64,000 nucleotides of DNA from Hyaloraphidium curvatum SAG 235-1. Its lineage: Eukaryota > Fungi > Monoblepharomycota. The position numbers were made by a program, and so were the translations under genes. The notes under the pieces are model-generated. The model had not been told where the DNA came from, searched no databases, and saw nothing but the letters and a program-made list of their open reading frames with translations. The stretch is from assembly GCA_025558095.1 (NCBI GenBank), contig JAIVFI010000037.1, positions 124,001 to 188,000 on the forward strand, given 5' to 3'. This document shows, piece by piece, positions 1 to 64,000 of the stretch; position 1 is the stretch's first letter, and the number at the start of each line of letters is the position of its first letter.

Positions 1-2234
1 CCACGTACGTCGCATTGAGCCGCGACGCCGCCGCTGCGAGCCCCTCGGCGTGCGACAGGGCCCCGCGCAGCTCCGCCTGCGCCGCCGCGATCTCGGCATC
101 CATCGCCGCCAATCCCCCCTCCAGCGCCGCCGCGGCCGCCTCGTGCGACAAACCCTTGGCCACCGCCGCGCGGATCAGATCCTCGACCGTCTCGAGGGCA
201 ACGAGCTGGAGCTCCGCCTGGGCGGTGATGGTCTCGACCGAGAGGTAGGGCACGCGGCGGACGTTCCGCGCGCGGGAGACGGCGAGGTCCCGGGAGAGTG
301 CGAGCAGCGCGCCGCGGGCGGCGGTGGAGCCGGCGTCCGGGGTGGCGGTCGAGCGTGCGCCGAGGGCGGGCGACGATGCGGTGCCTTCGTCGCCGGGGAA
401 GGAGGAGAAGATGTCCAGGATGAAGGCGGTGGCCTCGGTCCTCGCGAACCCGGCCATCTCGGATGCGCATCCGGCTGCCATGCGCATGACGAGCGGGTCC
501 GAGTCGAACGGAGATGCGACGGCCGAGTCCAGCGCGATGGTTCCTTGCGGGAGGCGCACGGGGGTGCGGCTGCGCACGTGGCAGATCCCGTCGTACAACC
601 CCGATGCGTCGGCGTCCAGGGGGGCCGCTGGGGAAGACGTGGCGTGCTTGGCCGAGAAGGATAGGAGGCCGAGGTAGGACAGGTCGGGCTTGGGCGCCCT
701 GCGTGCATCCTGCAGGGCCAGGTAGTCGGCGGCGGGGTGCTGGGCGAGCTCCACGGTGTAGTCCGAGGTCGAGAATAGGCCGATGCGGCGGGCGCGGTCG
801 GCGACGGTGCCTGCGGGGCTGCCGTCGAGGGCGTGGAACGCGCCGATCTGCGACGTCGTTCGGCCGTAGGTGGTCGTCCTCGACGACGCGTTGAGGCCGT
901 TCCAGGTGCCGCTAAAAGCCGGCCACGTGAACCGGTCGACGCCCAAGGCAAGCCAAGGCCCGCCCCCTTGCGAGGGCACGGAGAAGGCGGCGCCGCCGTA
1001 GTCCTGCATGGTCAGCTCGACGGTGGCGTTGATGCAGGTCCGCGTGGGGTCGTCCCATTGGTTGCAGCTCCCGGATCGGAAGCAAAGGGGCGCGTAGGTG
1101 GTTTCGTTGACAGTCGAGCAGTTGGGCACCGAGAGGGCGGCGAGGGTGTCGAACAGTCCAGTGTTTGCGCACATATCGATGGCGTTGTCCCCCGTCTGGG
1201 GGCGCAGCGCGGCTGAGAGGCAGAGCCTGGTTAGTTCTCTGCGTACGCATGCTGAGCGAAAGCAACTTGCCGTTCACGGTGATGTCCTTCTTGGCAGCCA
1301 CGGGGTGGTAAGCCGGGAGCCCGTTGTGCGAGACTCCGAGGGATCCGAACACCTTTGCGGCACGGATGTGCACATCTGGCCCGTAGGCACCCTCCGCGTT
1401 GGGGCCGTGGGACCACACTTCGAGCGTCCCGTTGTCAGACACCACGTTGATTGCCTCGATGCGGACCTTGGTGTATCCCGCGGTGTCCTTGCCGATGGAG
1501 ACGGTCGTGTCCCGGGGAAAGACTACGTTGACCGCGGTCAGGTTCAGCTCGGTGATCTGCGAGAGCTCGACGCCCTTGGCGGCCCCGCGCACGAAATCGG
1601 CGAGGTGCGACATGTCGAGGTCGACAAAGGCCAGGGCGAGGCGGACGTCCGTGATGTCGGGGACGATCGCTGCGGTCTCGGTTGCGGCCAGGACGCCGGC
1701 GGCCAGCTTGGGGCACTTGCTTGCCGCGAGCAACGAAGGCCGGCGGATCGAGAGCGGGTCGGGGTCCGACTGCATTGCTGCCGACTGCGTGCCGAGCCAA
1801 CCGTCGATGCGGCAGTCGTACTCCACGCGCCAGAACTTGGAGGTATCAGGGCACGAGTCCCCGAAGAGGGCGACTGCGTCGACGGCCGGCACACAGCTCT
1901 GCTGCCCGTCGCAGAGCCTAGCGACGTGGGCCGCCAAGGCCGCGCGGATTGCGGGGCTGTACCCGCATTCATCGTCGGCACCGTTTCCGAGCACGGGACA
2001 TGTCTCAGGAAGGCCGTCGATGGCGGGCAGGTCGCGGCCGAAGAAGGCGGCGGAGACGGCGACGGTCGCGGCCGCGGGGCACTCCAGGCGGGGAGCGGCA
2101 TTGCCGCATGCGAGGGCCGAGAGGCCGAAGGTGCCCTGCGAGCGCAGCGGGGCCTGCTGGCGGGCGATGGGGGCCGCGAACGCGGCGGCGGCAAATGCGA
2201 GCGCGAAGGCGGCGGAGAGGAGCGCGCGCGGCAT
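1..2234 (-). CDS. Large secreted protein: signal peptide, SUEL/Gal_lectin (rhamnose-binding lectin-like) domain, unknown middle region and helical/coiled-coil region; 3' end lies beyond the window
   Basis: Signal peptide MPRALLSAAFALAFAAAAFA. Lectin pattern LEC..V.VSAAFFGR..TC..C..LCDGQQSC..LFGDSCPDTSKFWRVEYDC. A GC-AG intron at 1270..1213 (GCAAGT...CTAAC...CAG) joins it to a stop-free frame running to position 1. Confidence 0.7.
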
Positions 2235-2811
2235 CGCGGCGGGGCGCGGGGGTCGCTTGCTTGCTCGACTTGGAGGAGCCCTCGCGGTGCCCGTGCGGTG
2301 GTGGCGGTCTCCATTCCGGGACCGGTGCTTTAGTACGAGGGCCGCCCGGCGCAGTTTCTAGTTTTCTCGCCGGGAAACGAGGCGTGGCCGTGGCCGCGGC
2401 AGCCTCGTGCGCGGCGGGGTGGAATTGGGTCCCGCCACAGCCGCTCCCGGACTTCCGGCGACGCGGCTTTGCCTCTCGACTTTCTCGCGAGCCACACAAA
2501 GCCCTTCCCGCGGCACTGCAGGCGACCGCGAACTACCACGTGCTCGGTGCCCTGGAGCTGCCGGAGACGGTGCCCTGGAGGTCCCGGAGAGCGACTGCCC
2601 TTTCCCCCGTCCGCCATCGCGATGGTACCTTTCTTCAGCTACAAGCGACGCCGCGTGTGCTCCCAGTCTACATCAGAGAAGACCCATTCTAGTCCGTCAC
2701 CGATGCGAGCTCCGCTCCCACGCCGCTGCGGCGCCGCACGGCTTTGAGTGTCCCCTTTTCTGTCGGAGTTGCTGTGCCCCGCCATAGGCTCGCGCACCCG
2801 CCGCGATTGCC

Positions 2812-3195
2812 TCACTTCCCCCTGTAGGCCGTCACCTCGATCTCAATCTTCCACTCGGGCCTCAGAAGCGCGGCGCAGATGGTCGTGTTGGCCGGCCTCA
2901 CGTCGCCGAACGCCTTCTTGAGCGCCGCAGCGATCTTGGGGTGGTCCTCGGGGTCCGGGAGGTAGATGACGTGCCGCACGACGTCCTTAAGCGAGAAACC
3001 GGCCTGCTCCAGGGCAAAGGAGATGGTCTCGAGCGCGTTCTCGGTCTGCGCTTCGACGCCCTCGGGCATGTCCCCCGTCAGGCGGTTGCGGCCGACCGTG
3101 CCGGCGACGAAACAGAAGTCGCCCTGGACGACGGCGCGGGAGTAGGCAAAAGCTTCCTCGTAGGGCGAGCCGGAGGCGATGAGGCGGCGGGCCAT
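2812..3195 (-). CDS. RidA/YjgF/UK114 family protein, intronless, bacterial-like
   Basis: SGSPYEEAFAYSRAV, FVAGTVG, RPANT, KIEIEVTA motifs; 127 aa. Confidence 0.9.
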   Translation of the reverse strand: MARRLIASGSPYEEAFAYSRAVVQGDFCFVAGTVGRNRLTGDMPEGVEAQTENALETISFALEQAGFSLKDVVRHVIYLPDPEDHPKIAAALKKAFGDVRPANTTICAALLRPEWKIEIEVTAYRGK

Positions 3196-3459
3196 CGCGG
3201 GGAGAAGGATGGAAGTCGTCCGCTCTGGACGGTGGGGCCGATTTTGGGGCCGATGCGCTCGCTGCGGGATCGGGGAATGGATTGGGTCGAGCGAGAGCGG
3301 CGGGAGCAGCGGGCACGGATGGAGATGGAGCTGTGGAGCGGCAGCTTCCCCACCGACGCGTCTGTCGCGCGCGCGCCGGCGGCGGCTGCGGGGCCCGCCG
3401 TCCATTCACCATCAAACGTCGGAACCGCCACCGAGTCCCGACTTTGCTGCCCTCCAGCC

Positions 3460-5011
3460 ATGTCGAACCCGCTCCTCGAAGCCCTGCAGCAGAGATTCGC
3501 GGACCTCTTTACCGACCCCGCTGCGCCGGACCCCGGTTCCGCCCCCCCGTTGCCGGACCCGCCCCGCGTCGCTAGCCTCCGCACAAAACACACCGCCCTC
3601 CGTCCCGACGCGTCGCGGTGGCCGCGCATCCCGGCGGATTTTGCCGCCGCCTTGGAGCGGTGGTCCGATCCCTCGAAGAAGCGCGAATCGGGGACCATGC
3701 TGCGGCTCGAGAACTGGGTCACGCAGAACGGGTACCGGACGGTCGAGCGCGCGGGGTGGTCGCAGTTGGGCTTTGCGGTGCTGACGGGGAACTTGCCCGC
3801 GGTCCGGGACATCCTCTCTGCCGTGGAAAGGGCGGAGGGCGAGGAGGCGCTGCGGGAGTTCCTCGGGAGGCAACGGAGCACTCGTACCGGCAGGGGTACC
3901 TGACGATGGCCGTGCGCAGAGGATGCAGTGGTCGCCGCAGTACAAGGTCAAGGGCGAAGACTACGCCGGTGTCGTGCGATTCTGGGTGCCAAGGTCGACC
4001 AACGCGACATGTGGGCCAACCCCGCGCTCCCTGTCTCTGTGCGGCGCCTGACACCCCTCGCCCTCCCTCCCAGCATGTGGTACACCGCCTTCCACCACAG
4101 CCTGATGAACCAGCCCCTCTACGCCACCGCGGACCTCCTCCTCTCCCTCGGCGCGGACGTCAACGCGCCCACCGTCTCGGGCTGCAACATCTCCATGGCC
4201 GCCGTCAACGCGCGCGACCAGGCCACGCTCAAGTACCTCCTGGAGCGGGGCGTCGACATCGACCAGGAGGTCGACAGCATGCTGGGAAGGAAGATGACCC
4301 CGCGGCTGTACGCAAACAAGATGGGCCTGTCGACGACGGTCGCAAAGGCGGACAGGAAGGCGGCGAAAGAGGCGGTGAGGAAAGAGGGGGGGATGGTGTG
4401 CGCCAAGTGCGGCAAGGGCGAGAGCGGGGCGCAGCTGTCGAGGTGCAGCCGGTGCCATGCGGTGTTCTACTGCGGGCGGGCGTACCAGAGTACGTTCCCG
4501 CGTCGTTCCTCCTGCTGCCGGGGCTGATTACGCTCCAGCCGCAGACTGGCCCGCGCACAAGAAAGCCTGCCAGGCGCGCTCCGCCGAGCTCGCGCGCACG
4601 GTCACCGTGACCGTCGGCGGCGGCCCCCCGAGTGGCGCCGTCAGTACAATGCTTAACAAGCCGGCCGGGGCGCCGCGGGCGGTCGGGTTCAAGGGCGAGG
4701 TGCCGACGCCCCCGGCGTACGGGGAGCGGTTCGTGGTCAAGGCACAGATCATGCTGGATCCGACGATCGGGTCGATGAAAGTCGCCGAGCCGGATCCGAA
4801 CGAGGCGATCATGGTCTACGACGATAAGCGGAGTTACGCCACGCAGATCTTCGGGCGCGGGCAGGAGGCAGAGTGGAGAGAGATCTGGGACAAGGTCCAC
4901 AGGGACGGGATCAACTCGGCAAAGGCGTACTTTTACGCCACGGTGGACAGGGCGGCGCCGGAGAAGCTGACGCTAGTGATCGGCGAGCTGGCCAGGCCGC
5001 AGAAGTGGTGA
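3460..5011 (+). CDS. MYND zinc-finger protein with ankyrin-like segment (multi-exon; two 5' junctions unresolved)
   Basis: LLLSLGADVN and YLLERGVDID (ankyrin-like); CAKC...SRCSRCHAVFYCGRAYQ|TADWPAHKKAC, where one MYND Cys reads Tyr; C-terminal FVVKAQ..MVYDDKRS..KAYFYA..QKW. Confidence 0.75.
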
Positions 5012-5308
5012 TCTGCGGGTTTGCCGGTGCCGCTTCCGCGCTCTGGGTCTGTCGCGGTGAGCTGCGGTCCGATCTGCGGGTCAAGTGCTGCTCGTAGTTT
5101 CTTGATTCTTGATGCTTGGTATTCTGTTGAACCTATTGTACTGCTTTTGAAGATGCGGGAGCGGAAGAAACTGGTTTGCAGCTCCACAGAGGTGGCGAGC
5201 GAGGGCGGCGGCACGGACGTCTTTGTCAGCCCAAGGGGCAACCTTTGCCCGCCCCCGAGAGCTCTGCACGGAGAGCGAAGCCCGGCGACTCGGCTGTGCG
5301 AAGCGATA

Positions 5309-7230
5309 ATGTCTGCACCGAGTTCTTCGCCCGAGGCCGCGGCCGCCGCGTCCGGCGCCGTGCCTGCGGCGTCTCCCACGGAGGGGACCGTGCGTCGCTA
5401 CGACGCGGACGCCGAATCCGGATCCGGGGGCTCCGTGGGCTCGACCGCGGTGCAGAGGGACGAAGCTACGGACAAGGACGACGTGCAGCTCGTCGAGACG
5501 GGCAAGGCGGCGAGCCCGGCGGAGGGCGGGGATGACCAGGTGGCGGGAAGCGGGGAGGCCCAGGCGGCGACGACCAAGGCCGAGCCGCCGAACCCGCCGC
5601 ATTGGAGGACCAACATCGGGCTCCTGATCCTCGCGTGGACTCTGGGCTGTGAGTCCGCGTGTTCGTACCCCAGGGGCGCGAACTCATCGGCGTTTCGCCT
5701 TCCCCTTCTCTCCCCTCTCTTTTCTATCCCCAAGATACGGTCCAGTTCATGCACATTGCTGGCACGGTGGCAATCGCCAAGGAGATGGCGGGGGCGAACC
5801 TTGCGACCCTGCCGTCGGCCCTCATCTTCGTCGGCGCGCTGCTTTCGACCATGCCACTGGCCCTACTCGGCGAAAAGAAGGGCCTCAAGTTCTCCTACGT
5901 TGTCGGGACCGCTTGCGGGCTCATTGGGGGCACTCTTTGCCTCCTCGCGATTGTAAGTTGCTTCGGTCTGACCGCAATAACCGCTTGGCTCTAATCTTGT
6001 TTCCAGCTCTATTGGTCGTACCCTCTTCTCTGCTTCGGCTTGCTTTTCCAAGGAACCCAGCAGGCCACGACTCAGCTCCTGCGCTTCGGCGTGCGCACCG
6101 TCTCGCCGCCAAAGTACATGAGCAAGGCGCTCTCCTACATCGTGGCCGGAGCCGCGATCGCGGCGCCCATCGGCCCCATCGCTACGCAGTACTCCGTGTG
6201 GCTCGTTCCTTCAGTCAAATACCTCGGCATCTACATCATCATCGACGCCCTGATCGTCGCTATGTCACTCGTGTGCATGTGCCTGAGGTTCCCGCCTCCC
6301 GCCGAGAAGCCGAAGCCCCAGGGCGCCGGGGGCGCGGCTCCGGAGCCGGAAATCAGCAGGTGGAAGATCATGGGCTACTTCCTGTCAAACAAGCGGTTCC
6401 TCATCGCCATGATTGCTGGGATGACGTCGTATGCAGTTATGGTGCTTGTGCTTCTCCCGGATGCGGTCCCTCGCAACTAGCCTGATTTCCCCGCTATTCA
6501 GGTGCTGATGATGGCCCCGGCGCCCCTCGCAATCGTCGGCGCGGGCTTCACCTTTGCCGACCAGGCCAACGTCATCATGGCGCACGTGCTGGGCATGTTC
6601 GTCCCCAGGTGAGTAGGGAGCGTCCGTGGCGCCTCGTCCAGCTCACAAGCGCCATTTCCAGTCTCTTTACGGGCTGGCTCATCGACCGCTTCGGGTCCAT
6701 AACCATGAATATCATTGGCATGGTTATCCTCACCGCCGCCATTGCTATCCTCTTCGGCGGCGAGATACTCCCGATTTTCTACGTCGGGGAGACGCTGGTG
6801 GGAGTGGGCTGGAACTTTAGCTTCATCGCCTCGACGAGCATCATTGTCAAGGGCGCAAAGCCGGGTGAGTCTTCCTTCACCGAGCGCTAGTAAAGGTCAA
6901 TGCTGACAGAAAGCACTACCATCAGGTCGGGAGCTCCAAACCGTGCAGGGCTACAACGACAGCTTCATCCAGCTTCTGGCTGGAGTGGTCGTCTTGATCT
7001 CGGGCCCGCTGTACCAGGCCATCCACTGGCTGCCGCTGGCGGGGCTGGCCTTGTGCTTGATTGGCCTAGCGGCCATCGCGATCCTCGCCGTGGCGCGGTT
7101 GCCCATCCGTGGCCTCCGTGACGGGGGCATGAGCGCCATGGACTACAAGCCGCAGACCGACGACGTGCAGCTCTACGACCGGGAGGAGCAGAAGGAAAAC
7201 GAGCAGAGGGAAAACGAGGCCCAAAAGTAG
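5309..7230 (+). CDS. MFS transporter resembling the bacterial RfnT-like group (multi-exon)
   Basis: Many TM helices across exons; LATLP, MAHVLGMFVP|SLFTGWLIDRFG, GVGWNFSF, QGYND motifs. Confidence 0.85.
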
Positions 7231-7289
7231 GCAGCAGTGTGTGTGTGCGCGGCCTCGATGTATATAGCCAAAAGAGTGGTCTTTTGACG

Positions 7290-8729
7290 CTACTTTGCGA
7301 ACTCCACGACGCCGTACTTGGCGCTCCACCGCCAATCCTCGTCCCCCTTGGCGAGGACGGCGGCCTCCACACCTTCGTCCAGCCCGACGATGCAGTCGGC
7401 CTTGTTGGTCCTCAGCGCCAGCACAGGCACGCCGGCCCAGACGGGTCCTATTGCTTCCGCAAAAGGGGTCGTCACCGGCCAGTGCGCGTCGTAAACGAGC
7501 TTGCGATCTATAGTGCAGTGAGCCAGCGCCCAAATCATGCCGACAGGCGACTCACAATTCAAGTCGCCTTTGAAAATGATCAAGTGCGAAGCGTTGAGCT
7601 GCTCGAAGAGGTCCGGTGCCCGCTCGGCGATATGCCAAAAGGCAAATCCAGAGCACCAGAACCTGTGCTCCCTTAGCACCCATTCGCCTCGCTGCAGATA
7701 CCCTTTCCAACGCGCCACCAGCGCCTCGACTTTGGTCTGCGTCGCGGAAGCAAAGCCAAAAAAGGCAGGATCAAGAAGCTGGGCAAGCAGGAGGTCAAAG
7801 TCCGAGATCATGGTATCGCTGACGAACCACGGGATGGTTTTGACGTGGAAGACGGTCTTTGCGGCACGACCGGTGAGGTGGAGGTGGTCCGCAAACACGA
7901 GGTCCGAGAACAGCTCGAAAGCAGCATTGTCGAGGACGAAATCGATCTGCGCGCCCGACTTCTGGCCGATGTGCGTCCACGCCGCCTCGATGTCGTTCCG
8001 CAGGATGTTCGCCTCCGCCGCGGCCAACCCGCTCGAAGCACGCGATTGGAGCTCCTCGACAGTCTCTGCCGTCAGGTTGGGAAGGAGGGAGAGGTCCATG
8101 CTGTTGCCCCAAAGGCAGACCTGCACCAGCTCATGGAAGAGGAGGCGCACGGCCTCGGGAGAGGAGAGTATGGCGGGCTTCGGAGGTTCCCAGAAGCGCG
8201 AGACCAAGTCCTCTACCGCCTTTGCCGAGTCCTTGAAGGAAGACGTCTTCGATTCGAGGAAAGGGTCGAAGCTCCGCCAAGTCGGCGCCAGCTGGATCGC
8301 CTCGCGGATCCGGCGGTAGACGTAGCACTCCACAAAGAGCCAAGTCGCGCTGAAAAACGTCGCGCCGGGGAAGTACTTGTCCAGGACTTCGTTCCACTCC
8401 TCGAAATCACCCTCCCCATCGTCACGGATGTGTTCCAGCTTCCGGTCGTGCTGAAGTTCGTAGCGGAGCCTCCCCACGTCCGCGACGATCTTCTTTGCGT
8501 CCGCGGTCGTCTTGCCGTCGTTGCGGGGGTCCGCTTCGAAGCCTTTAGTCATGTAGATCCGGCAAACGGCATCGATGACCTTGGTGATCGTGACGGGGAC
8601 GCGTTTCGCGAGAGTGGGAAACGCGAAAGACTGCTTGTCGGAGCCGCGCGAGGCAGGAACGGGGGGATCGTTCGGGTTGGGAGACGCCGGCGGCGTCGTT
8701 GCGTCGCCGGGCGCGTTCGGCGAGGGCAT
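7290..8729 (-). CDS. DUF89/ARMT1-like damage-control phosphatase
   Basis: WLFVECYVYRRI, LWGNSMDLS, DFVLDNA, PWFVSDT, FKGDLN|YRKL (short in-frame intron near 7510-7557), LRTNKAD. Confidence 0.93.
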   Translation of the reverse strand: MPSPNAPGDATTPPASPNPNDPPVPASRGSDKQSFAFPTLAKRVPVTITKVIDAVCRIYMTKGFEADPRNDGKTTADAKKIVADVGRLRYELQHDRKLEHIRDDGEGDFEEWNEVLDKYFPGATFFSATWLFVECYVYRRIREAIQLAPTWRSFDPFLESKTSSFKDSAKAVEDLVSRFWEPPKPAILSSPEAVRLLFHELVQVCLWGNSMDLSLLPNLTAETVEELQSRASSGLAAAEANILRNDIEAAWTHIGQKSGAQIDFVLDNAAFELFSDLVFADHLHLTGRAAKTVFHVKTIPWFVSDTMISDFDLLLAQLLDPAFFGFASATQTKVEALVARWKGYLQRGEWVLREHRFWCSGFAFWHIAERAPDLFEQLNASHLIIFKGDLNCESPVGMIWALAHCTIDRKLVYDAHWPVTTPFAEAIGPVWAGVPVLALRTNKADCIVGLDEGVEAAVLAKGDEDWRWSAKYGVVEFAK

Positions 8730-8941
8730 AGTCGTGATTGAAACGCGGAGCTGTCTCTGCGTGCGCAAAGGGTTGATCGGACAAGATTCGATTGACGGTG
8801 CCTCGGGCTCGGCTCAGGGAGACACTGTTGACTTGTTGACAAGGACCCACAAGGACCCCCAGTGGTCAACAAAATCACTAGCTCGTCTTGCTGCTGCTAC
8901 GGCCCGCCGTTGCGTCTACGGGGCTCAAGCCTGCGTCCGGA

Positions 8942-9942
8942 ATGGCGACTTGGAAAGCAGACATCCTCGCCGGGTTCGAGCAAACGACGCTCGCTCTCCC
9001 CGACGCCGATGACGGGCCCGTTGAAATCGTCATCGTGCGCAAGAATCCCGCATCCTCCAAGGCCGCCGTCCTCTATATACACGGCTTCGTCGACTATGTA
9101 TTCCAGTCCCACCTAGCGGACTTTTACAACTCCCAGGGCCTCGGGTTCTACGGTGTCGACCTCCGTCGCCACGGGCGTTCCCTGCGTCCGCATCAGCTCC
9201 CGAACTACACCCGGGATATCGACGAGTACCTCGCCGATGTCGACGCGGTGGTCTCGTTCCTGACATCGAACGAGGGCATCACGTGGCTCCTCCTGAACGG
9301 CCACAGTACGGGGGGCCTCGTTGGAGCCCTCTACGCCCACCGCGGCGCCAACAAAGACCGCATATCCGCCGTCTTCCTCAATTCTCCGTTCCTGGACATG
9401 AACCTCCCTGGCTGGCAGGAGCGGGCCCTGGAACCTATTCTGGCCCAGCTCGGCAAGGTCGCCCCGGAGCTGCCGCTCTCGGCCTTGTCCCCGGTCTACG
9501 GCCAGAGCTTGCACATTTCGGGAAAGGGCGAAAACGATTTCAACCTCGAGTGGAAGCCGATCGAGGGCTTCCCTGCGAGGGCGGGCTGGTTCGGGGCGAT
9601 CCACAAGGCGCAAGAGGAGATCGAGGAAGGGCTGGACATCAAGGTGCCGGTTTTGGTTCTCCACGCTGGGTCGAGCGCGAACCCCACCGAGTGGACCGAT
9701 GAGGCGTTCAAGAACGTGGGTTGGGGTTTCTGATTTCGGTCATGCTTCGATTAACACTCAAGCACCACTCGCAGGACATCGTCTTGGACGTTGCTGATAT
9801 CGCGCGGCTGGCGCCGAAGCTGGGCAAACATGTCGAGGTTAAGGCTATCGAAGATGGGATCCACGACCTCGTGCTCAGCAAAGAGGGACCGAGGGGGAAG
9901 ACTTTTGAAGTTCTGAAAGAGTGGTTGAGTCGGGTTATGTAA
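8942..9942 (+). CDS. Alpha/beta hydrolase, lysophospholipase/serine aminopeptidase S33-like, bacterial-like
   Basis: VLYIHGFVDY, DLRRHGRS, GHSTGG nucleophile, D-IVLDV and HDLVLS; one intron at about 9716..9774. Confidence 0.9.
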
Positions 9943-10034
9943 ATTCGACTAAGTTGGGCAGTATCTCCAGATCTCGTCTAACATCACGATGCGTTGTCCT
10001 CGTAGCGATGGATTGAATGCCTCTCCTCACGTGC

Positions 10035-11125
10035 TCAGGCCGTCCAGCTGACCGTGCCGATCGGAGGAGTCCCCCAAAGGTCCTCCCATTCTTCCGATTC
10101 GACCATCCGCTCCTCTCCGGTCCAATCCCGGTACCATCCGCAGCGGGGCCCCTGGGTCACGCCGGAGAAGGTGACCTTGATCGCGCCATCGACAACCGCC
10201 TGCCTGACCCTCCCAAAGTCCTCCTCCTCAAGTCCGGGTTGCGGCCGCGTGATGGACATCTTTTCGAGGTTCGGCGGCAATCCCCAGGCAAAGTACCTCG
10301 TGGTATCATCCTGAACGCAGCTTGTCGAGGGAGCCCAGCGCGTGCCAAACGTCCCGCTCCGCCCTGTGGAGCCACACGGCGTGCGGATTGAACGTGGAGA
10401 GCTCGAAGAGGTGCAACAGGAGGTCCTGGTTGTAGCTGAAGGTCCAGACTTCCGACATCTTGAAGACAACGCCCGGGAACGGGGACAGGTCCCAGTCGAG
10501 CTCTTGGAACGGCTGGAAGCACCAGCTCTGCAGATGGTCCGTCCTTTCAATGAGCGCAAAGAGGGTATCCAGTCCTAATTCTCTGCAATTCTCGAAGGAA
10601 TTGTCGACCTCAAGGGTGCGCAGCGTCGGGCGAAGGCGAGTGGCCGCGGTGAGCTCCTTCAGAACGACGGGGTGGCTGGCACTGATCTCCAAGTGATTGA
10701 TGCGGGAGACGCGCAGTAGTCCCCAGTTCAAAGGAGCGACGACGTTGTACTGGAAACTCTCGAGGTTGGGGCACCGACGGAAGATCCGTTAAACGAGACG
10801 GCCGGCTTCGGCGCTCCTCTCCGTAAAGAGGCCGACCTTGAAGTCCTCCTTGAACACATCGCCGAGGTCGCCTGCCGCCACGAGGAGCCGAACGCTTTCG
10901 AAAGCCGAGGCCGGCGTCGAAACTTGGACAATGTTACGCCCAGGGCGCGACGCAGGTGGAGTTCGCGGTACAGCACGGGGAACATAACGCTCGAGAGGTA
11001 GCGGCACGCGAGGGCAAGCTCGAGGAGATTGCTTGGAGCCGCTTCCGGGGGAAGACCTTCTCCGAGGAGCTTGGGCACGAGCAGCCGCGACATAGTTCAG
11101 AACCTCGGGCGGCAGCCGAGCAGGG
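10035..11125 (-). pseudogene. Disrupted F-box/LRR-like gene
   Basis: RLPPEVLNYVA (F-box start), frameshift, LLELALACRYLSSVMFPVLYRELHL, frameshift, in-frame TAA at 10789-10791, RRCPNLESF..LRTLEV, then a further frameshift near 10315. Confidence 0.65.
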
Positions 11126-11334
11126 CGGGAGCGGCAGGCACGGCGACAGGCAGGTGCGCGATGGTGCCGACTCGGGCTGCTCTCCCTGCTTTCGAGCGGC
11201 GCGGCATTGCTTGGAGTTGCGGCCTGACGCGCGATGGCCGCGCGCGCGCGCGCACCCCGCGTCCCTCAAACTCCGTGACGAATGGGGCGGTGAAGCGCGC
11301 TCTCCACGACTGTTTTCCTCCCGCAACAAGCGCT

Positions 11335-12918
11335 ATGGAGGGCGGAAGCACCGCCGTGGAACTTTCCGGATCCTCGGACTTTGCCGCACCGGCATCCTTC
11401 TTCACGGGGCGCGAATGGCGCGCCCTCTTCCCCTCGGGCGTCCGGCCGCTCGCAAACGCCGTGGACGATGCCGAGAAAGGAGATATCGACGCGCCGGAGG
11501 GGCTGCCGGAAAGAGAACCGTTGACGCGCGAGGCGCTGCTCTCGGAACTGGGCGATACCGCGGCCGGGTTTCTCGTCCGGCTGCAGTTCCGCCTGCAGCC
11601 CATCACCATCGCAATCGGCATTCGACACACGCTCTTTAGCATCCTGTGGCTGACGGCGTCCAACCTCATGTGGCTCTGGAACGACGGCCGCTTCGGGCAA
11701 CAGCAAATGACAGCCTCCACCATTTCGACGGTCCTGAGCGTGTTGCTTACCGCCATATTGCCGCTCAGCACCGTGTACCGGTCGAGTTTTGGCTACAAAG
11801 CGGCCTCGGCCGGCCGCGTTCCCCCGCCAGCATCCCGTCAGCCGGCAACGGGTGGCAACGCAGACGAATCGGGCCACGCATTCGCCGGCATCGCTAGGTT
11901 CCGCGAACTTGTCCGGGCGGAAGGGGGTGAATCGTCACTGCTCAAACACAATGCGAACGATCCGTTATGCCCCTGCCCGCTCGCGAGCTGTGCTGGAGCA
12001 ACGTTGGCAAGAGCTGGGCACTTGCGCGCGCTTGATTCTGCTTTTCGTATCTGCTTCCTCATGGTTTACTCCGTGGTCACCGTATGGACGAGCCTGGTCA
12101 CGTTCGGACCCCAGTGTTGGAGCACTTGGTACGCTGCCGCGTTGGCAGCTCTGTACCTCGTCAGCGCTTTCGTCTGCCACTGGCCCAATCTTTTTGGACG
12201 GACTCCCGCCAACATCGCCACGCTCGGTTTAAGTTTGAGATTGCACCAACGGGCCATGACCCTCGTTCTCAGGTCGATGCTGCGCCGGTACTCGGAACTG
12301 CTCCCGGATCGTCGTTCCCCAACCGCGAATGACCCTTCGACACCGTGGGGTCCTGCCGCGAGGCCCCGCGACGAACCTTATCTGACGCTCCATGCCGCGC
12401 TGGCGGCGACGTGGCGTGACCGGCTACCTTTTCTAGCTTCCGGCACAACACTGAGCCTCGCGTTCTTCGGCGTGTTTGCGGTCCAGCTGGTCATCAACGC
12501 AGCCGCGGGAGGCTGCGTCACCGCCAATGCGCTCTTTCCAGTCGTCTACCTCCTGTACATTTTCACCATCGACGTCGTGACCCTGGCCGCCGCCAATGCG
12601 CAAGTATCCACCCTTACCGAGAAGGTCCTGGACGCCGCGAAAGCGGCCCGGACATTCCTCGCGCGCGCCGAGGCGGAGGGGATGCTGGCCGATCCTGCGG
12701 CTTCCGCCGCGGCACGGGGCCTGGCCAACCACGCCGAGCTGCTCGTGCTGTGCGCCGACAGCGGGAGGTTCAAGGGGCGGTTGTTCGGGTTCGCGGTGGA
12801 CGCGGGCGTGGCGCGCAGCCTCTTCGTCACTGCCTTCACTGTGGGGATCGGGTTCGTCTCGCTGCTCAAGGCCGCAGGGCTCTTCTTCACCATGGACGCG
12901 GTCTGTCCTACGCTTTGA
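11335..12918 (+). CDS. Seven-TM membrane protein, gustatory receptor-like (7TMIC) candidate; paralog of 39128..40612
   Basis: Intronless; no signal peptide; 7 hydrophobic segments; EWRALFP, DPLCPC and GRLFGFAVDAGVARSLFVTAFT...CP motifs shared with the paralog. Confidence 0.6.
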   Translation: MEGGSTAVELSGSSDFAAPASFFTGREWRALFPSGVRPLANAVDDAEKGDIDAPEGLPEREPLTREALLSELGDTAAGFLVRLQFRLQPITIAIGIRHTLFSILWLTASNLMWLWNDGRFGQQQMTASTISTVLSVLLTAILPLSTVYRSSFGYKAASAGRVPPPASRQPATGGNADESGHAFAGIARFRELVRAEGGESSLLKHNANDPLCPCPLASCAGATLARAGHLRALDSAFRICFLMVYSVVTVWTSLVTFGPQCWSTWYAAALAALYLVSAFVCHWPNLFGRTPANIATLGLSLRLHQRAMTLVLRSMLRRYSELLPDRRSPTANDPSTPWGPAARPRDEPYLTLHAALAATWRDRLPFLASGTTLSLAFFGVFAVQLVINAAAGGCVTANALFPVVYLLYIFTIDVVTLAAANAQVSTLTEKVLDAAKAARTFLARAEAEGMLADPAASAAARGLANHAELLVLCADSGRFKGRLFGFAVDAGVARSLFVTAFTVGIGFVSLLKAAGLFFTMDAVCPTL

Positions 12919-13092
12919 ATCACGAGGAGAATCTACGGATGCGCGAGGGACGGCGGATGGGAATGGAGAATAATGAAGTGAAGTGTATCTACTGAGGTCG
13001 ATAATGCTCTGCGATGTGTGATGTGTCCCGCCCCCTGGCTGGCTCAAAATCTTACCCAAACGCGATGGAGCTGCCGCCGCCGGGGGGCCTCA

Positions 13093-14267
13093 TCACTGAA
13101 AGCAACGCCGGTTAGCTCCATCCAGCCCCGAATGCATCTCAAGCGTACCCTTGGTGCTGGGCTTGCTGCCGATGACGCTCGGTCCCGTGCGGGTCTGCTC
13201 CTCCATGTAGCCCGACGACTGGCGCGAGAACGAGTCGGTTGAGTTCTGCGCGGACACGGGCATCGGCATCCTGAAGAGCATGTCAGACCGGAGGAACAAC
13301 CAGGCCTCGGTCGAACACCAACTTGGGCTGGGCCGTGGGAATGGCAGGAAGCTCCTCGAACTCGTCGTAGGAAATCTTGGGCATGGGCTTGCCGCCCATG
13401 GGGCTCACCGCGACCGGCATCGGCATCGGCATGGGCTTGGGCATGGCAGCGGGAGCAGCCTGAACGGGCGCGGCGACGGGGGCGGGGGCGGCCACGGGTG
13501 CGGGCGCCGCGACGAAGGCCGACGCGCTCTGCATGGCCACGACCTCCGCAGCCTGCAGCTGGATGCCGGGGGCTCCGATCTCGACGAGGGCCTCGGCAAC
13601 GTTGGTCGCGGGCTGCACGGGAATCATGACCTCCTTGCCAGCCACGCGGATGTTGCCGGGGAGGATGCCGAGCTGGCGCAGGACCGAGGCCGTGTCCCAC
13701 CAGATGGTCTTGTGGCGGCACTTGCCGGTGACGGGGTCGAAGGTGGCGCGGGTCATCTGTTTTCGGCAGCGCGACAAAGCGGAACGCAGATCAGCAAACT
13801 GAGGAAGTGCTGCCGACGACCGCTCGCGTTCTCCCACCATCGGCACGACGACCTCACGGCCAGTCTCCTTGACGCCGGGGAGGAACCACTCGATGCGAGC
13901 CTGGTGGAAAATCTGGCGTTGGGGTCACGGATCAGCACGTGCTTCTTGTTCGGCAAAGCGAGCTCGCCGACCTTCATGCGGGACTCTTCCACGGCCTGTG
14001 ACGACGAAAAGAACATGAGCACCGAGCACCTAACACCAGAAACAAAAGGAATCCCACAGTGTCGCCCGCCAGCACGGTCCACGTCGCCACGTTCTCCAGG
14101 ACCTCGTAGAAGCGCTCCCTCAGTTGCCCGTAGAGCTGCTCGACCTGGCCGTGGCCCCGGTACACGGCGACGGGTGTAACGACGACGCAGTCGGGCGTGA
14201 AAGCGTTGGGCACGTTCGAGGGAGGCGCACCCATGAGGCGCTTGTGGGCCGTCCAGAACTGCTCCAT
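13093..14267 (-). CDS. SnoaL/NTF2-like domain protein with Pro/Ala-rich tail (multi-exon; true start may be upstream)
   Basis: Spliced read AVEESRMK|IFHQARIEWFLPGVKETGREVVVPM|MTRATFD..HKTIWWDTASVLRQLGILP matches the WxLPG..TG..V.VP...WDxASVL.QLG motif. Confidence 0.75.
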
Positions 14268-14703
14268 GTTCTGTCGCGGCGAGCCGGCGGGAACAAGGCG
14301 TGCGCGATTCCAGTGAGACCCAAGGCGACCGATGGTGTACAACAATGTTCGGCGGCCCGAGTTTGCGGGTCAGCGGCACACAATTGGCAGGCGGCGACGT
14401 TGGAAGCCGTGCGGCGGTCCGGCAACGGGGGACCCGGTTGCGTGTGGAAGCGCGCCAGTCGGTTGTCCAGGCGCGGTCAGCGCGCGCGCTCAGAAGTAGA
14501 GAGAGCCGCCAATGCCTACCGAGGACGCCGTGGAGGAAAGCATGGGCACGGGAGGTCTTCGAATTCAGAGGTGTCGAATCGACGGTTGTCCACCGCGCGA
14601 ATCAAACGGATCAGCTCTGCAATCACATCGTGCTTTCAGGGGAGACAAAGCTACAATAAAAGGCATAGAAATGTCGATTATCTACCAAGTTCGATTGAAG
14701 CCG

Positions 14704-15600
14704 CTACGGCGCGGAGCCGGCCGCTGCGCCGTTCACGAGATGCTCGCCCAAGAAGCTCCGAACGTGACCGAGGTACTCGCCAAACTTCTCCCGGCGGATC
14801 TGATGGCCCGTCCCATTAATGCGCTTGAATGCAGTCATTGGCCTGGCCTCGAGGAGGTCGCGCTCGCCCTCGGCGGTTATGATCGCTCCCAGCGAAGGCT
14901 CTCCCGTGATCACGAGAAGCGGGCAGTCGATTTGCCGTGCCTCCGAAAGCCAGTCCCGGTCGAACGAGATCATAACTTCGAGGGAAGCTAAGTTCAGCGC
15001 TTCCTTCGAGTCCGACCACAGCAGGTAATCTTCCTCGGACCAGCCGGGCGTGATCCTCCGCTTCTCCTCGAGCCGGGCATCGATGTCCTGTGCCCTGATC
15101 CGCAACAAATCGTCGCCCCATTCGGTGCGCACCCTCATGAGGTCCTTTCTCGAGCTGACCCTTCGCTTTCCGAACACGGGGTCCTCGAGGATCACGGCCG
15201 AGAAACGGCCCGGGTTCAAGGCCGCCGCCAGGGTCGACGTCGATCCGCCAAAGCTGTGCCCAATGAGCACCGGCTTGTCCAGCTTTAGCGCCTCAACCAG
15301 CGCCACCAGGTCAGCTGCAGCCTGTTCCAGCGTGTACCCCGACGGCGACCCTTCCGAATCGCCGTGCCCTCGCGAATCGTACAGGACGACGTCGTAATCC
15401 CGCGCCAGATCGCGCGCCAAGGCCGCCCAATACATCGCATGGTCGGTCAGTCCGTGAACGAGGACGATCGGATGGCCCGATCCCCCGGAGCGGTGGTAGC
15501 GCAGGCGGACCCCGTTGACGGTCGCGTTGCCGGCGGTCCACCCTTCCAGAACGTTCCGCGGCGGCCGGCGTACAGCGGCGTGCTCCAAACTGCCCGGCAT
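14704..15600 (-). CDS. Alpha/beta hydrolase (Abhydrolase_1), intronless, bacterial-like
   Basis: IVLVHGLTD, DSRGHGDS, GHSFGG, ILEDP, GTGHQIRRE. Confidence 0.9.
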   Translation of the reverse strand: MPGSLEHAAVRRPPRNVLEGWTAGNATVNGVRLRYHRSGGSGHPIVLVHGLTDHAMYWAALARDLARDYDVVLYDSRGHGDSEGSPSGYTLEQAAADLVALVEALKLDKPVLIGHSFGGSTSTLAAALNPGRFSAVILEDPVFGKRRVSSRKDLMRVRTEWGDDLLRIRAQDIDARLEEKRRITPGWSEEDYLLWSDSKEALNLASLEVMISFDRDWLSEARQIDCPLLVITGEPSLGAIITAEGERDLLEARPMTAFKRINGTGHQIRREKFGEYLGHVRSFLGEHLVNGAAAGSAP

Positions 15601-15710
15601 TCCGGCAGAGGTCGGTTCGAAGGGCCGTGGTTCTGCCGCGCCGCCGAGCGTCGCGCGCCGCCGCGCGTCACCTCCGACCTCGCGTGGACCCCGCGTCGCT
15701 GATTGCCGTA

Positions 15711-16373
15711 ATGGCGTCGACGCCGCTCGCCGAATTGGAGACCGTCGCTGACGGAAATGGCACTTCCGGGCTCCCGGCGTCCTCGGAACCTCTGTCAACC
15801 GCGCCGTTGCGGAATCGCTCCCCTCGACCCAAGGGTCCTCGCCCAATCTCGTCGTCTGGCCTGTCTGCCACCGATGGATCGCTGCCTGGGACACCGACGA
15901 GCCATGAGGAAACGCCTCAATCTGCTCCGGCGTCGGCTCATCCGGAGTCGCCGGGGAGCTCCGAGACCCTGGCGAGTCTGTATGACTACTACATCTCGCA
16001 AGACTCCACGGTCGCCGGGGAATCCGTGCCGCCGCCGAGGCTAGCGTCCAAGGAGGATTCGGAGAAGCTGCAACCTTCGTTGATGCCGGGCGGGGGAATC
16101 ATGGTCGTTGATCCGCCCCGGCGGACGGCGTCGCGGAACGCGGAGCGGGAGGCGCCCTTGCCGGAGGCTCCGCCGCCCCGAATCTCGTCGAAGCAACACC
16201 TTCCCGGCCTGGAGGACCACCTGCCGGCCCCCGAGGACCTTCCCGGGCCGGAGGATCCTCAGCTGGCCCCAAGGACCCTGCTGCTCCGACGAAGACTGCC
16301 GCGGCAGCGCCCTCGGAGCTTGAGCCGCACCCTTCCGTGGCTTCCGAGTACCCAGAGCTCGAAGCCGAGGTAA
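15711..16373 (+). CDS. Hypothetical Pro/Ser-rich disordered protein, possibly a gene fragment
   Basis: Coding-like 220-codon ORF (ASLYDYY, PPRRTAS, PPPRISSK); no recognisable domain. Confidence 0.4.
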   Translation: MASTPLAELETVADGNGTSGLPASSEPLSTAPLRNRSPRPKGPRPISSSGLSATDGSLPGTPTSHEETPQSAPASAHPESPGSSETLASLYDYYISQDSTVAGESVPPPRLASKEDSEKLQPSLMPGGGIMVVDPPRRTASRNAEREAPLPEAPPPRISSKQHLPGLEDHLPAPEDLPGPEDPQLAPRTLLLRRRLPRQRPRSLSRTLPWLPSTQSSKPR

Positions 16374-16426
16374 ATCCATGGACCACCTGAGCCCAATATC
16401 TATCTCGAGCTACCTAATCCTATTGT

Positions 16427-18114
16427 CTACCCGCGCCAAACGTTGGAGCCCGAGTCGAGGCCGAGCCACTTCGAGAAGGAGAACACGCCTCCCTTGGGCT
16501 GGACCGGGCCCTTGGGAACCGCGATGGACAGCCCGCCGGCGTACGCTCCGAGCGCCCGCTCCGCCGCCGCGTTCTCCTTGGCCAACCTCTCGGCGGCGTC
16601 GGCCTTGGTCTCGCTCGCGGCCTCCTTGAGCGCCTTCTGCGCCTCGGGGATGACGGTGCCGTCGGCGTTGAGCGTCGGCCCGCCGTGCGCGTCCTTGCCC
16701 TTCTTGATCTCGAGGTTGTGGATGTGGATGAAGGGCTTCTCCTTGTACTCGAGGCCGACGGGCTTCCTGAGCTCGAAGGCGACGGGGAGGTGGCGAACGT
16801 CGCTGAGGCCCAGCATCGTGAGCCCGACGTAGTCGTCCTTGGGCGAGCCGGGGTCCTTGTCGAGGACCTCGATCAGGAACCGCTTGCTGGTGCTGCCGTC
16901 GGCGAGCTTCTGGAAGTTGAGCGCGAAGGGCTCGTAGTCGGGGGATTGGTTTTTCCAGATGGGCTCGGTGACGTACTGCGGATCGCAGCATGGATGTCAG
17001 CTGATTGGCTGCGTGACACTCGATCGCTTTCCCACCATCTGCGTCCACGAATCGGACCCCTCCTTCTTGCGCGAGATGCGGATGTACGGGTCGATGGTGC
17101 CCACGACGTCCATCACGGGCAGGTTGCGCAGCGAGATCTTGAACTCGACGACGTCGTCCTCGGCGGTGAATCCGCCCGCTCCGGCCAAGTTTAGTTCGTA
17201 GGTGGTGTACTCCCGGCCGGTCTCGTCCTTGTGGGGCTCGGCGGCCTGGGTGGCAGCGTGCTCGATCTTGGCGCTGGCATCCGCGGTCCCGGTGGCAACA
17301 GAATTGGCTGGAAGTTTCGATCAGCACGAGGCGAGAGGGAACCGAGGAGGAATCTCACTGGCGTCGGCAACGGCATCAGCCGCCTTGTTCGCACCCTCGG
17401 TGGCAGCCGAGACGGCGCCGTTGGCTGGAAGAAGCAAGACGTCAGCCTCGGCCCGTGTAAGCTTTGATCGGCGGACTTACCGGCCTCGACGGTGGCGTCC
17501 GCGGTCTTGTTGACTTCACACGAGCAGGTCAGCGCCCCGACGAGATCGGACCGCGGAAGACACCCACCGGCACCCGCCACCTCGTCCACCGCCTTGTTCA
17601 CGCCCTCGGTTGCGGACGAGACGGCGCCGTTCACGCCCTCGGTGGCCGAGGAGACGACGCCGTTCGCTGGACGGGAGGAGTGAGGTATGTCAGCAACCCC
17701 AAGCCCATCCGTTTCCGGGGGGCGACCGACGTACCGGCATCGGTCACCTCGCCCGCCGCCTTGTTTAGCCCGTCGGCGGCCGACGAAACGGCGGAGTTTG
17801 CTGACCACCGGGCGAGCCGAGATCAGCACTTGGCCGGCTAGCCCCGGACCGATCCGAGCTCACCCGAATCGGCAACCTTGCCCACGGCATCACCGGCGGA
17901 CTCGATCGCGCCGTTGGCTGCGGGAGGGCGTCGTCAGATGGAACGGTCGAGGCGGGATCGGGGGCATAGTACGGCACCGGCGTCGACGGCGGTTCCCGCG
18001 GTCTTGTTGGCGACGTCGGCCGCGTTCGAGAGGGCTGAGTTGACTTTGGGAAGGTTAGAAGGCAGCCCACAATGGAGGCGTCGAGGACCCACCGGCCTCG
18101 GTGGCGCTCGACAT
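16427..18114 (-). CDS. 11-mer amphipathic repeat region (micro-exon array) fused to a copine-like C2 domain
   Basis: Exons 18114-18093, 18043-17978, 17917-17864, 17800-17735, 17666-17568, 17513-17481, 17424-17359, then from 17307. C2 motifs RNLPVMDVVGTIDPYIRI|YVTEPIWKNQSP, IEVLDKD..DDYVG. Confidence 0.8.
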
Positions 18115-18881
18115 CTTTGCTGATCCTGTCAAGGGGGAACGTCAGGGATCGGGGGGTCAGAACATCGTGGACGGCGTCGTGCGCCCCGGAAAAGGTCAGG
18201 AAGCCCGTTCCCGGGCAGCCGCCGTCCCATCGCAGCGTCCCTGTCGCGAGAACCGGGCGCCCTTGCCCTTGCCATTTGTCATTGCGCGGTCCGGTCCGCC
18301 ACGCGCAATTCCCGCTCCCGCCGCGCCGCGGTTCCCGGAGTCCTCGCCTAACACGACGTGCACGAGCCTTACGGACCTTTGCGCGGGTCGGCGAGGAGCG
18401 AACGCGGCGGTGGAGCTGATGGGCGGGTTTGCGAAGAGCGAGACCGGCGTTGCGGAGGTTCCCCAGCCCGGCCCCGGCGCACGTGGACTCCGGCAGGGTC
18501 TGGCCTTCCCAAGCAGCACACATATCCAGAGTCGGCAGACGTGACTAGATATAGAAGAAACATCATGCTAATTCGTCGTTCGGTCTTCCGCGGACGACGT
18601 GAGGCGGACTGCTTCCCCGTCTTGGGTTCACCACGAAGCCCTTGGTTGCATTCTAGTCGTCGCAGCAGTCCGGGATATTGATTGCAAAATTTGCATCATG
18701 CAATTTAATCATCAGCGGCGCTTGGATGGGCGCCCCTCCGGTGCGTGCGTGCGGAGAAACCGGATCGGTTGGTTTGCTGGGCCGGGCCGTCACTTGCGCG
18801 TGCATCAGGGGGCCCTCGGGACCCGGCCAGCCCCGCCGCCGCCGTCCATGCCTGCGGTCCGCCCGGCGCGAGCAGCCCACG

Positions 18882-21800
18882 ATGTTCTCGCTGCGGTCGC
18901 CTGCGGAGCTGCTGCGCGAAGCCGGGTGCCGGCCGCACCACCCCGTGATGATCGTGCCGGGCTTCATGTCGTCGGGGCTCGTGTGCCGCGACTCGCGCGT
19001 GCCCAAGTGGCGCGGCAGGCGGCTGTGGCTCGACGTCGCGAAGATCGTGCTCGCCGCCGAGGAGGCTCTGGCCGACCTCGCGGACTCCGCGCCGGTGCCG
19101 CTGGACGCGTCGGCGCCGAGCGAGCTGGAGCCAAACAGCGTGCTGCCGCCGCGCAGCTCGAGCCTGCGACAGCGCGCCGTTGAGCCCGACGGGGAGCCCG
19201 GGAGCCCCGCCAGCCCCGCAGCCCCGAATCCTGCCACGCCGGCGGCCGCTCCGGCCGAGACGATTCCGCGGGCCCGGGCCTTCCTGGCACATCTCGGCCT
19301 GCAGCACCCGTCGCTGCGGGCACACCCGCCCGGGATCCGCGTGGGGCCGCTCGAGGGCACCCAGGGCGTGGACTTCCTCAGCACGACGACCTTCGTGGCC
19401 GGCTCGACCTATGTCTTTGGTCCGCTCCTGGAATCTTTCCGTGCCGTGGGCTACATCGACGGCGTGAACCTCGACGCCTGGCCCTACGATTGGAGGCTCT
19501 ATCCCGGCGACATCGAGTGCGCTTCGACCACGAAGCCGCCGGATTCATGGTTCAACTCGCTCATCGAGCGGCTCGAGGAAATGCAGAAGGACAGCGGCGG
19601 CCGCAAGGCCGTGATCCTCGCGCACAGCATGGGCTGCCGCCTCGTCCACTACCTCTCGCTGTGGGCCGAGTCGAACGGCCTCGCCGCCCGGCTGGACGCC
19701 TGCGTCGACAAGGTGATCGCCATGGGCGGCCCCTTCCTCGGCGCCTCCAAGGGCATCCGTTCCGTCGCGACCGGGGACTCGATGGGCCTGCCCTTCCTGA
19801 CGGACGACGAGCAGGTCTGGCTCGCGCGGCACCTCGCCTCCCCGCCCTTCCTCTTCCCCTCCCTCCCCTCGGCCTGGTCCCACCTCGCCCCGCACCTCTT
19901 CCCCGCGGACGCCGGCGACGAAGGCGCCTACTGCCTCCTCAAGCTCGAAGCCCACGTCGAGGTCCGCATCGCCTGGGTGGACCTGGACGCCCCCGCCGAG
20001 CCGGACCCCAAGGCGGGGCCGGACGTGCTCACGATCGAGCTCACCTGGCGCGGCAAGCCGCTGCGCTCGCTCCCGGCCGCCGCGGTGTACCCGCCCGCCG
20101 CGGGCACGCGCCTCACGTGGCCGGCGCCGCAGGAGTTCCAGCTCGCTGCGGGGGCGGCGGACAGGATAGCGGGCGACGGGGTGCTCCGCGTTGCGGTGTA
20201 CTCGGCCAAGCGCGGGCTGCTGGGCGAGGGCACGGTGGACCTGGGGTCGATGGATCCGCTGCCAAAGGACGGGGAGCTGGTGACGCCCGCAGAGAGGATC
20301 GCGCTGCTGGACCTGCAGGCGGGCATGACGCAGGCGCAGCGGGACGCCGCGGAGGTGGAGCGGCGGCGCAAGGAGGCGGCCAAGAGGAAGGAGAGGGAGG
20401 CGCAGGCGGCGGAAAAGGCCGAGAGGGACCAGAAGAAGAGGGTTGAGGAGGCGGCCAAGAAGCGGGCCAAGTTTGCCGAGTGGGAGGTCAAGGAGAAGGA
20501 GAAAGTGAGAGACACGCTGGCAAAGGAGGCCGAGGCGCGTGCATGGCGGCTGCAGCAGGCGAGGGAGAGGATACCCCGCCGCCGGGCCGAGGACGAGGAG
20601 CGCCTGGCCAGGGAGCTCGAGCAGATGGCGAGCAAGCACAAGCTGGAGCTCTCGCTGTGCGAGACGGACCTTGCGCGCGCGAAGCTGCTCAGGAAGCAGT
20701 CGGAAGTGATGGGCAAGTGGGAGCGCGCGGCCGCCAAGTCGCGCGAAAAGTGGGACAGGAGGGACGCGGCCGATCTCGCCAAGGCGGAGAAGCACAAGGT
20801 GGACGAGGACCTCAAGGCGGCGCAGCGGGGAGCGGCCCTGTGGCTGGCGCTGGACAGGAAGAAGGGAGACTACCGGGCCAAGCTCGAGAAGGAGCTGGAA
20901 CAGCTGGGATTCACGGTCGAACGGCTCGCTTCGGAAAGTCTGCTGGTTCCGCCTGAGCTTCAGCACACCGAGAGCTTTGCGAGCGACGTGTCGGAGCTTC
21001 CTTCGAGCGCTCTTCCAGCAAAGGTCCGGGCACAGGACACGGACATCTCCGAGGCCGTCGAATCCGGTGCGAACAGCCCCGTGGCACTTCTCGTCACCAG
21101 GTCGGACATGTCGGACACTTTGTCCAGCGCACCTTCGGTGGTGCCGGACCTCGAGGCCACCGAAGGATCGCAATCTGACGCGACGCTGGCGTCGGATCGT
21201 GCGCTCCTGCTGGACGTGCCGCCGACAAAGGAGGAGCTGAGGCAGCGGGCGAGGGAAGCGGCCCCTGTGATTGGTTACGTCGGACTGAGCGCCACCTTCT
21301 ACCCGGCCGATTCTTCCGTGTATTCTGTCGCGTCGCCGTCGGAGCCCGGAGTGCGGTACGCGCCGACGACGACGGCGGAGGTGCTAGCCCTCGACGGGGC
21401 CCTGGCGGTCGTCAACCTCATCCGCGACGTGTACGATGCGGATCCGATCTTCGGCCCGGGAGGCAAGAACCTCGCGGCCCGCGTTCCGCGCGCGCTCCGG
21501 AGCTGGCACCTGGTCTACGGCACCGGGCGGCGCACCGAGATCGGCTTCGTCGTGCGGCGCCGGACAAAGAGGATCACCCCGGGCCCGGACGGCCAGCTGT
21601 GGAACAGGTTCAAGCTCGACGACAGGCCCTACGGGCACGTGGGCAACGGGATCGTCATCCAGGGCGGCATCGTCTACGAAACGGAGAACGTCACCCAGCC
21701 CGCCATCCTATCTCCCACGCCCGGCCAGGCCTTCCGGTCGTGCGGCGACGGGACGGTGGCATTGGTCTCGCTGCTGCACCCGCTCACGTGGCGCAGGCAC

Positions 21801-21980
21801 GGCCTCGAGGTGACCACGCACGAGCTTCCGGACGCCGAGCACAGGGCGATGCTCGGGGAGGAGAGGCTGCACAGGCACCTGATCGACATGACGTGCGTGT
21901 ACGAGGACGTGAAGGAGGTGAAGCTGTCGCAGCTGGAGCGGATGAGGGACCGCTTCAAGTCTTTGATGGGCAAGCATTAG
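18882..21980 (+). CDS. LCAT/PDAT-family acyltransferase with a large internal insertion (C2-like plus coiled coil)
   Basis: PVMIVPGFMSSGL, RLWLD, PYDWRL, AHSMG (Ser), GDGTV (Asp), AEHRAML (His). Start codon uncertain. Confidence 0.85.
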   Translation: MFSLRSPAELLREAGCRPHHPVMIVPGFMSSGLVCRDSRVPKWRGRRLWLDVAKIVLAAEEALADLADSAPVPLDASAPSELEPNSVLPPRSSSLRQRAVEPDGEPGSPASPAAPNPATPAAAPAETIPRARAFLAHLGLQHPSLRAHPPGIRVGPLEGTQGVDFLSTTTFVAGSTYVFGPLLESFRAVGYIDGVNLDAWPYDWRLYPGDIECASTTKPPDSWFNSLIERLEEMQKDSGGRKAVILAHSMGCRLVHYLSLWAESNGLAARLDACVDKVIAMGGPFLGASKGIRSVATGDSMGLPFLTDDEQVWLARHLASPPFLFPSLPSAWSHLAPHLFPADAGDEGAYCLLKLEAHVEVRIAWVDLDAPAEPDPKAGPDVLTIELTWRGKPLRSLPAAAVYPPAAGTRLTWPAPQEFQLAAGAADRIAGDGVLRVAVYSAKRGLLGEGTVDLGSMDPLPKDGELVTPAERIALLDLQAGMTQAQRDAAEVERRRKEAAKRKEREAQAAEKAERDQKKRVEEAAKKRAKFAEWEVKEKEKVRDTLAKEAEARAWRLQQARERIPRRRAEDEERLARELEQMASKHKLELSLCETDLARAKLLRKQSEVMGKWERAAAKSREKWDRRDAADLAKAEKHKVDEDLKAAQRGAALWLALDRKKGDYRAKLEKELEQLGFTVERLASESLLVPPELQHTESFASDVSELPSSALPAKVRAQDTDISEAVESGANSPVALLVTRSDMSDTLSSAPSVVPDLEATEGSQSDATLASDRALLLDVPPTKEELRQRAREAAPVIGYVGLSATFYPADSSVYSVASPSEPGVRYAPTTTAEVLALDGALAVVNLIRDVYDADPIFGPGGKNLAARVPRALRSWHLVYGTGRRTEIGFVVRRRTKRITPGPDGQLWNRFKLDDRPYGHVGNGIVIQGGIVYETENVTQPAILSPTPGQAFRSCGDGTVALVSLLHPLTWRRHGLEVTTHELPDAEHRAMLGEERLHRHLIDMTCVYEDVKEVKLSQLERMRDRFKSLMGKH

Positions 21981-22009
21981 CGTGGATGTGGAAGAACGTA
22001 CTAGTGGAG

Positions 22010-22083
22010 CACCTTTTGCCTGGAACAAACACTCGATCGACTCAATACATATGGTTAAGCAATTGGCAGCACCGGAGTTGGGA
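22010..22083 (+). repeat. Direct repeat, copy 1 (partner at 23591..23672)
   Basis: caccttttgcctggaacaaac(a/g)ctcgatcga(c/g)tcaatacata...taagcaattggc...accggagttggg present in both copies. Confidence 0.85.
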
Positions 22084-22370
22084 AGAGATCGGGAACAGCT
22101 CCGGTTGAAGCGAAGCTCGGCGGGGCCGGCGGGATTGGCGGTGCCTCCTTCCTAGTAAATGCGAATGCCGCCGGATCGCCCTTCGTCGCCATTCGAGGCT
22201 CGGCATAGGAGGTGTCTTGGGTGCCATGGCGGTTTACCGCGTTCCCGCAGGCCGAAATTGTTCGGGCTAGCCACCCCGATGCCCCCCGCCGATCGTGCGG
22301 AGTTATTGCGGTGGCGTCATCGGGCGGCGGCACTTTCCGTCTCCCGTTTCCAAATCACGCCCCGGCTCGC

Positions 22371-22378
22371 ATATAAAG
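22371..22378 (+). promoter_or_regulatory. Putative TATA box
   Basis: ATATAAAG in a GC-rich context about 45 nt upstream of the ATG at 22419. Confidence 0.45.
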
Positions 22379-22418
22379 CCGCGCCATCCGCCGCGCGCTC
22401 CAGAGCGCAACCGGAAGC

Positions 22419-23498
22419 ATGTCGCTCGCAACCGAAGATGGCGTCTACGCGGGCCCGCGCAGCATCGTCGGCGCCCTGAAGTTCATCGACTTGTCCACAG
22501 TCCAGGGCGACCGCCCGCGGACGTGGTCGGGGACCTACAACGCCCGCCGAACTACGAGCGCGCAGAGTACTCCGAGCCCGTGATCGACCTGCGCTCCGTC
22601 GACGCAACGGAGTTCACCCTGGACGTCAACGGATTCAAGGTCATCAATGAGCCGACGGCGATGGCGCCGGATGACTTCTACGACGAGGAGAAACTCAAGA
22701 CGGTGTACCACCCTGAGGTCGAGAGGCTTATCAAGAAGCACACGGGGGCGACGAGGACGCTCGGTAGGCATCGCGCGCCACCCGCTGTTGGCCCGTAGTA
22801 CAACGTCTCCGCCCGTCCCAGTATTCGACACCATCGTCCGCTCGCCAAGGACAAACATCCCGCCGGGCGACGCCATACACAGCGACTGTATGCCTGCTCG
22901 CTATCGCGATGTTCGTGCGAACTCCGTCCGCTGACGCTTTCTCGCGCAGACACCCGCAAGTCCGGATACGCTCGTGCGCGCGACCATCTCTCCCCCGAGG
23001 AAGCCGACCGCCTGACCAAAGGACGCTTCGTCATCATCAACCTTTGGCGTCCCATCAGAGTAGGCAGATCGAGACTTGAATTCCCGGGTGATCTCACCGC
23101 TTCCACCGCATGCAGACGGTCGTCTCCTACCCGCTCTGCCTCGCCGACGCAACCACTGCACCGTACGAAGACCTCATTACCCAGGACTTGGTTTACCCGC
23201 ACCGCGTGGGTGAGACGGGCGTTTTCGCCCACAAGCCCGGGCGGAAGTTCTACTACACATCGAACCAGCGCATCGACGAGGCCTACGTCCTCAAGACGTT
23301 CGAAAGCGATCCGTCCAGGGCAGGGTGAGTGTGCAGTACCGCGTCCGCGGTGGCCGCGTGCTGATGTACCCAAAGTTCGCACCGCACGGGGCGTTCAGGG
23401 ATCCGCAGGCGCCGGAGGATGCGCCGCCGAGGGAGAGCTTGGAAGTCAGGGTGCTCGTGTTCTTCGAAGATGATGCCGCAAACGGCGTGAAGTTGTAG
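22419..23498 (+). CDS. AsaB/CmcJ/NvfI-family Fe(II)/2OG oxidoreductase; apparent 1-nt frameshift near 22542
   Basis: FTLDVNGF, YHPEVERLIK, HSD, INLWRPI, PLCLADA, APHGAF, PPRESLEVRVLVF; four introns. The N-terminal frame MSLATEDG..LKFID is out of phase with PPNYE. Confidence 0.85.
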
Positions 23499-23590
23499 AG
23501 TGGCAAACGTTGTGCGAGTGTTGCTGTGATATAGAATGTGTGAGCATTCTGTCGCCCATGCTGGGACAGGTTCTTCAAGAGATTGGCGGA

Positions 23591-23672
23591 CACCTTTTGC
23601 CTGGAACAAACGCTCGATCGAGTCAATACATAGCAGCATTCCAATGAATAAGCAATTGGCACCGGAGTTGGG
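23591..23672 (+). repeat. Direct repeat, copy 2 (partner at 22010..22083)
   Basis: As copy 1; this copy has a small central insertion. Confidence 0.85.
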
Positions 23673-23689
23673 GAGCAGAGAGGATACAG

Positions 23690-25412
23690 CTACGCTTGCG
23701 GCTCGAGCTTGGCAAGAGCCGCCAGTGGGAAGACGCCCCGGACCTTCGTGGTCAGGTTCGTTCCCGTGGCCCAGCCGTCCGCGTAGACCTAAAGTTAACA
23801 AGGCGGGTCAACAGGCAAGTCATGACATCCGGAAAACAACACCAACCTCTTCGACCATCACGAGGTTGGACTCGCTAAGGACAATCTCGTCCTCGTTCGT
23901 CGGCACGAAGGTGCGAATGCAAACGTACTTGCCCGTCGCTCCTCGAGAGGCTGTCGAGGCGGAAGCGGAATTCGCCGCCACCGTCCCCGCTGCGGCGGCG
24001 CCGGCGACGCCGGCGGCCCCCGCGAGCGCACCGCCAGCGATTGAGTCCATGGCGATCGTGTAGCCGGGGTAGCCTGCCGCCGTAGGAGAGTCCGGACCCG
24101 ACGGCTGCAGGGTGTAGTTGGCAAGCGGGCTGGCAGCCGCGCCCGGGTCGTTGAAGGAAAGCTCGGCGGGGGGCACGTATGGCGGTGGCTCCTTGCCAGC
24201 AAACGCGAATGTCGCCGAATCGCCCTTGGCCGTCATCTGGGGCTCGGCAAAAGAGACATCCTTGGGTGTCTCGGCGGCGGCGGTGGCGGCGGGTTGGTTG
24301 CGCTTCCGCGTAAAGTACCAGGCGAGCAGGCCCAGGGCAACAAGCAGCGCGAGAACACCAATGACGATCCCGACGATGGCGCCGACGGAGAGACCGCCGC
24401 TGGAAGTCGACCCGTTGGAAGGCACGCAGGAGGTGCCGTCGTAGACAAAGCCGTCCAAGCAGGTGCAGGTAGCCGAGCTGGAGAGCGTAGCGTTGGAGCC
24501 GCCGCAGTGGAGCATGGCGAAGGACTGCATGCGCTGCCTGTTGGCCCGCCAGCCGGTTTGGGCGGTGAAGCCGACGTAGACTTGCGGCGCGCTCCGAAAC
24601 AGGCCAGGGATGTCGAGGTTCGGGCAGGTGAAGTTGACCGTCATCTGGCTCGTGCCCGCTAGCGCTCCGGCATCCGACTGGCCCGGAGGCACGACGTTCG
24701 AGGCATTGACGAACGCGGGCGCTCCGCCACCGGGGTAAAGGAACGTCACGGTCCACTTCCTAAAGTCGCGGAGAGCATACGGTGTCGGCAGCTGGACGTC
24801 GCATTTCACATCTCCCGGCCACATGAACTTGCGGTTGGTGAAGACGGCGATGAAGTTGTTCGGAGGCTCAGCGAGGTCGTCCTCGACACCGACGTTGTTG
24901 GACCAGGAGTCGGCGTGGAGGTGGAAGGTGGGCTCGTTCGAAAGCGGCCTGGGCCGGTCGTAGATCATGTCGGGTCGTCCGTCCGGGAGCTGTGCGGGGG
25001 CCGAGGACCGGATGATGAAGCCCACGCCGTCTGCGCCCGAATAGTTATAGTTGTCGATTGGGGCGCCTTGGGGGAAGGTCTGGATCGGCTCGTCGAGCGT
25101 GAACGAGAAGGTGACGGAGAACGACGAGAGCAGGGACGAGGAAATGGGGGAGTTGAAGTATCCCGCGCCCTCCTGACTGTGGTCCGACGGCGTGAGCTGT
25201 AGATCCCCGCTTTGGAAGGTCGCGTTCCCGCTGCGCGTCCAGTAGGCGGTGCCGAACGCCTGCGACGTGCCCGATACGATCCTCTGGGGCACGGTGTGAG
25301 ATGCCGCAGACGGCGGCCGGGAACGCGGCACCTTCGCGGGGAACGAGTTCTGCGCCATTGCACCCACTACGCCGACAACAAGCAGGCACGCAGTAACAAC
25401 GGCGTCGCGCAT
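23690..25412 (-). CDS. Single-pass receptor-like protein: signal peptide, legume (L-type) lectin, EGF-like module, TM helix, cytoplasmic SH3
   Basis: LQLT..QEGAGYF, FSVTFSF, GADGVGFII, VYVGFTAQTG; CTCLDGFVYDGTSC; GAIVGIVIGVLALLVALGLLAWYF; SH3 YVCIRTFVPTNEDEIVL..|VYADGWATGTN..GVFP. Confidence 0.85.
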
Positions 25413-25770
25413 CGCGACGGGCGGCGGATCCCGATGGGCGCGGGCCGAGGGGACGAAGTGGGGCACAGCAACCAGTCGATCCGACCCTTCGTTTCCGATC
25501 ACCCCGCACGCCAAGCCACCTGAACGCAACGTTCGGAACTTAGACTGAATCGCACCTCGGAGACAATCAACGGGTATTGGAAAACATTGTTCGATCCGGG
25601 CTCCAGTGTTCCTGAGTTTGGACGGCATGAAGTTGGAATGGAACGGATCGTCCGATGCCGCAGCAGCCGCAAACCGTACCTGGGCGAGTTACTCAACGAA
25701 ACACACCTGATATTATAGCTCTGGTGTAGCTCGTGCCTCGTGATAAAGGGTGGAACGGGCAGGTGCCGCG

Positions 25771-27107
25771 ATGGCTGGGACCAGCATCCCCCTCCAGTTC
25801 CTTTTCGTTTCCCACAAAGATGGCCTATCCGCGGGCAAGGAGCCCAAAGGAGATGCCGCCCTTCCTCCCGGCGCCGAAAAGAACATCGACCCCGCCGATG
25901 CGGACTTCATCGAGCGATTCGACTCCAAAACCTCGTCGCTTGCCGCCGAAGTGGACATCGCGTTGGCTGCGCTCGAATCCGTCCTCCGCCGCCCTTCTCC
26001 CGCCGCCTCGGACGTCCAGCTGGCCATTGACGCTTACGTGGGGGCTTGGGATTGCCTGGACCCGCTTTTGCGGGCGAATCTTCGCCTCAGGTTCGTGCCG
26101 TCGGATTCCCGTCGCGACGCGCTTCCCGACCTGCTCGCGGACCACCGGGAACTCGGCGACGTTACATCATGTGCTTCGGCGACGGCTCAGCTGCGTACTA
26201 GGCGCTTGCAAGCCGCCTGTTCCGCCCACTCTACGGGCTGATCAGGAGGCAGGTTTTTCTCCACCTCGAACCTGGACTGCATCGCTTTTACGGGTTCATG
26301 GACACGGACAATGGCCGCAGGGGCGTGCTAGTCGGCATGGCGCCACGGCTGCACCAGGCCAAGGTGCGGGAACGCGTCTTGTCCTTGGTCAACAGCCCGG
26401 TGTACCGACGACTCGTGTTTGGTACCAGCGTGATGTCCAGCCTTGTGTGGGCATCGAGGACCAACCGCAAGAGGTTCCTCGAAGACGTGGATCTGCATGA
26501 CGCCCTCATTGCGTTTGTGATGGACTTCGTTGCTGCGGACCGCGTCACGGACGACATGGCAAAGAACCCCAAGCGTTTGGCATACGAAATCCAGGCGGCC
26601 ACGCTCTTGCTCGACTTTGTGGTTGCCGAACGCCCGCAGCAGTGGGTGGAGCGCGCGGCTGACCCCGCCCGTGCCCGGCTGGGGCTGCCGGTGATCTATT
26701 CCAAGGGCTATCGGCCCGGGGCCGTCGGAGGCTTTGACAGAGACTCCCTCATGAGCACGCTCTCTGAGCTTATGATGTGGCTGACCGGCCTCACGCGCAC
26801 GGACACCCATTTGCACCAGCTGACCGAGCCAATCCAGCACTTGGCCACAGCGTCCTTCACTTTGCTGCAATCGGCGTTCGTGCCCGTCGCCATGCCGGAG
26901 ATGCCCGGCATCATGGATGAATATCGGAAGGATGTGAAGGCTTACGGCAAGGTCGCACCCAGCTTCTGCGACCTGTGCGGACAGGCTCCCGCGGAAGGCG
27001 CGAAGCTGAAGAAGTGCTCGAGGTGCGGGATCGCTTGGTACTGCTCGGCCGAGTGCCAGAGGGAAGACTGGAAGGCGCACAAGCCCGCGTGCTCCGGCAA
27101 GAAGTGA
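25771..27107 (+). CDS. C-terminal MYND zinc-finger protein with one apparent frameshift near 26195; paralog of 37112..38445
   Basis: CDLC..LKKCSRCGIAWYCSAECQREDWKAHKPAC. The second frame ASRLFRPLYGLIRRQVFLHLEP aligns with the paralog's LSRIFSSVYGVLRRVLFLHLEP, so the frame change is unlikely to be an intron. Confidence 0.75.
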
Positions 27108-27264
27108 AGATTGCGGTAGTCACAGCTGGTATATGTTGGCTATGTGCACTATTTGGATAAGCGACACAGGTGACACAGGTTCGATCAGGTCGCAGATTCG
27201 CCCATGTTGCTCACTCCCCCATTGATTCCAACCAATATGATACTACCCGCGGCTCTCCGCCCCT

Positions 27265-30200
27265 TCAGTCGTACCTGACGAACTGCAGGGTGCGCGAGAC
27301 AAAGTCGCGGCGGTCCGTGTTGGGCGCCCAGTTGTCGCCGTAGTAGAGGCGGCACCACTGCGCGCCCCAGAGGCTCCCGCCGGTCGCGCAGACAACTGTC
27401 GGGTACCACGCGCGGCTGTTGTTGATGCTGGTGGCCAGCAGCCTGGGCGATTCCCAGTTGAGCCCGTCGTCCGAAGCCGAGATGTAGAGGCGGAAGTTCC
27501 AGCCGTGCCAGACCATGACCCATTTGTTCAGGTAGGTGTTGAAGTGCACGTGCGGGTTGGCACCGGGTGCGAGGGCGAGGCCTGTGATCCGGTCCCTGCG
27601 CAGGAATACGAGTCAGCACATGCATCCCATCGCACAAGAAGCCAGTTCGGCAACACCCACCAGTTGAAGCTCCCGTCCGCGTTCACCGTACCCCCGACCG
27701 GGAACCCCCTGCCGCCCAGCCCAGGCACGTTGAAGCCGACGTTGGGCCCGCCCCACTTCCTCCAGGTGCCGGGCCTCCCCTCCGGGTCCGAGCTCACGGC
27801 CATCGAGAGCCAGTACTCCCCGCCGTACCAGAGCTTCCACCGGCGTTCCCACCAGTCCCACGCCACACCGAAATCGCCGTTGCCTCCCCAGCGCGGCGCC
27901 GAGTCCGGCGGGCGGGGATCGGCGGCGGTGATGATCTGCCCGGCGTCGGTCCAGGTGATGCCCTCGTCGTACGAGTAGGCCACGCCGATGGACTTCCAGC
28001 ACTCGCAGGCGGGGCACGTGCGGGGCCAGTAGTTGTCCTGGGCGTGGTAGAAGCCGACCAATGTGGTGGGGTTGGTGGGGACGCGCTGCACGTGCATGAG
28101 CCTGGGAACGGGAAGGTGAGGACTCGGAAGGAAGGAGGCGGACGGTGACGGCTCACCATTTCCCGCCGTTGTCGTACCGCCATCCGTCGAACCGACCGCC
28201 AAAGTTGGCTCGCCGCGGGTTGAGCGTCCACTGGTTCTCTACATACGGGCCCGTGCCTATGGATCGGTGGTTCTCGGACTCGGTCCAGAAGAAGATCTGG
28301 GGCCACGATTTGACGTCAGCAAACTCAACCGCCGACCTTCGGATCCGCCCGAGCTCACCCAATGTAACCCGTCCCTGCTCCTGATGCTCGGCAGCACGCT
28401 GTCCGGCGTGACGTGGAAGAAGTTGCTGTACCTCCTGTCGACGTTGTTTGGCGCCAGCCCGTACGGCCCCAGGACAAAGTTCCAGTTCCTCGACGGCCTC
28501 ACCCCCGGCCTCGCTGGTCCCAGCGCCGGCATCACCGCCTGCGCGCACCCCGCCGGCGCGGTCTTGGCGATGACCTGCAGCCACGCATCGCGGCACCACC
28601 CCGGGGCGTGGTACTCGGCGCAGACCTGCCCGTTGGCGTTCCAGGTGTGCGGCGGGGCAGACATGCCGGAGCAGCCGGTGCCGGGGAAGGTGGTGCAGCC
28701 GCCCGGGGAGGAGGAGGCGCACTGGATGTTGCCGTCCTCGAGGGCGTGCACAAGCATGGACGAGCCGGGGTTGTCGCACGGCGTGATGCATTGCCATTCG
28801 CCGGGGGCGGTGCAGGTGGGAGCCGAGAGGCCGCGGGTGAGGACCTCCCGTCCGTCTGCCGGGAACATGGCGGATCAGTGTCGAGGCACGGTCGACAAGG
28901 CGAGCGATCCCACCGTAGCACCAGTTGCCGACCACGTATCCCGCGCACCCGAAACCCCCCGTTGATTCCGCGGCCGACGGCGCTATGTTCCCCGCGCACG
29001 TCGCCCCTTGGTACCATCTGCAGTTCCCCCCCGTCCCCGCGCACCGCACGTTTCCGTCGGCCCCCTGGGTGACGAAGATGGAGGTGGACTGCGAGTATGC
29101 GCAGGGCGCGATGCAGCGCCAGTTGGAGTTGGCGGCCGGGGCTTGGCAGGTGGGGGCGGGCAGGTTGGCGGTGAGGATCTGGCGGGCGTCGAAGCACCTG
29201 TCAAGCAGAGAATGCGGTCAGAGCCGGCAGTGCGTCCCGCGAGCCATGAACGCACCAGGTTCCAAATGCAAAACTGAAGCAGCTTGCTCCGGACGCCGAC
29301 GTTGCCGGCGGCGCCGTCAGCCCCGCGCACCTGTTCCCCACGTACCAGTCGCACCTGTCCCCCGCCCGTCCCGCGCAGCTTATCGTTCCCGTGGCCGACA
29401 CGGTCACGAACACGGACCGGTTCCCGTTCAGGTAGCACGGGGCCAGGCACCGCCAGGTGCCGCCGCGCACGGCGCCGCAGGCGGGGGCCGCACGGCCGCC
29501 GATCACGACCTGATAGCCGTCGGTACACCATGTGCCGGGCACGTACGAGGCGCAGCGCATGCCGTTGGCCTGGATGGCGGGCGGGCCACGGCGGCCGCCG
29601 CAGTTGGTCGACTGCGGTGGGAGGGGTGCAGAGGTCAGCGAGAAGTCGTGGCACGCAAGGCGTAGACTTCCCACCTGATACCAAGTGCAGGCGCCGCCAT
29701 TGGGGCCCGCGCACTGCACGGTCCCGTTGGCGCCTCTCCTGACAAACAGGCTCGCAGTGTTGCGCCATGCGCACGGGGCGATGCAGCGCCACGGACCCGG
29801 GGCCACGGGCGCGCGGTTGGTGCCGATGGTGCAGATCGGCCGGGGCCTGCCCAGGACCAGAACCTGGCGGGCCCCGAGGCACCACGAATTCTGGTCGTAC
29901 CGCTGGCACGCCCCGGTCTGGTAGGAGTTGGGCGCCGGGGGCCTAGCACGGCCACCGCAGGTCGCGCCGTTGTAGCGCGAGCAGCGGCCGGTGCGGGCTG
30001 CGTCCCTGCCGCCGGCGCACCGCACCCCGCCGTTGGCGTCCTGGGCGACGAAGACGGAGCGCACGGTGCCGTTCTCGGGACACAGGGCCATGCATCGCCA
30101 TTGCAAAGGCAGCAGTGGTATGCCGTTGGGCGCGAGACCGCCGCCGCCGATGGTTGGGGCGGTGCCGTTGTTCCACACGGGCACCGATTCCTGGCGAGGG

Positions 30201-30486
30201 CAATCGGCGGGTGCAGAAGGGCGGCAGAGAAGCGATCGTCAGCGCCGGCAGCGTCCCGGGGAAGGGGGATGAAGTCAGCATTTCCGACTGCGGACGTCAG
30301 CGAGGGGCCGGGAGGGTGGGAGCCTCCCGAGCCCGTTCGGGCACTCACGGGCGGCAAGATCACCGGCGGGAACGACGTCGCCGCGGCGGGTGCGCAGATC
30401 GCGGCGAATGCGGCGGCGGCGAGCGATGCGGCGAGCAGGAAGCGGGCGGCGCGGCCGGTTATGGAGGGCTGCGCGGGCGCCCGCAT
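27265..30486 (-). CDS. Secreted protein with five Cys-rich repeats and a C-terminal Asp-box beta-propeller (glycoside hydrolase/sialidase-like)
   Basis: Signal peptide; 5 x W.C..(P)C...S.(F)V....G.V.CA....C..Y....C.G....C..Y....WC; SYDEGITW and SDDGLNW Asp-boxes; several introns. Confidence 0.75.
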
Positions 30487-30958
30487 CGCGGGATCGCGGG
30501 GCCCGGAGTTGGCGGGCATCTTCTCGGGCGGCTGCGGTAATTGCACGCTTCAGGCTCGCCGCATGACCCAGGTGGAGCGTCGGAAGCTGCGCACCCAGCG
30601 CGTTGCGCGCTGAACCAGCCGCCAGGTCCCCCGCCGCAGCGGCAATCCGCCGATCCCTTCCGTTTCCGTTATGGGCGATGCCGCCGCCACACACACCGAT
30701 ACGGATTCCGGTGGCAAGTGCCGGAGCGCATCGAGGGCGCCGTGTGCAGGGCTCGCGTACTCTGGACAGCGTTCGCCAAGGATTTCGCGCCAGGTGATTG
30801 CGGGGAGAACAGGGGGCTGCACAGCCCGATCCGATCCGGATTCTCATCTGCAGATCCTTTCGATTGATTGACCGAACAGATACATGTGACGTAAAGTCCT
30901 GTACAGATACGCGGATAAAGATAGACACAGATATCGGATGGCGGCCTCCAACCCCCGA

Positions 30959-33900
30959 TCACTTGAGGTATATCCTGAACGGCCTGTACTCCCCCGACTT
31001 GGACCCCAGGTAGTCCTCGATCCCCTGCAGACGCACACTCGTGAAAGACGGGGCCCCGTTGGCGCTCCTCACGTCCGGCCACAGCTCCACCGTCTTGCCG
31101 TGGGCCGCGCCGGGCAGGTCCGCGGTGGCGAAGGTGAACGAGAACCGGCCGTAGGTCTGTGTGCCCGGGAGAATCAGGGGCGGGGCTGTGGGGATGGTCT
31201 GGTTGTCGGCGTAGAGCGTGACGCTGACGAGCGGGTTCGCTTTGCCTGCGGGGAACAGGACGGGGGTGTGAGGACCACGCATGCAGGTGCCATGACGCCG
31301 CAAACCCACCATAGGCGGTGATCTCCGAGTCGCAGTACATCATGCCGACTAGCGTGATCGGGTCCGATGACAGCGGCAGCTCGAGCCCCTTGTTCTTGGG
31401 ATTGTGTACCACTGCCCGGCATGAGAACGAGTCAGCCCAAATCCTCGAGCCGCACCCGGGAACCCACAGAACATGGCGTTGTAGTACCACTCGAAGAGCC
31501 CCGGCCTGATCTCCTTCACCCACATATTGGGCCCGACCGCCTCCCCCCGCATCTTGTAGACCGGGTGGTACTTGCCCGCCGCGTCCAGCTGCCCGAACAC
31601 CGGCACCGGCGGCGTATACGGGACCGACGCCGCCGAGCGGGCGGGCGGGTAGTCCACCTCGATGTGGACGGCGCCGATGCGCAGTCGCGAGTCGGGCTCC
31701 ATGACGTTGAACTCGATCCGCGCGGCGCCGCCGCCGGCGGGGCCGGCGAGCTTCGAGACGAGGGCGGGATCGAGGGGCATGATGATTGCGCGGCCCGCCT
31801 CGAACGTGGTGATGGCTCCGATGGGCAAGTTGCCCTCGACGGGGATGGGGATGGGGCCGATGAGGGTGCCGTTGATGGAGACGGTGTTGAGGGGGCCGAA
31901 GGCGGTGGCCGGGTTGTACGTGGCAAAGACGGTGAAGTGGAGGCGGGCGGCGGAGATGCCGGTGAGGGGGTCGGGAAGCGAGAGGAACATGGGCTTGGTG
32001 TTGCCGGGGTACCATTTGCTGCAGAAGCGGCGAGTTAGTTTCTGTCGGCGAAGACGGCGAATCAGTCCCACCTGAACTCGGTGTAGAAGAGCCAGTCACC
32101 GCCCCAGATGTCGTACTCGAGTCGCGGCGTCACGGTCGGATAGTTGCGGGTGACGAATTGTGCCGGGGCCCCGTCGAAGCCAAAGTTCTGCGAGGAAGGG
32201 CGTCAGCACGGTGCTACGATGCGGAGCAGTTCCTCGAGGCCCACATCCCAGTGGATCTGCAGGAAAGAGAAGCATGACCATTAGCAGCGTCCCCTGCAAC
32301 AGCGCCAAGGGACCCACCGTCGCAAACGGCTCATCGGCGGCCACAGTATCGTAGCTGGGAGAACGCCTCAGCAAGAGCCGTGGAACGAACGGCAACGTGC
32401 TCACGAGTACTGTGTGAAGTGCAGAGTGCCCCTCTCGTACGGAAGCGCGATCGGCGTGTCGATCACCTTGACGCCCGACACCGTAACCTCGAGCCGCGAC
32501 TTGGATATCTTGACCACGAACGGCCGCCGCACGTTGCGGACCAGCGGCACCCCCAGCACGTCCATCTGCGCCGTCTGCACGACGCGCATGATGCCGTCTG
32601 CACCGAAGAAGAGGACGGCGAGGGCCTGGTCGTCGCCCATGTTGGAGCGGATGCGGAGCATGTTGGTCGGCGCCCCGGGGTTGTCGACGTCGGCGATGTG
32701 GATTTGGCCTGTGTTGCGGGTGAGAAGATGGCGAAGGATAGGTGAATGTGAAAACCAACCTTCAAAATCGATCCGCTCGCCGGCCATGAGGTCGAGATAC
32801 CAGTTGGTCTGGCTCACGGACGCATCTTGAATCGAGAGTTAGCGTGGAAAGACCTTTTTCAGAACGAAATGCCCACCAAAGTCGAAGACAACTGTCCCAG
32901 TGCGACCCGTAAAGTCGAAAGTGTTCCGCGGGCGCAGGACTGCGAGATTGACACCAGTCAGTGCACAGAGCCTTGCGGGACCGGTACGCGCTCACTGTTC
33001 AGTCCTTTCTCGCAGGTGATGGGGCTCGAGATGCTCTGGTGGGCGTGGAACTGGTCGTTGACGAACGCAAAGGTGTAGTTGACGTCGGAGCACAGTGAAG
33101 ACGCCTGGTTCCACTTGGTCTCCTGCAGAAGGTTGAAGGGCGAATTAGCTGGCGGCCGGCGAGAGAGGCACTGGGTGAACCGTACATCTAAGGGGCCCGC
33201 CGGAGTATTGAAGTCTGCGAAAGCAGGAAGTCAGAAGCAGCGACAACACGACTCCAAGTGTCGACTCGCCGTCGAAGAAGCCGGTCATGGCCTGCCGCAA
33301 GGCATCCACGCGCGAGCTGTCGTGCGAAAAGTAGACGGTGTTGCTCGGCCCCGTGATGGTGCCGTTGTTGGACGTCGCCTGCACGTAGGCCCAGTAGGTC
33401 ACCCCGGGGGTGAGCGGCTGGATCATGGTGATGGAAAAGGGCGTGTAGATCTTGTGCACGTCCGCCTCGCCCACGACGCCCCAGCTGACGACGTAGCCCG
33501 AGTGGTCGTAGAACTGGTATCGGTTGCGGAAGTCGTCCGCGAACACGGGCCTGCCCATGTCGAAGTTGTGGTACGGCGAGGGCTTGTCCCACTCGAGCGT
33601 CGCCACGCGGTCGTCGCCGATCGCGGCGAGGTTGCTGGGCGTGAGAACCCAGCCCCGCAGGGCTTGGTTGGGAGCCAAGTTCAGGAGGCTGCCCGTCCCG
33701 GTCGGTGCCGGAGGGGCCTGCGTCGTGACGATCTTCTTGGTCGTCGCCCGGACCAAGCGCGCGGTCGTTGCAGGTGCAGGGGCCGGTGGAGCTTTCGTGG
33801 TCTCGCGCCGTCGGGAGGTCGTTCGGACGATCTTGCGGGTGGTCTTCTAAAGCTGAAGTCAGAGAGAAAGAGGTCGAGGTGCATGGACCTCACCTTGCGA

Positions 33901-35221
33901 CGCGTGCTCGTCCGCCGCCGCCTCGAGGTGGTCCGCCGCCGCCGCGAAGTGGTCCGCCGCCGCTTTGTTGTCTGCCTCAAGACCTGCTTCGTCGTCCTCA
34001 ACACCTTCTTCGAAGTAGCTCTGGCGGTCGTGGGCACCGGAGCTGGCGGTCCCGTCGGAGACGTAGCCCCTGCATCGCACACCGCGGGCGGCGATCCGGA
34101 AAGAACGCCGACGGGTGCGAAAGCCGGCTGCGAGTTCCGCACGCAGTCGCCCGTGTACGTGATGAGCTCGCCCATGTCCACGACCTCAAAGTCCTGGGCG
34201 ACCAGCGCCGTCAGGCTCTGCTCGTTGACCCCGAGGGCGGCCCATTTCGCGGTCGTCAGGAGGTCGGATTGGCCCGTGAGGGCGATGGTCCCGCCGTCGG
34301 CCAGGAACATGCCGTACTTCTTGAGAGCCCGTGCAATGACCTGCGCCCCGGCAGAGAACCCCGAAATGTCGTAGTTGGCTTTGAGACGGAAGCGCACACC
34401 GTACGGCGGGGCCGTGGCCGGGCCGGAGGTGGGCGGCGTCGAGTGCGAGCCGGGGTTCACGTACAGACGCCGTGCTATGCGCGAGTTCGGGAGCGTGAAG
34501 CGAAGAGCATGGTTTATCGAGCCCTCCGAAGGTTGGGATGAGACACCGAATGCATGCGGACGGAGCACGACTCACAGCTGCAACTTCGTCCGCATTGAAC
34601 AGCATCGCGGTCATTGGGAACCCGCCGGCGTCGGCGCTCGTGCAGTCCGTTCCACGCAGATTCACCGGATATGCTGGTCATGCAGGTGTCAGTTGCGCGC
34701 TCGGCGGCGATACTGCAGCCAAACTTACTCGGAGCCCCAAGGTTCCAGACAGCCAAGCAGCCTCCAAGGAATTGACCCGAGCTAATCGTCGCCCTATACA
34801 CCTCGTAGAGGCGGCCTGCAGCCCGGTCCACAACCAGCAGGTGACAGTCGTCGCCATCATCGTACCCCGGGCAGGTGTAGGTGTTGGAGCCCTCCACGGC
34901 CCCGACAGCAGGCACCGGAATGGCGGCGCAGTCGCAATCGGGCGCCCAGAAGTCGTCGTTGACCTGGAACGACCGCTTCGTCGTGCCCGCCGGGGCCTCC
35001 ACGACATTCAAGCTGAAGTCCATTTGCACGTAGCCTTTGCCGAAGCCTCCGAGAGAGACCAGGGTGGAGATGATCTGGTCGGAGCTCGCCGACTTTGGCA
35101 GCGCGCTGACGTCCTTCGTCCAGGGCTGCGCGTTGGTGAAGACATCGTTCGTGGCGGCCAGAGCGTCGGGCGGGGCAGAGAGAGCAAAGAGGCAGAGCAC
35201 CGCCGCGAGGGCGCCGCACAT
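30959..35221 (-). CDS. Large secreted multidomain protein: bacterial-type DUF domain, Arg/Thr-rich linker, FN3-like and beta-rich domains (many introns)
   Basis: Signal peptide; DCHLLVVD..LYEVY, TSADAGGFP..DEV..GSINHALRFT, PPYGVRFRLK, ALKKYGMFLADGG; FN3-like PSNLAA..LEWD..LTPGVTYWAYVQA; ends RIYLK. Some internal exon boundaries are unresolved. Confidence 0.65.
33905..33965 (-). repeat. About 21-nt tandem repeat encoding (RRRRTTS)n
   Basis: gtccgccgccgc occurs three times at 21-nt spacing. Confidence 0.7.
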
Positions 35222-35879
35222 CGGGAGCGTTCGGCGGCGCGGAAGTCGGTCCCGGCAGGGGGAATGAAGCGACGGCCACTCGCGGAGCGGCGACGCTTGC
35301 GGATCCGCGCGCCGCCCGCCGTCGAGGGCGAAGGCACGGGGGCGGCCGCCGGAGGTCATCGCGCCGAACAGAGGGAGAGTCGGGGGTTTGCCGTCCGCGG
35401 CACCATTATCGAGTCAGAGCTGTGTGGGACGGTCGTGCCGCTGACGACCCCCCGACGCCGCTTGCCGCATGCCAGAAGGATCTTCCACCCGCCACCGCCC
35501 GTCCCCTGAGGATTATCCACGAACCAGGGGATTAGACAGCCAATTGTCGGAGCACTCATAGTGATGCCGAACGATCCATGGCCATCCCGCGCGATCGCTT
35601 TTGCGGGGGGATGCAGTTCTTGCGCGCCGGAAGGAATTGGCGCCGGTGCTTATACCGTCTTCGTGTTCCTCTGCCGCACGGATGACTACTAAAGACGATC
35701 TCGTCCTGGGCGATGCGTTGATGCTGGGCCATGTCCTCATGGTTTCGATCGACGGCGAGCTTGCACTGTCCCGAGGATTTGCAGCCCGGCCGGCCTGCCG
35801 ACGCTCGTCAAACAACTCCCTCTGCGGCCCGCTAAAGTCGCGCGCCGGCCATTTTTCCTTCCTCTCGCGCCGTTCCAAA

Positions 35880-37059
35880 ATGTCGAGCGCGAAGCGTACC
35901 CACATCCGGAAGGATGCCGAGGATGTCCCCGTGCCGCACTGGGTGTCTCCCGCGCTTCTCGCCTATCACGCGAACCCCGACATGGTCAATCGGCCGATCA
36001 AGCGCGTTCCGGCGCTTGACGACAGGGCCTCTTGGAACAAGATCTTCCGCTCGATCGACAGGTGGGAGATGTGCGGGGCCCGCTGGACATCGCTAAATCG
36101 GCACTCTCGAAGGATGAACGACGACCTCGGCCAGAAGACCGGGCAGATTGCCGCCTTCGAGCGCACCTACACGACCACGGGACCGTTCAAGATCGCTGGG
36201 GTCGACTGCTACCTGAGCGAGCCCAAGTCCGGCGTTCCGGCGGCGAACCAGGACAAGCTCTTCCTCCAGGTCCATGGCGGCGCGTACACGCTCTACACGG
36301 GGTCGCGCTGCGCTCGGAACGTGCAGCGGATTCCCGACATCTGCCAAGTCCGCGCGCTCTCGATCGATTATCGGTCAGCCCCCGACCACCCGGTCAGTAC
36401 TTGTCGAGCAGAATCCGAAGACATGCTGCTGACGCCCTGTTCAGTTCCCCGCTGCTCTCGACGACGTTGCGGCCGTCTACCTCGCCCTTCTTTCGACCCC
36501 GAACCTGATCCCAGGCCGCTCGGGCACCTACAAGCCGTCGCAAATCGGCATGTTTGGCGTCTCGGCCGGCGGCGGGCTCATCGCGGCGACCGTCCTCTAC
36601 CTCAAGGACAACAAGCACCCGCTCCCGGCCGCCGTCGCCCTCTTCACCCCCTGGGCCGAGCTGGACGAGATCGGCGACTCCCGCTTCACCAATAAGCACC
36701 TCGACCTCTCGCTCTTCGAGCATGCGGGCGGCGTGTTGGAGGCCTCTGCCAAGCTGTACGCCGGCAGCTACAGCCTCAAGCACCCGTACATCAGCCCCGT
36801 CTACGGCGACCCGCGGGGCTGGCCGCCCACTATCTTTGTCTCGGGCACCCGCGACCTCCTCCTCTCGGACTCTTGCCGTCTGCACCGCGCCCTCCGCAAC
36901 GCCGGCAACAGGGACACCGAGCTCCACGTGACTGAGGGCATCTACCATTCCGTGACGGGTTTGCCGGGGGTGCCGGAGTGCGAGAGCACGGACGGCGAGG
37001 TGGCAAGATGGTTTGCCAAGTACCTGGGGCTGCAGATCAAGGAGGCCTCGAAGCTGTGA
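35880..37059 (+). CDS. HSL/GDXG-family esterase (Abhydrolase_3)
   Basis: HGGAY, IDYRSAPDHP|FPAALDD, GVSAGG, SGTRDLLLSD, EGIYH; introns near 36065 and 36393-36444. Confidence 0.9.
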
Positions 37060-37094
37060 ATTGGAAGCTGTGAATTGTCGAAGCTGTGAATTGT
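37050..37094 (+). repeat. Short tandem triplication spanning the esterase stop codon
   Basis: gaagctgtgaattg x3. Confidence 0.8.
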
Positions 37095-37111
37095 GTCAAG
37101 AAGGGTGAAGA

Positions 37112-38445
37112 CTACACAATGACCCGACGCTCGCAAACCGTCTTGTGCAGACCCCAGTCCTCCCTCTGGCACTCGGCCGAGCAGTACCACCCGATCCCGC
37201 ACCGCGAGCACTTTTTCAGCTTCTCACCGTCGGTAGCCTTCTTCATGCAGCGGTCGCATATGCTCGGCGCCTCTTTCCCGGACGCCCGCAGCAGCTTCAT
37301 GTAGTCGCCAATGGTGTCCGGATCGTTGCTCTTCACTCGCCATAACATCTCTGTGTAGGGTTTCGGCAGCTGAGCTGGTTGGAATAGGCCGACGCAGACC
37401 GTCTCAAGCTGTTTGGCACGATCCCGAGCGACCTCCAAAAAAGCCTTGGCATGGATTGCGGCTTCAAGCAAGTCCACGAGAGTCCCCAACGTCTTTGTGA
37501 ATGAGTCTTCATCCGGAGACCGACGAAGTCCGGCCGCCACCACTTCGAGTAGATCACGGGGAGCCCCAGCCGCAGACGGTTAGGATTAGATACGTGCTCC
37601 ATCCACTTCTCGGGCCGCTCTGCGACGATGAACTCCACCAAATCCCTGAGTTGACACATATTGAGGATAGAAGTTGAGGGGATCGTTGGCCAGGAGGTCA
37701 ACCGCAGTCTCCGAGGCGACGAAATCCATTAAAATGGCCACCGCCGCATCGTGCAAGTCAGCGTCCTCAAGATACCGCTTGTGATTCGGCCGAGAGTCCC
37801 TAATTGGAATAAAAGAGGTTTCGATGCTTTGTAGCACCATGCGGAACAGGGGCCCAGAAAACAAGCGGACCACCCACTGCTTTTATCTTCGCCTACAGGA
37901 GCTTGTTCTTGGAGAGGCCGGCCAGCGCCCCCTTGCGACCGTTGCCCGATTCCTTCAGGCCGTAGAAGGAGCAGCTTCGGCTCCAGGTGCAGGAAAAGCA
38001 CTCTGCGGAGCACACCGTACACCGAGCTGAAGATGCGGCTGAGAAGCAGCGCGACAGCTCCGCGATCGCGGGATCCGAAGGCGGCCTCCGTGTCTTCGAG
38101 ACCCGGGTTTGCCGAGCACCATTCAGGCGTGCAGCGGGACAGCCTCGCGTCCTCCACGAGCGGATCCAGCAGATCCCAAGCGGCAACGTAGCGGTCCAGC
38201 GCCTGGTTGATCTCCGAGGGGACGGCGGAAGGGCGACGCAGGGCCGATTCCAGGGCCGCCAACGAGACGCCGACCTCTGCGACGCGCCGTGCAACCAGTA
38301 CATGGAAACGCTTGATGAAGAGCGCGTCCTCAGGGTGCACACCCGGGAAATCGTCCAGGGAACACAGATGGGCGAGCTCCGGCTCCCTCTGAAGCCGGCG
38401 GACTTCCCCAAACGTGCGGTTCGGAAGTGAGAAGAAAGACTCCAT
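37112..38445 (-). pseudogene. MYND zinc-finger pseudogene, paralog of 25771..27107
   Basis: Homologous blocks (LAALESALRRPS, FLHLEP, YLEDADLHDA, RLGLPVIYSK, CSRCGIGWYCSAECQREDW) are spread over four frame changes plus an in-frame TAG at 37893-37895. Confidence 0.8.
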
Positions 38446-39127
38446 GTACCGCCCAGGGTGGACCACAAGCGTGCAGTAGGCAGCCCGGTCGACGATCCGC
38501 TCCTCCGGCGCACGCTTGAGCTTCCAGGGCCCGAGCGACTGCGCCGTACGTGGGAAGATCCGGAACAACTGGAGCTCCCTTGCCCCGAACAACGGGAGGG
38601 AAAAGAATGTGATGCCGCTAAGCGCGTCGAGGTCGAGCTGTGGTCCATCGGATCTCTAGCGAGCTTTGCATAGGCTCTTTGCGAGCTCGCGGTCGCGCCC
38701 GGTCTGGTCCGATTCGCCCGACATCCCACGGGCGCGAGGGACGCGAGGGACGCGCGGCTCGACGGTAGCACGCGTCTCTTTCCGAAAAGGACCAAGATCC
38801 GGCACGCGACTACGCGCAGCCGTCCGGCCTTTTCCGGGGGTTCGCGAGGCTTTGGAAATGACCACGCAGCAGAGGCAGCCAATTCCGGTCGAAGAGCCAC
38901 CCAGCGTCTACATCACCGCCGATATCACAGATCCCTGTTAGACGCGACCGTGGCAAAACTGACCTTTATTCAGAATCGATTGGAAGCGACGGAGGCCGCC
39001 GTTCACAGGCCGGCATCCACATACCATCGTCCATTCCCGCCTGAGCTTGTGCACCCAACACTCGAGACGTCAACCATCGTGCAGAGTCAAAAACTCCATC
39101 ACCGACTGCGTCAATCTCCGCAGCGCA

Positions 39128-40612
39128 CTACGTCGGTGCGGGGCAGTACGTCTGCAAAGTCACGTACGCCCCGAACCCGCGCAGGATGCTCCAGCACCCA
39201 ACCACAAGGGTCAGCAGCGTCACCGCGATCGTCTTGGCCAGCCCGTAAGTGACCGGCAGACCCGCGAACCGGATCGTGTGGTGCTCCGCGGCTCCCGCGA
39301 GGGCCTGGAGCAGCGCGGCGCGGGCACGCAGGCGGTCCCGCACCGCGTCGCGCTGCGGCGTGGGAGGGAGGCCGGCGGATTCCGAGAGGAGGCCGACGAG
39401 GGAGAGGTGCGCCCCCCGGTACAGCTCACCGATGGCTTCCATCTGGCCGTTGAGGCTCGGGAGCTGGAACACGCCGAGCGCCACGAAGAGAGGGATGTAG
39501 AGAATGCAAGCTAGCACGTATCCCGGAATGCACGATCCTGTGGAGACTGAAATAACCAGTTGAACGACGGCCATTGGGAGGGGCCCGGCGATGATAACAG
39601 CAATAGTCGGGCCGACACCGTAGGCAGACCAGCGCAACGCGTAGCCGCGGTGCAAAACGGTGAAAAGCTCCCTGGCCGGCAACGTATCCGAGTCGAGGGA
39701 GCAGTCCGTCAGGGCCGAGGCAGCGCGGGAAAGGAAGGAAGAGAGGGAGAGGTACGTCGCACGTCGGAACACGCGCGTCCCGATGCGAACGAGTGGGTCG
39801 CTTGCGACGGAAAAGGTGAGAAAAAACGAAGGGAGAGACCACTGGAGGATCGCGAACAGCGAAAAGGCGCCTAGGAAGGCGCTCCACGCCTGCGGCCACA
39901 AGTACTCGCCAAGGTAGACGACCGCGGTCCAGCGGATGAGGAACATGAATAAGGCGGAAGGCACCTGCTGCCCGAGGCTTCGAACAAGGCGCTCCCAGGG
40001 GATCCAGCGCACGAGTGGGGTCGTACACTTGCGGCACGGGCAGAAAGGGTCGCCAGCGACGTGGGCAACGAGCATCGACATTCCTTCCACTTGGAGTTGC
40101 CACAGTCTTCCGAGCTGTTGCACGAAGGCAAGATGCAAATCGCACGGCCTCGGTGCACCTCTGGACGCCTTGTGCACGACCGCGCCGAAGATAACGGTTA
40201 AAGCGGAAACCGTAGCAAGGTTGACCGTGCCTGCAACGAGCTGCGTACGACCAAAGGTGCCCGTCGGATCCAGAAGAAACGGAATAGGCAAGATGCAGAC
40301 CACGCCCAAGGCGTGGACAACGCCCGGCACCCAGGTCAGGCCGTACGACATCCACGGCGAGAGCGTCCGAATGCCCCGCTCCTGGAACGCGAGCCAGCCT
40401 CCACCGCACTTCGCCGCGGCCGCGATCCATTCGTCGTAGGTGATGGGGTCTGCCGGCTCGGCGTGCTTGTCACCCGGGCCCTTGCCGTCCGCTGCGAGGG
40501 GCAGCCGGTCCGCGAACGGCGCGGCAGCGGTCGGGGGCGCGGTCGGGAAAATGGCGCGCCACTCGTGAACCGAAAAGTCCAGAAGGTCCGTCGGCGGCGC
40601 AGGAGGAGGCAT
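39128..40612 (-). CDS. Seven-TM membrane protein, gustatory receptor-like (7TMIC) candidate; paralog of 11335..12918
   Basis: Intronless; EWRAIFP, DPFCPCRKC, LNGQ, IRFAGLPVTYGLAKTIAVTLLTLVVG...YCP. Confidence 0.6.
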   Translation of the reverse strand: MPPPAPPTDLLDFSVHEWRAIFPTAPPTAAAPFADRLPLAADGKGPGDKHAEPADPITYDEWIAAAAKCGGGWLAFQERGIRTLSPWMSYGLTWVPGVVHALGVVCILPIPFLLDPTGTFGRTQLVAGTVNLATVSALTVIFGAVVHKASRGAPRPCDLHLAFVQQLGRLWQLQVEGMSMLVAHVAGDPFCPCRKCTTPLVRWIPWERLVRSLGQQVPSALFMFLIRWTAVVYLGEYLWPQAWSAFLGAFSLFAILQWSLPSFFLTFSVASDPLVRIGTRVFRRATYLSLSSFLSRAASALTDCSLDSDTLPARELFTVLHRGYALRWSAYGVGPTIAVIIAGPLPMAVVQLVISVSTGSCIPGYVLACILYIPLFVALGVFQLPSLNGQMEAIGELYRGAHLSLVGLLSESAGLPPTPQRDAVRDRLRARAALLQALAGAAEHHTIRFAGLPVTYGLAKTIAVTLLTLVVGCWSILRGFGAYVTLQTYCPAPT

Positions 40613-41006
40613 CGCGGACCAATGGCTGCGGAGAACCGGCGGGACCAGCTCGAGACAAGTAGTGGGATGGTTTACATCCCGATTAAACGCCAGGAACATG
40701 GCCGAAGCAACACCTGGACATGGTCACCAGCGCCCCAAGGCGTGTAGAAGAGCTCCCCATCCACAAAACCAGCAAGCTCAGCAGGTGCGTAGCCATGGCC
40801 GTTGGATTGGGCGGCAAGCGTGCAGGCCGCCAAATCCAGTTGCCAACAATAGCAACCATCACGCCACCAAGCATGTCTCGCCGCGTGCTCACCAGGAAGT
40901 GGAAGGAAGGAAAGCCTGCAAATGTGCAAATGATTCGTGCAGCAGCGTATCGCATGTACAGGTGCAGCGATCACCCTATCTTACACCCCGTCGCCCGGTA
41001 TCCCTG

Positions 41007-43488
41007 TCACGCTGTGTCCTTCCTCTGCAGCGTCGGCACCGTGACCGTCATCTCTGGAGGCACCAGCAGCCCCGGCGACTCGGGTCCCGCGGCGCCGACC
41101 ACCGACTCGGTGCCGCCGCTCTGCACCCGGTCCAGGTTCCCGCTCGGCGCCCTCTCGAGGTTCCCGCTCGGCGTCCTGTCCACGCCCGACATCGACGGCC
41201 TCCTCGGCGACCCGTACGTCACGCCAACCTCGATCCCGTTCACCCGGAGGATGCTCCCCCTCCTCCCCCTGAGGTCCCCGCTCGCGGCGCGCAGCACCTC
41301 GGCCCCGTTCTCGGCCGCGAACTGCTCCCCCGTGATCCCCATGGTGTCCGCGACCAGCTGCGCCTCCCTCGCGCGCATCAGATCCGCGTCCATGCTCCGC
41401 CGGTCGATCCGCTCCCGCTCCGTCAGCGGCGGCGGCGCGACCTTCTCCGTGCCGGTCGGAGACTTGGACACCCCCTCGGCCTCGGCCCGCAGCCGGGCCA
41501 GCGCGGCCTCGCCGGGGATCTGGAGGTGCAGGAAGCGGAAGGCGGCGTCGGTGGAGCGCACGATGAAATCGTGCATGCGCCGCTTGAACGTGCCCGGCGC
41601 GCCGATGTCCATCGAGCCCGCGACGTATTCGCCAAAGTCCTCCAGATGTTCGCGGCCGTAGACCGACCGCTCGAGCTCCTGCCGCACGTGGTACCGCTTG
41701 TAAGTGTAGTACGCCATCAGCCAGAGGTTGGCGATCAGCAGCAGTCCCATGAGGATGCCGCACAAAAGCCACAACCACGGGAAACTGCCCTGGGGAAGCT
41801 GCACGAGGATGGCGATGTTGAACAGGGCCCAGAAGGGCAGGACGGTGCGGCGGCAGAAAAAGTCGAGCTCGGTGGCGAGGATGTGGTTGCCCTCGCGCTT
41901 GACGAGGTGGTGGATGATGGCGACCTCGAGCAGCGAGAAGAAGGCCACGACGAAGGACACGAAGACGTACCTGGAGCGGGATCAGCGGTGAGCGTTCACA
42001 CAGTCGGCGGCAACCCACCAGTCGATCGTAGTCGCGTAGTTGACGAGCGGCAGCCCCGCAGTCACCGAGCTATAGAACGATACTACATCCCCCGCACATC
42101 AGCCTCACCACCAAGATACACCACACAGGAACCCACCGATGGTGAGCACGAGCGTGATGCTCAGACCAAGCCGCTCCGGCACGGCCTCGACGCTCAGCCA
42201 GTAGCTGACGGCGGTCAGCGCGACCAGGAGGAGGAGGGGGAGGAACGACTTGATGTAACTGCGCGGAAAGAGGAGTCAGGAGAGATCGGCGGCGCAATAA
42301 GCGCGAGACACGCACTAGCTGCCCGACTTGCGGCTGATGTACATCTGGAACTTGAGCAGGTCGTACGCCGGCTGCCCCTGCCGCGAGTAATACTTTTCCC
42401 TGCTCGCCTGGTAGGTCTGGTAGTCCCACGTGACCTGCGAGAAGGTCTCGGGGTTGATGGGCGGGTACACCGTCTCGGGCTGCCAGAACACGGCCATCTG
42501 GTTCTCGTTGTACGAGTACGAGGTGAGCTGCATCTCCAGGACCTGACGGTCGAAGGGGAATGCTCCGAGGTAGAAGGAGTTGGTGAGCTGCACGACAAAG
42601 TGCCGGGACCAGAAGACGTCCCCGGTGTAGGGGGTGAGCTTGATAACCTCGTCCAGCGTCACGGGGTCGACTTCGTTGGCAAAGTAGATGTCGGGCGTCC
42701 ATATGGCGCTGCATGGTGATGGTCAAACGCGTGCCGGCCGCAAGACGGGTCGGTACCCACTGAGTGGGGCCCCATCCGCCGCCGAGGGCGACAGATCCCA
42801 TGATGCGGTAGTCGGATCCGTTGGGCGAGGGAAAGTCATCCGGGGAGACGATGAGCCGGGGGTCGTTCCAGTACAGGCGGAGGAAGACGTCGATGGTGAA
42901 GGTCGAGGTCACGGGGTCCACGTCGTAGAGGTTGTTCACGCGGAACTGTTGCCGCCGGAACGGCCGGGAACGATGCGGAAAAATGCGCGGGGCAGGGCGA
43001 AGGGCGCGGAGGAGGCCGGTCAGCCGATCCGCGTTCGCAGGAAAAGCCGGTCGGCCTGGCGGAGCGCGCAGGGACGCACCTGAGCACGAACAGGGGTGGC
43101 ACCCTGGCCGAATCCGGGCCGAGTGCCTGCGAGGACGAGCAAAAGAAATGAGCCCCGAGGCCGGCCGGGGTCCGCCGGGCCACGCACCGGCGTCGTACGG
43201 GGTGTCTTCTCCGGCCACGGCACTTTGGAGCACCTTTGTGGCATTCTCGAACGCGAAACCCGGGTACAGCCGCGGCAGCAGGTGCCTGCGATCGAACTGG
43301 TGCAGCTGCGGGGCCACGGCGTGCGGCGACGGCTCGTCCCGCATGGGTGGCCGCGGACCGCCGTTGGCCCACGAGCCCCGGCGGCCCAGGAACCGTGGGC
43401 GGCCCGGAGCGGCGAGCGCCGTCGGCGCAAACAGTGCGAAGAGGAGGAGCGCGGTGCACGCGCGCACGGCGAGGTTCGGCGGCCGCAT
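41007..43488 (-). CDS. Pentameric ligand-gated ion channel subunit A (Cys-less Pro-loop type), 7 exons
   Basis: Signal peptide; YD..RP, VDPVTSTFTIDVFLRLYWNDPRL, IWTPDIYFAN, FPFDRQ, M1 YIKSFLPLLLLVALTAVSYWL, M2 PERLGLSITLVLTIVSF, LPLVNYATTIDWY, M4 LDFFCRRTVLP. Confidence 0.93.
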
Positions 43489-43695
43489 GGTCGGAGCCGT
43501 TGCTCGGGGAACGAGGTCGGTTTGTCGGTCGGCCCAGCCCCGCCCAGGGTCCGGCGGGGCGGGCCGCCTTTGCATCAAAACCCGCACCGCCGGGGGCACG
43601 CGGATCGGGGCTTACGCCGGCGCTTCCCGCCGGCCGCGGCCGCACGACGAGCCTGCGTTGAGCCGGACGCGGCCGAGGCGTCGTCGGGCCGCAGA
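43489..43695. promoter_or_regulatory. Putative bidirectional promoter between the two pLGIC genes
   Basis: 207 bp between divergent ATGs at 43488 (-) and 43696 (+). Confidence 0.5.
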
Positions 43696-45602
43696 ATGCC
43701 CCCCACGCTGACCGCACGTCCGCCGGGCGGCACCCGCCCAACCGCAGCCGGAAAACGACCAGCCCGCCCGGCAGCATGGACTGCCCTCCTTGCATTTGCC
43801 ATCTCCATTGTGCTCTGGATTTTCCCTGGCCCGACCGCCGCCGCCGTCGAGGGCTGGTCGCTCACCAACGCGACCAAGGTCATCTTGAACTCCCTTCTCG
43901 ACGCGGGATACGACGCCGCGTCCAGGCCGGGCTTCGGCAGCGGTGCGCCCACCCCAGTTTATGCCCAGCTGCAGATCATATCGCTGTACGAGGTCGATCC
44001 GCTCTCGTCGACGTTCACCGTGGACGTCGAGCTAACCCTGCGATGGAACGACCCGCGCCTGGTCTTCAACTACGACGACTACCCTGTGCCCGAGGGCTCG
44101 GACCTGCGTTTAATCGGGTACACCGAACTCGGCAGCGGGATTGGACCCACGCACATAATATGGACGCCCGACGTCTACTGGGAGAACGAGGTCGATCCCG
44201 TGATTTTGAACCAGGTCATCAAATTAGCACCGGGCACCGGCGACCTGACGTGGACGCGGCACTACCTGGTGCAACTGACGTCGGTATTTAGCTTCCAGTC
44301 CTTCCCCTTCGATTTGCAGGTCGGTGGACGCACGTCGTATCGCGCAGCGTCGCTGACCTCCCCCCCCCCCCCCCCCCCTCGCAAGGACCTGCGCCTCATG
44401 CTCACCCCCTACTCCTACAACTCGCTCCAGATGTCCCTTTACTGGAGCGAACCCCCGATCGCCCCCGAGCCCGCCTCCTTCAACCACGCTACGTTCGACT
44501 ACAGATCGTACAAGGTCGCGCGCGAGCTCTTCATTTCGCGAGAGGGCCAGCCCACCTACGACCGCCTCATCATCGACGTGGCCGTAACGCGCCGGAGCGA
44601 CGGGTACATCATCAAGGCCAACCTGCCCCTCATCCTGCTCGTCGCGCTGTCGGCCGTAAGCTACTGGCTCAGCGTCGAGGCCGTCCCCGAGCGCCTCGGC
44701 CTCGTCGGTGCGTGTCCCGTGCCGCACGCGCAACCGCATGCACGCCTGACCGTCCCCTCCGCATCCAGTCACCCTCGTCCTAACCGTCGTCTCGTTCTAC
44801 TCCACCGTCACCGCCGGGCTCCCCGCCGTCAACTACCCGACGACGATGGACCTGTACGTGTTCGCCTGCTTCTTCGTGACCTTCATGGCGCTCGTGGAGG
44901 TGGCCGCGGTGCACCACCTCGTGGTGCGGAGGAACGACGTGGTCATGGCGACGGAGCTAGACTACTACTGCCGGAGGGTCGTGCTCCCCGTGTGGGCCAT
45001 CTTGTGGGTCTCCCCTTCCGGTCTGCCGGTTGTTGAATGCGTGCTGATGCGGCCCCCCGCGCAGCAACCTGATCCTGATCCAGAACGGCGGCCAGGCCCT
45101 CGGCATCTGCATCGGCGTCGCCATCTTCGTCATCATCATCTGGAACGCGTGGATCTTCTACTACCGCGTGCGCAAGCGGAAGCAGCGCGCCTTTGAGGCT
45201 ACCGCCGACGGCGACGAGCGCCTCGAGAGGAAGGCGTACAAGCGCGAGCTGGGCAAGCTGGTGCGTTGGACCGACAAGCTGTACAAGTTCCTGCACATCC
45301 GGCCGCCCGTGAGCGACGAGCAGGCCGCGAAAGAGCACATGGAGGAGCTGGAGCGGATGGCCGAGGCGGAGAGGCTGTGGCTGGAGGAGCAGCGCGAGGC
45401 CGAGGCGGCCGAGGCGGCGGCGATGGCCAGGGCCGGGTCGCCGAGCTCGGCCAAGAGGGCGGGGAGCTCCAGGGCCGGGTCGCCGACCGACGCCAAGAGG
45501 AGGGGGAGCTCGAGGGCGGAGTCGCCCGCGGACGTGAACAGGGAGGGGAGCGGGAACGGGAGCTCGTTGGGTACCGCAGTCGAGGACTCGGGGTCGCGGT
45601 GA
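43696..45602 (+). CDS. Pentameric ligand-gated ion channel subunit B (Cys-less Pro-loop type), 4 exons
   Basis: YDAASRP, VDPLSSTFTVDVELTLRWNDPRL, IWTPDVYWEN, FPFDLQ, YIIKANLPLILLVALSAVSYWL, PERLGLV|VTLVLTVVSF, LPAVNYPTTMDLY, LDYYCRRVVLP. Confidence 0.93.
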
Positions 45603-45928
45603 GGTATCCGCATGTAGGAGTAGCGCTGGATGCACGGTCGCCGTTGAATGCAAATTTTGTTGCTGGATGCAACGATGCTCCGGCAATCTGCGAGAGCAGT
45701 CGAGGTCGTATTGACCGAGGCGCAGTGCTCCCCGAAGACGAGGGAAGCACGCTGGAAAATGGATCACTCTTCCAGTCCGGCAATCCACCTTGCGTTTCAG
45801 TAGCTCCGTTTGCTCTCCTGAATGCAGAATGCAAAGATGGGAGGCTTATCGCGCGCACTTCCTTGTCGTGGCCGGCAGCCGACGCGCGTCGACCAACCCT
45901 CCACACGCCTAAGGAGGCGCGTCCCAGA

Positions 45929-46784
45929 ATGGCCGAAGACTGCCCCGCCGGCACGTGGTGCCACTTCCTGGCATTCACCGCGGCCCCCTTCCTGGGCAGC
46001 CTCTTCGCCTTGGCGCTCTACCTGTCCCCCTTCCCGGCCGTCCTTCGAGTACGGTCCTCCGGCCGCCTGGGCGCGCTCAACACCTTCCCGTACCCGTTCA
46101 TCGTCGGCAACTGCTTCGCGTGGCTGTTCTACGGCTACTTCCTGCGGGACCCGTACCTTGTCCTGCCCAACGTGTTCGGCGCGTGCACAGGGTTCCTGTA
46201 CGTCGGGCTCACGGGCCCCTTCCTGGACGCCGCGGCGAGCCTGCGCAACTCTGTCGCGCTGGCGGTGCTCGTGGGATGGGATCTGCTCGGGGCGCACGTG
46301 GCGTTCGTGTTTTTCGGGCCCGGGGACGAGGGGAAGAAGGTGCTCGGGTGGTGCGCCGTGATCATGAACGTGGCCTTCTTTGCCAGCCCGCTGTCTGCGC
46401 TCTGGAAGATCCTGAGGTCCGGAGACGCGTCGTCGGTGCACCTGCCGCTGGCCGTGGCGACGGTGGTGAACTGCTCCCTGTGGACGACCTACGTGGGTTT
46501 CTCGCCCTAGCTTTCGCTCCCCTCGTGCTGACAGCCCTCCTGGACGTTCATTTCAGGGCTTCTTCCTCAGGGATCCTTTCATATTCTTCCCGAACGCGTT
46601 TGGGCTGCTCTCGGCCGTGGCTCAGCTCATTCTCGCCTGCGTGTTCCCCCGGCTGGAGCTTTCGGAGGACACCGAGCCTGTCGCGAACGGCGTTGCCCAC
46701 GCGGACGAGGAGGCACAGGATGCGGACGGGGAGACGGATGTCAGGGCGCCGGTGCTGCCGAAGCGGGGAGCGGGGCACGTGTGA
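45929..46784 (+). CDS. SWEET (MtN3/saliva) sugar transporter
   Basis: LYLSP, PYPFIVGNCFAWLFYG, PNVFG, FFASPLS, NCSLWTTY|GFFLRDPFIFFPNAFG; one intron. Confidence 0.93.
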
Positions 46785-46983
46785 TTTGCGGTTGCTGGCA
46801 ACAAGAGACGGAATACAAGCTGGATCAACGCGGCCTCTAGCTGGTCTCCTTGTCAAGAAGCTAGAGAACAATTTGCGACGAATGATTGCCTCCACTGCTG
46901 CCCCCGATCATCGAGGGAGAGAATGCACGCTCCTGACACGCGCCGCCGTCCGTCAGGGCCCAACGCACCGCACACCCCCCGCG

Positions 46984-49548
46984 ATGAAGCCGGGATTCAC
47001 GCCCGTCACGGGCGGTGGAGGCACCGATCGCGGCCGGCAGCAGCGCCCGCAGATCGCCGTGCCCGCGATGGCCGCGCCCGCGGCGTCTGCAGGCGGCACC
47101 CACGCAGCGACCCCCACCGGCCCCCCGTCGCCCGCGCCCGCGTCGCCGCTCGCGACCCCGGAGAACCCGTTCCCGCCGATCCGCCCGCGATCGGCGTCGC
47201 TCTCGCGCGCGTCGGTGCCCGTCGATGTGGGTTCGACGCGTCCGACGGACGCCGACGGGGGACATCCCCAGTTCGCTGACCTCCCATTTCCCTCATCTAT
47301 TTCCCGAATCTCCATTCATTCATTATCGTTCGGATCGTTTTTCGTTGAATTCCCCGGAACCCCAGCCCTCGCGTCCGAAATCGCCCGCCGGGGAGGCGCC
47401 GCCGCCCTCGAGATCGCCGCCGCCGTCGCCTTCGCTCACGCTCAGCCGCGATCCCTCGTCGCCGCCCGAGCCGCTTGTCTTGCCGCCGATCGACGGCTCC
47501 GACGCACCGGTCATCATCGACGTGCCACCGCCCCGCGCACCCTCGCCCGACATTGCACCGCCGCCTTCGCCCAAGCTGCAGCCGCAGAGCATCTCCTTCG
47601 CGGCACCCTCGGGATCCTCCAACCCGCAGGCAGCTGGGACGGCGCCGTCCACCTCGACTGCAGCGCCCAAGCCTGCACCGGCCCCCGCGGTCCAGCAGCC
47701 CGTGCCGCGATCGCTCGCGCAGCCTCTTCCCGGCCAGGGCAAGCCAATGATTCCGCACAGCATGACTTCCGGTGTTGCCACTGGCGCGAAGCCAGCGCAG
47801 CCGGCCGCTTCGGGCCAGCAGCCCGTCTCTCCTTCGACCGAAGCCCCCGTGCCCTCGTACAAGCAGCCCATACCTACTCCTCAGCCCGTCAGATCGCCCA
47901 CAGGCTCATCCTCCTCCCTCTCCGTGCCCGGCGCCACCCGCCCCCGCGGCGGCCGCCGCGGCTCCGGCAACGGCAACGGCGCCGGCGCCATCGCCCTCAT
48001 CCCCCCCACCGCCGACCCCCCCGGCAAACCACCCCGCTACGCCATCCTCGACTACTCCGCCGAAGCCGGCGCGGGCCAGTACCAGGTCGGCACGACCTCG
48101 GCCTCGCTCGAAGCCTACCTCGCCGACGCCGCCTCGCACGGCGTGGGCGTGGGCAAGGGCGGCGGCGGCCGCGTGGGCGATTCCCAGCAGACGGCGCGGT
48201 GGGCGCACCTCTCCTATTCTGCACGCGAGCCCCGCTCGGAATGGGCCGCGATCGCACGGCAGATCAAGGCGCTGGGGAGCTTCCGCGGGGGCGGGAAGAA
48301 GGCGGGGATCGGCGGGCGCACGTACCAGAAGCAGACCCTCACCATCGACGAGGCCGGCGTCGGGTTCTCGATCCCCGTGTACGCGGAGGACCTCTCGTTC
48401 GGCGACGCCGTGGTTGAGGGCATCTCGCCTCGCGCGCCGGGGAGCTGGGACGAGTCCTTCGGCTCGGCGTACTCGGTCGTGCGCGCCGAGTCGACGGTGC
48501 TGGAAGCCCTGGCACGCGTCGAGGGGCGCGCGCTCAAGCGCGGGCGGATGGAGTTCAGGATCGAGTTCGTGCGCGGGTGGAGGGTGGACGACATCCGGAT
48601 GCTGCTGCTCACGGTGCTCTCGCTGCGCGACGGGGAGATCGAGAACGACCTGTTCGGGGATCCGCTGAGGGGGATCATGCCGACGGCCAACCTCTACACG
48701 GACGGGACCGCGCTCCTCGGCGCCGTGCTCAGGAGCGTCGTGGAGATCATGGCCGAGGTGGTGTCGTTCCTCGAAGACAGCTTCGCGGATGCCGAGGCGG
48801 TCGTTTTCATGAAGCCGGCAGTGCTGTACCAGCAGGGTGAGTTGTTTGCAGTACGGCTGGCGAGTTGGTTACGTTACTGAAGCATGCACCTCGCCCAGTG
48901 CTCACCGCGCTCAAGGCCGAGATGCTCGTCGTCAAGCGCGACCTCAGCGTGGCCGAGAACCAGATCCGCGCCCTCGCGGGCTTCCTCGTCGGCGTCGCCC
49001 CGCCCGGCTCCGCCTGGGCCGGCTCGGCGATCAACGTCGAGGCCGTGGCCAACGAGTGCGTCGTCCTGCGCGAGCGCACCGACGCGCTCCTGCAGCGGTG
49101 CGACGCGCTCGTGGGCCTCGTCAACTTCGAGGTCTCGGCGTTCCAGAACCGCATCATCTTTGCGCTCACCGCAGTCAGCATGCTCTTTGCCCCCGCGGGC
49201 ATCTACGCCGAGGTGATCAAGACGTCCGAGGAGATGGTGATCGGCGACGGGACGCCGCTCACGTGGTGGCTGGGCCTCATGCTGCTCTTTGCAATCACCG
49301 GCTTCATCCTCCTGCTCTGGGTGGGGCCGACGGTGATCCGGGACGGGTTCGAGGAGCTCAGCGAGTGGGACCGGGACGCGCTGACCCGCTCGCGCCGCAT
49401 CTTCTTCAAGCGCCTCGCGGCGCTGGTCGCCGAACGCCGCCGCATCGAGGCCGAGGAGGCGGAGATCGAGCGCGAGCGCGCGCTGTCGGATCCCAAGGAG
49501 GAACTGGAGCCCGGGGACGAAGGCGGACAGCCGACGCTCACGGGTTGA
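46984..49548 (+). CDS. Divergent CorA-like divalent cation transporter with a long Pro-rich N-terminus; in-frame extension to 49842 beyond the TGA
   Basis: Helical stalk LEDSFADAEAVVF..LKAEMLVVKR, QNRIIFALTAVSMLFAP, then two TM helices; no GMN motif; two introns. Confidence 0.7.
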
Positions 49549-50021
49549 CTCGCGAAGGACCCGGGGCCGGTGCTGGCTGCCGATTCCGCGAGCGAGGTAT
49601 TCGCGGAGCCGGGTGCCGAGCCACGGCCTTCGGGCGACGAGGATTCGCCGCTGCTCGTCCCGGCTGAGGGCGACGGCAAGGCCAAGAGGGGACGCCGGAA
49701 CCAGTGGAGCGCCTACGCGTGGGAAGTCTACATGTACCGCACCCTGGGTCGGTTCGGGATGGCAATGGCCGCCGCGATGGTGGGCCTCGAGCGGGCCGTG
49801 ATGGGCTCGCTGGCCTGCTGCCTCGGCGGACGGAGGAAGTAGTCGAACGGATGCGGGCCTGGCCATGAAGCACCGGCGGGAAACCCGTCCCTGTGGGGCG
49901 GATGACCCCCGTCGGGAGCTGAACGATGCCGGCTCCACTCCGACAAGGATGTTTTCTGGGATAGACGGGTGTTGTATTGCACAAGATCGCAAGCGAATGC
50001 CAGCACGTAAGCAGTGCCGAC

Positions 50022-51143
50022 TCAATCTCTTCTCACCAACGATGCCATGTCCCTCTTTGCCATCGCCACGATCAGCCGATTCAGCAACCCCGGCGCAGAG
50101 CTTGCCAGGACGCCGACCAACACGTCCGCCATCCCGTTCGTCACCGTCACCTGCATCGCCGGCGTCGCACTCCGCAGCTCCCTCTCCATCCTCTCTGCGA
50201 CCCACCGCGGCGTGGTCATCGCCTCTCGGGGCGGTGCCATGCCGACCACCTTCGTCATGCACGAGACGACGGCCTGCGCGCCACCGGCATAGCGGTTCAG
50301 GGGATTCTCGCGTCCGTAAGGGTCCGAGCCGTCGTACTTGGCGCCGGGATTGTTCGCTTCGATCTTGGCGAGGAACTTTGGCGCGTATTCTGGGCCTTCG
50401 ACCATCGGGGTCGCGACAAAGAAGGGGCGGAACTCGACGACCTCGATCCCGAAAGCGGCGAGCTCGGCGCGGAGGGTGTTCATGATCGCCTTTGTCGCAT
50501 GCTTGGAGGCCGCATAGGGGTTGCCGAGGGACGCACCGATCTCCGCGCCGATGGACGACATGGTGATGATACGCGGGCGGAGGACGGAGGGGTCGCGGCG
50601 GGCGAGGTGGGCGGAGCGGTGGAGCAGGTGGAGCACGGAGCGCGTGCATCGGAGCACACCGAACGTGTTGACGTCGAAAACGCGCTGCCAATCTTCCATA
50701 GAGCCAAGATCGGTGTAGCCGCACATGATTTGGATGCCGGCGACGTTGCATAGCGCAAAGAGCCCGTTGTCCCTGCAGTGCTCCTCCGCCAGGTCCCTCA
50801 TCGCAGAGACGCTCGTGTTAGACGTGACGTCGAGCCGGAACGGCACCAGATTCGGTCTTCCGAGAGCTTGCAGCGTTTCGATGCCGGAGCCGAGGCAGCC
50901 CGCCAACACAGTGAACTCCGGGGACCCTGTTGCCGCGTCCGTGCGTTCGGAAAGCAGCTCGGCGGTCGCGCGCCCGATTCCCGTATCGCAGCCCGTGACC
51001 AATATGACGGCCCCGCGCGGGACACGCGGCACGGGACGCAGCAAGCGGGACACGGCGAGCGCGGCCGCGACGGCGGCCGCGCCGAGAATCGCGGCTTTCG
51101 CGGGGGCGCTGAGGGACTCGGCGAGCTCCGCCAGCCGTTGCAT
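50022..51143 (-). CDS. Short-chain dehydrogenase/reductase (RDH/BDH-like) with N-terminal membrane anchor
   Basis: VTGCDTGIG, LDVT, NVAG, VNTFG, MSS, YAASK. Confidence 0.92.
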   Translation of the reverse strand: MQRLAELAESLSAPAKAAILGAAAVAAALAVSRLLRPVPRVPRGAVILVTGCDTGIGRATAELLSERTDAATGSPEFTVLAGCLGSGIETLQALGRPNLVPFRLDVTSNTSVSAMRDLAEEHCRDNGLFALCNVAGIQIMCGYTDLGSMEDWQRVFDVNTFGVLRCTRSVLHLLHRSAHLARRDPSVLRPRIITMSSIGAEIGASLGNPYAASKHATKAIMNTLRAELAAFGIEVVEFRPFFVATPMVEGPEYAPKFLAKIEANNPGAKYDGSDPYGRENPLNRYAGGAQAVVSCMTKVVGMAPPREAMTTPRWVAERMERELRSATPAMQVTVTNGMADVLVGVLASSAPGLLNRLIVAMAKRDMASLVRRD

Positions 51144-51543
51144 CGCGGCGGGCCTGGGAAGCAGGTTTGGGACGCGTTGGCGAGGGTCGCACGGCGGGGA
51201 ACGCGCGGGTGGCAAGGCGTTGCTTTTCCTCCGCTCCGGCGCTCGCCGAGATCGGACCAGAGACTTCGATGTACAATTGGATGGAAGATCTGCAAGGCTT
51301 GCGACGAGATCTCTGCCGAGTACGAATCGGACGACTACGACGGGTACGGATACGGATACGATTACGTGGAATGCCGCTTCTGCGGCCATTCGTGGAATGG
51401 GGCACGCACTGGCGGCACCTGCTTCCAGTGCCGCGATAACCGGTTTTGGTGACGGACATGTTGATCTTCCGCAGTGTACTTCTTGGGGTGTGTGCATATC
51501 GATTGGTCCGAATCACCAGCGATCGCATTGCCCAAACCCCGTC

Positions 51544-54459
51544 CTACACCGGGAATATCCTGAGTGTCCCCTCCACCCTTCTCCTGCAAGCCGGGCACGG
51601 TCCCCCCTCCAGCCTCGGCGCGCAGAAAACGCACGACAGCAGGTGTCCGCACGGGACCATGGCCACGCACCGCAGGTCCCCGACGCAGAGCAGGCACGGC
51701 GAGGCCATGCCCTCCGCGGGGTCCTCCTCCTCGGGGACGGGCGCGCGCTTGCCGCGGCGGGAGGGGGCGGGGTTGGGTGCGGGAGCGGGTTTGGGAGCAG
51801 GCTGCGAGGGGGGTGTGCCGCGGCGGGCGAGGGCGGGGTGGGATTCGGAGATGGGGGAGGGCTGGCTCGGCGGCGAGGAGGAGAAGAGGGAAAAGTGCGA
51901 GGGCTGCGCGGCCAGCTGTGCCCAGGTCTTTTGTCCGGGCGGGTTGGCCTCGGCGGAGAACGGGCGGAGCAGATTGGGGCCGCTCTCGGGAACCGGGGGG
52001 GTGGCGAGCTTGCGGATCGAGGAGCCGATGATGCCGGCCTTGGGCGACGCCGAGGGGGAGTTGGGGAGGAGGCCGAAGCGGTTGGAGCCGGCAAAGGCGG
52101 GCGAGACGATCGGGTCCTCGTCGGGCACGATCCGGCCCGCGTCCTCCCGGCGCGGCAGCACGGCGGCGGACGGCTGGAAAGGTTCCGCGATGTCCTGTGG
52201 GGAAAGAGGCACGATGTCAGCGCGCGAAAACGTCGACGCAGCCGTCCGAGACCCACCGCAGCCCCGATCCCGATCCCCACCAGCCTCGACACGTCGAACG
52301 CCTCCCCCTTCTCCTCCGTCACCGTGCTGCTCTCGCTCCCCGAGTAGCGCGGGCTCCCGCGGTGCGCCGTTTCCGAGTCCGACGCGCTGTCGTGCAACTC
52401 GAGGGGGTCCGGGGAGCGGGCCTTGCGCGGGGGGTCGGCGGGCGGCGGGAGCGTCCGCGCGGGTGCGGGTTGAGGTGCGGGCTGGGGTTGTTGAGGCTGG
52501 CGCGGTAATGGCGCCGGGGCCGAGGCGGGGGCAGGAGGCGCGGGTGGGGGTGCAGCGGAGGGCACCGGGGTTGCGGGCTTCCTCTCCTTCTCCTTCTCCT
52601 TCTCCGCCGCGGGCTTCACCCCCGCCGGCTCGGGCGCCTTTGGCCGTTCCGGCAACGGCGCCGAAACTGGGGTCCCCCTGCCGCCGCGCTTCCGGCCTTC
52701 TGCGGGCTCCGGCTTCGGAGGCAGCGCGGGGCCAGCGTGCTTCGGCGCCGGCACTGCGGTCGGCAGCGGCTTCGGGGTGTCCTTCTCCTTCTCCTTCTCC
52801 TTCTCCGGCGCAGGCTTCGCGGAAGCGGGCTGCGCGCGGGCGGGTTGCGGAGACGGAGGCGCCGTGGCCGCGAACGCAGAAGCCGGCGCCGTCGCCGCGG
52901 ATTTGGCCGCCGGTCCGCGCTTCCCCGCCGCCTCGGCCGGGTAGGGCTCCAGCGGCGGCATGTCCGCGAACGCGTCCGGCTGCGCCTGCGGCGGCTGCTT
53001 TGCGGGCCCCTGCTTCTTCTGCGCCGGTGCGGAGGCGGGGGCGGGGGTCGGGGGTTTCGAAGGCGGCGGCTCGGGTTTGGGCGTCGCGGGGCGGGTATCT
53101 GCCCGGGCCTTGGCTGTAGGCTGGGGCGAGGGCTTGGCGGGCGGGTCCGGCGCGGGCTGCGGCTCGGGCTGCAGGTCCGGCGAGGGTAGCGCCGGGACGT
53201 TGGTGGGCGGGAGCACTGTGGGAGGACGACGCGTTGACGTCAGCGCTCCGATCCGCCGACGATGCCGCTCGGCCTCCCCACATTCGGGTTTCCTCGAGGC
53301 AAAGATCCGGTAGTGCAGGTTCGGCACCCATGTCGGCATTTTGCCCTCCAGCCTGTCCCAGAGGCTCGGCTTCCCCTTCCTCAGCGTGACCACGACGCTC
53401 TCCGCCTCGAGCTTCAGCTGGCAGTGCTTGGGCTGCACCGGCTGCGCCAGGTACAGCCGCAGACCCTGCGGCGTGCCGAGCTTGAACACCCTGTTGGGGA
53501 ACTGCACGTCCACGAGCCTCTCCCCCGTCACCACGACCCGCACGTCGTCCTCGACCAGCCCCGGCTCGTTCAGCCGGATGATCACGTCCGCGTAGGCGTC
53601 GGTCCAGTCGTGCTTGAGCTCCCTGTCGGTCCGCGCGCGCACGTGGTCCTTGGCAAACTCGGCGCGCTGCGCCTCCCTGTCGGCCTCGGCGGCGGCGCCG
53701 CCCGAGGGGTGCGGCCGGATCTTGCGGCAGTCCAGCTCCGAGACCCAGCGGGAGGAGGGATAGCGGTCCCACCCGACGTGGCGCACGCGGAAGTAGCGGT
53801 GCAGCGCAGGGCGGTCCGCGGTGGTTTCGGCGGGCTTCTTCTCCGAGGACTGGGGGGCGGCGTCGTCCTCCGGGGTGGCCTTGGCGAGGATCGAGGATCG
53901 GGGGAAGACCTGGAAGACGGCGGCTTCGAGGATCTGAGCGAGGGGGCGCCAAAAAAAGGACATCGATGCGGGAGAAGGGGAAAGGGGATCAGCGCCCCGA
54001 CCCCGGCACAACAGCAGGGCATTCCACCCACCGTTGCCACGACGGCATAACTGTCGTTTTGACACAGGATCGGGCCGGCGGTTTGCGGGCGCGTCGGGCG
54101 GGCAGGGGTTAGCGCGAACCGGGGGTCCCGGCAGGCGACTCACGGGCCGTCTGGAAGAGCGGGGGTCAGCTACCGCCGGGCAAAAAGGGCGGCAGAGTAC
54201 CCACAGAGCGCCAGAATCTCCTCGCCGAGCGAGAACATCTGCATCGTCGACTGGTTCAGCGCGGCGGCCGGGTCGGCGGGCACCTCGACCTGCGGGCATT
54301 GCGAGGTCAGCCCGCCCTCTCCCCCGCGCCCTCCGGCATCTCTCAGCCCACGTTCTTCCCCTTCCCTTTCGCGGCGGGCGGCGCGGGCGGCGGCGCGGCC
54401 TTTTCGGCCTTTGCCTTTGCGGCCGGGGGCGCGGCCGCGCGGTGCTTGTTCTTGGCCAT
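51544..54459 (-). CDS. Tudor-knot/chromo-barrel, CS(p23) domain, Pro-rich linker and C-terminal RING-HC: putative E3 ligase
   Basis: Spliced FSLGEEILAL|YGP|YAVVAT|ILEA..YFRVRHVGWDRYPSSRWV; CS HDWTD..V.IRL..LYLAQPVQPKHC..VVVTLRK..WDRLE; RING CLLC..PCGHLLSCVFC..CPACRRRV. Confidence 0.8.
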
Positions 54460-54616
54460 CGCGGGCGCGGCGGGGCCGGGGGAATCCGCTACGGGGAGAG
54501 AGGAAGCGCCATGGCCGCTGCGGCCGTGGGACGCGGTATACAGGGGGAATCAGGCGGGGCGAAGTTTGGACCGTCGACCGTCTTCTGCGCGGCCGTCATC
54601 GCCGCCTTCGCCTTCA

Positions 54617-56933
<2,317 letters not shown>

Positions 56934-57143
56934 TTATAAATACGGGAAAAGGGTAAGATCGGGAGGGCAAGTTCCGCGTCCTTAGAGGTTGACTAGCAAA
57001 ATAACGAATCTCCGTTCGAAGTATCTCCCTTTTCTCCAGCGTCTCCCTGGTCTCCCTGGGGCCGTGCGAACACAGCCAGCGACCAGCAAAAAGGCGATCC
57101 TTCCGGGCCCTTCTGCATCTCGAGCCCGGTGGACACCCGAACC

Positions 57144-57890
57144 ATGGTCGACGCCGAAACGCCCTCCTCCGACATGCAACAGGCCCCGCAGGACGAAGAT
57201 GGTGACCTCCTAGCGCGCACGAAATGCCCGGACGTCCAGTGACACCCGCTGCCGCCGCAGACTTGGCTCCTATGCACGTAGCACGGCGGGCGCCGCACGA
57301 GAACCCGACATGCGACCCAAGACGACGACGTGATCAACATCGTGATAGAGATCTGATCAACATCGACATCAGCAACCTGCGGTACACCTCCCCGCCGTTC
57401 CTGGCCACCGACGTCGCGTGCAACGGCAAGATCACGTTCAACATCGTCCTGTGCTCGCCCGCCGGAATGCACACCGACTACGCCGGCGGTGAGTTCGTTT
57501 GAGCCGTCGCTCCGCCCACATTCGGCTGACCATGCGCGCGCTCCGGCCAGGGACAGACATCGGTGCCAACTGCAACGTCCTCAACATCAACATCAGCGAC
57601 CTGATTTACAGCTACGTCCTTGTCGCTTGTCACGCCCGAGGGCGGCATGCACCTGCGGGGCGTTCCCGACCGGCTCCGTCGCGCGCTGCCTGGACGTGGC
57701 GGGCGACATCGAGTTCAACATTCGGATGGAAAAAGGGGGGCCGCCCGAGGGCGGGTGGGGGAATGCTGTGGGGTTGCGGGCGGGGCGGGAGGGTTCGGTG
57801 CCGTCGGAGAACTCGGATGGCTGGGAATCATCCGGGAGTTCGTCGAATGACGGATCCGAGGGAAACGATGAACCGCTCGTGGGACCGTAG
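57144..57890 (+). pseudogene. Degenerate hypothetical gene with an internal repeat
   Basis: INIDISNLRY..GKITFNIVL and LNINISDLIY..GDIEFNIRM lie in different frames; one intron-like segment; no continuous ORF. Confidence 0.3.
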
Positions 57891-58592
57891 ATTGCAAGGG
57901 TGGTTGCGATCCAGCAGAGCTTCATGTTCGCTTGACACTACAGTTGTGAGAAGTTGAGAAGCCAACACGATGTGCTTGTTTCACCTCCAGCATTCAACCC
58001 CCGACCGCCCGCGCCGCCATGCCCGTGAACGCGCCTGTCCCCGACAGGAGGACGCTTCTGTACCGTGCCTTGGTCTCCGGGAACCGCGAGCCCCTGACGG
58101 AGGAACGAGGCGCTTCACACTCCGCATCGCGTCCCCCCCCGCATCCCCCGCGCCGGCGCCCGCGCCCGCCCCCGGACGCAGCGGAGCCTCGGAGCAGTGA
58201 GAAGAGGGGTTTGTGACCGAAGACGCGCGAGGTGTGCTCTTGTTCGGGGTTTCCGGGCGGGTCCTTTGTCTGATCGGTTCGAACGACCCTCCGCTTGCCA
58301 CGGGAGATGCTTTGACAAAGGTCCTGAGGCCCAAACACCCTTTCGCAGGCTCGCCTTCCTGACGTACTGCTGGACTCGTAGACTCATCTCGACTTTGGTT
58401 CTGGAGCTTGACAGCGACGTGACTTAGCGCTCGCGACGGCTCCCTACTCGGTCCACGTCGGTTGCTCAATTCGCGAGAAATGTAGACAAGGTGGATAGTC
58501 ATGATCTGATTGATGAGCTGATACTGGGACTAAGTGATGCGCTCGTGCCTACGTGACCTCAGTCGCTGGCCGGCCCCTCCGCGGTCTCCACA

Positions 58593-59873
58593 TCATGCCC
58601 TTCCCCCCCCCAGCCCTCCTCCCCTGTTGCACCCTCCCCTCGCATGCCGCGCCTTCAGCTTCCCCACCACAGTCTCCACGACCCTCCTCACCTCCCCCTC
58701 CGTGATCCCAGAGAACAGCGGCACCCCGAACGCCCGGTCGGCCAGTTCCTCCGCCCTCGGCACCCCCTCTTCGGCCCCGCGCAGGCCGGCATAGGGCGCC
58801 ATCCGGTGCAGCGGGTAAAAGCCCGGCCGCGTCTCGACGCCCTCCGCCAACAGCTCCTTCAAAAAGGAGTCCCGCGCGTCGGGCGTCCAGGGGCCGCGGA
58901 GCTGCAGCACGTAAACCCAGTGCGAGGGCGTGCACCCCGGCCTGCGCGCGGCGGGGACGAGGAGGTCGCCGTGCGGGGCGAACAGCGCGTCGTACAGCTC
59001 CGCCGCGGCCGCCCGGCTCGCCAGGAAGGAGTCCAGCCGTTCGAGCTGCGCGCAGCCGACGGCCGCCGGGAGGTTCGAGAGGCGATAGTTGAACCCGGGT
59101 TCGTCGTGCCAGTACCGCTTTCCCGGGCGCATGCCGTGGTCCCGCAGCATCCTCGCGCGGGCGAGCACGGGGGCGGAGCGGAGCAGCACCGCGCCGCCCT
59201 CGCCGGTGGTCGCCGTCTTGTTGGCAAAGAAGGAGAAAACGGAGGCGTCGACGTCCGACAGGCCGCCGATCGTTTCGGGCCCGTAGGAGGCTCCCAGGGA
59301 TTCGGCGGCGTCGGCGACGAGCAGCAGGTTCCGGCGGGCCGCGAGGGCGCGGAGCGCGTCCCAGTCCGCCGGCACGCCGTACAGGTCCACGGCAATCAGC
59401 GCCCGAGTCGCCGGGGAGCATTTGCTCTCCGCGTCCTGCGGGTCCATCCCGCCGTATTCGTCGACGTCCACCAGCACCGGCGCCGCGCCGGCCAGCAGCA
59501 CCGCGTTGGCCGTCGCCGCGAAAGTGTACCCCGGCACCAGCACCTCGTCGCTCTTCCCCACGCCGAGCGCCGCCAGGGCCAAATGGAGCCCGGCGGTGCC
59601 GCTGGACACGGCCAGTGCGGGGACGCCGCACAGCGCCTCGAGCGCCGCCTCGAAACGGGTCACGTACGCCCCTTGGGAAGACACCCAGCCGCTTTGGACG
59701 CAGTCGAGCACGTACGCGGCCTCGTTCCCGCTCAGGTCGGGCCGCGCAACGGGGATGAAGGGCGGCGAGGGGGTTGTTTGGGAGTCATCCCCGCCGGCGT
59801 GCCCGTTGGGGCCTCGGACCTTTCCTGGGGCATCGGCCCGGACAGAATGCTCGGCGGAGCCTCCGTCGACCAT
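58593..59873 (-). CDS. DegT/DnrJ/EryC1/StrS PLP aminotransferase, GDP-perosamine synthase-like, intronless
   Basis: IPVARPDLSGNE, SGWVSSQGAYVTRFE, VSSGTAGLHLAL, TFAATANA, DAAESLGA, FSFFANKTATTGEGG (PLP Lys), GFNYRLSN, GVETRPGFYPLH. Confidence 0.93.
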   Translation of the reverse strand: MVDGGSAEHSVRADAPGKVRGPNGHAGGDDSQTTPSPPFIPVARPDLSGNEAAYVLDCVQSGWVSSQGAYVTRFEAALEALCGVPALAVSSGTAGLHLALAALGVGKSDEVLVPGYTFAATANAVLLAGAAPVLVDVDEYGGMDPQDAESKCSPATRALIAVDLYGVPADWDALRALAARRNLLLVADAAESLGASYGPETIGGLSDVDASVFSFFANKTATTGEGGAVLLRSAPVLARARMLRDHGMRPGKRYWHDEPGFNYRLSNLPAAVGCAQLERLDSFLASRAAAAELYDALFAPHGDLLVPAARRPGCTPSHWVYVLQLRGPWTPDARDSFLKELLAEGVETRPGFYPLHRMAPYAGLRGAEEGVPRAEELADRAFGVPLFSGITEGEVRRVVETVVGKLKARHARGGCNRGGGLGGGRA

Positions 59874-59974
59874 CGGCGAGGGGGAAAGAATGGGCTGCTC
59901 AGCAATGGAGCAATAAAACCCTTGGCGAAATCCCGCCGTTTCTCGCCGCCGTCGCGAATCCTGTCGATCGCGGC

Positions 59975-61591
59975 ATGCCCTGGCCGCGCTGGCCGCGTCT
60001 CCTCGCGGCTCTGACTTTGGCGGTGCTTGCGCTGCCGCTGACTCCGCTGCCGTGGCGGTTGGGGGTGCGGGACCCGCCGGCGGTGGAGCTCCCTGCCGGG
60101 TACGCGCTCCGCGACGCCGGCGAGGCGGAACTGGGGAAGGCATTCCTGCGGCGCGCCCCGGCCCGGCTGCGCGTCGACGAGACCACGTGCGAGGGGTTCG
60201 ACCTGATCGACCAGGCCGCAAGGGCAGCGAAGGACGGCGCGGGCGGGGTCGCGCGGTCCCGCCGGCGCCGCGCCGCCGTGGCCGTGGCCGACTACCACGG
60301 CGCCACACACAACGTCGGCATGTTCCGCGAGATGCACGAAATCGTCGTCCGCGCCGCTGAGGACCTCCCGATCGGGGAGGCGCCCGCCGCGGGGCCGTTC
60401 TTGACGGGCACCAGGCTCGGCAGGCGGCCGCTGCACGAGCCGGTGTACCTCACGTGCCCGCCGCGGGCAGCACGCCGCGAGGTGTTCGGCGCCTTTTCCG
60501 CCGCGAAGTTCGTGCGCCGCGCCGACGTGCTCTTCTTCTCCGTGCCGGCGGCGTTGGTGCAGCACTTCATGGCGCTCAACCGTTCCATGGTCCTGTGGTC
60601 CGTCACGCCCCCCGACCACGGCCGCCAGAACGTCGCCAGCTTCCGGCGCTTCCGCTCCGACTTGCGCCGCGCCGCCGCGTCGCCCCGCGTGACGATCGTG
60701 GCCGGCAACGCGTACAACGCGCGCTACCTCGAGCACTACTACGGCGTGCGCCCCGCGGCGGTCATCAGCCTGTACGGCTCGTACCGCTCCGCGCCGCCTT
60801 CCCTCCGCCCGGCAGGCAAGCCTAAGCTGGGTCTGTTCCCCAAGTGGAGCTGGACCCGGTTCCCATGGGCCGCGCCAATCGCCGCGTCCCTTGCCAACCA
60901 CTCGAGCCTCGCCGTCCGCTTCGACGTCGAGGTCGCGGACCCCGTGCGCATCGGCTCCTACGCGGCCCTGGTGCACCTGCCCTACACGCACAACACCAAT
61001 CTGCTCCAAGAAGCCTGGGCCGCGGGGGTGCCGATCTTTGCTCCGACCCTCGACATGCTGGTCGCGCTGGACCAGGAACGCTGCCTGATGAGCAACCGGA
61101 TATACTGGGCGCACGTGCCCGAGCCGTGCCGCCCGCGGTTCCCCTACGGCGCCGCCGAGACGCAGTACCACCTCTGGCCTTCCGTGAAGGACCCCCCGGC
61201 GCACCGGTACTGGCTCGCCCCGTCGTCCTTCTACGACGCCGCCGACCTGCCGCACGTATCGCACTACCCTTCGTTTGACGCGCTGCCGGGGATGCTGCTG
61301 GATGCGGACCTGGCCGGCATCGCCGCGGCGATGCGTGCCGCCGCGCCGGCGCGGGAGCGCCGGATCCGCGAGGCGTGGAGGCGGGTTTTCGCCCGCGCGC
61401 TGCGGCACGTTCCCGACGCGCCGGAGCCGCCGGCGGTCCCCGGCAGCCTGGAGGAGGGCATGCGTGCGCTGTGGGGGGACGACATGTCGGGGCCGGGTTA
61501 CGAGGCGGAGGAGAAGGTGCCCTGCGACAGGTTCGCGAGGGGGGTGCCGGAAAGGGGCACGTGCGACGAGTGGCTGCCGTTCCCGTTCTAA
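59975..61591 (+). CDS. Type II membrane protein, putative glycosyltransferase (GT-B-like), intronless
   Basis: N-terminal anchor; ADYH, GNAYNARYLEHYYG, YAALVHLPY..LLQEAWAAGVPIFAPT (E..A.GVP nucleotide-sugar binding pattern), YWLAPSSFY..LPH. Confidence 0.6.
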   Translation: MPWPRWPRLLAALTLAVLALPLTPLPWRLGVRDPPAVELPAGYALRDAGEAELGKAFLRRAPARLRVDETTCEGFDLIDQAARAAKDGAGGVARSRRRRAAVAVADYHGATHNVGMFREMHEIVVRAAEDLPIGEAPAAGPFLTGTRLGRRPLHEPVYLTCPPRAARREVFGAFSAAKFVRRADVLFFSVPAALVQHFMALNRSMVLWSVTPPDHGRQNVASFRRFRSDLRRAAASPRVTIVAGNAYNARYLEHYYGVRPAAVISLYGSYRSAPPSLRPAGKPKLGLFPKWSWTRFPWAAPIAASLANHSSLAVRFDVEVADPVRIGSYAALVHLPYTHNTNLLQEAWAAGVPIFAPTLDMLVALDQERCLMSNRIYWAHVPEPCRPRFPYGAAETQYHLWPSVKDPPAHRYWLAPSSFYDAADLPHVSHYPSFDALPGMLLDADLAGIAAAMRAAAPARERRIREAWRRVFARALRHVPDAPEPPAVPGSLEEGMRALWGDDMSGPGYEAEEKVPCDRFARGVPERGTCDEWLPFPF

Positions 61592-61699
61592 TCCACGCTG
61601 CACATGATCGGATGGCGTGATCGGATGCGTCCGGTGCCGGTTCCCGTTCGGGATTCAAGGGGACGTGGGGGTGAGGCGAGGCGGGACGGCCGGCGCAAA

Positions 61700-62965
61700 A
61701 TGCTGCGCGTCGTGCCCCGCCTGCACGGGCCGGCGGCGCTGGGTGCCGCGGCACTGTTCACCGCTGCTCTTGTCCTCTTCTACGCGTGGCGGACGGGGAT
61801 TCTGGGGCCGGAGACGGGGCGGGCGGCGGCGCCGGACGACGCGGACGGCGACCTCCTCCGAACCACGTCCGGCGAGCGCGTCCGCGAGCTGTTTGCGCGG
61901 TACGACGCGGCGGCGGGCTTCCCGCGCATCGACCTCGTCGTGCCTCTGGACCCCGGAGCGCTGCCGCTGCTGCACCCGCTGGCCGCCTCGGCGGACCTCT
62001 TCTGGCCGCACAAGGCGGGCAGGAAGATCCTGCTGGTCGACGGTAACGCACCCCCGCTGGGCCCGCTCACGCCTCCCGGCTGGGACGTCGAGGAGGTGCG
62101 ATACCCGCCCGGCCTGGACGGCGTGGGCGGCTGGCTGCGCTCGCAGTGGGTTGCCGCCAACGCCGACGTCCTCTCGCGCTCCGGGGCCGAGTTCCTCGCC
62201 TTTCTGGACGCCGACTCGCCGCTCGCCCTCAAGGTCACCCCCGATCTGCTGTTCGACGCCGCGGGACGCGTGCGGGTGATTGGCAACTACGCGTGGCAGC
62301 AGCGCCTCTGGGCCCCGTCGTTCAGGTTCTACCTCAACGACAGCGCGGGCACCATGGCGCCCTACATCAACTCGATGGTCTTCCTCCCGCAGGTGTTTCC
62401 CCGGGCGATGCTCCCCGCCGCGCGGGAGTTCTACTCCTCCCTGCACGCCGGCCGCCCGGACGTCGCCGAGCTGATGAAGCGGTGGAGCGCGACCACCAGG
62501 GACCCGCACATGTCCTTCTTTGCCCTCTTTGCCCACTTTGCGCTCGCATCCCCGCGGTGGAAGGACCGCTTCTTTTTGGTGGACGAGAACCGCGACGCCC
62601 CCGTGCTCCGCTCCGCCGCGCACCTCCCGTACCAATCCTGCTACCTGCGCAGGCTGGCACCGGGGTTCGCCAGCGCGGTGATAATCGCCGGCGTGAGGCA
62701 CAAGCGGTACGACTACGCGGCGTACTACGCCGCCGCGAGGGAACTCCTCCTCTCGGGGGCGTGCGCTTCCGTCCCCGCGGGCAGCGTCCCCGCGTGCGCG
62801 CGGGTGGAAGCGCCGGATGTCGAGGATGCGAGGAACTTCTGGTGGGAGTATTCGGCCGAGAACTGGTGGCCCAATGCGACGGCCGCGGGAGGGGGGTTCA
62901 GGGGGGCGTGGGACGCGCATTTCGCGCCTCTGCACGCCAAACTGAGGGAGCTGATGGGGCCATAG
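61700..62965 (+). CDS. Type II membrane protein, putative GT-A glycosyltransferase, intronless
   Basis: N-terminal TM and stem; IDLVVP, S..LFWP, GWLRSQW..AD, FLAFLDADS (DxD motif), TPDLLFD..GR. Confidence 0.65.
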   Translation: MLRVVPRLHGPAALGAAALFTAALVLFYAWRTGILGPETGRAAAPDDADGDLLRTTSGERVRELFARYDAAAGFPRIDLVVPLDPGALPLLHPLAASADLFWPHKAGRKILLVDGNAPPLGPLTPPGWDVEEVRYPPGLDGVGGWLRSQWVAANADVLSRSGAEFLAFLDADSPLALKVTPDLLFDAAGRVRVIGNYAWQQRLWAPSFRFYLNDSAGTMAPYINSMVFLPQVFPRAMLPAAREFYSSLHAGRPDVAELMKRWSATTRDPHMSFFALFAHFALASPRWKDRFFLVDENRDAPVLRSAAHLPYQSCYLRRLAPGFASAVIIAGVRHKRYDYAAYYAAARELLLSGACASVPAGSVPACARVEAPDVEDARNFWWEYSAENWWPNATAAGGGFRGAWDAHFAPLHAKLRELMGP

Positions 62966-63089
62966 GGGGGAGAAGCGGGGGAGCAGACGCCGGTGCCGGT
63001 GCGTGTTGGACTGGCAACACATCGGCTGCCCACGGTCCGTAGCCCCAGCATCCCGCAGCACGCCATCCTCCCGCCCCAATGTCCCCGCC

Positions 63090-63608
63090 CTACGCGCCCG
63101 CAACCTCCCTCTCCATGATCCACAGCGTCTCCCTCCCCTCCGCATCCGCGAACCCCTCGGAAAGGTAGAGCGCCCTCGCGCCCGCGTTGGCCCTGTCCAC
63201 CGAGAGCCGCACCCGCGGCACCCCGTTCTCCCGTGCCTCGGCGAGCAGCCTCCGCACGACGGCGCGTCCGATCCCGGCGCGGTGGCACAAGGGGGACACG
63301 GCGACGCCGAGCCAGACGTGCCCGCCGTCGGGGTCCAGGTGGCCGTACCCGACGCACTCGGGGGGCCCTTCCGCGTCCCGCAGCGCAAGCACGGTAACCA
63401 GCTGCCCGGCCAGCGCGGTGTCAAACTCGCGGCGGGCAAAGTACCGGAACGCGGGGAGCGCGGCGGCGTTCGAGGGCGGGGAGAAGAGGAACGCGCGGAG
63501 GGCGGCGAGCAGCGCGGCGCGGGCGGGGTCGGGGGCCGGCGGGAGCAGCGCGAGGCGGATGCCGGGTGGCGCGGAGGGATCCGGCGGTGGCGCGTTTGGG
63601 GATGCCAT
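63090..63608 (-). CDS. GNAT N-acetyltransferase, intronless, bacterial-like
   Basis: FRYFARR, VGYGHLD, WLGVAV..HRAGIGR (motif A), LSVDRANAGARALY..GF (motif B). Confidence 0.9.
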   Translation of the reverse strand: MASPNAPPPDPSAPPGIRLALLPPAPDPARAALLAALRAFLFSPPSNAAALPAFRYFARREFDTALAGQLVTVLALRDAEGPPECVGYGHLDPDGGHVWLGVAVSPLCHRAGIGRAVVRRLLAEARENGVPRVRLSVDRANAGARALYLSEGFADAEGRETLWIMEREVAGA

Positions 63609-63700
63609 GAGGCGTGGCAGAGCCGGACGGCCGAAGGACGCAGCGGACAATTGGCCAAGGGATTCGCTGGCGCCCCATTGTGCTCCCCCCACGATCGAAC

Positions 63701-63780
63701 GGGATCACGGAAGGGGAGGTGCGCACGGTCGTGGATACGGTGGTGGGCGGCTGTCGAATTGGCATGCGAGGGGACGGGGC
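63701..63780 (+). repeat. Inverted degenerate copy of the aminotransferase 3' end (58630..58709)
   Basis: Encodes GITEGEVRTVVDTVVG versus GITEGEVRRVVETVVG in the gene; the following ggcatgcgagggga is also shared. Confidence 0.8.
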
Positions 63781-63837
63781 GGTGGAGCCGGCGCGGATGT
63801 TGAACGCAATTGAATCGTAGCCGGCAAGGCGATCGAT

Positions 63838-64000
63838 CTATTTCGAACCCCGGCCCGAGACCCTGATGCTCTTTGTCCTGCTGTAGCTGGACGTCGGGCG
63901 GCTGCCCGCATCGATCGGGGTGCCCGCAGCGCCGTCGTCCGCGTCGTCGTTAGCGGCGGGGCCCCGGATCCGATCCAGCTCCTGCACGATGTCCTCGAAG
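63838..64000 (-). CDS. 3' end of a gene, probably a TKL/protein kinase C-terminus (partial)
   Basis: FEDIVQELDRI resembles the helix after kinase subdomain XI (RPxF..I...L); stop codon at 63840-63838. Confidence 0.5.
   Translation of the reverse strand, partial: FEDIVQELDRIRGPAANDDADDGAAGTPIDAGSRPTSSYSRTKSIRVSGRGSK

Follow-up and report, generated by a model that had tools for sequence, protein, structure and literature searches.

Within the known pLGIC superfamily, subunits with a fifth helix represent a new architecture, which is common to a branch of fungal and choanoflagellate channels that includes the two subunits described here, which we call A and B. Canonical pLGICs have four membrane helices, end extracellularly after the fourth of these (M4) and keep their regulatory sequence in the loop between M3 and M4. 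We think it probable, on the whole of the evidence, that A and B are Cys-less pLGICs in which M1–M4 are followed by a further, membrane-crossing helix (M5) and then by a cytoplasmic tail that takes on the regulatory role which the M3–M4 loop has in animals.

Both genes lie in a window of 64 kb (the whole stretch of DNA that was analysed, 64,000 nucleotides) with a GC-rich eukaryotic composition, where they are transcribed divergently, 207 bp apart, and are 50% identical across 450 columns. Gene models were made by six-frame reading and by joining exons at GT..AG borders. Gene A (41007..43488, minus strand; exons 43488-43188, 43126-43080, 42945-42761, 42708-42316, 42258-42137, 42082-42019 and 41970-41007) is modelled as a Cys-less pLGIC subunit of 691 residues in seven exons, on the strength of its open frame, RNA joints at introns 3–6 and a match to PF02931, while gene B (43696..45602, plus strand; exons 43696-44319, 44386-44707, 44769-45003 and 45065-45602) gives a second such subunit of 572 residues in four exons, with RNA joints at all three introns and matches to both PF02931 and PF02932. 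Pfam places these neurotransmitter-gated channel domains in four of the six exon pieces of A and B, and found nothing significant in the two pieces that hold M5 and the tails. The spacer between the two start codons (43489..43695), within which a transcript contig of B begins at 43638, is likely to be a shared bidirectional promoter. Introns 1–4 of A agree with the NCBI protein model P0001 from Hyaloraphidium curvatum (Fungi, Monoblepharomycota), a product of 359 residues that matches A over its first 349 (by eye), then keeps intron 5 and meets a stop in M2, so that the public model is left without M3–M5 and the tail. That these 359 residues are the true product of A is ruled out, as intron 5 (42083-42136) is spliced in RNA. 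The paralog models P0013 and P0016 appear to be similarly frame-shifted past M2–M3, and models of these kinds (P0001, P0013, P0016) mean that M5 is under-reported in databases.

Directly downstream of A is an intron-free open frame of 531 residues (39128-40723, minus strand) with several hydrophobic segments and no Pfam match, and immediately downstream of B is a SWEET/MtN3 sugar transporter gene (about 45930-46745, plus strand; PF03083). Further away, Pfam identifies an abhydrolase_3 esterase (35565-37059) and a CorA-like transporter (48841-49548), together with a MYND finger (26202-27107), all on the plus strand, and, on the minus strand, a legume-lectin-like domain (23820-25688), an HMGL-like enzyme (54614-56455) and a CS domain (51513-54488).

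The transcript evidence consists of the contigs of one run, X1, which we take to be RNA because its contigs show GT..AG joints. Seven of these joints fall at modelled intron ends (A introns 3–6 and B introns 1–3). One unbroken contig, 41822-40987, carries the end of M4, M5, the tail and the stop of A, and another of 1579 nt runs from 43638 to 45404, through the 5' leader of B, its three spliced introns and M5, and into the tail. The first-pass annotation had named removal of the segment from cDNA as the result that would overturn its reading; the contigs retain M5 and the tail in both genes, and removal of M5 by splicing is ruled out. Over 50 bases of the M4 of A (41823-41872) the cover is by short RNA pieces, with no bridging contig and no joint, and exons 1 and 2 of A lie outside the RNA cover, introns 1 and 2 resting on the agreement with P0001. 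A and B are expressed, spliced genes. Two further features of the locus deserve mention: a spike in RNA depth above 1000 at 41847-41902, made up of short contigs, some with one mismatch, which likely reflects reads common to more highly expressed paralogs, and a long poly-C run with an AAG end in intron 1 of B (about 44360-44385), which is in frame and stop-free and whose splicing is seen in RNA.

A and B each begin with a hydrophobic segment (a signal peptide), and PF02931 is matched above its cut-off, which denotes the beta-sandwich extracellular domain of the pLGIC (Pro-loop) superfamily. A and B keep FPFD (42549..42560 in A, minus strand, with no flanking cysteines), the beta9 aromatic, the pre-M1 Arg, the M1 Pro, the M2–M3 Pro, R0' and L9', which make up the conserved gating-interface and pore residues listed in the accessible text of Jaiteh et al. 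(PMC4795631). Among solved structures, GlyR and GABA-A receptors (for example, PDB 9bu2, 5tin and 8g5f) are the best sequence matches, with an E-value of 9e-42, and also the best fold matches, sharing with A and B the beta-sandwich domain, the M1–M4 bundle (seen here by alignment and in a paralog model) and the conserved interface residues. The differences are equally plain: the extracellular domains of A and B contain no cysteine and therefore no Cys-loop disulfide, the large intracellular domain between M3 and M4 is replaced by about 12 residues, the motif before M2 is PER rather than PAR, and the chain, instead of ending shortly after M4, goes on through M5 and a further 145–231 residues. 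The Cys-less (Pro-loop) pLGICs of protists and prokaryotes, of which GLIC and ELIC are the prokaryotic examples, are closer in other respects, having the F/YPxD loop without cysteines, a short M3–M4 loop and a unicellular host.

The pore itself suggests a change of ion. The PER motif occupies positions -2', -1' and 0' (42171..42179 in A, minus strand), and a Glu at -1' favours cations. PER is present in 9/9 rows of the Hyaloraphidium-type subfamily, as against PAR in 22/31 other M5-bearing rows, and the anion-type PAR is absent from A and B. The available portion of one source (PMC9962794) correlates PAR with anion selectivity, and on the difference between the two motifs we infer a switch to cation flow in the Hyaloraphidium-type subfamily. 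A and B would form a pentameric, ligand-gated pore that likely passes cations, judging from their sequences. It could be argued that they instead bind ligand and convey the signal by way of the tail to partner proteins, with little or no current, and a tail so large and conserved, which belongs to no family known, would suit such a role; nevertheless, FPFD, the pre-M1 Arg, the M1 and M2–M3 prolines, R0' and L9' are all in place and M1–M3 are 73-88% identical within the family, and we consider a non-conducting receptor very improbable.

The case for an extra helix depends on knowing which segment is M4. In A, a loop of about 12 residues after M3 (41868..41903, minus strand, by alignment), as short as the first-pass annotation had claimed, leads into a segment with the pattern D-x3-R-x4-P-x4-FN (41799..41867, minus strand), which is where the superposition of the paralog model on known structures also reaches; in B, the corresponding segment (44957..45083, plus strand) is placed by alignment and RNA and is split by intron 3 (45004-45064). 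When 65 rows are aligned from M2 on, LDFFCRRTVLPFWALFN falls without gaps on the M4 pattern D-x3-R-x3-P-x5-FN of 16 Cys-loop rows and eight Cys-less four-helix rows, all of which terminate within a few residues past M4 (1–29 residues in the eight Cys-less rows). This M4 is only weakly hydrophobic, with Kyte-Doolittle values of 1.45 in A and 1.42 in B, and 0.2-0.7 in some relatives, and its hydrophobic moment is 0.26-0.32. From alignment and from the modelled paralog, the fourth segment of A and B is a true M4 of the GlyR/GABA-A type.

What follows M4 in each protein was already recognised in the first-pass annotation, and the segments that it quoted are indeed there: FPWLWLLCGILMGLLLIANLWLMAYY-TYKR in A (41783-41694, minus strand) and ALGICIGVAIFVIIIWNAWIFYY-RVRKRK in B (about 45096-45182, plus strand). 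M5 is predicted at 41703..41777 (minus strand) in A, on hydropathy, moment, charge bias and the paralog model, and at 45093..45164 (plus strand) in B, on the first three of these. Its Kyte-Doolittle value, 2.32 in A and 2.45 in B, is like that of M3 and makes it the first or second most hydrophobic 19-mer past the extracellular domain in both proteins; its hydrophobic moment is low (0.19 and 0.08, respectively, compared with 0.70 for the helix in the tail of A), so that it is not amphipathic; and its G, N and W are invariant in 9/9 family rows. The alignment of A with B extends beyond it to a TD..F.FLH motif. An AlphaFold model of the paralog P0007, a protein 86% identical to A in M4 and 76% in M5, was made with an alignment of 83 rows and has a pTM of 0.70 and five helices (288-310, 316-338, 349-376, 381-408 and 416-453), where a prediction of four would have spoken against the first-pass reading, and its pLDDT is 96/95 over 421-440, which is M5. 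Its residues 60-414 can be superposed on chains of GABA-A receptors and GlyR, the best match (Z 26.8) aligning 324 residues at an rmsd of 1.9 A, and M5 finds no counterpart; in the beta-subunit chains the match extended as far as residue 447 or 487, where we take their M4 to end. Beyond residue 450 the pLDDT of the model is low, at 43-78.

The orientation of M5 can be read from charge. Basic residues mark the cytoplasmic flank of a membrane helix (the positive-inside rule), and Lys and Arg number 19 in 312 residues of the M4–M5 loops as against 175 in the 774 residues just after M5, being more numerous after M5 in 41/41 rows, which were chosen by eye. With the positive-inside rule, this cluster makes it likely that the tail is cytoplasmic. 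M5 likely crosses the membrane, by prediction at the lipid-facing rim, with its orientation deduced from charge, and it very probably returns the C-terminus to the cytoplasm. Both parts of the first-pass proposal, that each subunit has a fifth helix and tail after M4 and that this helix sends the C-terminus inwards, are thereby well supported, by M4 homology, hydropathy and moment, charge bias, the helix predicted in P0007 and retention in mRNA. The most direct challenge would be that there are four crossings after all, the weak 'M4' lying on the inner surface or being re-entrant (like MX or MA) and 'M5' being the real fourth crossing, with the tail extracellular or luminal. The low hydrophobicity and higher moment (0.26-0.32) of M4 lend themselves to this idea, as does a five-helix prediction for Alpo2 of Alvinella, ascribed to MX in the accessible part of that paper (PMC4801368). 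Against it, the segment bears the M4 signature in register and is modelled at the M4 position, the basic residues come after M5 and not after M4, N-glycosylation sequons are absent from the tail of A but number two in its extracellular domain, and the extra helix of Alpo2 was aligned with MX, in the M3–M4 loop, whereas that of A and B comes after M4. We regard an arrangement of four crossings as highly unlikely.

M5 is by no means peculiar to this locus. Six more paralogs named as H. curvatum, counted from database names (P0007–P0010, P0012 and P0013), and four further close relatives (P0006, P0011, P0014 and P0032) were found, and every complete member of these sets bears M5 together with a conserved tail. 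When 1.84 billion representatives were searched with a profile, the best 150 matches, which were listed, included distant proteins that bear M5. Of 30 matches whose organisms were looked up, M5-bearing ones came from Blyttiomyces, Globomyces (two), Podochytrium and Boothiomyces, which we take to be chytrid genera, and from the choanoflagellate Mylnosiga fluctuans, while Prochlorothrix was the source of one four-helix row; the search for other pLGICs with five membrane helices that the first-pass annotation had proposed has turned up predicted ones in chytrid and choanoflagellate relatives. An automatic and thus unbiased count over 160 proteins, 129 of them with a full core, scored a close hydrophobic pair after M3 and found it in 30/50 Cys-less rows versus 4/79 Cys-loop rows. 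The four are otherwise accounted for: P0021, P0030 (with two stretches) and P0098 have repeated membrane domains, and P0122 ends at M4, its pair being a segment of the pre-M4 loop. The 20 Cys-less rows that lack the pair comprise five truncated models, eight four-helix proteins, five with M5 and a weak M4, P0116, and P0005, a pLGIC named as Monoraphidium in which no M4 can be recognised after M3, perhaps owing to a gene-model error.

A tree was built from the extracellular domain to M3, that is, with M4 and M5 left aside, using 50 rows and 277 columns (31 M5-bearing rows, eight Cys-less four-helix rows and 11 Cys-loop rows including the outgroup). All 31 M5-bearing rows fall on one side of a branch with support of 97/92 and the eight Cys-less four-helix relatives fall outside it, although in a sample biased towards relatives of the query, with a long-branch root and prokaryotes barely sampled, a single origin of M5 is supported rather than proven. 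A quick tree of 68 rows gives the same branch (SH-aLRT 91) with four truncated models within it. A long-branch group of M5-bearing proteins with divergent pre-M2 motifs (P0081, P0150 and P0157) is sister to the Hyaloraphidium-type subfamily (95/89). Pattern scans of low sensitivity found no related loci in prokaryotic genomes or metagenome contigs.

The tail of A (41007..41702, minus strand) has 231 residues, is likely cytoplasmic from its K/R cluster after M5 and is present in RNA; that of B (45165..45602, plus strand), placed by RNA and charge, has 145. Each contains a predicted amphipathic helix, at 41520..41585 (minus strand) in A, with a moment of 0.70, conservation in the family and a counterpart at 480-498 of the paralog model, and at 45237-45302 (plus strand) in B, on its hydrophobic moment. 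The motif TD..F.FLH that the first-pass annotation saw in both tails holds up, as the alignment reaches it at the end of this helix (TD..FRFLH in A). Next comes, in A, a charged helix (ERERIDRRS...; 41358..41420, minus strand), helical in models and 52-71% identical to A among the A-type paralogs, but 33% in B. Over the 65 residues that follow M5, identity to A is 54-63% in seven A-type rows and 26% in B; the proximal tail of A-type paralogs is conserved as highly as the extracellular domain. The distal tail is 3-28% identical to A, and M5 plus tail of B 24-33%. No family match to M5 and the tail was found in Pfam or the ESM Atlas, a negative that argues neither for novelty nor for true absence. 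A single-sequence fold of the last exon of A was poor (pTM 0.30), its first 95 residues resembling antiparallel three-helix bundles (with 5j0l, 92 residues aligned at rmsd 2.4 and Z 8.6) no more closely than is common for helical models, and a prediction of four copies of the A tail, made with no alignment, scored 0.00, which speaks neither for nor against self-association of the tail.

As for kinase sites, RRxS is the PKA consensus. The basic-Ser sites named in the first-pass annotation survive in part: RRGS (41264-41253) and RRPS (41204-41193) in A, together spanning 41193..41264 on the minus strand, and RRGS in B (45498-45509, plus strand) are RRxS sites, but KRAGS is not. RRxS occurs nine times in 8/11 Hyaloraphidium-type tails (it is missing from 3/11) against 1.8 expected, with 0/2000 shuffles as high, an enrichment that overstates independence because the 11 tails are related and are not 11 independent trials. 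RRxxS (2 vs 1.7) and SxRR (3 vs 1.7) are not enriched in the tails, RRxS in the extracellular domains stands at 2 vs 0.74 (p 0.17), and RRS without a spacer is enriched in the tails (6 vs 1.8) owing to the conserved DRRS. Kinase control of the tails through RRxS is plausible from these patterns. Seven of the 11 tails, A and B not among them, contain DxDG, and five (P0006, P0007, P0008, P0014 and P0032) contain DxDGDG, 17-21 residues before the charged helix, which resembles, as we see it, Ca2+-binding loops.

In the 31 other M5-bearing relatives, by contrast, the median tail is 40 residues and RRxS is absent, which means that M5 did not arise for the long tail and is likely the older of the two. 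The long tail, with its amphipathic helix, charged helix and RRxS, is restricted to the Hyaloraphidium-type subfamily, M5 likely having come first. The same observation feeds a more modest explanation, namely that M5 does span the membrane but serves structure alone (folding, lipid contact or a built-in auxiliary helix) and that the cytoplasmic tail is a scaffold or trafficking element with no kinase switch. M5 is after all kept where tails are short and without RRxS, the distal tail is poorly conserved (3-28%), and animal receptors work without their M3–M4 loop, according to the available text of PMC2213565. This explanation sits uneasily with a proximal tail that matches the extracellular domain in conservation (54-63% among A-type paralogs) and with the recurrence of RRxS in distal sequence that cannot be aligned, and we consider it unlikely, though worth keeping in mind.

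Our preferred reading, of a channel whose tail has taken over regulation, would work as follows. Some extracellular or luminal ligand would open the pentameric pore of A/B, which would pass cations, to judge from PER; M5 would pack on the lipid-facing rim beside M4, as predicted, and continue as a cytoplasmic helix, followed by an amphipathic helix at the membrane surface (MX-like), the charged helix and a disordered end. Phosphorylation of the RRxS sites by PKA would tune trafficking or gating, the tail thereby replacing the animal M3–M4 domain in both trafficking and kinase control. A and B, with their 207-bp spacer in common, may be co-expressed and may co-assemble; it is the gene arrangement only that leads us to treat them as subunits of one channel. 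M5 would have arisen once, and early, in a structural or lipid-facing role, with the long tail added later in the Hyaloraphidium-type subfamily. More tentatively, and as something that could about as easily prove wrong, we would propose an ancient and hitherto undescribed five-helix branch spread over zoosporic fungi, a choanoflagellate and other microbial eukaryotes, in which the Hyaloraphidium-type subfamily switched from anions to cations and acquired an independent C-terminal regulatory domain, under the control of PKA and, for some paralogs, also of Ca2+ (DxDGDG), convergent with the animal M3–M4 domain.

That domain has an anatomy of MX and MA helices in 5-HT3 and nicotinic receptors, and the tails of A and B resemble it in their presumed workings: in both, a surface helix of amphipathic character is joined by a long, charged one and by kinase sites facing the cytoplasm; yet the animal domain sits between M3 and M4, whereas the tail comes behind the extra M5 and could not be related by sequence to any Pfam family. 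The animal loop has a role in trafficking and kinase control, as far as the accessible text of PMC2213565 goes. Alpo2 is like A and B in being a pLGIC predicted to have five membrane helices, but its authors, in the portion of PMC4801368 available, assign the extra one to the intracellular MX of the M3–M4 loop, while that of A and B lies beyond M4, is a conserved feature of a branch and precedes basic residues. The accessible text of the survey by Jaiteh et al. 2016 (PMC4795631) takes four helices as the architecture of Cys-less pLGICs, in which A and B differ from those surveyed, reports no pLGIC in Fungi and mentions, for some rows, additional sequence of an unspecified kind past M4. A literature search in which few subscription journals were covered turned up no paper dealing with a membrane helix beyond M4, a five-helix pLGIC or a fungal pLGIC, and there is nothing on five-helix pLGICs in the available parts of PMC11085791 and PMC8778642. 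In public annotations these fungal proteins already carry the label of neurotransmitter-gated channel domain proteins, so that databases show them to be present in fungi, yet this is apparently unreported in papers.

For the family of nicotinic, GABA-A, glycine and 5-HT3 receptors, the four-helix subunit with its C-terminus outside has been treated as fixed, and a whole branch with a fifth helix implies that pLGIC architecture can be extended. The M5 branch offers a natural way to test the function of the lipid-facing rim outside M4, and five-helix pLGICs suggest two separate origins of cytoplasmic regulation, reached by different routes. As the genes of A and B are small and expressed, and their host is a freshwater organism that does no harm, they are directly amenable to expression, electrophysiology and cryo-EM, and chytrid fungi and choanoflagellates gain, in these proteins, candidate fast chemical sensors.

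What the first reader, a model, noticed from the sequence alone, without database searches (positions are those of the whole stretch)
41007..45602. Head-to-head pair of Cys-less pentameric ligand-gated ion channel genes in a fungal-like genome
Seen: two intron-containing paralogs with ATGs 207 bp apart, both carrying the full pLGIC signature (W.DPRL, WTPD, FPFD.Q, M1 Pro, M2 9' Leu and 6' Thr, LP..Y.T..D), with no Cys flanking the Pro-loop. Both have P-E-R at M2 positions -2'/-1'/0'. Known: pLGICs occur in animals, some prokaryotes (ELIC, GLIC) and protists, and are generally regarded as absent from fungi; -1' Glu marks cation channels, while -2' Pro (PAR) is typical of anion channels. Inference: co-transcribed subunits of a heteropentameric, probably cation-selective chemosensory channel with an unknown ligand. 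Spliceosomal introns and flanking host genes argue against bacterial contamination.
Basis: partly seen in the sequence, partly recalled or inferred. Interest (0 to 1): 0.92.

Follow-up and report, generated by a model that had tools for sequence, protein, structure and literature searches.

The report
Paired nerve-receptor-type channels in a fungus
An aquatic single-celled fungus carries two spliced, back-to-back genes for the five-subunit ligand-opened ion channels best known as animal neurotransmitter receptors, a family reported absent from fungi; each has an extra membrane helix, and the same two-gene unit recurs in related organisms, which suggests the two proteins work as one channel.

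Summary
Confirmed. The window is Hyaloraphidium curvatum (Monoblepharomycota). [quoted passage not shown] One RNA run splices 7 of their 9 introns. Closest solved structures are glycine receptors. A 2016 survey found no fungal pLGIC; here the family turns up in nine close H. curvatum paralogs and in six chytrid genera, all machine-annotated in GenBank. No paper on them was found. New points: (1) A and B belong to two old subtypes, and all four A-type genes found lie head-to-head with a B1-type gene (twice here, twice in environmental samples). (2) Both have a fifth hydrophobic helix after M4 and a cytoplasmic tail, shared with the chytrid proteins. (3) Their pore motif P-E-R replaces the P-A-R of their closest kin; that one change makes the glycine receptor cation-selective. 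Best reading: a co-regulated A/B heteropentameric, cation-preferring chemosensor. Assembly, selectivity and ligand are inferred, not shown. The scan noted pLGICs elsewhere in this genome before.

The parts
43696..45602 (+). Gene A, A-type Cys-less pLGIC subunit, 572 aa; exons 43696-44319, 44386-44707, 44769-45003, 45065-45602
   Evidence: all 3 introns spliced in RNA contigs
41007..43488 (-). Gene B, B1-type Cys-less pLGIC subunit, 691 aa; exons 43488-43188, 43126-43080, 42945-42761, 42708-42316, 42258-42137, 42082-42019, 41970-41007
   Evidence: introns 3-6 spliced in RNA; introns 1-2 agree with GenBank model KAI9005000.1 but are not covered by the RNA contigs
43489..43695 (.). 207-bp spacer between the two start codons, probable bidirectional promoter plus 5' UTRs
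   Evidence: A transcript contig begins at 43638; no sequence conserved with the other pairs' spacers
43696..43842 (+). A: N-terminus with hydrophobic stretch at aa 25-43, probable signal peptide
   Evidence: hydropathy only
43882..44595 (+). A: extracellular ligand-binding domain (spans intron 1), Cys-less Pro loop with Pro204
   Evidence: Pfam PF02931; alignment to a GlyR-like sequence
44686..44694 (+). A: P-E-R pore motif, M2 -2'/-1'/0' (aa 309-311)
42170..42178 (-). B: P-E-R pore motif, M2 -2'/-1'/0' (aa 336-338)
45099..45155 (+). A: fifth hydrophobic helix (aa 406-424) after M4, followed by a basic stretch and a tail of about 145 aa
   Evidence: hydropathy; matching helix in the AlphaFold model of a paralog
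41713..41769 (-). B: fifth hydrophobic helix (aa 439-457) after M4, followed by a helical then low-complexity tail of about 230 aa
   Evidence: single-sequence model of B exon 7 shows three successive helices

Best explanation
A and B are functional subunits of a eukaryotic Cys-less pLGIC in the plasma membrane of H. curvatum. SHOWN: intact genes, splicing in RNA, pLGIC domains and fold (model of a paralog), two old subtypes, and the A/B1 head-to-head unit kept in four places. INFERRED: (i) the shared spacer co-regulates them and the two proteins assemble into one heteropentamer (about 0.6); (ii) a small extracellular solute binds between subunits. B supplies the GlyR-like loop D Phe/Arg plus a loop G Arg, and both carry a loop C Arg and aromatic loops A/B/C, which points to a carboxylate-bearing ligand such as an amino or organic acid (about 0.4); (iii) binding opens the Leu9' gate and the ring of -1' Glu makes the pore cation-preferring, depolarising the cell and perhaps admitting Ca2+ (about 0.7); (iv) a fifth helix after M4 returns the C-terminus to the cytoplasm, so the tail takes the place of the long M3-M4 loop of animal receptors as the regulatory part (topology about 0.85, role unknown). 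The host is non-flagellated, so sensing of nutrients or neighbours is more likely than steering of zoospores.
For: Gene models and Pfam. RNA joints for 3/3 A introns and 4/6 B introns in one run. Best PDB matches are glycine receptors by sequence (E 5.6e-33) and by structure (Foldseek E 3e-27, rmsd 2.5 A). Tree: P-E-R clade 100/100, A-type 100/99, B-types 95/98, B1 partners 91/73 and 82/74 with a fourth member. A/B1 pairs: window; contig C6 (204 bp spacer); metagenome contig L023 (467 bp); L020 joined to L106 by an exact 24-nt end overlap that gives an open 807-aa B1 reading (210 bp). Intron positions are shared across organisms within each subtype. Subtype-fixed differences lie at GlyR-equivalent positions 63, 101, 127/129, 158, 209 and M2 4'. 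GlyR A-1'E alone gives PCl/PNa 0.34 (PMC2233820). The -1' acid is kept even where -2' Pro is lost (T-D-R in the C6 A-type). H. curvatum is non-flagellated (PMC8371127).
Against: No functional data. B-type/B-type head-to-head pairs exist as well (contig C1, 70-74% identical; L015, 69%), so inverted local duplication produces this order by itself. B2-type genes occur with no A-type neighbour (C39, L014), so some B-like subunits may work without an adjacent A. Both A and B keep plausible principal-face aromatics and could form homomers. RNA comes from one bulk run, as contigs only, which cannot show expression in the same cells or relative levels. Jaiteh 2016 warns that the M2 motif does not reliably predict selectivity in protist sequences. 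The spacer shows no conserved motif. The four pairs are not fully independent: two are paralogs in one genome and two come from related, unidentified organisms.
Confidence: 0.5

Rival explanations
1. A and B form separate homopentameric channels (or mix freely with other paralogs); they stay together because an ancient inverted duplication left them sharing a promoter.
For: Independent B/B head-to-head pairs and a tandem pair show that local duplication is common in this family. Both subunits have complete pore linings and aromatic loops A, B, C.
Against: All 4 A-type genes with upstream sequence face a B1-type gene and all 4 B1 genes face an A-type; the link survived duplication of the whole unit and divergence to 43-51% identity between partners in H. 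curvatum. Subtype-fixed residues sit at interface positions.
Confidence: 0.3
2. The channel passes anions or is poorly selective, like its P-A-R relatives; or it is gated by pH or lipids and not by an organic ligand.
For: Closest kin (chytrid and unnamed eukaryote proteins) have P-A-R; -2' Pro is retained; best structural matches are anion channels. Even GlyR A-1'E is only about 3:1 for cations. The motif is an unreliable predictor outside animals.
Against: An acidic -1' residue is invariant in all 14 members of the clade in the alignment; the same substitution reverses GlyR selectivity.
Confidence: 0.2
3. Contamination or recent transfer from bacteria.
For: Cys-less Pro loop and short M3-M4 loop resemble prokaryotic channels; an earlier scan note reports a separate bacterial-type copy elsewhere in this genome (not tested here).
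Against: Nine spliceosomal introns, seven spliced in RNA; 531-kb host contig with fungal neighbours (SWEET transporter); GC3 0.89-0.91 against 0.78-0.93 in neighbours; the clade groups with chytrid and other eukaryotic proteins (99/96), away from the short prokaryote-like sequences; a pattern scan of prokaryotic genomes with the Blyttiomyces protein found no close relative (a search for close kin only).
Confidence: 0.02

Closest known systems
Glycine receptor alpha / GABA-A receptors (anionic-type Cys-loop pLGICs)
   Same: Best sequence and structure matches in the PDB (about 25% identity, rmsd about 2.5 A over about 350 columns); same ECD and M1-M4 fold; M1 Pro, T6', L9', M2-M3 Pro; loop D Phe/Arg in B
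   Different: No Cys-loop disulfide; -1' Glu in place of Ala; M3-M4 loop only a few residues; extra helix after M4 and cytoplasmic C-terminal tail; longer loop C with an Arg
Eukaryotic Cys-less Pro-loop receptors of protists and invertebrates (Jaiteh et al. 2016, PMC4795631)
   Same: Cys-less Pro loop, eukaryotic genes with signal peptide, patchy distribution, unknown biology
   Different: That survey found none in Fungi and describes four transmembrane helices; my term searches of it found no mention of a fifth helix or of heteromers. Membership in its exact clade was not tested because its named sequences were not in my set
Chytrid Cys-less pLGICs (Blyttiomyces KAJ3331454.1, Globomyces KAI8896906.1, Boothiomyces KAJ3309495.1, Podochytrium KAJ3072204.1, Terramyces, Zopfochytrium; automatic GenBank annotation only)
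   Same: Nearest named relatives (about 30-37% identity); short M3-M4 loop and fifth helix; loop G and loop D basic residues
   Different: P-A-R or T-R pore motif (predicted anion type); no head-to-head partner in the one locus inspected (L021); they form their own clade and were not shown to be the sister of the P-E-R clade
Prokaryotic pLGICs ELIC and GLIC
   Same: Cys-less, short M3-M4 loop; acidic -1' residue and cation selectivity (own knowledge)
   Different: Not among the top PDB matches; homopentamers ending at M4; no introns

Membership tests
pLGIC / Pro-loop superfamily | Neur_chan_LBD beta-sandwich extracellular domain | tested here: met
   Pfam above cut-off for A exon 1 and B exon 4; paralog model and Foldseek
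pLGIC / Pro-loop superfamily | Invariant Pro-loop proline in aromatic-Pro-x-Asp | tested here: met
   A P204, B P229
pLGIC / Pro-loop superfamily | Transmembrane helices M1-M4 with M1 Pro, M2 9' Leu, M2-M3 Pro | tested here: met
   a fifth helix is additional
pLGIC / Pro-loop superfamily | Pentameric assembly and ligand-gated ion flux | not testable with these tools
   only monomer models can be made; no functional data
Cys-loop receptors (metazoan type) | Cys-x13-Cys disulfide loop | tested here: not met
   no Cys in either mature ECD; Cys-loop sequences form a separate clade
Anionic-type pLGIC | P-A-R motif at M2 -2' to 0' | tested here: not met
   P-E-R in both
Cationic-type (nAChR/5-HT3) pLGIC | G-E-K/R motif without -2' Pro; loop B Trp | tested here: not met
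   -1' Glu present but -2' Pro retained; loop B aromatic is Tyr
Eukaryotic Cys-less clade of Jaiteh 2016 | Groups with the named protist and invertebrate Cys-less sequences | tested here: inconclusive
   groups with chytrid and unnamed eukaryotic Cys-less proteins (99/96); the paper's named members were not in the tree
Obligate heteropentamer | Subunits need each other for a functional channel | not testable with these tools
   only indirect: conserved pairing and subtype-fixed interface residues

The most novel reading that the evidence does not exclude
Early-diverging fungi keep a five-helix branch of the pLGIC superfamily with a cytoplasmic C-terminus. In the Hyaloraphidium lineage it switched on its own from an anion to a cation pore through the single -1' Ala-to-Glu change, and split into two subunit types that form an obligate heteropentamer encoded by a conserved bidirectional gene pair. 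This would be a neuron-independent origin of a heteromeric excitatory receptor, in a culturable fungus.
Probability: 0.35. Interest if true: 0.88.

Novelty: new variant of a known kind. Interest (0 to 1): 0.74.

Why it matters
The standard survey states that fungi have no pLGICs and that no biological role is known for any pLGIC of a unicellular organism (PMC4795631). These genes and their chytrid relatives overturn the first statement and give a culturable host in which to test the second. A fifth transmembrane helix changes the topology thought fixed for the superfamily. The natural P-E-R versus P-A-R contrast between close fungal relatives is a ready test of the selectivity rule known from GlyR mutants. 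A conserved two-gene unit would show heteromeric assembly arising outside animals.

Tried and rejected
Contamination and recent bacterial transfer: rejected (introns, RNA, GC3, tree). Reading A's first intron as coding (it is in frame, 66 nt): rejected, RNA skips it. GenBank's 359-aa model of B, which reads into intron 5 and stops: rejected, RNA splices that intron. Search for a conserved element in the spacers of six head-to-head pairs: nothing. Metagenome pattern scan: only distant relatives (not modelled further). Cymes and Grosman 2016 could not be fetched. ESM Atlas gave only generic pLGIC clusters. The upstream multi-pass membrane ORF is unrelated to the channels. Monophyly of all fungal copies is not shown: an unnamed eukaryote group falls with the chytrid clade (90/86), and no AU test was run. 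No Gonapodya protein appeared in three word-based searches, which is weak evidence of absence.
Full report
OBSERVATION. Gene A runs on the + strand from ATG 43696 to the stop at 45602 in four exons and gives 572 aa; gene B runs on the - strand from ATG 43488 to 41007 in seven exons and gives 691 aa. Neither has an internal stop and all nine introns are GT-AG, 48-134 nt. The start codons have 207 bp between them. Exon-by-exon Pfam scans hit Neur_chan_LBD and Neur_chan_memb for both genes. The listed motifs are present, and neither mature extracellular domain contains a cysteine. A and B are 45-50% identical and share no intron position.

HOST AND EXPRESSION. The best database hit is gene B itself, GenBank KAI9005000.1 of Hyaloraphidium curvatum, a member of Fungi, Monoblepharomycota, described as non-flagellated (PMC8371127). 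That GenBank model reads into intron 5 and stops at 359 aa; no GenBank protein for A came up in three searches. Contigs of one public run skip all three A introns and B introns 3-6 at the predicted places, so both genes are transcribed and spliced in the same sample. B's first two exons are not covered. Contigs cannot give levels or show expression in the same cell. GC3 matches the neighbours, and the right-hand neighbour is a SWEET sugar transporter. Contamination is excluded.

FAMILY IN THE GENOME AND IN FUNGI. The genome holds nine close paralogs: head-to-head pairs on C37 (this window), C6 and C1, a tandem pair on C6 and a single gene on C39, plus a divergent copy on C4. Earlier scan notes mention further divergent copies, so this is a lower bound. 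A whole-library HMMER search and profile searches with name look-ups give the nearest named relatives as chytrids: Blyttiomyces, Boothiomyces, Terramyces, Globomyces, Zopfochytrium and Podochytrium. Jaiteh et al. 2016 state that they detect no pLGICs in Fungi (PMC4795631). My searches found no later paper that reports them. So the family is visible in public automatic annotation but, as far as this library shows, undescribed.

A CONSERVED TWO-GENE UNIT. Trees place the window's genes in one fully supported clade (100/100) with two branches: A-type (100/99) and B-type (95/98). Within B, the genes that face an A-type gene form their own subgroup B1, with moderate support (91/73; 82/74 with four members). 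Every A-type gene for which upstream DNA is available lies head-to-head with a B1 gene: this window (207 bp), C6 (204 bp), an ENA metagenome contig of 54% GC (L023, 467 bp), and Logan sample SRR26194948, where contigs L020 and L106 share an exact 24-nt end overlap and join into an open B1 reading frame 210 bp from the A start (this join is my inference). Intron positions are shared within subtypes across these organisms: A introns 2 and 3 in L023, introns 1 and 2 in L020, and B intron 1 in L023 and L106. The C6 B1 gene groups with the environmental B1 genes (98/98), so the unit was probably duplicated before these lineages split. Residues fixed between subtypes fall at binding-interface positions: A-types have Glu at GlyR-equivalent 101 (loop A), Pro at 158 (loop B) and Arg at 209 (loop C); B1 has Phe63, Phe127 and Ser129 (loops D, E) (GlyR numbering from my own knowledge, mapped through a GlyR-like hit). 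This is the pattern expected of complementary subunits, but it is indirect. Against over-reading it: B/B head-to-head pairs (C1, L015) show that inverted duplication makes this order without any A, and the spacers share no motif.

FIFTH HELIX. After M3 there is a very short loop, then M4 with the usual Asp-x3-Arg...Pro entry, then a further hydrophobic helix followed by basic residues and a long tail. The AlphaFold model of paralog P0003 (55% identical to B) shows M1-M4 and a helix at 416-468 with pLDDT 87-94 over 421-450; a single-sequence model of B's last exon shows the same three helices at lower confidence. A crude hydropathy count after the M2-M3 loop gives three segments in 13 of 14 members of the clade, most chytrid proteins and many unnamed eukaryotic kin, against at most two in the prokaryote-like set and in all but one Cys-loop sequence. 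These five-helix proteins group together at 99/96 under a mixture model. The C-terminus is therefore predicted to be cytoplasmic, unlike in known pLGICs. Packing of the helix could not be inspected.

MECHANISM. The closest solved structures are glycine and GABA-A receptors. Their pore motif P-A-R is also that of most chytrid and other close relatives, while the whole clade studied here has an acid at -1' (P-E-R in 13, T-D-R in one). By parsimony the acid is derived. In GlyR the single change A-1'E gives PCl/PNa 0.34 (PMC2233820), so a moderately cation-preferring pore is the best guess; Jaiteh et al. caution that the motif is unreliable in protists. B has Arg at the GlyR-equivalent positions 44 and 65, A lacks both (Gln93, Thr114), and both have an Arg in loop C. 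From what is known of GlyR and GluCl, these suggest a ligand with a carboxylate bound at an interface whose complementary face is B; other A-types do carry some of these arginines, so this is weak. Proposed working: ligand binds at A/B interfaces, the Leu9' gate opens, cations enter, and the tails couple to the cell interior. Only the genes, their splicing, the fold and the pairing are shown; the rest is inference.

LIMITS OF METHOD. As the operators required, database and family searches used exon or open-frame references only (the homologue search used window:43696-45033, residues 60-337, which includes the in-frame first intron). The joined A and B proteins were not sent to any search or folding tool; that step was left out, and the full-length structure shown is that of a paralog. 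Joined models were built from window coordinates inside scripts for local alignments and trees.

VERDICT. Real, expressed and correctly identified. It is a new variant of a known superfamily: fungal, Cys-less, five-helix, with a derived acidic filter and a conserved A/B gene pair. Interest 0.74.

Noticed in passing
L014:6975-11983 (Logan SRR23967301): An intronless B2-type pLGIC lies about 1.3 kb from a divergently oriented ionotropic-glutamate-receptor-like gene (PF00060 E 7.5e-10), with one small ORF between them. Organism unidentified.
   Followed up: partly
G000:C4:610019-610366 and G000:C5:906925-907209: H. curvatum also has two Lig_chan (PF00060, iGluR-like) loci above the Pfam cut-off.
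   Followed up: no
G000:C4:70063-70707 (L016:3950-5086, minus): Divergent tenth pLGIC-like ORF, 21-24% identical to the others, G-G-R at the start of M2, no obvious signal peptide.
   Followed up: partly
window:41007-43488: GenBank model KAI9005000.1 of gene B is truncated at 359 aa by reading into intron 5; the GenBank models of two paralogs (P0008, P0010) match my models only up to a splice site and look mis-spliced in the same way.
   Followed up: partly
window:39128-40699 (minus): Intronless 523-aa multi-pass membrane ORF next to gene B with no Pfam match; unrelated to the channels.
   Followed up: partly
window:45929-46495 (plus): SWEET/MtN3 sugar transporter directly downstream of gene A (PF03083 E 9e-23).
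   Followed up: partly
G000:C6:863k (L011:5091-6688): The A-type paralog on C6 has T-D-R in place of P-E-R, the only member of the clade without the -2' Pro and -1' Glu.
   Followed up: partly
L104 and L105: An unnamed group of eukaryotic, intronless five-helix P-A-R pLGICs (neighbours LSM, La, COX17) is as close to the fungal proteins as the chytrids are; the hosts were not identified.
   Followed up: partly
L022:2-2044 (SRR26194948): Two B-type pLGIC genes in tandem in the sample that also holds an A/B1 pair and a B/B head-to-head pair, so that sample has at least six copies.
   Followed up: partly

Follow-up and report, generated by a model that had tools for sequence, protein, structure and literature searches.

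A compact four-gene cluster in the fungus Hyaloraphidium curvatum with a predicted role in making and transferring a perosamine-type sugar

What kind of sugar could four closely spaced genes on a contig of the fungus Hyaloraphidium curvatum provide, and how did they come to lie there? The window analyzed in this study is a stretch of 64,000 nucleotides of contig JAIVFI010000037.1, and the features of the cluster are listed in Table 1. A sequence-only reading had described tightly packed, intronless amino-sugar genes in intron-rich surroundings, probably assembled from horizontally acquired genes. The packing was confirmed by an ORF scan, which gave four uninterrupted frames, each running from ATG to stop with zero internal stops, and gaps of 101 bp (between the divergent AT and GT1), 108 bp and 124 bp. 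Alignments with homologs cover each frame over its full length and show no intron-sized gaps, which supports the intronless state as far as alignments can indicate it. The description of the surroundings holds in part, as the flanking isopropylmalate synthase has introns but the window contains other long uninterrupted ORFs at 7293-8813 (ARMT1-like) and 18657-21977 (LCAT-like). Therefore, a lack of introns is by itself weak evidence that a gene is foreign. Besides the intact genes we found a broken copy of the aminotransferase 3' end, of which a 47-nt arm is 87% complementary to 58663-58709 (local score 76 versus a shuffle maximum of 43).

Table 1. Features of the cluster, with positions in the window
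Feature	Position	Strand	Description
aminotransferase (AT)	58593-59873	-	426 aa; DegT/DnrJ/EryC1/StrS PLP enzyme, GDP-perosamine synthase (Per/RfbE) type
AT/GT1 divergent spacer	59874-59974		101 bp; candidate bidirectional promoter (promoter role inferred)
GT1	59975-61591	+	538 aa; GT-B glycosyltransferase, GT4-like fold, N-terminal hydrophobic segment, unnamed eukaryotic family
GT2	61700-62965	+	421 aa; putative GT-A glycosyltransferase, DxD (D170-A-D172), N-terminal hydrophobic segment
GNAT	63090-63608	-	172 aa; N-acyltransferase, candidate GDP-perosamine N-acetyl(acyl)transferase
aminotransferase 3'-end relic	63655-63780	+	inverted copy, degenerate and frameshifted; just upstream of GNAT

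Since AT and GNAT are of bacterial type, the genes are intronless and the nearest predicted structures to GT1 are unnamed viral glycosyltransferases, contamination by bacteria or giant viruses and an endogenous viral insert were considered as sources. Both were rejected, being largely refuted by context, codon use and an orthologous block in another eukaryote. The cluster is part of a fungal contig of 531 kb, where an isopropylmalate synthase gene with introns and a kinase gene flank it, and the codon use of all four genes is host-like (GC3 0.89-0.92 versus GC2 0.53-0.57). Moreover, the sequence relatives of both GTs are eukaryotic only, tblastn searches of phage and plasmid collections gave no match, and no relatives of GT2, AT or GNAT were detected in metagenome and viral scans. 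We regard such a source as having next to no probability. Horizontal acquisition itself is well supported for AT and plausible for GNAT; the two GTs have eukaryotic relatives only. Therefore, the cluster looks chimeric, combining bacterial-type sugar enzymes with eukaryote-type transferases.

The aminotransferase matched Pfam family PF01041 at E 1e-94 (318 bits versus a gathering cut-off of 19.8) over positions 4-359 of the 360-position domain. Among PDB sequences the Caulobacter perosamine synthase (3bn1/3dr7) was the best match at E 5e-84, followed by the next family at 1e-53. Dehydrases such as ColD and E1 carry a His in place of the Schiff-base lysine. In AT, both the Schiff-base Lys219 and the PLP-binding Asp188 are invariant in the family alignment and align to the Caulobacter enzyme. 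The top database matches carry the name perosamine synthetase, and in the tree AT groups with its orthologs P0154 and P0155 (SH-aLRT 99-100) among bacterial sequences of that name. One close bacterial homolog adjoins a verified gmd. Judged by sequence, the closest characterised relative of AT is a GDP-perosamine synthase. Separate acquisitions of Per by the fungus and by loci L023 and L024 are not supported, as a topology test did not reject monophyly of the eukaryotic sequences (p-AU 0.245).

For GNAT, a Pfam match to PF00583 (E 1e-12) was obtained. In about 800 bacterial genomes its best match, and the one strong homolog detected, is 35% identical over 118 aa and is encoded directly upstream of per in the order GNAT-per-gmd; this association was seen at one locus, which also has NeuB-like and cytidylyltransferase (CMP-transferase) genes. 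A Bacteroidota-wide search at E 1e-12 yielded no second example of this G300 GNAT. The GNAT beside another per-gmd pair (next to P0195) was rejected as a relative because it is unrelated to the cluster GNAT. WecD models matched marginally (E 0.08), and the protein falls into a separate subfamily that has a GYGHLD motif. PerB proteins have a left-handed beta-helix hexapeptide fold; the cluster protein is a GNAT and not a PerB member, and it may have a PerB-like function.

The sequence-only reading had also described both membrane proteins as glycosyltransferase-like. This was borne out for GT1 by modelling and structure search, and GT2 is a putative glycosyltransferase. Pfam, NCBIfam, PHROGs and PDB sequence searches gave no match for either protein. 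A word-index search found no homologs of GT1, and a HMMER search of representative sequences found 358. When folded from the single sequence GT1 reached a pLDDT of 38, whereas the AF2 model from the alignment had a pLDDT of 82 and a pTM of 0.86 and displayed the two Rossmann domains of a GT-B enzyme. In VIA-align comparisons this model scored Z 14-15 to BshA, PglA, WbnH and PimA over about 280 residues with 7-15% identity. The C-terminal motif is of GT4 type with Glu346 conserved at 97%, and none of the 102 family members matched the Pfam GT4 profiles (PF00534/PF13692). Members of the family occur in haptophytes and pelagophytes, with structural kin in viruses. Based on the model, we assign GT1 to the GT-B glycosyltransferases as a GT4-like member of an unnamed eukaryotic family. 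GT2 is putatively GT-A-like: its DxD lies at the end of a hydrophobic strand and is kept in the homologs P0002 and P0003 (44% identical; D170, D172). A paralog on contig C6 has the same strand-helix layout, shares D170 and contains a D-x-D as well. The protein-language-model neighbours of GT2 are DUF6492-containing clusters (similarity 0.95). One N-terminal hydrophobic segment was detected in each GT by Kyte-Doolittle analysis (GT1 residues 9-27, 1.83; GT2 residues 12-30, 1.90) and none at the N-termini of AT and GNAT. These segments may be uncleaved anchors or signal peptides, and homologs of both GTs bear similar anchor-like segments.

The view that these genes act together draws on their linkage elsewhere. 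A second eukaryote keeps orthologous AT and GT2 together with a GNAT on two contigs with different flanks, in line with the sequence-only reading, which had asked for clustering in relatives. The GNAT gene follows GT2 there and the block ends with an SDR gene. The Per/GT2/GNAT core thus looks older than Hyaloraphidium curvatum. In two other eukaryotes, genes of the GT1 subfamily (support 99) lie within 1.8 kb and 8.3 kb of PerB-PerA-like fusions (loci L023 and L024), and in a third such a gene adjoins a nucleotide-sugar-transporter-like gene. At three loci with less closely related family members, no DegT gene was located within 10 kb (n=3 positive, n=3 negative loci). The four genes might nevertheless not form one pathway but represent an AT-GT2-GNAT module with an inserted GT1, chance neighbours or a decaying silent cluster, as GT1 is missing from the block of the second eukaryote, GNAT is inverted relative to it and the AT relic reflects local rearrangement. 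However, all four frames are intact with a strong codon bias, relatives of GT1 are linked to Per genes independently, and AT and GT1 share the 101-bp divergent spacer; we therefore consider these readings highly improbable.

The claim of a cluster for a 4-amino-dideoxy sugar is thus supported, and the probable sugar can be narrowed to perosamine (4-amino-4,6-dideoxy-D-mannose), to which three independent context tests point: the block of the second eukaryote, the GT1 relatives beside PerB-PerA-like fusions and the bacterial GNAT-per-gmd order. A similar pathway could lead to another sugar, with a UDP- or dTDP-4-keto-6-deoxy substrate of the viosamine or bacillosamine type, a larger acyl group, or perosamine as an intermediate only. 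In DegT enzymes few changes suffice to switch sugar and nucleotide specificity, and AT shares moderate identity with the Caulobacter enzyme that has been characterised. The best NCBIfam scores were for LegC and PseC, all below cut-off, with no equivalog cut-off reached. Moreover, the close bacterial AT homolog P0170 lies beside a PF02719 dehydratase (UDP-GlcNAc-type) instead of gmd, the fungal genome contains many NDP-sugar dehydratase/epimerase matches, and the NeuB-like and cytidylyltransferase genes of the bacterial GNAT operon and the terminal SDR gene of the second eukaryote point in the same direction. On the other hand, perosamine synthase is clearly the best solved-structure match for AT, as it is for the aminotransferases encoded beside homologs of GT1 and GNAT, and the viral viosamine synthase L136 matches AT at only E 5e-5. 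Another sugar is therefore rather unlikely.

We propose that GDP-N-acylperosamine is probably made in the cytosol and then transferred in the secretory pathway. A host GDP-mannose 4,6-dehydratase encoded outside the cluster would provide GDP-4-keto-6-deoxymannose, which the cytosolic PLP aminotransferase would convert to GDP-perosamine by C4 transamination. The cytosolic GNAT would use an acyl-CoA, most likely acetyl-CoA, to acylate the 4-amino group, a step for which characterised bacteria have the left-handed beta-helix PerB. The donor would enter the secretory pathway through a nucleotide-sugar transporter whose gene lies elsewhere, and there GT1 (GT4-like, probably retaining) and/or GT2 (GT-A-like) would transfer the perosaminyl residue to a glycoprotein, glycolipid or wall polysaccharide; the remaining transferase would prime, extend or cap the modified glycan. 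GT1 is the best candidate for the perosaminyl transferase. Substrates, step order, localisation, acceptor, acyl group and the division of labour between GT1 and GT2 are inferred. No transporter or dehydratase gene is present inside the cluster. As anticipated, the genome has two unlinked Gmd genes (contigs C24 and C18), not adjacent to the cluster, unlike in bacteria, and TPT/NST-family genes with several candidate sugar transporters. Alternatively, the sugar could be attached to a secreted small molecule or lipid, as in secondary-metabolite tailoring, or be used in the cytosol. Amino-deoxy sugars with GT-B enzymes are characteristic of the glycosylation of natural products, antibiotic GT1-family enzymes formed the top Foldseek rows for GT1, though weak, and the hydrophobic segments of the GTs are of moderate strength. 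However, the surroundings of the cluster contain no backbone synthase, the GTs and their homologs have predicted N-terminal anchors, GT4-type structures were best by Z, and clusters of GT1 homologs hold transporter-like and GT61 genes, which makes this use of the sugar improbable. The likely role of the proposed surface glycan would be masking from viruses, parasites or grazers.

The genome holds about six rare-sugar microclusters, and besides this cluster they include WecD-WecE, FdtA-FdtB, colitose-like and RfbH/TPP. Six of the eight DegT loci adjoin GT-like proteins with a predicted anchor. It is conceivable, if somewhat short of an even chance, that several lineages of microbial eukaryotes (Hyaloraphidium curvatum and at least three others) bear compact mobile cassettes for rare sugars, in which bacterial O-antigen enzymes are joined to dedicated undescribed Golgi transferase families and create a serotype-like variable surface. 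In that case at least six cassettes would equip the fungus with perosamine, 4-acetamidofucose, 3-amino-dideoxy, colitose-like and branched sugars for display, the GT1 subfamily would comprise the first eukaryotic perosaminyltransferases, and GNAT would be a second perosamine N-acyltransferase, unrelated in fold to the first. A nuclear perosamine pathway in a fungus would enlarge the eukaryotic glycan alphabet, show what two orphan transferase families and one GNAT subfamily do, and supply glyco-engineering with enzymes compatible with the secretory pathway. As sugar genes adjoin likely transferases, gene position predicts, in a testable way, the donors of GTs from algae, protists and early-diverging fungi that otherwise defy annotation.

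In the O-antigens of Brucella, Vibrio cholerae O1 and E. coli O157 the immunodominant sugar is N-acylperosamine, which is regarded as a bacterial compound. A review describes such sugars as confined for the most part to bacteria, giant viruses being the exception (PMC9614988). Our literature search found no report of perosamine for any fungus or other cellular eukaryote. The closest known systems are the bacterial GDP-N-acetylperosamine pathway, consisting of Gmd, Per/RfbE and PerB/WbdR in Caulobacter and E. coli O157, and the related N-acylperosamine O-antigens of Brucella and V. cholerae O1. The fungal cluster shares with this pathway (bioRxiv 2020.10.10.334391) a Per-type aminotransferase with the catalytic lysine. 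Further features in common are a neighbouring gene for an N-acyltransferase and a GT4-fold transferase close by. In contrast to bacterial perosamine loci, the fungal genes are nuclear and occupy both strands, the acyltransferase is a GNAT, and gmd, flippase, ABC exporter and polymerase are missing from the cluster; neither wzx/wzy or wzm/wzt export and polymerisation genes nor an operon structure were found in the cluster. Moreover, the fungal GTs have predicted N-terminal anchors of eukaryotic type, and bacterial homologs of them were not found. The glycogene cluster of Mimivirus (R141, L136, L142 and five GTs), which produces UDP-N-acetylviosamine for fibril glycans (PMC9614988), is likewise a non-bacterial cluster in which genes for an aminotransferase, an N-acetyltransferase and GTs serve a 4-acetamido-4,6-dideoxyhexose. 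It differs in its gluco/UDP sugar series, the distant L136, a beta-helix acetyltransferase and its viral, cytoplasmic, ER-Golgi independent setting. With the CAZy GT4 enzymes BshA, PglA, PimA and WbnH, GT1 has the two-Rossmann GT-B fold and the C-terminal donor-binding glutamate region in common, whereas its low identity, the lack of a Pfam GT4 match and the predicted membrane anchor set it apart. Finally, WecD, PseH and FdhC are enzymes of GNAT fold that act on nucleotide-linked amino-dideoxy sugars and thus provide a precedent for the proposed GNAT step, with the cluster GNAT belonging to a separate subfamily that, in one bacterial genome, is linked to per and gmd.

The four tightly packed frames that the sequence-only reading had described were all recovered as intact genes (see table), with spacers of 101, 108 and 124 bp in the order AT/GT1, GT1/GT2 and GT2/GNAT. 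They encode a DegT-family aminotransferase (AT), two glycosyltransferase-like proteins with a single N-terminal hydrophobic segment each (GT1, GT2) and a candidate N-acyltransferase (GNAT). Their third-position GC (0.89-0.92) lies within the range seen in host genes, and as further long uninterrupted ORFs exist in the window, intron absence alone is not strong evidence of the horizontal acquisition proposed earlier. The 531-kb contig belongs to a GC-rich genome (31.9 Mb, 55 contigs) whose three fungal-type chitin synthase N-domains identify the host as a fungus. The locus was rearranged at some time in the past, as a broken and inverted copy of the AT 3' end shows. The stretch of about 1.5 kb that separates the cluster from the isopropylmalate synthase gene contains short coding-like pieces but nothing recognisable as a gene.

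Gene identities, folds and linkage are direct results, while substrates, location, acceptor and purpose are inferred; the following scheme appears probable. Host Gmd would form the keto sugar, which AT would convert to GDP-perosamine; GNAT would yield GDP-N-acylperosamine in the cytosol, the acyl group probably being acetyl; an unlinked transporter would import this product, and GT1 and/or GT2 would transfer the perosaminyl residue onto a surface glycan. In the genome, two Gmd genes and the TPT/NST nucleotide-sugar transporter family (about eight loci) were found, all outside the cluster, and host Gmd can supply the keto sugar.

AT is a full-length DegT-family enzyme with the Schiff-base lysine in place. 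Its best solved structure is the Caulobacter GDP-perosamine synthase (E 5e-84), the next best being thirty orders weaker, and the viral viosamine enzyme L136 matched at only 5e-5. The top two database matches, P0154 and P0155 (52%), belong to another eukaryote; next in rank are bacterial proteins (44-50%), many of which carry the name perosamine synthetase. In quick trees AT and the two eukaryotic orthologs formed one group (99-100 SH-aLRT) within the bacterial Per-like set. As the gene of one close bacterial match adjoins a verified gmd and that of another a different dehydratase, specificity for GDP-perosamine synthesis is likely, not certain. The main alternative to the scheme as a whole, namely the same steps with a different sugar, nucleotide or acyl group, seems to us rather improbable.

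GDP-perosamine is also suggested by GNAT. Generic searches returned weak RimI-like matches only, and about 800 Bacteroidota and Pseudomonadota genomes contained a single clear homolog (E 1e-13, 35% over 118 residues), which shares the motifs FRYF and GYGHLD. The gene whose N-terminal part this domain forms is immediately followed by a perosamine-synthase-like gene (perosamine synthase in PDB, E 3e-93) and then gmd, in a surface-polysaccharide operon. This one bacterial example links the GNAT subfamily to GDP-perosamine without recourse to the fungal cluster. The operon, in a Bacteroidota genome, comprises NeuB-like, GNAT-TIM-barrel fusion, per, gmd and cytidylyltransferase genes and possibly makes a nonulosonic acid from GDP-mannose via N-acylperosamine. 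That GNATs can act on nucleotide-linked amino sugars has its precedents in WecD and PseH. The perosamine acetyltransferases characterised so far are beta-helix proteins (bioRxiv 2020.10.10.334391), so that the window GNAT would be a functional analogue.

GT1 had no Pfam match and 358 homologs, of which those with a named source belong to Chrysochromulina and a pelagophyte. A confident model from a 102-row alignment (pLDDT 82, pTM 0.86) showed a GT-B fold with GT4 enzymes as best structural matches (Z 14-15), which bears out the earlier call of a glycosyltransferase-like protein; the nearest predicted structures were unnamed viral GT families. A glutamate in the C-terminal donor-binding region is 97% conserved across the family. 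Together with its relatives P0005-P0008, GT1 forms a subfamily (local support 99) with its own residues at several positions conserved in the wider family. For both other members with a long contig, a fusion of hexapeptide acetyltransferase and DegT is found nearby, at 1.8 kb in GCA_003358065.1 and 8.3 kb in ERZ25039600; the fusions' best solved matches were perosamine synthase and, for locus L023, also perosamine N-acetyltransferase. For a third member, whose contig spans 2.9 kb, the neighbouring gene is nucleotide-sugar-transporter-like, and no DegT gene occurred within 10 kb at three of three family loci outside the subfamily. This linkage pattern, in a small sample, is the one to be expected of a perosaminyltransferase subfamily. 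A single clade of the eukaryotic Per sequences, those of the GT1-relative loci included, was not rejected (p-AU 0.245). One such locus, L024, is an 18-kb eukaryotic glycosylation island with two GT1-family genes, a PerB-PerA fusion, GT61, transporter-like and acyltransferase-like genes and two tandem orphan anchored proteins.

The only close GT2 homologs were P0002 and P0003 (44%), in both of which a hydrophobic strand is followed by the DxD, as in GT2; language-model neighbours were DUF6492-type eukaryotic proteins, and a GT-A fold is likely. A distant host paralog (27% over about 170 aa) has the same layout with anchor and DxD; it adjoins no sugar-synthesis gene. The P0002 and P0003 genes are both divergent from AT orthologs, followed by GNAT and an SDR gene, so the clustering in relatives that had been called for exists on two contigs of another eukaryote, from JGI 3300059473. 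On these contigs the block has different flanks, with eukaryotic genes and hAT/MULE transposons. The AT-GT2-GNAT core has thus been kept over a distance that leaves its proteins about half identical, and it was relocated or duplicated as one unit. This genomic context settles the membership of GT2 in the cluster. Compared with that block, the window has GT1 between AT and GT2, and GNAT is inverted. The final SDR gene (351 aa in both copies) has no counterpart beside the window cluster.

The host genome holds eight full DegT genes including AT, and at six of the eight the immediate neighbours are anchored GT-like or orphan membrane proteins. The two GNAT-WecE fusions would unite the Fuc4NAc pathway of the enterobacterial common antigen in a single polypeptide; in their flanks lie genes for anchored orphans, a GT15 and a methyltransferase-like protein, and GC3 of the C21 block looks below the host average. 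Further candidates are a 3-amino-3,6-dideoxyhexose cassette (C24), a one-gene GDP-colitose pathway (C5) and a branched-chain sugar pathway of yersiniose type (C29); an NDP-sugar epimerase lies just upstream of the latter.

Cluster genes and related loci (unprefixed positions, window; C, host contigs; L, fetched loci with their own coordinates)
Feature	Location	Strand	Remark
Gene-poor interval	57000-58500		
AT	58593-59873	minus	ATG to stop, uninterrupted ORF
GT1	59975-61591	plus	ATG to stop, uninterrupted ORF
GT2	61700-62965	plus	ATG to stop, uninterrupted ORF
GNAT	63090-63608	minus	ATG to stop, uninterrupted ORF
AT relic	63655-63780		
WecD-like GNAT-WecE fusion	C39 (L015:3366-5546)		WecE over NCBIfam cut-off
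WecD-like GNAT-WecE fusion	C21 (L016:3606-5564)		WecE over NCBIfam cut-off
FdtA ketoisomerase-aminotransferase fusion	C24 (L013:2056-5538)		beside anchored GT8-like orphan
ColD/RfbH-like dehydrase + Fcl-like reductase fusion	C5 (L017:3350-5710)		adjoins anchored orphan protein
RfbH-like gene with TPP enzyme and 761-aa orphan	C29 (L018:2302-7993)		RfbH-like and TPP enzyme genes divergent
NDP-sugar epimerase	C29:581294-581992		
NeuD/PglB/VioB acetyltransferase-DegT fusion	C20 (L019:3711-5594)		DegT very divergent
Lone DegT	C4 (L014:4397-5659)		between ordinary fungal genes
GT2 paralog	C6:499352-500524 (L020:4558-5730)		
Bacteroidota operon	L062:6464-11620		
Eukaryotic island	L024:1-18366		

Full-text literature searches, with most subscription papers outside their coverage, returned nothing on perosamine being made by fungi or algae, and a survey that covers gene transfer to 44 early-diverging fungi leaves DegT enzymes unmentioned in its main text; given this limited coverage, the absence of reports is not proof of priority. 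In its proposed mode of action the window cluster corresponds to the GDP-N-acetylperosamine pathway of bacteria, and it is also similar to the viosamine cluster of mimivirus. However, it does not qualify as a bacterial O-antigen locus, its acyltransferase is a GNAT and not a PerB, and its GT1 and GT2 belong to none of the described GT families.
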